This document shows, piece by piece, positions 1 through 43,194 of a DNA stretch of 43,194 bases (position 1 is the stretch's first letter; the number at the start of each line of letters is the position of its first letter). The stretch spans positions 1 through 43,194 of the forward strand of contig CAIOXK010000020.1 of NCBI GenBank assembly GCA_903862255.1. Reading direction: 5' to 3'. This stretch comes from Candidatus Nomurabacteria bacterium (lineage in GTDB: Bacteria; Patescibacteriota; Minisyncoccia; Phycocordibacterales; UBA9973). Both the position numbers and the translations under genes were made by a program. Below the pieces are notes generated by a model that saw only the letters and a list, made by a program, of their open reading frames with translations, did no database searches and had not been told where the DNA came from.

Positions 1-188
1 GCATTGGTAATATTACAGCGCCCCCCACCACTAATTTTTAATTTCTCGCCAAGAAATTTATTTTTCTCAATAATGAGTACTCGTTTACCTAGTGCGGCCG
101 CCTTACCAGCTGCCATCATACCTGAAGCACCGCCACCAATTACGATAACGTCATAGAGTTCTGATGGATCTTTGGCTAGTTTCTGCAT
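1..188 (-). CDS. NAD(P)/FAD-dependent oxidoreductase, HI0933/YhiN-like flavoprotein (N-terminal fragment; gene runs off the window edge)
   Basis: Own reverse-strand translation from ATG at 186-188: [62 protein letters not shown]. It has a GxGxxG dinucleotide-binding loop followed by the SGGGRCN-TN signature of this family. Confidence 0.75.
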
Positions 189-194
189 AGCGTT

Positions 195-1664
195 TTACTT
201 ATCTAGATCGAGTGTTTCATCAATGCGGATTTGATGCACGAATTCATTTACGTGAGACACTAAAATCATTGCGCCAGTATAGGCACTCAATGCTTTGGCA
301 ATGATTGGTAGGTGACGGAAGTTGATGTGGTTTGTTGGTTCATCGAGAATCAAAAGCCCTGGCTCCATAAGAACAAGGTTGGCAAATGCCACCATACCTT
401 TTTGTCCTTCTGATAATGCACCAATACGGGTATTGATCACATCACTGGTAATTAAAAAGTTAGCAGCGACTGAACGAAGACGTTCTTCGTTTGGGCGAAT
501 TCCTGATGCTTCCATGGCTTTCTTGAGAGATTGGTACACTGTGTCGTTGAAATCGAGCGTAGAAAAGTCTTGGCGGTAATACCCTACACGCACACCTTTG
601 CCGATTGAGGATCCTTTGGCTGTACCATTAGCAATAGATTCAAGTAATGTAGATTTACCGATGCCGTTCGGACCTTTCAATAGTAGGTGTTGATTTTTAC
701 GAAGTACAATTGTTGCCTTACGCTCAGTAACTTTGTGATTCTTTAGTACAGTAAAGCCCGTAATAGTAATAATCTCGCCAATGAGGTCTTGTTGAAATGG
801 AATAACAAATGGGCGGATAGTCTTGTCTTCTTTACGAACATCAACAATGTCTTCTTCGAGCTCTTCAGCTTTCTCTCGCATACGCTTAGCAACGAGACGC
901 ATTTGACCGCCCTTATATGCAAACATGTTGGCCTTATCTTTCTTGGCTTGAATTTCTTTTGCTAACATTGCATTCTTCATATTTTCTTTTTCAATACGAA
1001 TAGCAATATCACGAACTACATCGGTATAATTGCCAGTATATTGTTCAACCTTGCGACTAAAAATGTCTAAGTACAACACTCCTTCTGTAAAAGCATTTAA
1101 GAAGTCAGCATCGTGAGAAATAACCAGTACTGTTTTCTTATAATCAACAAGGAATTTTGTCAGATGTTGAATACCTGCAGTATCAAGGTTATTTGTAGGC
1201 TCGTCTAAGAGTAATAGATCAGGGTCTTGAATTAGGGCAGATGCTAGAAGTAATCGCGCTTGTTGGCCACCAGAGAATGATTTAATAATACGATCATGGA
1301 CATTTTTCACGGGAAGATTTACCACTTCTAATACATTGTCGATACGGGGGTCGATATCGTATATTTTTTCTTTAAATTGTGATTCGAAATATTCGCGAAC
1401 AGTTAGATCCATTTGTTCACGAGGAATAACTTGCTTAGCGGTGGCAACTGTTGTACCTTTTACTACATTGATAACCCCGTCTTCTTGCTTATATACCCCT
1501 GTCAGCAAATTGAAAATAGTACTTTTACCAGCACCATTTTGCCCCATTAATGTTAGTTTTGCACCTTTGCGAATAGAAAAAGTAACCTCCTCGAGAATGG
1601 GTTTCGTGGCACTATATTCAAACGAAACGTCATCGAATCGTACTATTGTTTCTGCTTTAGACAT
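195..1664 (-). CDS. ABC-F family ATPase (two tandem ABC cassettes, no transmembrane domain)
   Basis: 489-aa ORF. Walker A appears twice (GQNGAGKST, GPNGIGKST), ABC signature twice (FSGGQQARL, LSEGQKGM) and Walker B twice (LLLLDEPTN, LLILDEPTN), with a charged linker between the cassettes. Confidence 0.9.
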   Translation of the reverse strand: MSKAETIVRFDDVSFEYSATKPILEEVTFSIRKGAKLTLMGQNGAGKSTIFNLLTGVYKQEDGVINVVKGTTVATAKQVIPREQMDLTVREYFESQFKEKIYDIDPRIDNVLEVVNLPVKNVHDRIIKSFSGGQQARLLLASALIQDPDLLLLDEPTNNLDTAGIQHLTKFLVDYKKTVLVISHDADFLNAFTEGVLYLDIFSRKVEQYTGNYTDVVRDIAIRIEKENMKNAMLAKEIQAKKDKANMFAYKGGQMRLVAKRMREKAEELEEDIVDVRKEDKTIRPFVIPFQQDLIGEIITITGFTVLKNHKVTERKATIVLRKNQHLLLKGPNGIGKSTLLESIANGTAKGSSIGKGVRVGYYRQDFSTLDFNDTVYQSLKKAMEASGIRPNEERLRSVAANFLITSDVINTRIGALSEGQKGMVAFANLVLMEPGLLILDEPTNHINFRHLPIIAKALSAYTGAMILVSHVNEFVHQIRIDETLDLDK

Positions 1665-1681
1665 TAGAAATGAAAGGTAAT

Positions 1682-1713
1682 ATGTTATAATTAATCGTCA
1701 TAAATTATAACAT
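1682..1713. promoter_or_regulatory. Perfect 11-bp inverted repeat (ATGTTATAATT-N10-AATTATAACAT) in the divergent ABC-F / flippase-like intergenic region; each arm carries a -10-like hexamer on both strands
   Basis: Read directly. The arms at 1682-1692 and 1703-1713 are exact reverse complements. TATAAT lies at 1686-1691 on the plus strand and at 1704-1709 on the minus strand. Confidence 0.55.
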
Positions 1714-1735
1714 TAAGTTTGTGTTTTGACTAGTC

Positions 1736-2779
1736 ATGTCACCAGCTATCACAAGTGCTTCAAAGAAATTATTTTCGTGGTCAAACATATTCTTCTTTGC
1801 TCTTTGCTGCGCCGTGTTATATATCATTGTGCGCAACTTACCTGAATTACGAACAATTGATCAATTATTTAAACAAATTGATGCTTGGTGGATTAGTGTA
1901 GCTTTTGCTAGTCAGATAATTACTTATATTGCAACAGCTTTTTTGTACTTAGTTTTGCTGAATGGTTTTAATAATAAGTCACAGATAAAAACATGGCGCT
2001 TAGTAAACATGTCTATAGTAATAGTTTTCATTAATCAAATTGTGCCGAGTGGCGGCATTGGCGGTAACGGTTTTCTTTTTAATGAATTATCAAAAAACGG
2101 TATCTCTTCAAAAAAGACATTTTTTACCATCATTATGGAATGTCTATCTCTATATATATCAATGATTCTGCTTTTGATTTGCTTACCGCTCCTTTATCTT
2201 CTTCATCATAGCGGGTTACCCCATCTTTTTTTGATTGCTATTATTTATGGTTTTGTTTTTTATATTGTACTTGCAGTAGCGATGACAATTTTTAGTAAGA
2301 AAGAAATTTTACAATATGTTATTAAAAAACTCTCACGGTTTCATTTCATGAGTCATTATTTCGAACATGTGACATTTTCTCCACAAGGCATGTTTACTGA
2401 ATATAATGTGACCGGCGCATGGCAAATGTTTGTTGCGTACCCGAAACAAATGCTTTCTGTGGTTGGGGGCCATCTCGCAGTATTTCTCGCCGATGGCCTT
2501 ACAATTTTTGCGTTAGTAAAAGGACTTGAACTCCATGTTTCAATTATTGTTATTTTATTGGGATTATTGCTATCAAATATTATCGCTGCCCTACCAATCT
2601 CTCCAGGGTCACTGCTTGTATATGAAGGAGCTATGACATTTTTTTACTCTGCCATGGGGGTACCGTTTCAAGCTGCCTTGGTTATTACATTAATGTATCG
2701 AGTGTTGTCATTTTGGTTACCAGTTATCATCGGTTTGCTAATCTACAGATCAGTACAAACCAAAAAAATAGAGCAGTAG
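1736..2779 (+). CDS. Flippase-like / lysylphosphatidylglycerol-synthase TM-region family (UPF0104) integral membrane protein
   Basis: 347-aa polytopic membrane ORF. Two Gly-rich re-entrant-like motifs (VPSGGIGGNGF and LPISPGSLLVYEG) resemble the P-x-GG-G-x-E motifs of this family. Confidence 0.6.
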   Translation: MSPAITSASKKLFSWSNIFFFALCCAVLYIIVRNLPELRTIDQLFKQIDAWWISVAFASQIITYIATAFLYLVLLNGFNNKSQIKTWRLVNMSIVIVFINQIVPSGGIGGNGFLFNELSKNGISSKKTFFTIIMECLSLYISMILLLICLPLLYLLHHSGLPHLFLIAIIYGFVFYIVLAVAMTIFSKKEILQYVIKKLSRFHFMSHYFEHVTFSPQGMFTEYNVTGAWQMFVAYPKQMLSVVGGHLAVFLADGLTIFALVKGLELHVSIIVILLGLLLSNIIAALPISPGSLLVYEGAMTFFYSAMGVPFQAALVITLMYRVLSFWLPVIIGLLIYRSVQTKKIEQ

Positions 2780-3343
2780 TTAATACTTTCGCATTACTCC
2801 ACGTACAATCGCAACAATACTTAGTTCATAGTCAGGATAAATAGGTTTATATTTTTTATTTGCTGGCTCAAGCCACTGTTTACCTGCTTTGCCGCGAAGG
2901 TATTTCATAGTAAATTCACCATCAACTTGTGCAATAACAATATCACCATCCTTCGCCGTACTTGCACGTTCTGCAATAACAATATCACCATCAGCAATGT
3001 GAGCTTCGATCATGGAATCGCCCGTTACTTCAAAAAGATACGTTAATGCTTTTTTGGGCATCAAGTAATTTTCAATATTTAGTGTATCTGTTAATAGTTC
3101 TCCTGGTGCCGGCAGTCCCGCTGTCACAAAACCAAGCATAGGCACGTCATTAAAGCTATCTGAAGGAATTAGTTTGCCAAGCTTATCTTTCGTTACAATG
3201 CCTGCAGCAATAAGTTTGGAGACTACCCGAGCAACTGCGTTTTTTGACTTGAAACCAAAAAGTTTCATCATTTCTGTATATGTTGGCATTCGGCGTTGCG
3301 ATTGATGAAATTTTAGTATTTTTTCTTTGTAATCGGTTTCCAT
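2780..3343 (-). CDS. lexA: LexA repressor (S24 self-cleaving transcriptional repressor)
   Basis: 187 aa with an N-terminal winged-helix region. A VTAG-L cleavage-site-like Ala-Gly is present, along with the GDSM serine nucleophile and the FTMKYL lysine. A GAAC-N4-GTTC box lies upstream at 3804-3815. Confidence 0.92.
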   Translation of the reverse strand: METDYKEKILKFHQSQRRMPTYTEMMKLFGFKSKNAVARVVSKLIAAGIVTKDKLGKLIPSDSFNDVPMLGFVTAGLPAPGELLTDTLNIENYLMPKKALTYLFEVTGDSMIEAHIADGDIVIAERASTAKDGDIVIAQVDGEFTMKYLRGKAGKQWLEPANKKYKPIYPDYELSIVAIVRGVMRKY

Positions 3344-3372
3344 AAAAAGTTATTTATATAGCAGGTTTTGGC

Positions 3373-3549
3373 TTAGAAGCTAATACGCAGACTGTTACGA
3401 AATAATTGTAACAGAAAATTACTTTGTTTTATAGGTTTGATTTGCGCACAGGCGATTAGTGAATGATTGCCTTGTATGTAGTCATTACTGAGTCGTTCGA
3501 GACGATTGATTTCATTTTTGAGAGCGAGCTGGAATGGAGTGTTTTTCAT
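3373..3549 (-). CDS. Possible small ORF (58 aa from internal ATG 3547-3549) between the SOS promoter and lexA
   Basis: The ORF track gives 3373-3588. MKNTPFQLALKNEINRLERL... begins 10 nt after the stop of the 61-aa ORF. No Shine-Dalgarno sequence and no recognisable domain, and it overlaps a 7-bp inverted repeat at 3392-3414. Confidence 0.25.
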   Translation of the reverse strand: MKNTPFQLALKNEINRLERLSNDYIQGNHSLIACAQIKPIKQSNFLLQLFRNSLRISF

Positions 3550-3559
3550 GTAGATAAAA

Positions 3560-3745
3560 TTATGCAAATAATGGGAAAACTCGACCAAGAAAGCCTCTTT
3601 TTTGCTCTCTTATTTTGCGAAGTAGCATACGGTGCTTACGTGATTCTTCCGTATATTGTTGACCTTTAAGAATCTTCGTATCGATGTGGCGATTCAAGGC
3701 ACTGATCTGCTTTTCTAGTACTGCGATGTATTGGTGTTGTGACAT
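3560..3745 (-). CDS. Small basic coiled-coil-like protein (61 aa), first ORF downstream of the SOS promoter
   Basis: ATG-initiated ORF about 50 nt downstream of the LexA-box promoter and co-directional with lexA. No domain recognised. Confidence 0.4.
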   Translation of the reverse strand: MSQHQYIAVLEKQISALNRHIDTKILKGQQYTEESRKHRMLLRKIREQKRGFLGRVFPLFA

Positions 3746-3794
3746 ATCATTAAACTTTTTTACTTAAAATAATTACTCCTTCTATTACTCTTTT

Positions 3795-3823
3795 AGTATA
3801 AGTGAACAATCGTTCACATGCAA
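3795..3823 (-). promoter_or_regulatory. SOS promoter: -35 TTGCAT, 17-bp spacer, -10 TATACT, with a LexA (Cheo-type) box GTGAAC-N4-GTTCAC filling the spacer
   Basis: The minus strand reads TTGCAT GTGAACGATTGTTCACT TATACT. The box core GAACAATCGTTC is at 3804-3815 and the perfect 6-bp arms span 3802-3817. This matches the Gram-positive LexA consensus GAAC-N4-GTTC. Confidence 0.8.
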
Positions 3824-3878
3824 GTAGTATGGTAAAAAAAGTTGTGGATAAGTCTAAAACGTAAAATCCTACAGCCAG

Positions 3879-4520
3879 TTAAAAGTGTAGGATTGTTTCT
3901 AGAAGATGTTCTTTTGTTAAAATTGTGCCTTCGCATATTTTACTGTTACTGACGGAATTAATGTACGCACGCCAATGATACATATCTGTGGGGGATAATA
4001 ATCCAGCAATAGTTAATTCCCCACTACTTGTAATAAAAGGAAATAAATTGTATTCCCCACGATAAATAATGGGCTCTGCGACAGATTGAGTATTGTGTCT
4101 TTTAGCTAACGCCGCGATCTGTGCATAAGTGAATGCTGAGCTTCGCAATATCTCTGCTCCACCAAATTCTTCGAACAATTCATCAGTACGCAAAGGTATT
4201 GCCAGCTTGGTAGCATGTATGTGCACAGCAGGTGTTGCTGGTACGATCTCTGGAATCACATTGTCAAAATGATCTTTCCATGCGGACTTAATTAATTTTT
4301 TGCCCCATAGTTCTTTACGAGTAGCCTCGCCGATTGCAGGTAATAAATAAGGGGCGCGAATCACTGGCTGCAACAAGTCAAAATCCTCGATCTTAAGTAT
4401 TTTGGCTAAATCAGCAGATTTGCGAGCCCAATACAAAACAGATTTCGGTGACATTTTGCGCGACGCTTCCATCATTACTGTAACAAAATCAAAGGTGATG
4501 TTATCTAATGTACTTTTCAT
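3879..4520 (-). CDS. Hypothetical protein (213 aa, no recognisable domain, no TM segment)
   Basis: Long ATG-initiated ORF in the same orientation as its neighbours. No motif recognised by eye. Confidence 0.6.
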   Translation of the reverse strand: MKSTLDNITFDFVTVMMEASRKMSPKSVLYWARKSADLAKILKIEDFDLLQPVIRAPYLLPAIGEATRKELWGKKLIKSAWKDHFDNVIPEIVPATPAVHIHATKLAIPLRTDELFEEFGGAEILRSSAFTYAQIAALAKRHNTQSVAEPIIYRGEYNLFPFITSSGELTIAGLLSPTDMYHWRAYINSVSNSKICEGTILTKEHLLETILHF

Positions 4521-4567
4521 TTCTTCGGTTTTACGTTTTGACTACTCTACTTATATTGAGGCTAATG

Positions 4568-5191
4568 TCAATTAAAAAACCCCTCTTCTTTTTTAAGTTT
4601 CTTAATCATTCTTTTCCAGAACAATAGCCCAGACCCGATAAGAATAATAAAAACAATAATTGAAAAATTGCCAATCAGCTTATTTACAGCTTCCCAACTA
4701 TCTCCAAATACATATCCAAGCGTACCGTAGAATGCCACATAGCCTACTGAGCCAAGTATTTCAAATAGTAAGTACTTCCTGTATGGTACTTCACTGATTG
4801 CACATAGTGCATTAACGGATAATGTCGCAATTGCTTCGAATCGACTAATGAAAACAACAAAGCCAGGTTGTTGCTGCATCTTCTTCTGAATTAAAAGAGA
4901 GTTTTCAGAATTCATTATCTTGCGAGTAAAAGCGAATCGATCAAATACTCTTCTTCCGTAGATTCGAATTACCCAATAACAAATATTATCGCCGATAATT
5001 GATGCTACTATTGCGACCAATAAGATAATAAAAAAGTTAAAGTAGCCTTGGCTGGCGAAAGCCGAAGATGCAATCAATAATGTACCTGCCGGGATCGGTA
5101 TGGCAAGCGATGATAAAAAAGTTAGTACAAACAATGCCCAATACTTATATATCAATATATATGGCAAAATTGTTTGTGCTATAAAATCCAT
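4568..5191 (-). CDS. DedA / VTT-domain family membrane protein
   Basis: 207 aa and polytopic. The stretch LLIASSAFASQGYFNFFIILLVAIVASIIGDNICYWVIRIYGRRV resembles the DedA core (G-D-x-x-x-Y-x-x-G-R). Confidence 0.8.
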   Translation of the reverse strand: MDFIAQTILPYILIYKYWALFVLTFLSSLAIPIPAGTLLIASSAFASQGYFNFFIILLVAIVASIIGDNICYWVIRIYGRRVFDRFAFTRKIMNSENSLLIQKKMQQQPGFVVFISRFEAIATLSVNALCAISEVPYRKYLLFEILGSVGYVAFYGTLGYVFGDSWEAVNKLIGNFSIIVFIILIGSGLLFWKRMIKKLKKEEGFFN

Positions 5192-5196
5192 AACCT

Positions 5197-5658
5197 TTAT
5201 TGATTTTGATACGTACTAACGTAATGCTGAACTGTATCTAGTAATAATTTTTGATTAATATTGCTTTCTTTTGCATAAGTATCAATACGCACGTTTGGGT
5301 ACTTCGGGTCGTTTATTCCGAGAATGTCTTTTATATAATTTGTCGGCAATTTATACACTACATTCACATAGTCAAAAGTCATCCATGCCTGAATCGTACT
5401 TACTGGTAAATGAGTATTTGTTAGCGTAATACCACCTGAAGTCGCCTGCGATGATCCAGCTAAGTCAGTCAATAGCACTCGCTTATTGGTACGGTGAATT
5501 TCTGGTCGATGAAGTTCTCCCTCAATAAAAGATTGCTCAAATGAATAAATAAAGTATTTGATTGCTACTGTTAGGCTTACCAATAAAAATATCAACACAA
5601 TTGTCACCCAATGAACCTTCAAAAATGCTGTAACTTTTTTCATAGCAATACTATACAC
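5197..5658 (-). CDS. Membrane-anchored hypothetical protein (153 aa, single N-terminal TM)
   Basis: The ORF overlaps the gpmI stop by 8 nt and sits 5 nt upstream of dedA, which suggests an operon. A hydrophobic N-terminal helix (VTIVLIFLLVSLTVAI) is present. Confidence 0.6.
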   Translation of the reverse strand: MYSIAMKKVTAFLKVHWVTIVLIFLLVSLTVAIKYFIYSFEQSFIEGELHRPEIHRTNKRVLLTDLAGSSQATSGGITLTNTHLPVSTIQAWMTFDYVNVVYKLPTNYIKDILGINDPKYPNVRIDTYAKESNINQKLLLDTVQHYVSTYQNQ

Positions 5659-7159
5659 TAAAAAGTTTTTTTCCAGTCATCCCCTCAGGCTGTTCGATTT
5701 CTAATAGTCCAAGCACTGTTGGTGCGAGCCATGTTAGGTCTCCGCCATTTGTCAGTAGTAAATCTTTATTAGTAATAATACAAGGCACTTTATTAAGTGT
5801 ATGTGCTGTATGTGCAACATTTGCCTCGCGGTCAAAATTTACTTCCGCATTGCCATGATCAGCTGTAATAATTGCAGTACCGCCATTGGCAGTCAGTGCC
5901 TCGATAACACGCCCTAGCTGTGTATCTGTTTCCTCGAGAGCTTCAATAATTGCAGGAACATTGGCTGTATGGCCAACCATATCAGGATTAGCAAAGTTTA
6001 TGAAAATGAAATTCACATCATCGTGAATACGCGTAATAACTTCATCGGCGATACTTTCAGCGCGCATTTTCGGAGCAAGATCGTGTGTGGGCACATCTTT
6101 GCGACTATCAAGTAATACAAACTCTTCACGATCATGTGGTTCTTCAACGCCACCATTCAAAAAGTATGTTGCATGTGGAAATTTTTCTGTTTCAGCAACG
6201 TGAGCTTGCTTCATACCAGCCTGTGATACTTCTTGTGCCAGTGTAGTCTGTAGCGCTTCTGGTGGAAATGCTACGGCTACATCGTACTTACTGCTGTATT
6301 CAGTCATTGTTACAATGAAAAGATTTTTTTCTTCTTTGTGTTTCAATAATGTTTCAGTCAACATACGTGCGCGGTCAGAACGGAAGTTAAAAAAGAATAC
6401 GCCATCATTCTTTTGGATCGGATATGCAGTACCATCAGCGTCTGTAATCACTACCGGTTCCATGCGTTCGTCATAGATACCTTTTTCATGAAGACTTTCC
6501 ATAATTTCTGAAGGCTTCAAATGATGCTTTGTTCCAGAGCCTTCGAAGAGTGCTGCTTCTGCATGTGCCAAGCGATCCCAGTTTTGATCACGATCCATGG
6601 CGTAAAAACGGCCAGACATAGTTGCAATACGTCCTACACCAATTGTTTCGAGTTCATGTTCGAGAGTTTTAAGAAATCCTGCAGCAGACTGAGGTGCAGT
6701 ATCGCGACCATCAGTAAATACATGTAGGAATACCTTTGTCAGGCCTTGTTTTTTGCATGCATGTAAAAAAGCTACCAGGTGATCATGGTGAGCATGAACA
6801 CCGCCTGTACCCAGCAAGCCTAATACATGAATTGCACTATCATGCTCTCGTACATGAGCAAAGAGTTCACCGAATGCAGTTCGCTCTGAATAAGTATCTT
6901 CGCGGATAGTTTTGCCGATACGAACAAGGTCTGTATCCAAACTACGGCCGGCACCGATAGTCATATGCCCTATCTCGCTGTTGCCTACCTGGCCTTCTGG
7001 AAGCCCTACAGCCTCACCACTAGCCTCAAGTAATGTATGTGGATATTCTGCCCAATACTTATCAAAATTAGGGGTTTTTGCAGCAGCTACAGCATTATCT
7101 GCAGCCTCTTCTCTGTATCCCCACCCGTCCAAAACGATCAATGCAACTTGTTTTTTCAT
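5651..7159 (-). CDS. gpmI: 2,3-bisphosphoglycerate-independent phosphoglycerate mutase
   Basis: 502 aa with the motifs LIVLDGWG, GNSEIGHMTIGAGR and ITADHGNAE typical of iPGM. Confidence 0.95.
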   Translation of the reverse strand: MKKQVALIVLDGWGYREEAADNAVAAAKTPNFDKYWAEYPHTLLEASGEAVGLPEGQVGNSEIGHMTIGAGRSLDTDLVRIGKTIREDTYSERTAFGELFAHVREHDSAIHVLGLLGTGGVHAHHDHLVAFLHACKKQGLTKVFLHVFTDGRDTAPQSAAGFLKTLEHELETIGVGRIATMSGRFYAMDRDQNWDRLAHAEAALFEGSGTKHHLKPSEIMESLHEKGIYDERMEPVVITDADGTAYPIQKNDGVFFFNFRSDRARMLTETLLKHKEEKNLFIVTMTEYSSKYDVAVAFPPEALQTTLAQEVSQAGMKQAHVAETEKFPHATYFLNGGVEEPHDREEFVLLDSRKDVPTHDLAPKMRAESIADEVITRIHDDVNFIFINFANPDMVGHTANVPAIIEALEETDTQLGRVIEALTANGGTAIITADHGNAEVNFDREANVAHTAHTLNKVPCIITNKDLLLTNGGDLTWLAPTVLGLLEIEQPEGMTGKKLFSV

Positions 7160-7167
7160 AGAAGTCT

Positions 7168-7173
7168 ATTATA
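7168..7173 (-). promoter_or_regulatory. -10 box TATAAT located 8 nt upstream of the gpmI ATG (leaderless-type promoter)
   Basis: The minus strand reads TATAAT AGACTTCT ATG, immediately downstream of the eno terminator. No Shine-Dalgarno sequence. Confidence 0.55.
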
Positions 7174-7176
7174 GCT

Positions 7177-7211
7177 AAAAACCGCCTGAGTTTAAAGTTC
7201 GGGCGGTTTTT
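7177..7211 (-). terminator. Rho-independent terminator after eno (bidirectional hairpin)
   Basis: AAAAACCGCC ... GGCGGTTTTT: a GC-rich stem flanked by an A-run and a T-run. Confidence 0.8.
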
Positions 7212-7228
7212 ATGTTAAATAGTTTTAG

Positions 7229-8515
7229 CTATTTCTGAAATGGATTCATGAAAACAGCCTTCTTGCCCATATCTTCTTCAATGCGGAGCAATTCGTTGTA
7301 TTTTGCAACACGGTCAGTACGTGATAATGAGCCTGTTTTGATTTGACCAGTTCCAAGACCAACAGCAAGGTGTGCAATAGTTACATCTTCTGTTTCTCCT
7401 GAACGGTGAGACATGATAGATGTGTACCCAGCCTTTGTGGCCATTTCAACAGCAGCAACTGTTTCTGTAATAGTTCCGATCTGGTTTACCTTAATCAAGA
7501 TACTGTTTCCAGCACCCATTTCAATTCCTTTTGCAAGGCGTTCTGTATTTGTTACAAAAAGATCATCACCAACAAGTTGAACTTTTGCGCCAAACTTCTT
7601 AGTCATTTTTACGTATCCTTCCCAATCATCTTCTGCAAGACCATCCTCAATTGAAACGATATTGTACTTTTTTAACCAATCACCATAGTAACTAATCATC
7701 TGATCAGTTGTTAGCTTAAGTCCATCACGCTCTAGAACGTAGAGTTGATCATGAAATAATTCAGTTGCAGCAACATCCAATGCAAAGCCAAAGTCTTTGC
7801 CAACTTTGTACCCAGCATTCTTTATTGCTTCTGATACAAGTACAAGCGCCTCTTCATTAGTTTTTACCTGAACAGCGAAACCGCCTTCATCGCCAACAGT
7901 TGTTGTAAATCCTTTGCCTGACAATACTTTCTTAAGTGCATGAAATACTTCAGCGCCCATACGTAGTGCCTCTGTAAATGTAGGAGCACTTAATGGCATG
8001 ATCATGAATTCTTGCATGTCAGTGGACATGGTTGCATGCTGGCCACCGTTTAGCACGTTCATCATTGGCATTGGCAATTTCATTTTTGTTTTCTTCTTTG
8101 TGAGAGTGTTGAAATATTCATACAATGCGAGGCCTTCACATTCTGCTGCAGCATGTGCGAATGCCATAGATACAGCCAAGATCGCGTTTGCACCAAGATT
8201 AGATTTTGTATCAGTACCATCAAGAGCAATCAATGCCATATCGAGTGATTCTTGATCGAAAGACTTTTTGATTATCTTCTTCTTGATAAGAGTGTTTACG
8301 TTTTCAACTGCTTTTAAAACACCTTTTCCGAGGTATCGTTTCTTGTCGCCATCACGAAGTTCTAGTGCTTCGTGGCTACCTGTTGATGCGCCAGATGGCA
8401 CAGCAGCACGTCCAAGTGAGCCGTTTTCTAATTCGATATCTACTTCCACAGTAGGGTTACCGCGTGAGTCCAATATTTCGCGTGCATGTACGTAAGAAAT
8501 TGTATGTGTCTTCAT
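7229..8515 (-). CDS. eno: Enolase (phosphopyruvate hydratase)
   Basis: The motifs [15 protein letters not shown] and SHRSGETED are present. I place the start at ATG 8513-8515 ([10 protein letters not shown]...). The track start at 8533 is a TTG extension that runs through the -10 box. Confidence 0.95.
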
Positions 8516-8523
8516 ATGGCTCC

Positions 8524-8529
8524 AGTATA
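8524..8529 (-). promoter_or_regulatory. -10 box TATACT located 8 nt upstream of the eno ATG (leaderless-type promoter)
   Basis: The minus strand reads TATACT GGAGCCAT ATG. Confidence 0.5.
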
Positions 8530-8589
8530 GCAAACTATAAAAAGTACGGTACTTGTCGGCATACCTATTTTCATGTCGATATGTTGTTG

Positions 8590-9024
8590 TTATTTTCTAT
8601 AATTTCTTGTTTTCCACTTATTGCCAAGCTTAGCTACAAGCATTTCTTTTTCCAAAGATGACTCGAAATGTTCGAAATCTACATCTTCTTCATGTTCTTT
8701 TTGATGACGTAAATCAATTGCACGCTGTTCTGCGGCTGCAATTATTTCTGCACTAGTGATTGTATCAATATGTTGAGCGGTATCTGCCATCACTGTTACT
8801 GTCATACCGTCAATACGTGCGAAACCTTCCATCACTAGAAAAGGAATATGTTCACCATTTTTTGTGGCAACAATATCACCTTTGCCGATCAAGGTGATCA
8901 AAGGCACATGTTCCGGCAAAATAGTAATTTCACCTTCTGAAGTTGGAAGCGATACTTGGTCTACTTCTTCTTCATGAATGATTGCATCGGGCGTAATTAT
9001 TTTTAGTAATAGTGTGTGAGCCAT
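8590..9024 (-). CDS. atpC: F1 ATP synthase epsilon subunit
   Basis: 144 aa, last gene of the atp operon, with a beta-sandwich-like N-terminus and a helical C-terminus. Position directly after atpD supports the call. Confidence 0.85.
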
Positions 9025-9039
9025 AAATTATTCTCAGAC

Positions 9040-11285
<2,246 letters not shown>

Positions 11286-11297
11286 ATAGGTGTTTAT

Positions 11298-12803
11298 TTA
11301 TGTGAAGTACTGTGTCTTATGATCAGTAATTGCTTTTTGCAACAGCACCTCTGATTCATCGGTCCACATACCTTTTTGTTCGATATCTGTAATAAATTGT
11401 TTAGCGGTAAGTTCAATATAATCAATCAAACTTTTTTGAAATGCCGGAAGAGCGACTAGTGGTACATCATCAAGGTAGCCTTTTGTTAAGCTATATAGTG
11501 CAATTACTTGATGTGATACGTCGAATGGGTTGTATTGAGTTTGCTTCAAAAGCTCTACCGCTCTTTTGCCGCGTTCAAGTTGCCTTTTAGTATTTTCATC
11601 GAGATCGGAGCCGAATTGTGAAAAGGCTTCAAGTTCACGGAATTGGGCAAGGTCGAGCTTCAATGTACCTGCCACTTTTTTCATAGCTTTCTGCTGCGCA
11701 GATGAGCCTACGCGCGATACTGAGTTACCAACATTAATTGCAGGGCGAACACCTTTATAAAAAAGATCTGTTTCCAAAAAGATTTGACCATCAGTAATTG
11801 AGATCACATTTGTCGGAATGTATGCAGCCAAGTCGCCTGCCTGTGTTTCAATAATAGGAAGTGCTGTGATAGACCCTCCGCCGTATTCTGCATTGCGACG
11901 ACACGCACGTTCAAGTAATCGTGAGTGTAAATAAAAGACATCGCCTGGAAAGGCTTCACGTCCTGGTGGACGACGAAGTAGTAGTGAAATTTCACGATAT
12001 GATACTGCATGTTTAGAAAGATCATCATAGACAATCAATACATCTTTGCCTTGATCCATAAAGTATTCAGCAATAGCAGAACCCGCATATGGGGCAATAT
12101 ACGAAAGCGCGGCTGGTTCGGACGCCCCGGCAGAAACAATAACGGTGTAATCCATCGCCCCACTATCACGCAATAATGTTTCAATGCTCCTTAGTCGTGA
12201 GTCTTTTTGACCGATTGAAACATAGATACAGATCACGCCCGTGCCTTTTTGATTTAAAATAGTATCAAGTGCAATTGCTGTCTTGCCTGTTTTTCGGTCA
12301 CCAATAATGAGCTCTCGCTGGCCACGGCCAATTGGCACAAGTGCATCAATAGCCTTAATGCCTGTTTGCAGTGGCTGATCAACTGATTGACGAGTAATTA
12401 CACCGGGAGCAATACGCTCTACAGGATAGCGCGCAGATGCTTTGTACTCACCTCGCCCATCAATTACAGTACCAGTCGCATTTACTACATGACTGAGAAT
12501 ACTGTCACCAACCGGAATTTCTAATGTGTGTCCAGTTCTATGTACTGTGTCACCTTCTCTAATTGTGCGATAGTCACCAAGTACAATTACACCAACAAAG
12601 TCTGCCTCTAGATTAAGTACCATCCCTTCCACACCACTAGGAAATTTTACTACTTCTGAAGCCTGTACTGTTGATAAACCACTTACACGAACAACACCGT
12701 CGAATACTTCTAATACTGTACCAACTGATTCAGTTGTAGTATCAAGCAACACTGTATCTAGTTCACGTTTAAGGCTTTCTATAATTTTTTGTGCAGTAGC
12801 CAT
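11298..12803 (-). CDS. atpA: F1 ATP synthase alpha subunit
   Basis: 501 aa with Walker A GDRKTGKT and the motif [18 protein letters not shown]. Confidence 0.97.
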
Positions 12804-12804
12804 A

Positions 12805-13221
12805 TTATTGTTTCAGTGTATTTGTTAGTGTAAGTAATTTTTTCTTAAGTGTTGCATCGTACAGCATATCGTTTACCTTAACCGAAACTCCACCGAGCAC
12901 AGATGGGTCAATTTTTTGATCAAAATGCACGGCGGTTGACCTGTATTGCTTTTGTAATTGCTTAGACAAATCGTCTAATTGTTTTTTACTCAGTGCAGTT
13001 GCTGATGTAATAATAGGACGAATAATATTTTCCTCTTGTTCTAATAGTTTCTCTGTTAATGCAATTACTGCAGGTCCTCGTTTCACTGCACCTGATCGTT
13101 TTAGTACAGCAACAAAATCCTTAACAACCTTCTTCGCGGCTGCTTCATTTTTTGCCTGTTTAATTGCATCAAACAGTATGTGAGCAATCTTACTATTAGC
13201 ATTTGAAGTAGTAATGGCCAT
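12805..13221 (-). CDS. atpH: F1 ATP synthase delta (OSCP) subunit, short form
   Basis: 138 aa, located between atpF and atpA. The C-terminal stretch ([21 protein letters not shown]) is OSCP-like. Confidence 0.8.
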
Positions 13222-13223
13222 AG

Positions 13224-13718
13224 CTAGTATAACTCTTTTATCGCCTTATGTATCAATGCTTCATCAATACTGGGAGGAAGGTCTTCAAGTACTTTTTGAG
13301 TGCTTTGCACTACTAAGTCTGCAATGGCATTATGAGCCTCCTTGATGAGCATATTCTTTTCTTGTTCAAGTTGTGTACGAGTATCTGCCAAAATTTTAGC
13401 GGCGTGTTCGTGGCTTTCTGTGAGCATTGCAACACGTTTCTCCTCGATTTCTTTTTTCATAGTGTTTAACAGTTGTCGGGCTTGTTCTTGAGCTTTGACT
13501 TTTTCTTCATCAAACAAAGCTTTAGTTTGTGCAACTAGTACAGCATTCGTTGCCGCGTCTTCTACTCCTTGTGAAATAGTTTTCTTGCGATCGTTCATTA
13601 GTTGGGCCAACGGCTTCAGCGCGTAACGATATAAAACAAAAAATACAATTGCAAAATTAACTAACTGAACAACAATTAGTTTCCACTCTATATGAAATGT
13701 ACTTACAACTGCATCCAC
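13224..13718 (-). CDS. atpF: Fo ATP synthase subunit b
   Basis: 164 aa with a single N-terminal TM followed by a long charged helix. Operon position supports the call. Confidence 0.85.
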   Translation of the reverse strand: MDAVVSTFHIEWKLIVVQLVNFAIVFFVLYRYALKPLAQLMNDRKKTISQGVEDAATNAVLVAQTKALFDEEKVKAQEQARQLLNTMKKEIEEKRVAMLTESHEHAAKILADTRTQLEQEKNMLIKEAHNAIADLVVQSTQKVLEDLPPSIDEALIHKAIKELY

Positions 13719-13726
13719 TAAATATA

Positions 13727-14760
<1,034 letters not shown>

Positions 14761-14767
14761 TGCCCGT

Positions 14768-14796
14768 ACTATAGCATACTAGAAACCCCCTTGTAA
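14768..14796 (-). promoter_or_regulatory. atp operon promoter: -35 TTACAA, 17-bp spacer, -10 TATAGT, 7 nt to the atpB ATG
   Basis: The minus strand reads TTACAA GGGGGTTTCTAGTATGC TATAGT ACGGGCA ATG. Confidence 0.55.
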
Positions 14797-14811
14797 TAAG
14801 GGGGTTTCTAG
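14779..14811. repeat. Perfect 13-bp inverted repeat CTAGAAACCCCCT-N7-AGGGGGTTTCTAG overlapping the -35 and spacer of the atp promoter
   Basis: Read directly. The arms at 14779-14791 and 14799-14811 are exact reverse complements, and the -35 hexamer sits in the 7-nt loop region. Confidence 0.8.
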
Positions 14812-15003
14812 AAGAAAACTGTCATTTATATTTATTTTTTTGAGAAGAGATTATTGTTGTATGAATTTTGTATAGTATGTTCTGTGAAGTTAATCTAATA
14901 ATGTATTCAATCACGAACTATTTAGTTGTTATTTGGTTGTTTATTCAATTGTAAGAGCATAGCAATCGATGTACTACATGCACATGCAGTAGAAACATGA
15001 TGC

Positions 15004-15034
15004 AAGTAATTTTAAAGTAATTTAAAAGTAATTT
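15004..15034. repeat. Three direct copies of AAGTAATTT at an exact 11-bp period
   Basis: Copies start at 15004, 15015 and 15026 in the AT-rich 322-bp gap upstream of the atp operon. Confidence 0.7.
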
Positions 15035-15043
15035 TTAATACAG

Positions 15044-15080
15044 TGGAACGATGACTGAAATTGGTCTGCATATCGTTCCA
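15044..15080 (-). terminator. 9-bp inverted repeat (TGGAACGAT-N19-ATCGTTCCA) 2 nt downstream of the stop of the sigma-operon membrane protein; possible weak terminator
   Basis: Exact arms at 15044-15052 and 15072-15080. No clean T-run follows on the minus strand. Confidence 0.35.
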
Positions 15081-15082
15081 TA

Positions 15083-15580
15083 TTAGTTTATACGTTGAGG
15101 AGAAAAAATTCTTTCATAGTATTCTTCTTGGTGCTGAGTTGGATAGCGATAATATGTTTTTACCATATTATCGTTAGCATCCTGAGTGATTGCATAGAAT
15201 AAAATACCTAGAATGATACTGCATGCCACACTTACTAATAGTAATTGTAATGTTGTATGACGATATCCTGCATATGTTTTACGCAATAAAGAGATACTTA
15301 TTATAGAAAATAAGCCAAAAGACACTACCCATAATAATGGAATTGCTGCAACCATAAAAATAGGGTTGCCTGCTTCGATATATTTGCCCTGAACAACTTG
15401 AATATGCAGTATTCCATACAAAACACCTGCAATTGTATAGGCGCCCAGTACTGTTGTAACGATACCTGGCATCCACAACACACTATTACGCAACACAAAG
15501 TACCACTTCGAACGAGGTGTTACCCGTTTGTTCTCAATAGCGGTCAATATATTTTTTGCTGTATTACTTATTTGTTCCAT
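15083..15580 (-). CDS. Polytopic membrane protein co-transcribed with the ECF sigma factor (candidate anti-sigma factor or sensor)
   Basis: 165 aa with about 4 TM helices. Its start overlaps the sigma-factor stop by 17 nt. No HxxxCxxC zinc anti-sigma motif is visible. Confidence 0.6.
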   Translation of the reverse strand: MEQISNTAKNILTAIENKRVTPRSKWYFVLRNSVLWMPGIVTTVLGAYTIAGVLYGILHIQVVQGKYIEAGNPIFMVAAIPLLWVVSFGLFSIISISLLRKTYAGYRHTTLQLLLVSVACSIILGILFYAITQDANDNMVKTYYRYPTQHQEEYYERIFSPQRIN

Positions 15581-16142
15581 GTTTAGTAAGGTTTTTTTCT
15601 AATTGTTTTTTTGCTCGATTAATTCGAACGGCTACTGTTCCTGCTGGTATCTGAAGGATGTCGGCAACTTCTTCGTATGACTTTTCCTCAAAGAATCGCA
15701 GTAACAAAATGTCTTTATATTTCTCATCGAGTGTGTTTACAGCATCAATGACTAACTGTTTTTGTTCCGCATGGCTAAATCGAGCAACGTGGTCTTCTTC
15801 TGTAAACAACTTGGACACAATATCCTGCGCTTCATCATCCAGAGAAAGTGTTGTGCGTCGTTTTTCACGTCGGTACCAATCGATCATTTCGTTATGTGCG
15901 ATACGGTATATCCAAGATGAAAAAAGTAATGATGTGTCGTATTCGTTTATGTTGCGGTACACCTTTATAAAGATATTCTGCAAAAGATCTTCGATGTCAT
16001 CACTCGTAGCTAAACTACGCCGGCGAATATAGTGCGTTAATTTAGGTATATAGCGCTCAATAAGCACGGCGAAGTGCTGTTGGTCTTTTTTGCACTCAAT
16101 AATAAGTTTTTCATCAGTGAGTATAGCTAATGATGACTGCAT
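15564..16142 (-). CDS. ECF-type RNA polymerase sigma-70 family factor
   Basis: 192 aa. Region 2 (FSSWIYRIAHNEMIDWYRREKR) and the region 4 HTH (SYEEVADILQIPAGTVAVRINRAKKQL) are both present. Confidence 0.9.
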   Translation of the reverse strand: MQSSLAILTDEKLIIECKKDQQHFAVLIERYIPKLTHYIRRRSLATSDDIEDLLQNIFIKVYRNINEYDTSLLFSSWIYRIAHNEMIDWYRREKRRTTLSLDDEAQDIVSKLFTEEDHVARFSHAEQKQLVIDAVNTLDEKYKDILLLRFFEEKSYEEVADILQIPAGTVAVRINRAKKQLEKNLTKHGTNK

Positions 16143-16148
16143 CTTCTT

Positions 16149-16173
16149 ATTATACGCACAAACATGATAAAAT
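16149..16173. promoter_or_regulatory. Back-to-back -10 boxes in the 38-bp divergent gap: TATAAT (minus strand, 16149-16154, 6 nt from the sigma ATG) and TAAAAT (plus strand, 16168-16173, 7 nt from the uppP ATG)
   Basis: Read directly. Neither gene has room for a 5' UTR or a Shine-Dalgarno sequence. Confidence 0.55.
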
Positions 16174-16180
16174 CTTACCT

Positions 16181-17032
16181 ATGATTAATTATTTTCAAGC
16201 TATCCTTCTAGGGCTACTCCAAGGTGTTACTGAGCTCTTTCCTATTTCGAGCTTAGGGCACAGTGTTATTTTACCAACTATCTTGGGCTGGAATATTGAC
16301 CAATCAAACAATATGTTTGTAGTATTTCTGATTGCTACCCACCTTGCAACAGCGATTGTACTGTTAGTGTTTTTCTTCAAAGACTGGGTACTAATTGTAA
16401 AAGGTATTTGGCGCTCAATAAAAAGTCACAGTATTGCCGCAACTGATACGTATGCCAAACTCGGCTGGTTAATAATTATTGGTAGTATTCCCGCGGGTAT
16501 TCTTGGTTTTCTTTTTGAAAAGAAAATAAAAGTATTACTTGCATCTGCATTATTAACTGCAGTCTTCCTAGTTATTAACGGTATTATGTTGTTTGGCGCT
16601 GAATATTTGCGTAAAAGAAGTGCTGTGTACCGGCTTGGTCCAGTTGATGCTGGCATTTCAACATTGTCATGGTCCCAAGCAGTCAAAGTTGGATTTGCAC
16701 AATGCTTATCACTTATTCCTGGTTTCTCACGAACAGGAGCAACACTCGGTGGCGGACTACTTGTGGGATTAACACATGAGGAAGCGGCTCGCTTTTCATT
16801 TCTCCTCGCAACTCCAATTATCTTTGCTGCATCAATTCTTAAATTACCAACACTAATTCACACACCAAGCGCTGTAATAGGCCCAATTTTTATTGGCGCA
16901 CTGGCTTCTGCTATTGCGGCATTTGTTTCTGTACGTTTTCTTACGAAGTATTTCAAAAAACATACTCTTACCCCGTTCGCTATATACTGCATAATCGCTG
17001 GACTACTCGCTATAGGCATTATAGTGATGTGA
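16181..17032 (+). CDS. uppP: Undecaprenyl-diphosphate phosphatase (BacA/UppP)
   Basis: MINYFQAILLGLLQGVTELFPISSLGHS matches the UppP N-terminal signature, and PGFSRTGAT is the second conserved motif. I place the start at ATG 16181 rather than the track start 16130. Confidence 0.93.
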   Translation: MINYFQAILLGLLQGVTELFPISSLGHSVILPTILGWNIDQSNNMFVVFLIATHLATAIVLLVFFFKDWVLIVKGIWRSIKSHSIAATDTYAKLGWLIIIGSIPAGILGFLFEKKIKVLLASALLTAVFLVINGIMLFGAEYLRKRSAVYRLGPVDAGISTLSWSQAVKVGFAQCLSLIPGFSRTGATLGGGLLVGLTHEEAARFSFLLATPIIFAASILKLPTLIHTPSAVIGPIFIGALASAIAAFVSVRFLTKYFKKHTLTPFAIYCIIAGLLAIGIIVM

Positions 17033-17038
17033 TATACT
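17033..17038 (+). promoter_or_regulatory. -10 box TATACT located 7 nt upstream of the ATG of the FMN-binding protein gene
   Basis: GTGATATACT TGTACCT ATG. The same GTGATATACT string recurs upstream of the DoxX gene at 18431-18440. Confidence 0.5.
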
Positions 17039-17045
17039 TGTACCT

Positions 17046-17531
17046 ATGAATAACAAAAAAGTTTTAATCAGTCTGGTAGCGGTTATCGTTGTTGCTGCAG
17101 GCGTTGTTGGAATCGCGGCGATGAGTAAAAAAACAGATGCTCCGGCAGAAATTATGCCAACAACTGATACTTCAACTACTACAGTTGTGACAACTAAGCC
17201 TGTAAAAATCACTACAGGAAAAACCGTTTCATCTACATACAAAGACGGTACGTATACTGCAACTGGTTCATACCGTTCTCCAGGTGGTCAAGATCAGATT
17301 CAGATCACAGTTGCACTCAAGAATGACATTATTACTTCTGTTTCAGCAGTTCCGATGGCTGGTGACCGTGAATCAAAAGAATACCAAGCTAAATTTATTA
17401 GTGGATATCAGTCCGTTGTTGTTGGAAAAGATATCAGTACCTTGAAGCTTGGCGCGGTATCAGGTTCATCATTAACTCCAATTGGATTTAATGATGCTAT
17501 TACACAAATCAAAACTCAGGCTCAAGCGTAA
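17046..17531 (+). CDS. Membrane-anchored FMN-binding (FMN_bind) domain protein, candidate ApbE flavinylation substrate
   Basis: 161 aa with an N-terminal TM anchor and a Thr-rich linker. YKDGTYTATGSYRSPGG...ITVAL is typical of FMN_bind domains, and the C-terminal GAVSGSSLT resembles the D-x-x-S-G-A-T flavinylation motif. Confidence 0.75.
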   Translation: MNNKKVLISLVAVIVVAAGVVGIAAMSKKTDAPAEIMPTTDTSTTTVVTTKPVKITTGKTVSSTYKDGTYTATGSYRSPGGQDQIQITVALKNDIITSVSAVPMAGDRESKEYQAKFISGYQSVVVGKDISTLKLGAVSGSSLTPIGFNDAITQIKTQAQA

Positions 17532-17554
17532 TACGCTTTTGTATCAGTATTGCC

Positions 17555-18424
17555 ATGAATGAGTTTACTTTCACAGCAATTGGTACACACTGGCACATTC
17601 AATTTTACTCAATGTACGAAAATAATGATGTACTTATAAGTACCGTTAAAAATCGTATTGAAGCGTTTGAACAAAACTATTCCCGTTTCCGCGGGGATTC
17701 TTTTGTAGGACAAATAGCACAACAAGAAGGAGTTTTTCGCCTACCTGATGATGCTGAAAAAATGCTTAATCTGTATCGACGATTATATGATATTTCTGAT
17801 GGCAAAGTTACGCCCTTGATTGGCAGCGTTTTAATTGACGCTGGCTATGATGCCAATTATTCACTTACTCCGAAGAATTCAATCCGTGAAGCTGAGCTCT
17901 GGGATGAAGTAATGGAATATAATGTACCTTTTCTCACAACGAAGCGACCAATCAAATTAGACTTTGGTGGGCTTGGCAAAGGCTACATTATTGATATCGT
18001 TGCAGATATTTTTCGAGATCATCATATCTATGATTTCATTATTAATGCCGGTGGTGATATTGCTCATAGTTCGTCTGAAGATGCTGTGTTTCGAGTAGGA
18101 TTAGAAGACCCTGAAGACAAAACAAAGGTTATCGGTATTGCAGAAATTAGCAATAAAAGTATTGCGGGTTCCGCTGGCAACCGTCGTGCTTGGGGAAAAT
18201 ACCATCACATTATTGACCCAACAACTACAGAGTCTCCAAGACATATTGCTGGTCTATGGGTGGTAGCAAATACTACACTTTTTGCTGATGCACTAACTAC
18301 GGCACTATTTTTTATGGAGCCTGATATATTACTTCAACACTTTTCTTTTGAATATGCGATTGTATATAGCGACAGATCAATAAAACATTCACCGCACTTT
18401 CCCGCAGAGTTCTATACTATATAA
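17555..18424 (+). CDS. apbE: FAD:protein FMN transferase (ApbE family)
   Basis: 289 aa with the motifs DFGGLGKGYIID and INAGGDI and the HHIIDPTT region, all typical of ApbE. No N-terminal signal peptide or lipobox is present. Confidence 0.88.
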   Translation: MNEFTFTAIGTHWHIQFYSMYENNDVLISTVKNRIEAFEQNYSRFRGDSFVGQIAQQEGVFRLPDDAEKMLNLYRRLYDISDGKVTPLIGSVLIDAGYDANYSLTPKNSIREAELWDEVMEYNVPFLTTKRPIKLDFGGLGKGYIIDIVADIFRDHHIYDFIINAGGDIAHSSSEDAVFRVGLEDPEDKTKVIGIAEISNKSIAGSAGNRRAWGKYHHIIDPTTTESPRHIAGLWVVANTTLFADALTTALFFMEPDILLQHFSFEYAIVYSDRSIKHSPHFPAEFYTI

Positions 18425-18434
18425 GTTATAGTGA

Positions 18435-18440
18435 TATACT
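18435..18440 (+). promoter_or_regulatory. -10 box TATACT located 6 nt upstream of the DoxX ATG
   Basis: GTGATATACT TTATAT ATG. Confidence 0.5.
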
Positions 18441-18446
18441 TTATAT

Positions 18447-18830
18447 ATGGAAAAATTAAAATCATACTCACCTATTATTCTTCGCATCGGACTTGCCTTA
18501 GTCTTTCTATGGTTCGGATTCAATCAAATTACTGATCCAACATCATGGTATGGTTTTGTACCTGATTCTGTAAGTACTATTACTGGACTAACTATTGCTC
18601 GTATCGTCTTTCTGAATGGCCTATTTGAAATTATTGCTGGTACCGCATTGGCGTTTGGATTATTTACCCGTGTTGCAGCAGGACTACTCTTCCTTCACAT
18701 TCTCGACATCGCTTTTATTGTTGGCCTCGACAGTATTGGTATACGTGACTTAGGTCTCAGTGTGGCAACATTTGTTATCTTCCTCAATGGAATGGATCGC
18801 GCAACATTGGATCATTATATTCGTAATTAA
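18447..18830 (+). CDS. DoxX family membrane protein
   Basis: 127 aa with 4 TM helices. The N-terminus (ILRIGLALVFLWFGFNQI) is typical of DoxX. Confidence 0.8.
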   Translation: MEKLKSYSPIILRIGLALVFLWFGFNQITDPTSWYGFVPDSVSTITGLTIARIVFLNGLFEIIAGTALAFGLFTRVAAGLLFLHILDIAFIVGLDSIGIRDLGLSVATFVIFLNGMDRATLDHYIRN

Positions 18831-18895
18831 TATTTACATCCCCAATACCACCTCATCTACATCACCACACATAGCTGGGTGCAAGAGATAAAAAT

Positions 18896-18920
18896 AAAAA
18901 GCCCGTTTCCAGGGCTTTTT
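18896..18920. terminator. Bidirectional rho-independent terminator between DoxX (+) and the P-type ATPase (-)
   Basis: AAAAAGCCC gtttcca GGGCTTTTT. Confidence 0.75.
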
Positions 18921-18968
18921 ATTTTTATACTCTGGAACATGGGTGCCAAAGGTATATATTTATAAAGA

Positions 18969-21503
18969 CTACTTTACGAGAACAGAACTTCTGTAATACC
19001 ACGTCTTCATCAAATCAATACTAAAGAAGTAAATTAATACTGCAGCAATAATAGTTCCCAAAGCTACCCATGACAATCCAGTAAAGTGAAAAATCTTTTG
19101 GAAGAATGGCACATAGGTAATCGCTAATGATGCAAGGAATGTTAAGAAAAACGATGAGTTCAATAGCAATGAAGGTTTCTTAACTTTCCAGAAAAAGCCA
19201 TTATTGCGAAATGCGTAGAACACTATCAATGCAGTAAATGTGAAGAATAAGAATAATCCTGTTTGAATAATTACTGTTGGTTGAAAACGAATTACCATAT
19301 AGTACAACAGTTCAAATAAACCCGTTGGAATACCAAGAATCAAAGAAATAAATAGCAGTTCTTTAATATTATTCTTTTCAGGGTTGATAACATCAGTATC
19401 TTCTACTGTGTCAGAATAAATAGTCACTAGAGGAATATCGGTAATAATATTGGTCAGCAATACCTGAATTGGTAATAAAGGTAGATTTTTTGAGAACAGA
19501 TATAGCACGGCTAGTGCCATAAAACTGCCGAAGTTATTCACCATCGTGTATTTGATGTACTTATTGATATTAACGAAAATTGTTCGTCCGTATTTAATAC
19601 CATTAATGATCACTTCAAGATCTCTATTCAAAAGCACAATATCAGCATCCTCTTTAGCGATATCTGTAGCGCTATTAACGGCTATGGCCACGTCTGCGAG
19701 CTTTAATGCTGGAGCATCGTTAATTCCATCACCCTGGTATCCAACTACGTACCCTGCCTCTTTTAGAGCTTTAATGATATTGAACTTTTGCGTCGGGGAA
19801 ACACGAGCAAATACGTTGGCTTTTATTACAGCTTCCTTAAATGCGTCAGGGTTCATTATTTCTAATTCTTCACCTAAGTAGACAGTACTATTTGCATCAA
19901 CTAGTCCAACTTCCCGCCCTATATATTCCGCAACTTCTCTACTATCACCTGTAAGAATTTTAATTTTAATACCAAGTTTTTCTGCATGTTCAATGGTTCG
20001 CTTGGCGCTTTCACGTAACGGGTCTACGAAACCAACATATCCTAAGAACAATAAGTTACTTTTTTCGTCTGACAAAATATCATAGCTGTTAGTTCCTGAA
20101 TTTGCCGAAGGATAATCCACGATTTCTTTATATGCCAATGCTAAGTGGTGTAAGCCAGTTTTGCCTTCCTCCGAAATAGTATGTAAGTATCCGTCAATAT
20201 CATTTGTAGGCCGAGCAATACTAAGAACTATATCTGGTGCCCCAATAACAATTAAGAAGTACTTATTATTTACTGTGTCATGCAATACTACACGGCGACG
20301 CTTATCATCTGGATCAAATGGCAGTTCTTTTACAATGCAGTACTCCTTTGCCTTGTCTTGTAGTATTTGTGGGATGTAATTAAGAAATGCATCATCATAT
20401 GAACTATCTGTGCGACGCTTGCGATTCTTCAAAATAGCAATAGTTGCGTATGCAAAAATTTGAAATAGGTCTCGATCAGTAGCAACTATATTTTGGACTA
20501 CCATTTTGTTTTCTGTAATCGTGCCAGTCTTGTCAGTACAAAGCACGTTGATGTTACCTAAATCTTCAACTGAAGAAAGGCGCTTCACCACAACATGTTT
20601 TTTAGCCAACTTTAATGCGCCGCTAGAAAGTGAAATGGTAGCAATAACTGGCAACACTTCAGGTACGACTAAAATTGCCATTGCAATCATGAAGATTAAC
20701 AATTCAACAATACTTAACGATCCTCTGTTTAAAAATACCTTGGCAAGAAAAATTACAGTCAGACTATAGAGCACTACCTTCAATAGAAATGTACTAAATG
20801 ATTTTAGTGAGCGTTCATATTCGGTATCTTTTTTTGTTTCTGTCGTTAGTTGAACAATTTTACCGAATTCAGTATCTGTACCTGTAGCATAGACAATACC
20901 AGTCACTTCACCCTTTTCAATAATACTACCGGTAAATACTAAACTTTCATCTGAAGTTAATATGTCAGAGATTACACGCTTAATTACTGGCAGTGATTCG
21001 CCCGTTAGAGACGATTCATTTACTTGTGCATTTTCTGCATCAATTATGCGCATATCTGCTGGCGCAATATCTCCTTCGCGTAAGACAACAATATCACCGG
21101 GCACGATTTGTGACTGATTGAGTAACATCATTTGCCCGTCACGCTTCACACGCATGACCTTTGTAATAAAGTTAGAAAGTTTCTCAATGATCTTTTCTGA
21201 TTTAAATTCTTGATAAAAGCCAAGAATAGTATTGAGAACAATAATGGTCAGAATGATTATGCCGTCAGAATAGTCCCTGATAACAAAAGAGATAATTGTT
21301 GCTGAGACTAGTAAATAAATCAAAACATTTTGAAACTGACGCATTAATACATCTACAGCATTTACAGTTTTCTTTTGTACAAGGTTTTTACCAAATTTTG
21401 CAAAGCGAATACCTGCTTCTTCAGAAGTTAAACCGTTTTCTGAAGACTGCAATCCTACATACACTGCTGACAAATTCACTCCTGACACCTCCTTTTTATT
21501 CAT
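18969..21503 (-). CDS. P-type cation-translocating ATPase (E1-E2, Ca2+/Mg2+-type)
   Basis: 844 aa with the motifs LTGESLPV, the phosphorylation site CTDKTGTITENK, and GDGINDAPALKLADV. About 10 TM helices. Confidence 0.93.
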   Translation of the reverse strand: MNKKEVSGVNLSAVYVGLQSSENGLTSEEAGIRFAKFGKNLVQKKTVNAVDVLMRQFQNVLIYLLVSATIISFVIRDYSDGIIILTIIVLNTILGFYQEFKSEKIIEKLSNFITKVMRVKRDGQMMLLNQSQIVPGDIVVLREGDIAPADMRIIDAENAQVNESSLTGESLPVIKRVISDILTSDESLVFTGSIIEKGEVTGIVYATGTDTEFGKIVQLTTETKKDTEYERSLKSFSTFLLKVVLYSLTVIFLAKVFLNRGSLSIVELLIFMIAMAILVVPEVLPVIATISLSSGALKLAKKHVVVKRLSSVEDLGNINVLCTDKTGTITENKMVVQNIVATDRDLFQIFAYATIAILKNRKRRTDSSYDDAFLNYIPQILQDKAKEYCIVKELPFDPDDKRRRVVLHDTVNNKYFLIVIGAPDIVLSIARPTNDIDGYLHTISEEGKTGLHHLALAYKEIVDYPSANSGTNSYDILSDEKSNLLFLGYVGFVDPLRESAKRTIEHAEKLGIKIKILTGDSREVAEYIGREVGLVDANSTVYLGEELEIMNPDAFKEAVIKANVFARVSPTQKFNIIKALKEAGYVVGYQGDGINDAPALKLADVAIAVNSATDIAKEDADIVLLNRDLEVIINGIKYGRTIFVNINKYIKYTMVNNFGSFMALAVLYLFSKNLPLLPIQVLLTNIITDIPLVTIYSDTVEDTDVINPEKNNIKELLFISLILGIPTGLFELLYYMVIRFQPTVIIQTGLFLFFTFTALIVFYAFRNNGFFWKVKKPSLLLNSSFFLTFLASLAITYVPFFQKIFHFTGLSWVALGTIIAAVLIYFFSIDLMKTWYYRSSVLVK

Positions 21504-21509
21504 GCGCCA

Positions 21510-21515
21510 ATTATA
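21510..21515 (-). promoter_or_regulatory. -10 box TATAAT located 6 nt upstream of the P-type ATPase ATG
   Basis: The minus strand reads TATAAT TGGCGC ATG, directly after the hairpin at 21520-21544. Confidence 0.55.
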
Positions 21516-21519
21516 TAAT

Positions 21520-21544
21520 AAAACCTCACTTTTTGTGAGGTTTT
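21520..21544 (-). terminator. Rho-independent terminator
   Basis: AAAACCTCAC ttttt GTGAGGTTTT. On the minus strand it is followed by TTTTATTAT. Confidence 0.75.
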
Positions 21545-21566
21545 ATTATATATAACAATGATTCTA

Positions 21567-21794
21567 CTATGCTTTTACTGCTTTGATCCCCGCACGGATT
21601 ATTGCAATGTCTTTTTTTGCAGCTGCAACACGTGCAGCGATTGCACTATCGGAAGTTACTCTAATCCGTGTAAAAGAACGCACTGACTGTTCAGAACTAA
21701 CTGGCGATGAGCCTATTAAATTTGCAGTACTATCCATTACTGGAATTACGGTAACGCTAATAGCCAGAGCTACTGTTGGAATAATATATTTCAC
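21567..21794 (-). CDS. Possible small secreted protein (75 aa, GTG start, N-terminal hydrophobic segment)
   Basis: The ORF is followed by a terminator hairpin. A competing antisense ORF at 21583-21822 makes the call uncertain. Confidence 0.35.
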   Translation of the reverse strand: MKYIIPTVALAISVTVIPVMDSTANLIGSSPVSSEQSVRSFTRIRVTSDSAIAARVAAAKKDIAIIRAGIKAVKA

Positions 21795-21862
21795 TGTTTT
21801 AGATCCGCTATTAATAATTTAGGTACGCTTATATTTACGAGCATCCTCGCACTTTTCTTTCA

Positions 21863-21871
21863 TGGTAAAAT
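21863..21871 (+). promoter_or_regulatory. Extended -10 TGGTAAAAT located 6 nt upstream of the VOC-family gene ATG
   Basis: TGGTAAAAT GAGGTC ATG. Confidence 0.55.
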
Positions 21872-21877
21872 GAGGTC

Positions 21878-22345
21878 ATGAAAAAAATCACACCATTTCT
21901 TTGGTTTAACAACAATGCTGAAGATGCAATCAATTTTTACTTAGAAATATTTAAAAATAGCAAAATCTTCAATATTCGCCGATTGCCAGACGGTAAGATT
22001 TTTACAGCCGAGTTTGAGCTTGAAGACCAGCGCTTAATGGTTATAAATGGTGGACCACATCCTATGGCATTTAATGAGGCTATGTCACTTTTTGTGACCT
22101 GTACTGACCAGGCAGAAGTAGATTACCTTTGGAATGCACTAATCATGGATGGAGGATCTGAGGGGCAATGCGGGTGGTTAAAAGATAAGTTTGGTATGTC
22201 ATGGCAAATTATCCCAAATGCACTTGGTGAGTATCTTAATGACCCTGACCCAATCAAAGCAGATCGTGCAATGAAAAATATGCTCCAAATGAAAAAGATC
22301 GTTATTGCTGATTTGACTTCTCCCCTTTTGCCCAAGCAACAATAA
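21878..22345 (+). CDS. VOC / glyoxalase-superfamily protein (PhnB-like, 3-demethylubiquinone-9 3-methyltransferase-domain family)
   Basis: 155 aa. The N-terminus (KITPFLWFNNNAEDAINFYLEIFKNSKI) and CGWLKDKFGMSWQI are characteristic of this family. Confidence 0.85.
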   Translation: MKKITPFLWFNNNAEDAINFYLEIFKNSKIFNIRRLPDGKIFTAEFELEDQRLMVINGGPHPMAFNEAMSLFVTCTDQAEVDYLWNALIMDGGSEGQCGWLKDKFGMSWQIIPNALGEYLNDPDPIKADRAMKNMLQMKKIVIADLTSPLLPKQQ

Positions 22346-22538
22346 ATAACAAAATAGTAAACATCGCTGTTGGAATAAACAAACCGATGATTACGTCACT
22401 ATTTTTGGTAAAGTTTTTTGCATTATGAGCAAAGAAAAATACGCTACCAACATAAAAAGCGATTATTAACCACCCTTGCCATGTTGCGGGTGTCCATCCC
22501 CAGCCATAGCGCTTTCTTTTGAACCAAGGTTTTTCCAT
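22302..22538 (-). CDS. Small two-TM membrane protein (78 aa)
   Basis: The N-terminal KRKRYGWGWTPATWQGW stretch is followed by two hydrophobic helices. TACAAT lies 6 nt upstream of the ATG (22545-22550). The 3' end overlaps the convergent VOC gene by 44 nt. Confidence 0.55.
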   Translation of the reverse strand: MEKPWFKRKRYGWGWTPATWQGWLIIAFYVGSVFFFAHNAKNFTKNSDVIIGLFIPTAMFTILLFIVAWAKGEKSNQQ

Positions 22539-22556
22539 CTGTAAATTGTACTCTTT

Positions 22557-24080
22557 TTATTCTACGTGAACAGTAATGTCTGTTCGTTCATTTTTCAGTT
22601 TGAGCCACAGTACAGAGAATGCACCAACTAGCACAATAATACTTGAAACAGTAAACACATAGTTATATGCATCGATCTGCGCCTTGAGCTCAATCAGTGT
22701 AATAAACTTCTGAATATCTAATGGATTATGACTATAGAGATGGCTCAAGCTATTGATATGTAAAATATTACTCTTAGTACGATTAGTTAAAATTGTACCG
22801 AATACTGCGATACCAAATGCTCCCGCAACGTTACGAGCAAGTGCCAAAATTGAAGACGCAATACCAATTTCATGCTGATCAACAACAGAAGCAATAACGT
22901 TTGTACGTTGTGCCATACCGAAACCGAGACCAAATGCCATGACACATAACGGAAGCATGAGACTCAATGCGGTTGATTTTGGATCAAGTGATGAAAACAT
23001 ATACAAACCAAGTGCGGTTACAATTGTGCTAGCAAAGATCACATATCGTGCCTGAATCTTTCCCGCCAACGCACCACCGATTGGTGCCCCTGCCATCAAC
23101 GCAACGGCCATCGGCATAAAGAGATATCCAGTTTGTGTTGCATTGTAACCAAGAAATGTTTGGGCAAATACTGGCAACAAAAACAATCCACCCATCAATC
23201 CCATGAATACTACGAAATTATTAAGTAATGTATTAACGAATGCTGGAATTTTGAAAAATCGTAAGTCAACAATCGGTTCTGATACAACCTTCTCAATGCG
23301 AATAAATAGTCCTGTCAAAACAACAATCAAGAAATAGCAGATCAAGCTTGAGGCTGACATCCATCCCCACTCTGCACCTTTGTCGAGCACTAGAACAAGT
23401 GCTGAAAGCATTCCGCCAAGTGATAGTGCGCCCCACCAGTCAAAGAATGTAGACGTAATTTCAGACCGAGATTCATTAATGAATCTCATTGCCATAAGTA
23501 ATCCAAGAATACCGACAGGTAAGTTAATTAAAAACACTGAGCGCCATCCGAAGTGGTCAATGAGTGGTCCTCCGAGTAATGGTCCAAATACACTTGCTGC
23601 AGCAAATGAACTAGACCAAATACCAAGCGCTTGCCCGCGCTCTTTACCTTCTTTAAAAGTTACTGCCAAGATTGCCATAGCTGTTGGATAGTCTGCAGAT
23701 CCGGCAATAGCTTGAATCACGCGAAATACAATCATTGATGGCAAGTTCCATGCGAAACCAGCAAGTACTGATCCAATAATAAATACGGTGAAGCCGATGA
23801 TATAGACCTTTTTACGCCCAATAGTATCACCTAATTTACCCCAGATGGGCACAAAAACTGCATTGGCTAGAATATAAGCAGTAGCAATCCATCCCGCAGA
23901 ACTTACACTAATCCGGAAATCACTGATGATATTTGGTAGTGCTAAATTAACAATAGTTTGATCGAGACGGCCAAGAAACGTGCCTACAATTACTGTGAGT
24001 AAAATCCACCATTTCAAATTACTAGTCTTCTCTTTTACATCTGGAACGGTTTCAGTTGTTTTTTCAACCTCCCTTTCCAT
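22557..24080 (-). CDS. MFS transporter, DHA2 (EmrB/QacA-like, 14-TM) drug:H+ antiporter family
   Basis: 507 aa with about 14 TM helices. The motifs LDQTIVNLALPNI and GKLGDTIGRKK are typical of MFS DHA2. Confidence 0.9.
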   Translation of the reverse strand: MEREVEKTTETVPDVKEKTSNLKWWILLTVIVGTFLGRLDQTIVNLALPNIISDFRISVSSAGWIATAYILANAVFVPIWGKLGDTIGRKKVYIIGFTVFIIGSVLAGFAWNLPSMIVFRVIQAIAGSADYPTAMAILAVTFKEGKERGQALGIWSSSFAAASVFGPLLGGPLIDHFGWRSVFLINLPVGILGLLMAMRFINESRSEITSTFFDWWGALSLGGMLSALVLVLDKGAEWGWMSASSLICYFLIVVLTGLFIRIEKVVSEPIVDLRFFKIPAFVNTLLNNFVVFMGLMGGLFLLPVFAQTFLGYNATQTGYLFMPMAVALMAGAPIGGALAGKIQARYVIFASTIVTALGLYMFSSLDPKSTALSLMLPLCVMAFGLGFGMAQRTNVIASVVDQHEIGIASSILALARNVAGAFGIAVFGTILTNRTKSNILHINSLSHLYSHNPLDIQKFITLIELKAQIDAYNYVFTVSSIIVLVGAFSVLWLKLKNERTDITVHVE

Positions 24081-24081
24081 A

Positions 24082-24717
24082 TTATTTGATGTAGACAGTC
24101 ATCTTAGCGGACATGCCATTTTTAAATTCTGGATGAGCTGCAATATCGTAACGAGCCTTCACTGTGAAATTCTTTGTTTCGCGCTGATCAGAGATAGTAA
24201 AAGCTACACCTGAATCGTTTGAAGTTGGACTAATTTCATCGATAACACCAGTAAATTTCTGGCCGCCATATGCATCAACAGTAAATGTAACTGTCTGCCC
24301 TACTTTTAAATCTGAAAGACCTTTATCTTCTTCGATTGTACCAACTACGCGTAATGCTGTCGGGTTGATCATGGTAACTACTGGAGCACCTGGAGCAAAT
24401 ACCTGACCAGGAGTGTCCTGAGTGGTAATAATAGTACCTGCAACTTTTGCAGTAAGTACTTCACTACCTACACGCGCAACAGGTTCATCAACAGTAACTG
24501 TGTCACCTGGCTTCACATATACTTCTGCCAATATACCCGACGCTTCAGGGCCAATAGTAATAGTTGGTGCAGTGATTTGTGATTTGTCGATTGATACATG
24601 AGATGAAAGAGATTTCCATACCAATGCTCCACCCAACAATAGAACGATCACGATAATACCAACAAGGCTCTGTACCCATGGTTTTGAAAAAATACTTTCT
24701 TTTTGTGTTTGTTCCAT
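24082..24717 (-). CDS. HlyD-family membrane-fusion / adaptor protein (short)
   Basis: 211 aa with an N-terminal TM anchor, a lipoyl-like VKPGDTVTVDEPVARV motif and a beta-barrel-like C-terminus. It abuts the MFS gene with a 1-nt gap. Confidence 0.75.
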   Translation of the reverse strand: MEQTQKESIFSKPWVQSLVGIIVIVLLLGGALVWKSLSSHVSIDKSQITAPTITIGPEASGILAEVYVKPGDTVTVDEPVARVGSEVLTAKVAGTIITTQDTPGQVFAPGAPVVTMINPTALRVVGTIEEDKGLSDLKVGQTVTFTVDAYGGQKFTGVIDEISPTSNDSGVAFTISDQRETKNFTVKARYDIAAHPEFKNGMSAKMTVYIK

Positions 24718-24721
24718 AAAT

Positions 24722-25699
24722 TTATTTTGTAGTAAGACTGATAACTGTTTTATTTTGAATTACAGACTGCCCTGTCTTAAGGTCAGCATCAATAAATGAC
24801 ACTGTGCCACTTGTTGGAGCAATGATAACATTGTTCTTGTAGGCACCGAGTGCCGTCTGATATACACCACGAGCGCTATCGACTGCCGCCTTAGCAGTAT
24901 TTGCTGCTGAATTTTTACCTAGATTTGCAGCGAACTGACTCAACACTTGGTCGCGCGTTGATACAGCTAAATCATAATTATTTTTATTTGTAACATATGT
25001 CGCTGACTTAATATTTGGAATATCAATAGTCCACATTGTTGCACCTGCAAATCCAGGGGCAAATTGAATATAGAGACCGCAAGTACCTATTGGTTGTGGT
25101 GTACTGTACGTCACAATACCATTACCATTTTCTAATCCTTTATATGTAAATGAGAAACCAGAGTTTGTGCCGGATGGGTACGGATCAATTTGATACGACC
25201 CCTCCGCCTCACAGTTATATGTACCAGTGATGCTTGGAATATGACTATCATCTTGTATGCTAGGCGTAGCGACAAGGCCACTTGAACGCATTGTACGAAG
25301 AGCATTTTGTACAAGCACATCTTGTTGTTTTTTTGCATTAGCGAATTGCACGTCTTGTGAAGCGTATTGTGCTTCAGCCAGCTCTAATGCACCCTTTGCT
25401 TGCGTTATAGCTCCTTGTGCATCACTAGCATCAAGCATTGCAAGCGTTTGACCTGCAGTCACATGATCGCCAGTTTTCACAGATACAGATGCTACGCGAC
25501 CACCCTTAGGAAATGCTAGGTCAACAGTATTATCTGAAGAATTTGTAACAATAGTTCCTGAAGATGTTAGTTCGGCAACTGGTGGAAGATTTACCAGAGG
25601 TGCTTTGCCAACAATACGGAACAAGACTACTGCTGCAACAACTGCAACCACTGCAACGATTGGAATAATTACTTTTGGTGTATTAAAAATTGATTTCAT
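24722..25699 (-). CDS. HlyD-like adaptor protein with a large inserted domain
   Basis: 325 aa with a TM anchor. The lipoyl-like VKTGDHVTAGQTLAMLD motif and the C-terminal half (APTSGTVSFIDADLKTGQSV) are split by about 150 aa of non-coiled-coil sequence. Confidence 0.65.
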   Translation of the reverse strand: MKSIFNTPKVIIPIVAVVAVVAAVVLFRIVGKAPLVNLPPVAELTSSGTIVTNSSDNTVDLAFPKGGRVASVSVKTGDHVTAGQTLAMLDASDAQGAITQAKGALELAEAQYASQDVQFANAKKQQDVLVQNALRTMRSSGLVATPSIQDDSHIPSITGTYNCEAEGSYQIDPYPSGTNSGFSFTYKGLENGNGIVTYSTPQPIGTCGLYIQFAPGFAGATMWTIDIPNIKSATYVTNKNNYDLAVSTRDQVLSQFAANLGKNSAANTAKAAVDSARGVYQTALGAYKNNVIIAPTSGTVSFIDADLKTGQSVIQNKTVISLTTK

Positions 25700-25704
25700 A
25701 ATGA

Positions 25705-26136
25705 TTATTTAACAAGTGTTTTGATGATATCTGATAACTGCTGTTTCTGTTCTGTGCTTAATTTTTTGAGCATATGCATAAGCATATTCTTTTTCTTTGC
25801 GCGCAACGTTGCTGAGAGTTTTACTGCTTTTGGGGTGAGCATAATATGAATAGTGCGACGGTCTCCAGAGCTAGTATCACGCTTAACCAGTTCAAGCTCT
25901 ACCATTGTTTCAATAATACTAGTAACTGACGGTGGTGTTATTTGCAAATACCCAGCAATATCTTTCATTGAAGGATTAGTATGTTCGGCAATATAGTGCA
26001 TCACCTCCAAATGCGAAAGTGAGCAATGCAGACTGCTTGTCTCTTTTTTATACAAGTCACTCATTGTACGCTTAAATACACTAAGCAGCTCCTGTAATTC
26101 AGTAATATCAAATGTTTGGGTGGGAATATTTGTCAT
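25705..26136 (-). CDS. MarR family transcriptional regulator
   Basis: 143 aa with a winged HTH (MKDIAGYLQITPPSVTSIIETMVELELVKRDTSSGDRR). Confidence 0.9.
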   Translation of the reverse strand: MTNIPTQTFDITELQELLSVFKRTMSDLYKKETSSLHCSLSHLEVMHYIAEHTNPSMKDIAGYLQITPPSVTSIIETMVELELVKRDTSSGDRRTIHIMLTPKAVKLSATLRAKKKNMLMHMLKKLSTEQKQQLSDIIKTLVK

Positions 26137-26155
26137 ATGCTTAGATAAACTAACT

Positions 26156-26233
26156 ATTAGCTAATCGAATAATATTGCAAATGAGGGTTATTGTCAATGC
26201 TCAAGAAAAAATAAAGAAAATAACCAGGTTATT
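26156..26233. promoter_or_regulatory. Candidate operators in the MarR / response-regulator divergent region: palindrome ATTAGCTAAT (26156-26165) and palindrome AATAACC-A-GGTTATT (26219-26233), plus an extra GGTTATT copy at 26186-26192
   Basis: Read directly. Which regulator binds which site is unknown. Confidence 0.4.
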
Positions 26234-26291
26234 AACGATTTTCGATCGCTTTTCTTAATCCCCTGTTTTATAATAAAAATACACATCATTT

Positions 26292-26966
26292 ATGCGTATT
26301 TTAGTTATAGAAGACGAAAAGGACTCACAAGACTATCTCAGAGATCGACTTAGAGAAAAAAGCTTTGCTGTTGATATTGCTGACACCGGCACTAGAGGAA
26401 TATATCTAGCCAAGACAAACGAGTACGATCTAATATTATTAGACTATGCCCTGCCCGAGAAAAATGGCTTTACTGTTTGTGAAGACCTAAGAACCTCCTG
26501 CATTCATACACCAATTATTATGATGTCTGTTTCGGATGCCTCAACCTATAAGGTACGTGGATTAAATATTGGTGCTGATGATTATGTATCAAAACCATTC
26601 TCGTTTGAAGAATTACATGCTCGCATGCAGGCAATATTGCGCAGGCCACAAGGGATACAAAGCTCATTATTAACAATTGATGATTTAGTATTAGATTCTG
26701 CCAAACAGATAGTTACGAGAGACGGCAAGTCAATTTATTTAACCCGTAAAGAATTTTCACTGCTCGAATACATGTTAAAACATAAATCAGTAGTCGTATC
26801 TCGCGGGCAAATCATGGAGCATATTTGGGATCTTGACTTAGACCCGTTTTCAAATACTATAGAGACACACATTCTTAATTTAAGAAGAAAAATTGAAGCT
26901 CCTTCGAAGACTAAATTAATTCATAGTGTTCCAGGTCGCGGATATAAAATTGATCTTATGAGATAA
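26292..26966 (+). CDS. OmpR/PhoB-family response regulator
   Basis: 224 aa. The receiver domain (ILVIEDE, LILLDYALPEKNG) and the winged-helix output domain (LTRKEFSLLEYML, VPGRGYKI) are both present. Confidence 0.93.
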   Translation: MRILVIEDEKDSQDYLRDRLREKSFAVDIADTGTRGIYLAKTNEYDLILLDYALPEKNGFTVCEDLRTSCIHTPIIMMSVSDASTYKVRGLNIGADDYVSKPFSFEELHARMQAILRRPQGIQSSLLTIDDLVLDSAKQIVTRDGKSIYLTRKEFSLLEYMLKHKSVVVSRGQIMEHIWDLDLDPFSNTIETHILNLRRKIEAPSKTKLIHSVPGRGYKIDLMR

Positions 26967-27038
26967 TTTATTCAATATTTTAATTATTTTTATCCCCTAT
27001 TTTCTATACTCTTATTGAGCTATAGAGTCGAATAGCTT

Positions 27039-27179
27039 ATGAATAAATATATCAATCACAGTATGAACAAAGTCATTGAAACCATCCTTACAGTCCCGAG
27101 TTCTCGTACTACAGAAAAAGCAAAACAGGTAGCTTATTCACAAGGTGGTTTTATACCGTGGGAAAATAGCGAAAATTAA
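27039..27179 (+). CDS. Possible 46-aa ORF between the response regulator and the kinase (below the ORF-track size cutoff)
   Basis: Own translation: MNKYINHSMNKVIETILTVPSSRTTEKAKQVAYSQGGFIPWENSEN. It fills most of an otherwise unexplained 232-bp gap. No Shine-Dalgarno sequence, though these seem generally absent here. Confidence 0.3.
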   Translation: MNKYINHSMNKVIETILTVPSSRTTEKAKQVAYSQGGFIPWENSEN

Positions 27180-27198
27180 ATACTAGATAAAACATACA

Positions 27199-28665
27199 AT
27201 GAATACCCGTCATCGAAACAGCAATGCTCAACTCAACATCAGGGCTTTGCTCAGGCGAGGTATTCATTTTATGTATTTACGACTTATAGAATCAGCATCA
27301 ACAAATGAAGACATTAGACGACATGAATTTATATTAAATACTATTCTTTCGTGCACTATAGGACTACTTACAGTACTCGATGTATATATTGCAATTGCAA
27401 CAATAAAATGGGGCTCGCTATACCATGGTATTCCATTTACGTATTTTACATTTGTAATTATTATATTTATATATCTGTTTATCTTATCAAGAAAAGGCTA
27501 CCATAGAGTAAGTAGTTTTTTACTATTATTACTGTATTTTATTGGCACCACTTTTGGTGCTGTAGAGTGGTCAATCTGGCTACCGTTTATAGGTATTAGT
27601 TATGTACTAATTATAGTCTTTGCTAGTATTTTAATTTCAACTAGATTTTCTATTTATGTAACACTGCTAAATATATTCACCATTTGTTTTGTTTCTTACC
27701 TTCAGATCAAGGGTTATATACATGTAAATTTGGAATGGAAGCATTCCTGGATTTCGATGCATGAACCAATACAACTTTCGTTTGTACTATTTGTCATTAC
27801 TGCAGCTTCTTGGTTGTCTAATCGCGAAATGGAACACTCACTGCAGCGAGCGCGTATTTCAGAGCAGGCATTACTAGAAGAAAGAAATTTATTGGAAATA
27901 AAGGTTGAGGAACGAACAGCAGAATTAAAAGAGTTGCAGAAAGAAAAGATTGCTCAATTATATCGCTTTGCTGAATTTGGCAAATTATCTACTGGCGTAT
28001 TTCATGATTTAATGAATTCACTACATAGTGTCGCAAACAATGTCGAGCGACTGTCAATGTCAGAAACTAATGTACCGGAAATAAAAGAACATATTATAAA
28101 AGCCGTGAGTGCAAGTAAACGCATGGGTAACTATATTGAGACCGTTCGTAAACAAATTAGCAATAAGGAAATAGTGGCTGTGTTTTCACCTGCAAAAGAA
28201 ATTGCTGATGCAATAGATATTGTTCATTTTAAGGCGCGAGAAGCAAATGTCCAGATAACTACACAGACAACTACTGAAACCTTATTGCATGGCAATGCTA
28301 TTAAATTTTACCAAGCAGTATCTAATATACTCATGAATGCAATTGAGGCATGTGAGGAATATGGTAATGACCAAAGTCTTATTATTGTTACGCAAATATC
28401 AACCCCTACTCATATAGTGATCACTATTCGAGATAATGGCTGTGGCATGGATCCCCTAACGCAAGAACAAGTTTTTGATGCATTTTTTACCACAAAAATA
28501 TATGGCAAAGGTACAGGATTTGGACTGTCTCAAACAAAAGAAATTATTGAAAAAGAATTTGGAGGCACAATAACTGTACATAGCGTTAAAGATATTGGCA
28601 CAATATTTACAATTACACTACCAATTCGTGAGTATAACAAAACAGATTCACCAGACAATCAATGA
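27199..28665 (+). CDS. Sensor histidine kinase, intramembrane-sensing type (multi-TM N-terminus, no large extracytoplasmic loop)
   Basis: 488 aa with about 6 N-terminal TM helices and a coiled coil. The H-box (GVFHDLMNSLHSV), N-box (NILMNAIEA), G1 (RDNGCGM) and G2 (GTGFGLS) are all present. Confidence 0.9.
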   Translation: MNTRHRNSNAQLNIRALLRRGIHFMYLRLIESASTNEDIRRHEFILNTILSCTIGLLTVLDVYIAIATIKWGSLYHGIPFTYFTFVIIIFIYLFILSRKGYHRVSSFLLLLLYFIGTTFGAVEWSIWLPFIGISYVLIIVFASILISTRFSIYVTLLNIFTICFVSYLQIKGYIHVNLEWKHSWISMHEPIQLSFVLFVITAASWLSNREMEHSLQRARISEQALLEERNLLEIKVEERTAELKELQKEKIAQLYRFAEFGKLSTGVFHDLMNSLHSVANNVERLSMSETNVPEIKEHIIKAVSASKRMGNYIETVRKQISNKEIVAVFSPAKEIADAIDIVHFKAREANVQITTQTTTETLLHGNAIKFYQAVSNILMNAIEACEEYGNDQSLIIVTQISTPTHIVITIRDNGCGMDPLTQEQVFDAFFTTKIYGKGTGFGLSQTKEIIEKEFGGTITVHSVKDIGTIFTITLPIREYNKTDSPDNQ

Positions 28666-30475
28666 GGCATTTAGATTTATCGCATCACAACAACAAGCAG
28701 ATGGCTGTTTTTTAAGCGACTTAAATAAAAACACAACGTTTTATACTAGCTTAATACTTGCCACTAATATACATACTAAAAATGAAGACTGGTGCGTAGT
28801 TCAAAAATGTGCAGCTGATTTTGTCCTAAGTCAATGTTCCGAACTGCAAACAATTAATTACTGGGCCCGTAACAGTAATGAATATATAACTAACCCTTAT
28901 CCAGACGATATTGATGACACATTTGTTGCAATGCAGGGGTTATACAATTACGATGCATCTTTGATTACAGAAAAACGATTAGCTATGCTTATTTCACTTT
29001 TGCTGCGGCAAGAAGTTGTCGCTGGAGGACCCTATAAGACATGGATTACGTCATCACCTTCTCCTGAATGGCAAGATGTTGATGTTGTCGCCAATAGTAA
29101 TGTGGCAAGTTTTTTATCCTTACTCAATATAAACCTCCCACCATTACAAAAATATTTCGAAGGACAAATCATTAATAAAACAATGTCAAAATATTATGAC
29201 AATGAAATAGTACGGCTATACTTTATCGCCCAAGCCATAACAAATAAAGATGCGGTTATCGAAAAAATACTATTATTACAAAGCTGTGATGGTACATGGG
29301 ATACCCCTCTTCACACAGCTTTGGCCGTCAGTGCTCTTATTCGATTTAATAAAAATAATTTAAATCTTTTGCCAGCTATTCATTTTTTACTAAATACTGC
29401 TAAAAATGGCCAATGGTCAGCAACAAATCTTTATATAGAAACAATAGGCGCTACAGGGTCAACGTATAGTAGTTGTAATGCCTATATAAGCGTATGTTGT
29501 GTTGCAGCACTATCTTTGTATATAAATATGAAGGATTATAATGGCATAACTGTTGATAGAGCTGAAGTAATTTTTATTAAAAATGTTAAAGAGCATTGCT
29601 TATTAATCACAGATAATGATTTATTATCGAATCAACTGCAGTACGCACTCTCACTGTTAGCTATTAAAGACCCCCAACATGAAATACAGTTGTTATCATA
29701 TAAATTTTACCAATCATTGTTCGATAAAAAATCTGTGCCACATGAATTACCCTTACAGTTAGCTATTGCTAACACTCTAGGATGGATTGGCTATAGTATT
29801 TATGATCGAATTTTAGATAGAGAAAACTGTATAGTGCAATTGCCCTTGGCAAATGTTTGCATTGAAGCAATGACAGATATATTTCACTCAGTACTATCAA
29901 TAGAAGAATATACTATATTCAAAAGAATTATTAGTGGCATTAATGAGGCAACACTGTGGGAACATACTAACTGCACTATTATATCCGATGTATTACCAGA
30001 AACACCGCCTGATTATAATGACCTTATCGTTCTGGCCAAAAAGTCTCTTGGACACGCATTAGGCCCAATACTTATTTGCTGTAAACTAGGTGAACTTAAG
30101 CAAGCACAATTAGTTGAAGAATTTTTCATTCATTATTTAATAGCAAAACAATTAAACGACGATGCACACGATTGGGTAGAAGATTTAAGCAACGGCTTTA
30201 TTAATAGTGTGAGTACAAGAATAATCAATTATTGTAAAACTTATAATATTGAGCAGTTACAAGAATATTTTTGGAACTATCATATCGATGAAGTAGTTAC
30301 AACTATTTTTCACAACATAACTCTTGCCCGCAACATACTAAAAAAGGTTACAGCCATTGCTGACGTAACCTATTTAGATTCATTACTCACACCGCTTGAG
30401 CAATCTTCCCTTCAAGCGAAGGAAGAGCGCAATAAGACTAAGCAATTTTTACATGAATTTCAAAAAATTAATTAG
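28595..30475 (+). CDS. Fusion protein: N-terminal class II terpene-cyclase-like alpha/alpha-toroid domain plus C-terminal class I isoprenoid-synthase-like (squalene/phytoene-synthase-like) domain
   Basis: 626 aa. N-terminal half: DDIDDT-FVAMQGL at nt 28904-28921 (compare SHC DVDDTAVVVWAL), a QW-like QSCDGTW at nt 29279-29299, and further Q-x-x-DG repeats (QQADGCF, KNGQW). C-terminal half: YDRILD (DxxxD) at nt 29804-29818, and 118 aa later AKQLNDDAHDWVEDLSNG at nt 30158-30184 (compare AFQLTNILRDVxEDxxRG of squalene/phytoene synthases). The only ATG start overlaps the kinase gene by 71 nt; GTG at 28628 is an alternative. Confidence 0.55.
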   Translation: MAQYLQLHYQFVSITKQIHQTINEAFRFIASQQQADGCFLSDLNKNTTFYTSLILATNIHTKNEDWCVVQKCAADFVLSQCSELQTINYWARNSNEYITNPYPDDIDDTFVAMQGLYNYDASLITEKRLAMLISLLLRQEVVAGGPYKTWITSSPSPEWQDVDVVANSNVASFLSLLNINLPPLQKYFEGQIINKTMSKYYDNEIVRLYFIAQAITNKDAVIEKILLLQSCDGTWDTPLHTALAVSALIRFNKNNLNLLPAIHFLLNTAKNGQWSATNLYIETIGATGSTYSSCNAYISVCCVAALSLYINMKDYNGITVDRAEVIFIKNVKEHCLLITDNDLLSNQLQYALSLLAIKDPQHEIQLLSYKFYQSLFDKKSVPHELPLQLAIANTLGWIGYSIYDRILDRENCIVQLPLANVCIEAMTDIFHSVLSIEEYTIFKRIISGINEATLWEHTNCTIISDVLPETPPDYNDLIVLAKKSLGHALGPILICCKLGELKQAQLVEEFFIHYLIAKQLNDDAHDWVEDLSNGFINSVSTRIINYCKTYNIEQLQEYFWNYHIDEVVTTIFHNITLARNILKKVTAIADVTYLDSLLTPLEQSSLQAKEERNKTKQFLHEFQKIN

Positions 30476-30710
30476 TGGTAGTATTTTGGGTTGTAGTAGT
30501 AGTTTGCTGATATGTTGTAACTGGTGTAGTGGTGTAAGTCGTCGTATGAGTTTCTACTGGTACAGTTGTACGAATAACTGGTGCTGTTCTCTCAACTGTT
30601 GTTGGGTAATACATCTGGTACACACTGTGCGGAAGAAAATAAACTGCCAAAATTACGGCTAGGATAATAATCATTACTATAATGAGCGCTCTGTTTGTAT
30701 GATCATTCAT
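30468..30710 (-). CDS. Small single-TM protein with an extreme Thr-rich tail (80 aa)
   Basis: MNDHTNRALIIVMIIILAVILAVYF is followed by a tail with T-runs (THTTTYTTTPVTTYQQTTTTTQNTTTN). Its 3' end overlaps the convergent 626-aa gene by 8 nt. Confidence 0.5.
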   Translation of the reverse strand: MNDHTNRALIIVMIIILAVILAVYFLPHSVYQMYYPTTVERTAPVIRTTVPVETHTTTYTTTPVTTYQQTTTTTQNTTTN

Positions 30711-30778
30711 ATAATTCAGTAAAGCATATTTTCTCCTTTTCGTATATACTTTACTGATAATAGCTAATATATACCTAT

Positions 30779-30967
30779 ATGAATAATGACGAAATTAACA
30801 CAAATACGGAATACATTTCAGAAGATGAGTTAAATCAAATTGTGGGCAAAGACGGCGAAGCGATAGACTTAATTGAGCAAGTGCAAGAAGAGGACGCAAA
30901 AAATGCTCTTAAGGCCGGCATTATCGGTGACGATGATAATCAGCAAGATGAAATACTCGATAAATAA
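30779..30967 (+). CDS. Small highly acidic protein (62 aa)
   Basis: ATG ORF with TAATAT 8 nt upstream, rich in D/E. It overlaps the start of the YihY gene by 20 nt. Confidence 0.45.
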   Translation: MNNDEINTNTEYISEDELNQIVGKDGEAIDLIEQVQEEDAKNALKAGIIGDDDNQQDEILDK

Positions 30968-31838
30968 TATTGCTGTATTCGTCACTGAGACGTTTACTCA
31001 TTGGCAGGAAAAACGGGCTTCACGTATGGGTGCAGCTATCTCATACTATGCAATTTTTTCAATTGCACCGCTATTCATACTAATTACTACTATGGTACGA
31101 GCTATCTTTGATAGTCATACGACGACTCTGGCTATTGCTCGTGCGTTAAACATAACTATCGGTAGCAATCTAGCGGCGGTAATACAAGGCTTAATAAATA
31201 AAAGCTATATTACTAATGCTGGAGTAATAGCAACAATTATTGGGGGGCTTATACTTATCGTAGCAGCACTAAGTGTGCTTGCAGAATTAAATAATGATTT
31301 GGATGAATTATGGCAATTACCAGAAGGCCGCGCTCCGTTAAAAAACACCCCGACACAGACAGTGGTGCACTTTATTCGTGAACGATTTATTTCGCTATTT
31401 CTGATCCTTATCTGCGGTATATTATTGTTATTTTCTGTAGCATTTACAGTTTTGTTATCATTTTTCCATGGCACAACATTACTATTACTACACAACAGTT
31501 TCTTGACCGGAGGGGCGAATAGTATTGCAACACTAATTATAACAACAGTACTATTCAGTTTGGTTTACAAGATATTACCCGATACAAAATTACCAACTAA
31601 GGAACTATTTTGGGGAGCATTTGGTACTGCGCTTCTTTTCTTGATCGGTAAGTTTCTAATTTCTTGGTATATTTCTGCGTATGGCGGCATTGATGAATAT
31701 GGTGCAGCAGGGTCAATTGTGGGATTATTATTATGGATTTATTATTCCGCTCAGGTATTTTTTATTGGAGCATCAGGAACGTTTGTTTATTCAAAAAAAT
31801 ATGGATACCTTGCAAGGAATAAGCTTATTGTAGATTGA
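30948..31838 (+). CDS. YihY/BrkB (virulence factor BrkB / ribonuclease-BN-like) family membrane protein
   Basis: RMGAAISYYAIFSIAPLF is the family signature, with about 6 TM helices. I place the start at ATG 30948 (MKYSINN...) rather than the track start 30873, which lies inside the acidic ORF. Confidence 0.85.
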   Translation: MKYSINNIAVFVTETFTHWQEKRASRMGAAISYYAIFSIAPLFILITTMVRAIFDSHTTTLAIARALNITIGSNLAAVIQGLINKSYITNAGVIATIIGGLILIVAALSVLAELNNDLDELWQLPEGRAPLKNTPTQTVVHFIRERFISLFLILICGILLLFSVAFTVLLSFFHGTTLLLLHNSFLTGGANSIATLIITTVLFSLVYKILPDTKLPTKELFWGAFGTALLFLIGKFLISWYISAYGGIDEYGAAGSIVGLLLWIYYSAQVFFIGASGTFVYSKKYGYLARNKLIVD

Positions 31839-31847
31839 TTCAATAAT

Positions 31848-31878
31848 AAAAACCCTCGTTATAGCGACGAGGGTTTTT
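31848..31878. terminator. Bidirectional rho-independent terminator between YihY (+) and the ABC exporter (-)
   Basis: AAAAACCCTCGT tatagcg ACGAGGGTTTTT. Confidence 0.85.
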
Positions 31879-31880
31879 AT

Positions 31881-33635
31881 TTAACTAGTTCTTTTTGCAC
31901 TCATCAGCATATCAACTGCGCGATCAAGCGATCCAGCAGGAGTAACCGACCCGCCGTTTACAAAAAATATTTCATCTGCATTTTGAATTGTATTGAGACG
32001 GTGTGCGATTATTACCTTAGTGGTCTGTTGTGGTAATTTTTCTATTACTAGTTCGAGCAATGCTTCGGTCACAGTATCAATGTTTGCAGTTGCTTCATCA
32101 AGTATAATAAGATCAGGTTTACGCAGTACAGCGCGCATAAATGCAATGAGTTGTCGCTGGCCAAGACTAATACTCTCACCATTTTGTGACACAGGAGTAT
32201 CCAGACCATTTTCAAATTGCTTCATTAAATCGTCTAGTTCATTATTTTTTAACACCAATGCTAACTCACTGGCAGAGGCGTCCTTGTACAATTCATTGGC
32301 ATAAAAAATATTTTCGCCAACCGTTCCTGTGAATAAGAACGGCTCTTGCAAAATAAAACCTATTTTTTGTGCTCGCTCTATGGTACTAAGTGTACGAATA
32401 TCACGCCCTTCAAATAAGATAATACCGTTTGTTGGGTCATAAAGACGCGCCATCAATGAAGCGGTAGTGGTCTTACCGCCACCGGTCGGACCTACGAGGG
32501 CATATGTTTGACCCGGTTGTAATGAAATAGAAACATCACGTAATACTTCTTTGCCCTCAGCATAAGTAAAGCCAACATTTTGGAATGACAAGCGTGTACT
32601 AACAGGTGCTGTAGTAGCAGATTCAATAATAAGTGGCATATCATTTTCTAATTGCACAATTGCTGAGATACGATCCCAACTTGCCATTGCTGTTTGAAAT
32701 GTTGCCCATAATGATGCCATCTGACGCAATGGGTCATACAAACGACTGGTATATGTGAGATAACTAATCAAAAAACCAATAGTGAAATGACCCAACAAAA
32801 TAAGGTGAATACCATACAGTAATACAATAAGTTGAGCGGCACTTGCTGCAAACCCATAAATCGCTACAAAAACATTATTAGCGATACCGGCCTGAATTGA
32901 CGTAATAAAGTTTTTATAATTAGCTTCTTCAAACTTTTGGCGGAAGTAATCGCGGCGATTAAATGCAACAATGGCCTTGAAATTGCCTAAACTTTCTTGA
33001 ATTTCTGCACTCATACCACCAACTTCTTGCAAACTTTTTGCATTGCGACTTTTTACCCATGGTGACAATGCTTGAGTGATAAGCAATACAATTACTAACG
33101 GAATAATAGCGGCAAGTCCAACACGCCAATCAATAGCAATGATAAATATTGTAGCACCTACCATTACTACAACATTACCAACAAACTGCATTAAGGATTG
33201 TGAGAAGAATGAGTTAAGGTTATCTGTATCACTATTTATACGTGAAATTAAATCCCCGGCTTTATTTTGGTTGAAAAATGCTATAGGTAATACTTGTAAC
33301 TTATCAAAAATTGTATTACGGAGTGTGAAGAGTAAGCGCTGCCCTACACCGCCCATAGTTTTTGATTGTACATAGTTCGCAATAACGGCGCCTATATATA
33401 AAAGCAATACTAATCCACTATAGTGAACAAGACCATTGTATTGTTTCGGCAGTATGTATGTATTAATAGCATGCCCAATCATGAGCGGAGCAAGGAGTAA
33501 TAATCCGGAGTTAACAATAATCGCTACGAAAGAAATTATCAGTTGTATGCGCTCACCGTCGAGATATGGCAAAAGCTTTTTCAGGGCAGAAAATGCTGAT
33601 GTCTTTTCTTTATTTATACTAAGCTTGTAATTCAT
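31881..33635 (-). CDS. ABC exporter, fused permease-ATPase (MdlB/MsbA-like half transporter), subunit 2
   Basis: 584 aa with 6 N-terminal TM helices, Walker A GPTGGGKTT, signature LSLGQRQ and Walker B LIILDEATA. It overlaps the upstream partner by 17 nt. Confidence 0.92.
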   Translation of the reverse strand: MNYKLSINKEKTSAFSALKKLLPYLDGERIQLIISFVAIIVNSGLLLLAPLMIGHAINTYILPKQYNGLVHYSGLVLLLYIGAVIANYVQSKTMGGVGQRLLFTLRNTIFDKLQVLPIAFFNQNKAGDLISRINSDTDNLNSFFSQSLMQFVGNVVVMVGATIFIIAIDWRVGLAAIIPLVIVLLITQALSPWVKSRNAKSLQEVGGMSAEIQESLGNFKAIVAFNRRDYFRQKFEEANYKNFITSIQAGIANNVFVAIYGFAASAAQLIVLLYGIHLILLGHFTIGFLISYLTYTSRLYDPLRQMASLWATFQTAMASWDRISAIVQLENDMPLIIESATTAPVSTRLSFQNVGFTYAEGKEVLRDVSISLQPGQTYALVGPTGGGKTTTASLMARLYDPTNGIILFEGRDIRTLSTIERAQKIGFILQEPFLFTGTVGENIFYANELYKDASASELALVLKNNELDDLMKQFENGLDTPVSQNGESISLGQRQLIAFMRAVLRKPDLIILDEATANIDTVTEALLELVIEKLPQQTTKVIIAHRLNTIQNADEIFFVNGGSVTPAGSLDRAVDMLMSAKRTS

Positions 33636-35361
33636 AATGTTCAGTACTTTGCTGTGATTGATAAATTTGCATGTATTCGTGAGAGCTTTTTAGTAATTCA
33701 CTGTGCGTGCCCTGAGCCAATAATTCTCCTTCCATGATGAGAATTATATTATCGTATGTTTCGATTGAAGAAATCTTTTGAGTAATTGAAATTAATGTTA
33801 ATTCGGGATAGCTCTTTTTTACATTAGCTAAAATACTTTGTTCCGTACGAGTATCCACACGAGCAGTAAAATCATCTAAAAACAATATACGTGGATTTAA
33901 TGCTAATGCACGAGCCAGTGTTATCCGTTGCTTTTGACCACCTGAAAGATTTGTACCGCGCTCTGAAATAATTTCCGCTAAACCGTTTGGTAGTGAAGTA
34001 ATAAGATCATCAAGCTCTGCTGTATCAAGTGCTTTTTGCAGTGACGCATCGGTAACAGTAGTACTGAATGCAATATTTTCTTTCACTGAAGTATTAAAAA
34101 TAACACTATCTTGAAATACAAATCCAATTTGTTCATGCAATGAATGTTGATCATACTGATCAAGAGAAAGTCCATCGTAGTGAACTGTTCCCTGCGTTGG
34201 CTTTAGTAAGCCAGTCATAATATAAAGCAACTGAGTCTTACCTGCTGCTGTCGGCCCAATAATAGCGTTCTTGGTACCTGGTTTAATGGTAAATGAAATA
34301 TTTTTTAGTGCTTCTTTTTCACCAAATTTCATTGTCACTTCTTTAACCTCAATTTCTCCAGATAATATTGTGTCCACTGTTCCTAATTCTGGATGTAAAG
34401 GTGCCTCAAGCACTGTGTATATACGTTGATATGAAGCACTTGCACGAGCAATAACAGTACTCATGAAGCCAATAATCATAATTGGAAAAATCAAAATAGC
34501 GATGTAACTATTGAAGGCAGTGAAATCTCCAATAGTCATACCTCCTATAATTACAGCACGACCTCCAAATAGTAAGACTACCACTACTGCGGTATTGGCG
34601 ATAAAAACAATAGTCGGAATTAGTGCCGCGAAAAACGATAGGATTTTTAATCCATTATTTTTTGCATCAGTATTTACCTCTGTGAATTTTTGATACTCGA
34701 ATGCCTGTGAATTTAATACACGAATCAACGCTGCACCAAGAATACTCTCATTAATAACCTTATTAAGCCTATCAATAATTGTTTGTACCTTGAAAAATAA
34801 TGGGCGGACCTTACCTAATACAAAAAAGAATGCACCTCCAATTAAAGGAATGATTGCGAGTACTCCTAAAGCTAAGCGCCAATTGATGGTGATTAATAAA
34901 ATTGTTACACCGACAATAATAAAAATTGAAGATACTATCGAAACAATTGCCTGAGCAACGAATACCTTAATGGCATCAATATCAGAAGTCAGGTTGGTTA
35001 ATAGTACTGAGGGGTTTGTTTCTTGAATATATGAAAAATTTTGTAAAGATATTTTACTCATTACAGTGTTACGCAAATCTCTTGCTACGCGTTCGGAGGC
35101 ATAGGTCTGCATCACGCTTTGTATATACGTAAAAATAAAAATACCAATTGCTGCAACAGTAAAAAGCACCAGCGTTTGATGCGTTTGAAGCGTACCGTTT
35201 ATAAAGTGATCAATAGAAGATGCAACAAGTTTTGGAATAAAAATTGTAATAGCATTACTTGCTAAAGTAATAAGTATTAATAGAAAAATTAACCCTTTAT
35301 ACGGTACTAGGAGTGAGAATATGTTTGATTTACTATCTTTCATGCCCAAGTGCAATTGCAA
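33619..35361 (-). CDS. ABC exporter, fused permease-ATPase half transporter, subunit 1
   Basis: 580 aa with Walker A GPTAAGKTQ, signature LSGGQKQR and a degenerate Walker B region (ILFLDDFTA). This suggests a heterodimer with one non-canonical site. The start could be the internal M at 35343. Confidence 0.9.
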   Translation of the reverse strand: MQLHLGMKDSKSNIFSLLVPYKGLIFLLILITLASNAITIFIPKLVASSIDHFINGTLQTHQTLVLFTVAAIGIFIFTYIQSVMQTYASERVARDLRNTVMSKISLQNFSYIQETNPSVLLTNLTSDIDAIKVFVAQAIVSIVSSIFIIVGVTILLITINWRLALGVLAIIPLIGGAFFFVLGKVRPLFFKVQTIIDRLNKVINESILGAALIRVLNSQAFEYQKFTEVNTDAKNNGLKILSFFAALIPTIVFIANTAVVVVLLFGGRAVIIGGMTIGDFTAFNSYIAILIFPIMIIGFMSTVIARASASYQRIYTVLEAPLHPELGTVDTILSGEIEVKEVTMKFGEKEALKNISFTIKPGTKNAIIGPTAAGKTQLLYIMTGLLKPTQGTVHYDGLSLDQYDQHSLHEQIGFVFQDSVIFNTSVKENIAFSTTVTDASLQKALDTAELDDLITSLPNGLAEIISERGTNLSGGQKQRITLARALALNPRILFLDDFTARVDTRTEQSILANVKKSYPELTLISITQKISSIETYDNIILIMEGELLAQGTHSELLKSSHEYMQIYQSQQSTEHYELQA

Positions 35362-36466
35362 TTGCCTCTGTTGCGATTAAGCGACCAGCATCGGCTTTAT
35401 AAAAACGCTTGGCATGCTCAGCCATAGCAGTGTATTGATCCCTATTTTTTAACAAAAGGTCAATTTCACTTTTTAATACAGAAGGAGTGAGATTGGCCTG
35501 CTCGATTACAACACAAGCACCTGTTCGAGCATAATGGTATGCATTTTTGCGTTGGTGATCACCATGAGAATTTGTTACAGGAATCGGTATAATAATTGAA
35601 GGTTTACCCCAAGCAGCAATTTCATATAATGATGAGCCGGCACGAGAAATAATAATATCAGATGCTCCGCCAAACATTTTTGTCTGTAACTCATTCAAAT
35701 AAGGAAAGGCTTTGTATCGTGAGCGCTTCGTATCATTACTGAGTAATACCACAGCATCAGCAACTGTTTCTTCGTAGTTTTTTTGCCCAGTTTGATGAAT
35801 AATTTGGTAGTCTTTTACGAGTTCAACAACAAGTGAAGTGATAGTATCATTAATAATCTTTGCTCCTTGTGACCCGCCAATCACACCAATAACTGGTAGT
35901 CCTGGGTCCAGTTCAAAAAATTCTTTAGACCCTTCGCTTGCCGCAAAGGCAATCGCCTTGCGAACCGGCTGCCCAGTAATGGCAATTTTCTTTTCATCAA
36001 AATATTCTGCTGCCTCTGGGTATGATAGTGCAATTCGTCGAGCAAATTTACCTGACCAAATATTCACACGTCCTGGGACAGTATCTGATTCGTGAATTAT
36101 TACAGGAATGCGTAAGATACGGGCCCCAACCAATACAGGAAAGGCAGCGTACCCTCCCTTGCTGATAATTACATCTGGATATAAGTTAAACAGTTTAAAT
36201 AAAGCACCCACAGTGCCAAAAGCAGTCTTAAACATATCTAAGATATTTTGTAGAGAAAAATATACGCGCAACTTACCAGCGGTAATGGGGATATATGTAA
36301 TAAATTGCTCGTCTAATTCTTTTTGGTCATATGGCGAATCAGCCATATAGTATAGCTTGAAGTTAGCAATTTTTTCTTCATCTGCGATTCGATTAAGCTC
36401 TTCTGCAATCGCAATTAAAGGATAATAATGCCCACCTGATCCTCCTCCTATCAACAAAATTTTCAT
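35333..36466 (-). CDS. murG: Undecaprenyldiphospho-muramoylpentapeptide beta-N-acetylglucosaminyltransferase
   Basis: MKILLIGGGSGGHYYPLIAIAEEL is the MurG G-loop. I place the start at ATG 36464-36466; the track N-terminal extension to 36568 is not MurG-like. Confidence 0.9.
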   Translation of the reverse strand: MKILLIGGGSGGHYYPLIAIAEELNRIADEEKIANFKLYYMADSPYDQKELDEQFITYIPITAGKLRVYFSLQNILDMFKTAFGTVGALFKLFNLYPDVIISKGGYAAFPVLVGARILRIPVIIHESDTVPGRVNIWSGKFARRIALSYPEAAEYFDEKKIAITGQPVRKAIAFAASEGSKEFFELDPGLPVIGVIGGSQGAKIINDTITSLVVELVKDYQIIHQTGQKNYEETVADAVVLLSNDTKRSRYKAFPYLNELQTKMFGGASDIIISRAGSSLYEIAAWGKPSIIIPIPVTNSHGDHQRKNAYHYARTGACVVIEQANLTPSVLKSEIDLLLKNRDQYTAMAEHAKRFYKADAGRLIATEAIAIALGHER

Positions 36467-36582
36467 AAGTGACTCTATTGTATCGATTTTATATGTATAT
36501 AACAATACGCATTGACTTTTTCTCATTTTGTTATATTGTATATTAAGCTCATTTGAACTTTGAAACAATTAAATATAAGAAA

Positions 36583-37272
36583 ATGAAAAAAATAATGATG
36601 TTTGTTGCAGTATTGTTCACAGTACCTACAATTCAAGCCCAAAATATTACAACGTCGTTTACAACAAATGGTATTGCCCCAATTCCCTCTTTTACATTAG
36701 GAGAAGCGGCGACTACCACTGTAATAACGGCGGATATAAATAAGTACATCGCCATACAACCGGACTTTGCTTTTTCCTTAAGAACTGGCAAGCCCTGGTA
36801 CAGCGATGTTTTTATTTTCTACAAAATCAAGATTGATTCAACAAATCGTTTGAAGGTTGGTTTTGACTACTCCTTATTTTTCCAAAAATATGGAAACGTG
36901 ACCCAAACAGTCGTTTACCCGACATTTGAAGCCAACATTGAACACAGTGTTGATAAGGACAATAAGATAATCGGGGATATGTGGTATATGTATTCAGTGC
37001 CAAGTAAGTATGGTACAAAAGGAACTTATGTAAGTATTGCATATCAGCGTAATGTTGATTACAAAAACTTTTCAGTACGCATTACTCCTAACTTATTTTA
37101 TTTAAACTTTTTTGATGATAGTAAGGGCCTTATGGGCTCTGTCGACGTATCGATCAACCACAAAAAGACCGGATTATTTATTGGTATTCAATCTGTAGTT
37201 CCGGTGACAGTATCAAATGTCTATAATATATCCAAAGGGCTATATATCGGCATTTCTAAAAAATTATATTAA
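36583..37272 (+). CDS. Secreted beta-strand-rich protein (229 aa) with a cleavable-looking signal peptide; porin or beta-barrel-like character
   Basis: MKKIMMFVAVLFTVPTIQAQ signal peptide with no other hydrophobic helix. Short amphipathic strand-like segments alternate along the protein, which ends in an aromatic residue (ISKKLY). It lies on the opposite strand, between ftsW and murG. I place the start at ATG 36583 (the track gives TTG 36553). Confidence 0.55.
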   Translation: MKKIMMFVAVLFTVPTIQAQNITTSFTTNGIAPIPSFTLGEAATTTVITADINKYIAIQPDFAFSLRTGKPWYSDVFIFYKIKIDSTNRLKVGFDYSLFFQKYGNVTQTVVYPTFEANIEHSVDKDNKIIGDMWYMYSVPSKYGTKGTYVSIAYQRNVDYKNFSVRITPNLFYLNFFDDSKGLMGSVDVSINHKKTGLFIGIQSVVPVTVSNVYNISKGLYIGISKKLY

Positions 37273-37280
37273 TCACATGA

Positions 37281-37309
37281 AAAAGCTCCTTATCGTATAA
37301 GGAGCTTTT
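37281..37309. terminator. Bidirectional rho-independent terminator between the beta-rich ORF (+) and ftsW (-)
   Basis: AAAAGCTCCTTA tcgta TAAGGAGCTTTT. Confidence 0.85.
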
Positions 37310-37310
37310 A

Positions 37311-38420
37311 TTATACTTTCTTTTGATATCGAGAAACATTCAGCACCATCCCAGAAGCAAATAATGCGATAAGTAATGACGTTCCGCCCTGAGAGATAAA
37401 TACCAGTGGCACACCAGTTAAGGGAAATAATCCTACAAGTGATGCCATGTTTAAAAATGACTGCGCAACAAGCACTGTCACAATACCTACTACGAGGTAC
37501 TGTCCAAACATATCGCGTGATTGCATGGCGATTTTATACCCACGGATTGAGAGAAAGACATATAGTACAACTAGTAATGCACTGCCAATAAATCCAAATT
37601 CTTCACCGATCACAGCATAGATCGAATCCCCTTGCGGCTCAGGCAAATAATTAAACTTTTGAACACTTTGACCGAGTCCTCTGCCTACTATTCCACCACT
37701 ACCAATAGCAATTAATCCCTGCTGTAGTTGGTATGAGGCACCTTTTGAATCACTTGATGGGTTAATGTATGTTTTGATGCGACTCATTAAATATGGTCGA
37801 ACAAGTGCCAGTAGTACTACTCCTACAAGACCAATACCAATAATTGCCAAAATTTTCTTCCACGATACGCCTGATACAAATAACATACTGCAAGCTGATG
37901 CGGTAATAAGGATAAGGCTTTTAGTATCAGGTTGTAATAACAAAGCTCCAGCAACAAGACCTAGCATAATAATTAATGGCAATAATTTATATTTAAACTC
38001 TTCTTGTTTTTTACTTGTCCAAGCCAGCCATGATGCAAAATATGTTACAAATCCTAGTTTTAATAATTCTGCCGGTTGAAAAGAAATACCTAAAACAGAA
38101 ATCCAGCGTCGTGCTCCTCCGTGTGCAAATCCAACATGTGGAATAAACACTGCGAGTGTTAACACCAATGTTGCAATAAAAATAAAAAAAGCGTAATTGC
38201 GCCAAAAATGATATGGGATTTTAATTGCAAACCACATTGCAGTTAGTCCGCCAATAAAGCCTAATACAATTTGCCCAAACAATACACCATAAAATTTTGT
38301 CTCACTGTGCGCCAAAATACCTAGTGATGCAGAAACAAAAGAAAAAATACCGATAACTGTGATCAGTAATACGATACCAAAAAAATACGTATCAAACTGT
38401 TTTGGTTTAACAATTGCCAT
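37311..38420 (-). CDS. ftsW: FtsW/RodA/SpoVE (SEDS) family peptidoglycan glycosyltransferase
   Basis: 369 aa and polytopic, with the motifs FQPAELLKL and PEPQGDSIYAVIGEEFGFIG. Confidence 0.9.
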   Translation of the reverse strand: MAIVKPKQFDTYFFGIVLLITVIGIFSFVSASLGILAHSETKFYGVLFGQIVLGFIGGLTAMWFAIKIPYHFWRNYAFFIFIATLVLTLAVFIPHVGFAHGGARRWISVLGISFQPAELLKLGFVTYFASWLAWTSKKQEEFKYKLLPLIIMLGLVAGALLLQPDTKSLILITASACSMLFVSGVSWKKILAIIGIGLVGVVLLALVRPYLMSRIKTYINPSSDSKGASYQLQQGLIAIGSGGIVGRGLGQSVQKFNYLPEPQGDSIYAVIGEEFGFIGSALLVVLYVFLSIRGYKIAMQSRDMFGQYLVVGIVTVLVAQSFLNMASLVGLFPLTGVPLVFISQGGTSLLIALFASGMVLNVSRYQKKV

Positions 38421-38421
38421 G

Positions 38422-39489
38422 CTATTTGCTAATGATTGCTAGGACTACACCAATAATAGCTGCGATAATAGAAACAACCCAATAGCGCATGACTACCTTT
38501 TCTTTTGACCAACCTAATGCTCTAAAATGATGATGTAGTGGTGCGACCTTAAATACGCGGCGATGGCCAAAATATTTATAACTAGTTACCTGAATAATAA
38601 CTGATGCTGTTGTTGCTGTCAGTGGTAGTGCAATGATCGGCAATAGTAGTACTGTATTAGTTAAAAATGCAATAACAGTAAGTACTACGGTGAGACCAAG
38701 CATACCGGTTTCACCCATATAGAAGCGTGCAGGAGGAATATTGAACCAGAGAAATGCCAAAATTGCACCAGAAATAACAGCACATAATGCAGCTATATCG
38801 ATTTGATGCTGAACTGCACTAATAACGGCATACGCAGCAAATACTATTGCCAGTACTCCACCAGCAAGACCATCAAGTCCATCGATTACAGATGTTGAAA
38901 AAACTCCAAGCATCACCAAAATAAAAAATGGTATAAAAAATAACCCCAGACTAACTATTGTAGGAATAAATGGAATATGAATACCGCTGACACCAAGCTT
39001 AAAATAAAACCATGATGCAACAGCAAGTCCGATAGCGATTATCATGCCAATTTTTACCCAACGATTACCCAAAACATCACTAGAAGTATTACCAATTGAT
39101 CCTTTAACCTGCAGTAAATCATCTGCCAATCCTATCCATGACCCCAGCAGCAATGCCACCAATGGTACAAGTGTTTGGTTTTTACTAAAAAAGTCTAATT
39201 TTAATGATAGTGTTGTGGGAAATATTTTCGAGGTAATCCAGATTACTGAAATACAGATTAATACAGATAGCCAGATAATTACTCCACCAACACGCGGTGT
39301 AGCTGTCTCTGCAACTCCATCATGAACAGTGGCAAAATCCTTATTCGTAATATCAGATTCTTGTGCGCGATTATTTTTTTTCCATAACTTACGTTGATAC
39401 ATAATCTTCGTAAGAAAAGGTGTAATAACAATACCAATAATAAATACTAGCGTAGTTGGAAAAAAAATTTTAATTGCATCTAATATCAT
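38422..39489 (-). CDS. mraY: Phospho-N-acetylmuramoyl-pentapeptide transferase
   Basis: 355 aa with the motifs GLADDLLQVKG, IDGLDGLAGG and VAPLHHHF. Confidence 0.93.
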   Translation of the reverse strand: MILDAIKIFFPTTLVFIIGIVITPFLTKIMYQRKLWKKNNRAQESDITNKDFATVHDGVAETATPRVGGVIIWLSVLICISVIWITSKIFPTTLSLKLDFFSKNQTLVPLVALLLGSWIGLADDLLQVKGSIGNTSSDVLGNRWVKIGMIIAIGLAVASWFYFKLGVSGIHIPFIPTIVSLGLFFIPFFILVMLGVFSTSVIDGLDGLAGGVLAIVFAAYAVISAVQHQIDIAALCAVISGAILAFLWFNIPPARFYMGETGMLGLTVVLTVIAFLTNTVLLLPIIALPLTATTASVIIQVTSYKYFGHRRVFKVAPLHHHFRALGWSKEKVVMRYWVVSIIAAIIGVVLAIISK

Positions 39490-39493
39490 ATTG

Positions 39494-40045
39494 TTATTGC
39501 TCGATAGATTGAGTAAGTAATGTTGCGAGTTTTTGGGCTGTTTCTATATACACAGGCAACTGATCAATGTCTGAAACACCAAAAGATTCAAGCAGTGCCA
39601 GTGTCGGATGATATGTAATTGCTCGCCCCATGCCTTTTGTTTCGACCAGTCCACGTATCTGCAATGCTCGCAATGAATATGCAGCATTTACACCGCGGAT
39701 AAGCTCAATCTCAGCCTTTGTTGCGCCTGGCTTATATACAATAACTGCCAATGTTTCAGCACTAGCCTTACTTAAATCTTTTTGCAGCTCTTCTTTGCGC
39801 AGCGTTTCCAAGATCACACTATGTTCAGGACGAGTAGCCAATGTTACACTGTCGCCCTGACGAACAAGCATCATTGCATGATGCTCTAATGATAGACTAA
39901 CCTCATTTAATGCTTCTTCAATTTCTATATCTGATACCTCAAGCAGCTTAACTAGTGATGCAATGGTGTATACATCTGCTGTAGCAAAAAGAATGCTTTC
40001 AATTGTAAGTGATAGTTTGTTCATATTATTCATATAATGATTCAA
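39494..40045 (-). CDS. scpB: Segregation and condensation protein B
   Basis: 183 aa with the motifs IESILFA and IRGVNAAYSLRALQIRGLV. The start may be an internal M, for example at 40024. Confidence 0.88.
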   Translation of the reverse strand: MNHYMNNMNKLSLTIESILFATADVYTIASLVKLLEVSDIEIEEALNEVSLSLEHHAMMLVRQGDSVTLATRPEHSVILETLRKEELQKDLSKASAETLAVIVYKPGATKAEIELIRGVNAAYSLRALQIRGLVETKGMGRAITYHPTLALLESFGVSDIDQLPVYIETAQKLATLLTQSIEQ

Positions 40046-40802
40046 CTGATGGAAATTCCTGCGACTCCACTAGCGCTTCACTTTTTTGCAAAGTAATGTC
40101 CTCAAATAATTCTGACTGTTCCGCAGCAACAATTCCTCGCCGCACTAGTTCTAGCATACCAAGAAATGACACGATAGTGTAGACCTTCTGGCTATGCTCA
40201 TCCATATCAGGTGAAGCAACGCGTATTGCATTGAAGCTAGTAGACAGTGCACGCTCAATACGGTCTTGCAATGTTGAAAGTACCTCTGTAATAGAAATAG
40301 TTTTATAAACACGAGCTTCCGGCTTTTTCACTGCCGGCGGTGGCACGCGACCAAGCATTTCTGCTATTAGTTGAGGCAACTGATCCAGTGTTAATTTTTG
40401 ATCAGGTGCAAATACTACACCAGTCAAACGACGCACTCCTTCAAATGATATTTTTTTACCATATGCTTTTATGAGGTCAGCGGATACATGGCTAATGATT
40501 TGATATAGGACTACGCGTCGCTCAAGATCAGTAATTGATTCTGTCTCTTCAAGAGTAAGCTCAAGGTTTGGTAGAAGTGATCGTGCCTTGATTAAAATTA
40601 ACGTTGCAGCAACGGCTAAAAAGTTAGCTGCCTCATTTGCTTGCATACCAACCGACTGCATGTATTGTATAAAATCATCAGTAACTGATGCCAAAGAAAC
40701 ATCATTAACAAACAATTTTCGTTTTTCAATTAGTTCAAGCAATACCTCAACAGGCCCTTCGAAAACTTCCTGCTTCACCTTAAAAATAGTTTCAGCCTTC
40801 AT
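40026..40802 (-). CDS. scpA: Segregation and condensation protein A
   Basis: 258 aa. FEGPVEVLLELIEKRKLFVNDVSLASVTDDFIQY is the ScpA N-terminal signature. TATAAT lies 11 nt upstream, at 40814-40819. Confidence 0.9.
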   Translation of the reverse strand: MKAETIFKVKQEVFEGPVEVLLELIEKRKLFVNDVSLASVTDDFIQYMQSVGMQANEAANFLAVAATLILIKARSLLPNLELTLEETESITDLERRVVLYQIISHVSADLIKAYGKKISFEGVRRLTGVVFAPDQKLTLDQLPQLIAEMLGRVPPPAVKKPEARVYKTISITEVLSTLQDRIERALSTSFNAIRVASPDMDEHSQKVYTIVSFLGMLELVRRGIVAAEQSELFEDITLQKSEALVESQEFPSVESLYE

Positions 40803-40830
40803 ATAATGACTGCATTATACTGCCTTATGA

Positions 40831-40871
40831 CATAAAAATGAAACACCCCTTTCGTAAAAATGAAAGGGGTG
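40831..40871 (-). terminator. Minus-strand rho-independent terminator immediately upstream of the scpA promoter
   Basis: The minus strand reads CACCCCTTTC atttttac GAAAGGGGTG TTTCATTTTTAT. No T-run follows on the plus strand. Confidence 0.65.
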
Positions 40872-40967
40872 ATGTATTACTAAAGTAACAGTGCAATATT
40901 GAATTAAGAAAAAGAACTTTAAGAAAGTACAAATTTGGTGAAATATAATGAATTATATTTCGATAAA

Positions 40968-41149
40968 AAGGTGTTCCTCGTGCTGACTCTTGGTCAGGTA
41001 ATTACATTATGAACACACGGGTCTGAGGGCATGCAGTGCCTTAGATAGTATTAGCCAAAGGCTCCTACTATCTCCAGATAAATGTGTTCGACTTGTCGAA
41101 CCTGTAGAGAGAGACGAAACGAATCTCCTACAATTTCACTATACACCTT
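40968..41149. ncRNA. Unclassified structured RNA candidate (about 180 nt, multi-stem), strand unresolved
   Basis: - Closing helix: AAGGTGT (40968-40974) with ACACCTT (41143-41149).
- Hairpin: CTGAC/GTCAG (40983-40997).
- Helix GAACACA/TGTGTTC (41011-41017 with 41083-41089), enclosing GGCA/TGCC (41028-41040) and AGATAGTA/TACTATCT (41043-41073), which itself holds an inner AGCC-AAA-GGCT.
- Hairpin: GTTCGAC/GTCGAAC (41086-41101).
- Stem: TGTAGAGA/TCTC-C-TACA (41103-41132).
The region is flanked by a palindromic double -10 element at 40940-40961 and by the terminator at 41162-41185. Confidence 0.5.
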
Positions 41150-41151
41150 CT

Positions 41152-41185
41152 TAAAAAAAAGAAAAGCCTCCGGCTGGAGGCTTTT
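41152..41185 (-). terminator. Rho-independent terminator after aspS (bidirectional)
   Basis: AAAAGCCTCC ggct GGAGGCTTTT, with a long T-run on the minus strand and TTTTCTTTT on the plus strand. Confidence 0.85.
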
Positions 41186-41191
41186 CTTTTG

Positions 41192-42484
41192 CTATGGATT
41201 TAAGCGTTTTACATCACGAGGCAAGTACGTTGCCTCACGAACGTTTGGTAAATCAAGAATTTTCATAATGAATCTTCCTGGGCCGATACCTGCTCCGCCG
41301 TGTGGAGGACAACCCCAACGGAAGAAGTTCAAGTAGTCTTTTAACGCTTCAAGAGACATACCCTTTTCAATTGCCTGCTTCTCAAGAATTTCAATGCGGT
41401 GTTCGCGCTGTGCGAGTGTAGTCACCTCAATACCCTTATAGAGCAAGTCAGCACGCTTACCGCGCCCATCTTCATTGCGCATGTGATAAAAAGCACTTTT
41501 TGAAACATGATATTCAGTAATAAATACGAATTCATGATTATATTTTTCTTGTACATATTCACTGATCGCTCGCTCTTCTTCAGGAGAAAGGTCATGCTCT
41601 TCCCCACTCACTACTCCACGTTCAGCCAAAATCGCCTTTGCTTCAAGCATAGTTATGCGAGGAAATGGTGATGTAGGTACAACAACATTCAGTTCAGGGA
41701 ATTTTTCAGTCAAACGTGTAAAGCCTGAAATAATCATTCCTTCTTCAGCGTCCATGATGTCATGATGAGATTCGATATATGACATTTCAAAGTCCCAACC
41801 AGTGAATTCTGTCAGGTGACGAGTAGTAAATGAAAGTTCTGCACGGAATACTGGACCAGCCATAAATACCCGTTCAAACCCTGAAGCCATCGCCATTTGT
41901 TTATAAAATTGCGGTGACTGTGCTAGGTAAGCCTTGCGATCAAAGTAATTAACTTCAAACACCTCTGCTCCAGTTTCAGAAGGAGTAGACATAAATGAAG
42001 GGGTATAAATCTCTAAGAAATTGTTTTGATCCCAGTATTCACGAAAGCCTTTTTCAAGCTCTGTCCACACCTTAAAGATCTGCAATTTTTCTGGCTTACG
42101 AAGATCTAACCAACGATAGTCGAAACGTGTTGGCGCTTCTGTTTCTTCACCTCCTTTTTTATCTACGATCGGAATTGGTAGCTGTGCATCTGCTGCCGAA
42201 ATTACTTCAATCGTTGTTGCTTCAATTTCAAATCCACCAATAGCCTGTTTTGCTTCTTTTACTAGGCCAGTAACTTTTACTACTGATTCTGTAGAGAGAC
42301 CACTAGAAATTTCAAATGCTTCAGGCTGCTCAATAGTAATAACTGTTTGCAAAATACCAGTAACATCTCGTACAAGCAAAAAGGCAATTTTACTCTGTGC
42401 TCGGATAGTTTGCGCAAAACCGACTATGGATGTTTCCTGTCCTACTAATGACGCAATGTCTTTTATGTATGTTCTTTTAATCAT
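41192..42484 (-). CDS. aspS: Aspartate--tRNA ligase, type 2 (archaeal-like, about 430 aa; class IIb Asp/Asn family)
   Basis: 430 aa with an N-terminal OB fold, motif 2 FRAELSFTTRHLTEFTGWDFEM and motif 3 PPHGGAGIGPGRF. The upstream T-box carries a candidate GAC specifier. Confidence 0.85.
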   Translation of the reverse strand: MIKRTYIKDIASLVGQETSIVGFAQTIRAQSKIAFLLVRDVTGILQTVITIEQPEAFEISSGLSTESVVKVTGLVKEAKQAIGGFEIEATTIEVISAADAQLPIPIVDKKGGEETEAPTRFDYRWLDLRKPEKLQIFKVWTELEKGFREYWDQNNFLEIYTPSFMSTPSETGAEVFEVNYFDRKAYLAQSPQFYKQMAMASGFERVFMAGPVFRAELSFTTRHLTEFTGWDFEMSYIESHHDIMDAEEGMIISGFTRLTEKFPELNVVVPTSPFPRITMLEAKAILAERGVVSGEEHDLSPEEERAISEYVQEKYNHEFVFITEYHVSKSAFYHMRNEDGRGKRADLLYKGIEVTTLAQREHRIEILEKQAIEKGMSLEALKDYLNFFRWGCPPHGGAGIGPGRFIMKILDLPNVREATYLPRDVKRLNP

Positions 42485-42489
42485 ATGTT

Positions 42490-42685
42490 TGTGAGTTGAA
42501 GGGCAAAAAAAATCGCCTCTTCGAACTTATAAATTACTTAATAAGCTCGCAGGGGCGATTTTTCTCAAAAACGCGGTGCCACCCTACTTTTTACTCTTTT
42601 ATGCATGCGGTGCATCAAGCTTGCGCTTCCGTTGCCTCCCTGGTGTCAGCAGATCATTGGTATTCTTATACTACAAGATTTTTAG
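42490..42685 (-). promoter_or_regulatory. T-box leader (tRNA-sensing transcription attenuator) upstream of aspS
   Basis: The minus strand contains AGTAGGGTGGCACCGCG (core at 42572-42584), matching the T-box consensus GGGUGGNACCGCG. It is followed by a long terminator helix (42512-42559) and a T8 run. Candidate specifier triplets in the upstream stem region are GAC-A (42645-42647) and AAC-G (42631-42633). Confidence 0.8.
42504..42559 (-). terminator. Intrinsic terminator of the T-box expression platform
   Basis: The minus strand reads ATCGCCCCTGCGAGCTTAT ... ATAAGTTCGAAGAGGCGAT followed by TTTTTTTT. Confidence 0.8.
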
Positions 42686-42689
42686 AAAT

Positions 42690-42720
42690 AAAAAAAGCCC
42701 CATCTGTCACCCGGGACTTT
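42690..42720 (-). terminator. Rho-independent terminator after the 135-aa hypothetical gene
   Basis: The minus strand reads AAAGTCCC gggtgacagat GGGGCTTTTTTT. The stem needs a G-U wobble that exists only in the minus-strand RNA. Confidence 0.7.
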
Positions 42721-42728
42721 TTAATAGA

Positions 42729-43136
42729 TTAGTTGACCATAGTCACTAATTTCCGATCTACAGGAATCTTGTACACAAACTGGCCATCAACAGGCATGAA
42801 TGGCAAATCTGCAGTCGTTACTTTCAAACTTTTTTGTACATATAACGAATCGTATGCACGATATTCGAAATTACCTTTTTTCGAAAAATGAGCAGAATCC
42901 ACTACATGCACATAACCAACTACATTTTTATGAAGTAGTGCGCTCAGCATTTTTTCACATACTCTTATTTCTAAGGTACATTTTGTTTTACTCAGATGAG
43001 CACTGTAACCAGCACGACCAGGTCCGCATGCTTTTATCATATCGGTCAGATTGGGAAATGCTTCGTCAAACTGTTTAGGGCTACCATGTAAAAGTGTGTT
43101 GCCCGAAGCAACAAGTGATTGCAGTACTTTTCTCAT
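42729..43136 (-). CDS. Hypothetical protein (135 aa, no recognisable domain)
   Basis: ATG-initiated ORF followed by its own terminator. No motif recognised. Confidence 0.55.
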   Translation of the reverse strand: MRKVLQSLVASGNTLLHGSPKQFDEAFPNLTDMIKACGPGRAGYSAHLSKTKCTLEIRVCEKMLSALLHKNVVGYVHVVDSAHFSKKGNFEYRAYDSLYVQKSLKVTTADLPFMPVDGQFVYKIPVDRKLVTMVN

Positions 43137-43194
43137 AATCTATTGAATTTTGGTTTCCGAGTATTAAAGCATGGATATGTTTTTAATCAAATAC

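Follow-up and report, generated by a model that had tools for sequence, protein, structure and literature searches.

Introduction

Within the comQXPA locus of Bacillus, ComQ, an enzyme of the IPPS fold, prenylates a tryptophan of ComX, a peptide whose C-terminal end reads ...RQWGD. In Paenibacillus, the PalP-PalX-PalQ system comprises a kinase, a Trp-terminal precursor and a prenyltransferase of the isoprene-synthase fold (PMC10853753), and StheQ/StheX provides a further precedent (bioRxiv 10.64898/2026.08.29.745113). Both ComQ and StheQ carry an N-D pseudo-SARM, and their N-to-D mutants lose 90-98% of activity (bioRxiv 10.64898/2026.08.29.745113). Fused maturases are also known. In PMC13290415 (sections 2.3-2.4), which discusses Hubrich et al. 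2024 (Chem 10:3224), ChrPC is described as an MstE-like cyclase joined to a trans-IDS-like P domain. The P domain uses C10-C20 donors to prenylate an internal Trp of a ribosomal peptide, after which the prenyl group is cyclised by the C domain. The same source mentions NctPC, a fused maturase with an ABBA-type P domain, and proposes that in ChrPC-type enzymes the indole is recognised by a conserved Gln together with the first Asp of the SARM.

Here, we analysed a window of 43,194 nucleotides from a Candidatus Nomurabacteria bacterium. A first-pass annotation of this DNA had singled out a fusion of a squalene-hopene-cyclase-like half and a squalene/phytoene-synthase-like half, coupled to a two-component system and presumed to make a membrane or signalling terpenoid. 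We found that its observation is confirmed, while its interpretation is partly supported and needs revising. Our results suggest, with a probability of roughly 0.6, that the fusion protein acts as the peptide-modifying enzyme in a signalling cassette of four genes, consisting of a regulator, a ~37-aa precursor, a membrane kinase and the fusion itself (Table 1).

Table 1. Features of the fusion locus in window coordinates.
Feature	Position	Strand	Description
OmpR/PhoB-type response regulator	26292..26966	+	Receiver domain and winged-helix Trans_reg_C
Putative regulator-dependent promoter (tentative)	26967..27015	+	T-rich TTTATC-type repeats; TATACT -10-like box just before the hairpin
Conserved stem-loop TGAGCTAT-AGAGTCGA-ATAGCTTA	27016..27039	+	Loop with constant (A/G)GTCGA
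Small ORF, 38 aa, MNKVIETILTVPSSRTTEKAKQVAYSQGGFIPWENSEN	27063..27179	+	Proposed precursor peptide, between regulator and kinase
Membrane histidine kinase	27199..28665	+	Predicted TM segments (about six) followed by a FixL/AtoS-like core
Fusion, N-terminal domain	28628..29542	+	Single class II terpene-cyclase beta (alpha/alpha toroid) domain
DDIDDT motif	28904-28921	+	Class II cyclase catalytic motif, window translation
Fusion, C-terminal domain	29543..30475	+	Trans-isoprenyl-diphosphate-synthase fold (class I); FARM, then K472-S473, then SARM region
YDRILD (FARM)	29801-29818	+	First Asp motif, C-terminal domain
QLNDDAHDWVED = Q-x-x-DDxxDxxxD (SARM region)	30149-30184	+	Second Asp motif, C-terminal domain
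BrkB/YihY-family membrane protein	30873..31838	+	Pfam Virul_fac_BrkB 1.3e-42; downstream

Results

The fusion ORF is present on the + strand as claimed, running from TTG 28595 or GTG 28628 to the stop at 30475. The GTG codon is the start of the public gene call P0001 (615 aa) and agrees with the N-termini of the homologues. Because the kinase ORF ends at 28665, the two genes overlap by 38 nt from the GTG start or 71 nt from the TTG start, exactly as first described. All motifs quoted for the protein are real: the repeats QQADGCF, QSCDGTW and KNGQW occur in the window translation, the two Asp motifs of the C-terminal half lie 118 residues apart (D393 to D511), and the key Asp residues are conserved in 60-63 of 63 homologues (29-53% identity), the set used for all residue counts. 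The full-length structural model is that of P0001, which represents the cluster and deviates from the window translation at 2 residues. The pTM of this predicted structure, 0.86, is taken to mean that the cyclase and prenyltransferase-fold domains pack rigidly.

Sequence comparison supports the N-terminal half as a class II (protonation-type) terpene cyclase toroid. The family profile matched the class II cyclase (TC-beta) domain of the drimenol synthase AsDMS (9mhs/9m7d) at E 2.4e-14, with D94/D96 opposite its catalytic D331/D333 and Y189/Y190 opposite Y426/Y427 (catalytic residues from PMC12365925); the catalytic D-x-D and its Tyr partner are conserved. D94, D96 and T98 of the DxDDT motif are kept in 63/63 homologues, D97 in 61/63 and D93 in 60/63. 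In contrast, the diphosphate-binding residues R378/R380 face W148/D150, and these Arg residues are not conserved in the CPR family. Foldseek matched this half to 8pak (5e-8) and SsDMS (3e-5); the model has a pLDDT of 94. Like the HAD-TC-beta enzyme AsDMS and monodomain MstE, the domain is a single-beta class II cyclase; unlike AsDMS, the fusion has no HAD phosphatase domain, its partner being an IPPS-fold domain. The proposed likeness to squalene-hopene cyclases holds for the DxDDT acid motif and the toroid repeats, but it was overstated, as there is one beta domain of ~300 aa and no beta-gamma didomain. The TIGR01787 score is 23.6, against a cut-off of 322.7.

Motifs and predicted fold support placing the C-terminal half in the class I isoprenoid-synthase superfamily, and both of its Asp-rich motifs are conserved. 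The best 50 PDB neighbours of its AF2 model (pLDDT 96) were all trans-IPPS, with TM values up to 0.72-0.73; none was a terpene cyclase or an SQS/PSY structure. Residues D393, D397, S473, Q508, D511, H514, D515 and D519 are kept in all 63 homologues, and position 472 is K or R in every one of them. The first Asp motif reads D-R-x-x-D in the window protein and DDxxD in the family consensus (D in 42/63). The second had been taken for the motif of head-to-head synthases, a reading that found no support: hhalign against 16 neighbouring polyprenyl synthases (E 0.0014) placed the SARM region opposite their AFQxxDDxxD. What the domain shares with squalene/phytoene synthases is the superfamily and the Asp residues at Q+3, +7 and +11. 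Pfam SQS_PSY matched no family member and, together with the best 50 structural neighbours and the SARM alignment, this argues against a squalene/phytoene-synthase-like domain. In sequence and profile searches, neither ComQ nor Ord1 nor any other prenyltransferase gave a sequence-level match. Of the basic motifs with which trans-IPPS bind IPP, both GKRxR and the RRG after the FARM are missing from the consensus, which has DDFLDxEG at the latter site.

Grouping at 50% identity divides the fusion family into at least 1,500 clusters, and all members belong to Patescibacteria (CPR) among the genomes examined. In 81/86 loci, the gene directly before the fusion gene encodes a multi-TM histidine kinase, a linkage that holds across CPR classes at ~30% identity; in L070, no kinase was found within the 1.3 kb of upstream DNA of that locus. 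A response regulator is found upstream on the same strand in 61/86 loci. The suggested link to an OmpR-type two-component system is therefore borne out. In the window, the regulator matched Response_reg (2.3e-26) and Trans_reg_C (4.2e-24) in Pfam, and its best NCBIfam matches are CopR/RppA/PhoB-like. The kinase has TM segments at residues ~44-168 with short loops, as judged by hydropathy, a HATPase_c domain (7.7e-23), and a core matching FixL, ZraS and AtoS in PDB and NCBIfam. A short-chain polyprenyl diphosphate synthase gene adjoins in 17/86 loci; the best matches of these enzymes are GGPP/FPP synthase models, and they carry DDxxDxxxxRRG. The only loci with the BrkB/YihY gene downstream are L001 and L006-L012, the closest (Paceibacteria/Nomurabacteria-type) ones, and its membership in the cassette is uncertain. 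The conserved genes of the cassette do not include a dedicated protease or exporter.

The small ORF between regulator and kinase is called as a 38-aa hypothetical protein (P0279). It had been overlooked in the first-pass annotation. A peptide HMM matched 75/86 loci (E 3e-16 to 7e-3), and every match lies just upstream of the kinase on the + strand; in the 11 other loci, the upstream sequence ends too near the fusion gene to include the peptide position. The peptide was thus found in every locus with enough upstream DNA. Its length ranges from 33 to 46 aa, ~37 aa being typical. A Trp lies 1-6 residues from the C-terminus in 75/75 peptides and forms an invariant column in the 41-sequence alignment, with a Pro directly before it in 59/75. 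The leader contains conserved L9 and R15, also invariant in the alignment, and the middle section is hydrophobic in many lineages.

Upstream of the peptide gene, motifs were counted in the 150 nt before the peptide ATG of 69 loci. TTTATC occurred in 22/69 loci (4.4 expected), TATACT in 14/69 (2.5 expected) and GGTCGA in 25/69 (1.9 expected), and direct repeats with 11 bp spacing were seen in L012, L056, L068, L079 and L080. A generic sigma-70 scan of this region revealed no enrichment. Stems of at least 6 bp flank 75% of the GGTCGA-type sites versus 18% of the background; the stem sequences vary between loci while the loop stays constant. In the window, the stem-loop ends 23 nt before the peptide ATG, and it had no match in Rfam.

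Discussion

The ChrPC and NctPC enzymes reported in 2024 are a direct precedent for the CPR fusion. As described in PMC13290415, they too combine a prenyltransferase and an MstE-like single-domain class II cyclase in one polypeptide, and the counterparts of the Gln and Asp proposed to recognise the indole are Q508 and D511, present in 63/63 homologues. The CPR fusion differs from ChrPC and NctPC, as described there, by its N-terminal cyclase and C-terminal prenyltransferase, its very short precursor (~37 aa) with its own leader type, the hard-wired two-component system, and its occurrence in Patescibacteria only, among the genomes examined. With ComQXPA and PalPXQ, the locus shares an IPPS-superfamily enzyme, a small Trp precursor and an adjoining multi-TM kinase (plus regulator) on one strand. 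A Trp close to the C-terminus is likewise common to ComX (...RQWGD) and the CPR peptides (...PW plus 1-6 residues). As for differences, the gene order is regulator-peptide-kinase-enzyme instead of Q-X-P-A, the regulator is OmpR-type whereas ComA is NarL-type, and the kinase core is FixL/AtoS-like rather than of the AgrC/ComD type usual among peptide sensors. The SARM is a canonical DDxxD and not the ND pseudo-SARM of ComQ; hence, the CPR enzyme is not a strict ComQ-family member. Beyond what ComQ and PalQ have, it includes a class II cyclase domain, which would yield a cyclised lipid.

We propose that the C-terminal domain would use Mg2+ at D393/D397, together with K472, to bind an allylic C15-C20 prenyl diphosphate, ionise the diphosphate and move the prenyl group onto the invariant Trp near the peptide C-terminus, with Q508 and D511 positioning the indole. 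With D96, held by Y190, as the acid, the N-terminal domain would then protonate the attached chain at its distal double bond and fold it into a polycyclic terpenoid. Prenyl transfer followed by cyclisation would match the logic of meroterpenoid cyclases. In some genomes, the short-chain polyprenyl diphosphate synthase is an addition to the cassette. The matured, probably trimmed, peptide would leave the cell and be sensed by the multi-TM kinase, which may phosphorylate the OmpR-type regulator and thereby feed back on the cassette promoter. In favour of this reading are the two folds with their conserved catalytic residues, the four-gene linkage, the Trp peptide, and the repeats, -10-like box and hairpin ahead of the peptide gene. 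Against it are the canonical SARM, the lack of a sequence-level match to ComQ or Ord1, the absence of a conserved protease or exporter, the FixL/AtoS-like kinase core, the OmpR-type regulator, and L070 with no kinase in its 1.3 kb of upstream DNA.

An alternative, in line with the first-pass annotation, is that the enzyme is a bifunctional class II/class I synthase. It would make a free cyclic terpenoid from a polyprenyl diphosphate or a head-to-head product, and this terpenoid would serve as a membrane lipid or as a diffusible signal. Its production would then be under the control of the two-component system, perhaps a membrane-state sensor like DesK/DesR, and the small ORF would be an unrelated regulator or a kinase accessory. 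Both domains do conserve terpenoid-enzyme catalytic motifs, a polyprenyl synthase adjoins in 17 loci, and the kinase sensor is all-membrane with short loops. Moreover, D511/D515/D519 form an i, i+4, i+8 acidic triad, which resembles the motifs through which terpene cyclases and squalene synthases bind metal. However, this explanation leaves the co-conserved Trp peptide unaccounted for, and neither the best 50 structural neighbours nor Pfam point to such enzymes, the SQS_PSY/terpene-synthase signal being absent except in 3/63 members (E 0.04). W148/D150 at the diphosphate-binding Arg positions are weak evidence against the cyclase domain acting on a diphosphate. In addition, a fully cyclised C15 diphosphate would not be allylic, so a class II-then-class I order would probably need a substrate of at least C20. 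We therefore consider a free terpenoid unlikely. The conserved Trp ORF shifts the likely product to a prenylated, cyclised peptide, for which ComQXPA, PalPXQ and the ChrPC/NctPC fusions are precedents; the signalling terpenoid first suggested was therefore half right.

It is about equally doubtful that the prenylated, cyclised peptide is an effector instead of an autoinducer, namely an antimicrobial or host-interaction lipopeptide aimed at host or competitor membranes, with the two-component system controlling its production or providing self-protection, as in lantibiotics such as nisin (the product being possibly the inducer). The product of the fused prenyltransferase-cyclase maturase studied by Hubrich and co-workers is reportedly modestly anti-cyanobacterial, CPR bacteria, as episymbionts, have to engage the envelopes of their hosts, and the hydrophobic middle section of many peptides would also fit. 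Nevertheless, the near-universal pairing with a kinase and regulator suits pheromone systems such as ComQXPA and PalPXQ better, and a small cassette without immunity or export genes is again more pheromone-like. The effector and autoinducer roles are not mutually exclusive.

Far less probable is that the C-terminal domain is an ordinary chain-elongating synthase supplying FPP/GGPP to the fused cyclase for a drimenyl- or copalyl-diphosphate-type product. Its structural neighbours are chain-elongating trans-IPPS, the FARM, K-S motif and canonical SARM are all there, and the known prenyltransferase-cyclase fusions of bacteria and fungi number more than 1,000 (bioRxiv 10.64898/2026.08.29.748031). 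Against this, Pfam polyprenyl_synt is touched by only 1/63 members (E 0.017), the consensus has neither GKRxR nor RRG, the genuine polyprenyl synthases encoded alongside in 17 loci would leave no need for another elongating enzyme, and the peptide is left unexplained. Equally remote is a non-catalytic role, in which the protein binds isoprenoids and modulates the kinase as an accessory or sensor, for instance by reporting polyprenyl-phosphate or lipid II status: the overlap or translational coupling with the kinase gene, the occurrence of toroid repeats in non-catalytic binders and weak TED_complement matches in 29/63 members would suit it, but the DxDDT with its Tyr partner and the FARM and SARM Asp residues are kept in (nearly) all homologues at ~30% identity, which is unexpected for a pure binding protein.

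Returning to the peptide-modifying enzyme, we found no report in the literature of such a cassette in CPR bacteria. Most likely, the fusion makes a lipid-decorated peptide signal in these ultrasmall bacteria, rather than a free membrane terpenoid.

Results

The fusion gene is present, as the first-pass annotation had claimed, on the forward strand with a TTG or a GTG start, and all of the motifs quoted from it were found. The public gene call, P0001 (615 aa), opens at the GTG, and the N-termini of homologues fit the same start. Given the end of the kinase reading frame, the claimed overlap between the two genes amounts to 38 nt from the GTG or 71 nt from the TTG.

Full-length relatives, of about 600-660 aa, number in the hundreds in Patescibacteria/CPR metagenome bins and are nearly all labelled 'hypothetical'. 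When 1.84 billion representatives were searched exhaustively with a profile, the clusters at 50% identity numbered 1,500 at E<=1e-30, which is a lower bound, and 3,318 with the limit set at E<=1e-3. The best 150 matches were all full-length family members of the same two-domain architecture; relatives outside the CPR had also been sought with this search, which thus yielded a family size but no outgroups. Relatives also turned up in 305 genomes when one genome per species was scanned with a pattern; 80 of these were taken (Paceibacteria, Nomurabacteria, Microgenomates, Daviesbacteria, Levyibacteria, Shapirobacteria, Roizmanbacteria, Saccharibacteria, Doudnabacteria, Colwellbacteria, Moranbacteria and CPR2). 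Together with the window and five places from exact-protein look-ups, they make up the 86 loci compared here. Six cassette contigs (loci L018, L021, L027, L031, L041 and L049) bear the titles 'uncultured Gammaproteobacteria', 'Vitreimonas', 'Methylomirabilota' or 'Sulfotelmatobacter', probably because they are Patescibacteria contigs that were mis-binned or mislabelled. The precomputed annotation of the homologous proteins P0004, P0015, P0019, P0020, P0036 and others carries the Pfam entry PF28380.1. We found no mention of PF28380 in the searchable literature; a newer Pfam release that holds it may already cover part of the fusion family.

Sixty-three members, 29-53% identical to the window protein, were aligned. 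All of them share D94, D96 and T98 (in PYPDDLDDT), E129, a GGPY motif, W139 and D152, as well as D393, D397, S473, Q508, D511, H514, D515 and D519. Conservation of the Asp motifs, put forward as a check in the first-pass annotation, therefore extends over D94/D96/T98, D393/D397 and D511/D515/D519 in every member.

Coordinates of the features discussed; L numbers denote compared loci, and positions without one are those of the window
Feature	Location	Strand	Remarks
MarR, two HlyD/YknX-like proteins, MFS transporter	22557-26136	-	divergent; directly upstream of regulator
OmpR/PhoB-type regulator	26292-26966		neighbour of cassette peptide and kinase
T-rich direct repeats	26967-27015; also in L012, L056, L068, L079, L080		just upstream of -10-like box
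Stem-loop	27016-27039	+	upstream of small peptide gene
Equivalent hairpins	L036 5293-5321; L075 5031-5057; L084 5345-5373		examples
Small peptide gene	27063-27179	+	window copy: MNKVIETILTVPSSRTTEKAKQVAYSQGGFIPWENSEN
Histidine kinase	27199-28665		about six TM segments predicted
Fusion gene	28595 (TTG) or 28628 (GTG) to 30475	+	P0001
DDIDDT	28904-28921		
YDRILD	29801-29818		
Residue 394	29807-29809		second FARM position
Residue 413	29864-29866		
QLNDDAHDWVED	30149-30184		
80-aa ORF	30468-30710	-	converges on fusion gene
82-aa gene	L001 9854-10102	-	site matches that of the 80-aa ORF
BrkB/YihY-family membrane protein	30873-31838	+	downstream of fusion gene
238-aa ORF	L061 1635-2351	+	between kinase and fusion gene
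Polyprenyl diphosphate synthase	L002 9941-11044	-	DDxxDxxxxRRG
Polyprenyl diphosphate synthase	L003 9903-10922	+	DDxxDxxxxRRG

The N-terminal domain is a class II cyclase with a single beta domain, of the kind seen in drimenol synthase and MstE, and not a beta-gamma squalene-hopene cyclase (SHC). This assignment is based on three results. The family profile matches the single-toroid class II cyclase (TC-beta) domain of the Aquimarina drimenol synthase AsDMS (9mhs, 9m7d) at E 2.4e-14, and squalene-hopene cyclase at E 0.009 only. The AF2 model of the fusion (pLDDT 94.3, pTM 0.86) has one alpha/alpha toroid of about 300 residues. Finally, Foldseek matched 8pak (chains of about 345 aa; 5e-8) and the Streptomyces drimenyl diphosphate synthase SsDMS (3e-5), MstE being absent among the matches listed. 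Hence, the SHC-like description given earlier stands for the DxDDT motif and the toroid, but not for the beta-gamma didomain of about 630 aa. Among the sequence searches, the drimenol synthase was reached by the family profile only: when the window protein was scanned against Pfam and NCBIfam, it had only sub-threshold SHC matches (Pfam SQHop under the gathering score; TIGR01787 at 23.6 bits against a cut-off of 322.7) and none for the C-terminal half, and a single-sequence PDB search gave none.

In the family profile alignment, D94/D96 fall on D331/D333 of AsDMS and Y189/Y190 on Y426/Y427; D97 of the DxDDT motif is present in 61 of the 63 members. In AsDMS, D331 and D333 are essential, and D333 is the proton donor, held by Y427 (PMC12365925). 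The HAD-TC-beta drimenol synthases have a homologous TC-beta domain, but the fusion protein lacks both the HAD domain and the Arg-rich diphosphate site, the diphosphate-binding R378/R380 of AsDMS being aligned with the conserved W148/D150. Because of this replacement, the alignment weakly hints that the cyclase substrate may have a head group other than a diphosphate. Only this specific Arg pair is concerned; the broader statement that the cyclase domain has no conserved basic residue proved wrong, as positions 70, 81 and 202 are K/R in at least 90% of members.

None of the sequence methods (Pfam, NCBIfam, PDB and family-profile searches) placed the C-terminal domain, and stray Pfam matches among the 63 members amounted to Terpene_syn_C_2 in three, polyprenyl_synt in one (E 0.017) and DUF5685 in one. 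Modelled alone, this domain reached a pLDDT of 96, and its best 50 PDB neighbours in Foldseek were all trans-prenyl diphosphate synthases (hexaprenyl, heptaprenyl, octaprenyl, solanesyl, GGPP and FPP synthases; TM up to 0.72-0.73). When aligned by hhalign with 16 polyprenyl synthases from neighbouring genes, IARQLNDDAHD fell on AFQxxDDxxD (E 0.0014). The domain keeps the first Asp-rich motif (FARM; D393/D397), a K/R-S pair at 472/473 that resembles the K-T motif, Q508 as the Gln one turn ahead of the second Asp-rich motif (SARM), and a canonical DDxxD SARM with a further Asp (D511, D512, D515 and D519).

These profile and fold data support the assignment of the C-terminal domain to the trans-IPPS branch of the class I isoprenoid-synthase superfamily, and for this reason the squalene/phytoene-synthase-like label of the first-pass annotation was dropped. 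SQS_PSY (PF00494) had no match in the window protein and was not among the 25 most-matched of 43 Pfam families over the 63 members, nor was any squalene or phytoene synthase found among the best 50 Foldseek neighbours. The motif register behind that label was correct at Q+3, +7 and +11, but it is shared by trans-IPPS at Q+3, +4 and +7. Likewise, the structural comparison proposed at the time did recover class I and class II folds, but with trans-IPPS and not squalene synthase as neighbours of the C-domain. Chain-elongating trans-IPPS carry DDxxDxxxxRRG at the FARM and GKRxR basic motifs, which bind IPP. The polyprenyl synthases of neighbouring genes do carry the RRG. The family consensus lacks these basic motifs, with DDFLDxEG after the FARM and no GKRxR, so that the fusion protein has the fold and both Asp motifs in common with the chain-elongating PF00348 enzymes but not the profile, the GKRxR or the RRG after the FARM. 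On a separate note, the window protein has Arg at residue 394, where 42 of 63 homologues have Asp, and Glu at residue 413, where 58 of 63 have Arg. A charge swap between them is possible; as a single instance, it was not counted as evidence.

A histidine kinase gene lies directly upstream of the fusion gene, on the same strand, in 81 of the 86 loci, and a regulator precedes the kinase in 61, with the gene order regulator-peptide-kinase-enzyme. The two-component linkage first noticed in the window is thus a recurrent feature of the homologues. Three of the five loci without an upstream kinase begin at the fusion gene itself, and L061 and L070 are real exceptions: an additional ORF separates the kinase from the fusion gene in L061, and L070, whose fusion protein is 705 aa long, shows no kinase over the 1.3 kb upstream (positions 1-1300). 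An AgrC/ComD (HPK10) kinase, suspected from a HATPase_c_5 match and an HDxxN-like H-box, was rejected, since FixL/AtoS/ZraS cores matched best and AgrC only at 7e-6. A polyprenyl synthase adjoins the cassette in 17 of the 86 loci, either behind the fusion gene or in the regulator-kinase interval, and its closest models are short-chain GGPP/FPP synthases; the 43-kb window has none.

Other neighbours are more local. The BrkB/YihY-family protein, whose position is conserved only in the closest relatives (L001 and L006-L012), may be an exporter or may have no link to the cassette. The 80-aa ORF overlapping the 3' end of the fusion gene has one hydrophobic segment and a Thr-rich tail. The MarR/HlyD/MFS group is an efflux-type operon, syntenic in L001.

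In most loci, regulator and kinase are separated by about 110-500 nt, with a typical spacing of 170-260 nt, and this gap contains a small ORF with the consensus M-x5-K-x-L-T-D-K-x-A-R-x16-P-W-x(1-6). A peptide HMM, run on 33,201 six-frame segments, matched in 75 of the 86 loci (E 3e-16 to 7e-3), always on the + strand and just before the kinase; in the other 11 loci, the upstream DNA is too short to reach the peptide position. The peptides (70 distinct, median length 37 aa) carry a Trp 1-6 residues from the C-terminus in 75 of 75 cases, directly preceded by Pro in 59. Their public entries are 'hypothetical proteins' of 33-46 aa with no family assigned.

A separate upstream region, comprising direct repeats, a TATACT-like box and a hairpin, precedes the peptide gene in about half of the loci. 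In the other loci, the peptide gene directly follows the regulator and has a strong Shine-Dalgarno in front. The T-rich repeats, about 11 bp apart, are of the TTTATC/TTTATCC, TTCTTTAC or TTCTTGAG type, depending on the lineage. Their geometry is as expected for binding of an OmpR/PhoB-type regulator and, at the level of DNA sequence, suggests that the cassette may be autoregulated. The hairpin is found at equivalent sites in about 25-30 related loci and ends 18-49 nt ahead of the peptide ATG; its stems covary between loci, and the loop end is always (A/G)GTCGA. GGTCGA is present in 25 of the 69 upstream regions, where 1.9 were expected, and stems of at least 6 bp accompany 75% of GGTCGA-type sites against an 18% background. 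Because the TATACT-like box lies 6-12 nt upstream, the hairpin may represent the 5' end of the transcript. Rfam had no match for the hairpin or the regulatory region, and a generic promoter/terminator scan of this region showed no enrichment.

Discussion

Both folds of the fusion protein, its conserved catalytic residues, the linkage of four genes and an invariant Trp in the small peptide lead us to read the cassette as a peptide-terpenoid signalling system, with a probability of about 60%. From these observations we infer the remaining steps. The C-domain would transfer a C15-C20 prenyl group to the peptide Trp, and the N-domain would protonate the distal olefin and then cyclise the chain. 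Chemistry would favour transfer before cyclisation, since a C15 diphosphate loses its allylic character once it is fully cyclised. Once trimmed and released, the peptide would be sensed by the membrane domain of the kinase, and the OmpR-type regulator would exert feedback on the cassette. We are more confident of the first part of this scheme than of the second: the small peptide is quite probably the substrate of the fusion enzyme, while its role as an autoinducer is somewhat doubtful, if close to an even chance. A DesK/DesR-like membrane-fluidity module built around a hopanoid-like lipid was also considered, and was demoted after the conserved Trp peptide was found.

Peptide-terpenoid signalling has precedents for each of its halves. 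ComQ, a member of the IPPS superfamily encoded in comQXPA, attaches a geranyl or farnesyl group to a Trp close to the C-terminal end of ComX. The CPR cassette has in common with comQXPA a small Trp-bearing precursor gene next to enzyme and kinase, and a multi-TM kinase and a regulator that are adjacent on the same strand (81 and 61 of 86 loci, respectively). However, comQXPA has a NarL/LuxR-type ComA and the order Q-X-P-A, whereas the CPR cassette has an OmpR/PhoB-type regulator placed first and the enzyme last. Furthermore, Pfam and NCBIfam gave no ComQ-type family match for the window protein, and the ComQ pseudo-SARM (N-D-x-x-x) is absent from the fusion, where the equivalent of StheQ N215 (Q+3) is D511 in 63 of 63 members. 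StheQ has an IPPS fold with Mg2+ at the FARM, K174, Q212 and a pseudo-SARM formed by N215/D216/D219, and StheQ/StheX extend the Trp-prenylation logic to Chloroflexi (bioRxiv 10.64898/2026.08.29.745113). In Paenibacillus, the PalP kinase is accompanied by the PalX precursor, whose C-terminal Trp is conserved, and by PalQ, a Trp prenyltransferase of isoprene-synthase fold (PMC10853753).

The second precedent concerns the enzyme. In a 2026 review, NctPC and ChrPC are described as fused prenyltransferase-cyclase maturases; the P domain of ChrPC is trans-IDS-like and prenylates an internal Trp from C10-C20 donors, its MstE-like C domain cyclises the prenyl group after transfer, and a conserved Gln together with the first SARM Asp is proposed to recognise the indole (PMC13290415). 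By its folds and motifs, the window protein has precisely these ingredients. It combines a trans-IDS-like prenyltransferase with FARM and a Gln before the SARM (Foldseek; D393/D397, Q508 and D511/D512/D515) and a single-domain class II cyclase with DxDD in the same polypeptide, and the counterpart of the adjacent Trp-containing ribosomal precursor is the small peptide ORF of 75 of the 86 loci, a candidate acceptor. The reversed domain order, the canonical SARM, the very short precursor, the obligatory two-component partner and the phylum-wide CPR distribution are new with respect to these precedents. The kind of enzyme (2024) and the ComQXPA/PalPXQ logic were already known, separately; in our literature searches, we found no report joining a maturase fusion with this logic, and none in CPR bacteria. 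The abstract of Hubrich et al. (2024) reportedly puts the number of further predicted maturases above 2,200; the CPR fusion family may be among them.

CPR/Patescibacteria account for a large share of bacterial diversity, and have minimal genomes and a life attached to host cells. Retention of the cassette across many CPR classes (Paceibacteria, Microgenomates, Saccharibacteria, Doudnabacteria, CPR2 and others), with at least 1,500 clusters at 50% identity, indicates that it is probably important to these bacteria. More tentatively, it might constitute an ancient, phylum-wide circuit for cell-cell or host sensing, with a new class of molecule as the signal, namely a short ribosomal peptide in which the Trp close to the C-terminus carries a prenyl chain cyclised to a polycyclic terpenoid; the fusion enzyme would make it and the dedicated membrane kinase would read it. 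No system of the peptide-pheromone or ComQ/ComX type turned up for the CPR in our literature searches; if true, this would be, as far as these searches show, the first quorum-sensing-like peptide system described in ultrasmall episymbionts. For annotation, thousands of genes now entered as 'hypothetical protein' or 'terpene cyclase/mutase family protein' receive a new label, and a systematically ignored gene of 33-46 aa is flagged. If the chemistry holds, cyclic-terpenoid modification of peptides, first reported in 2024, would gain a large new set of enzymes and its first tie to signalling, and CPR communication would acquire a directly testable handle.
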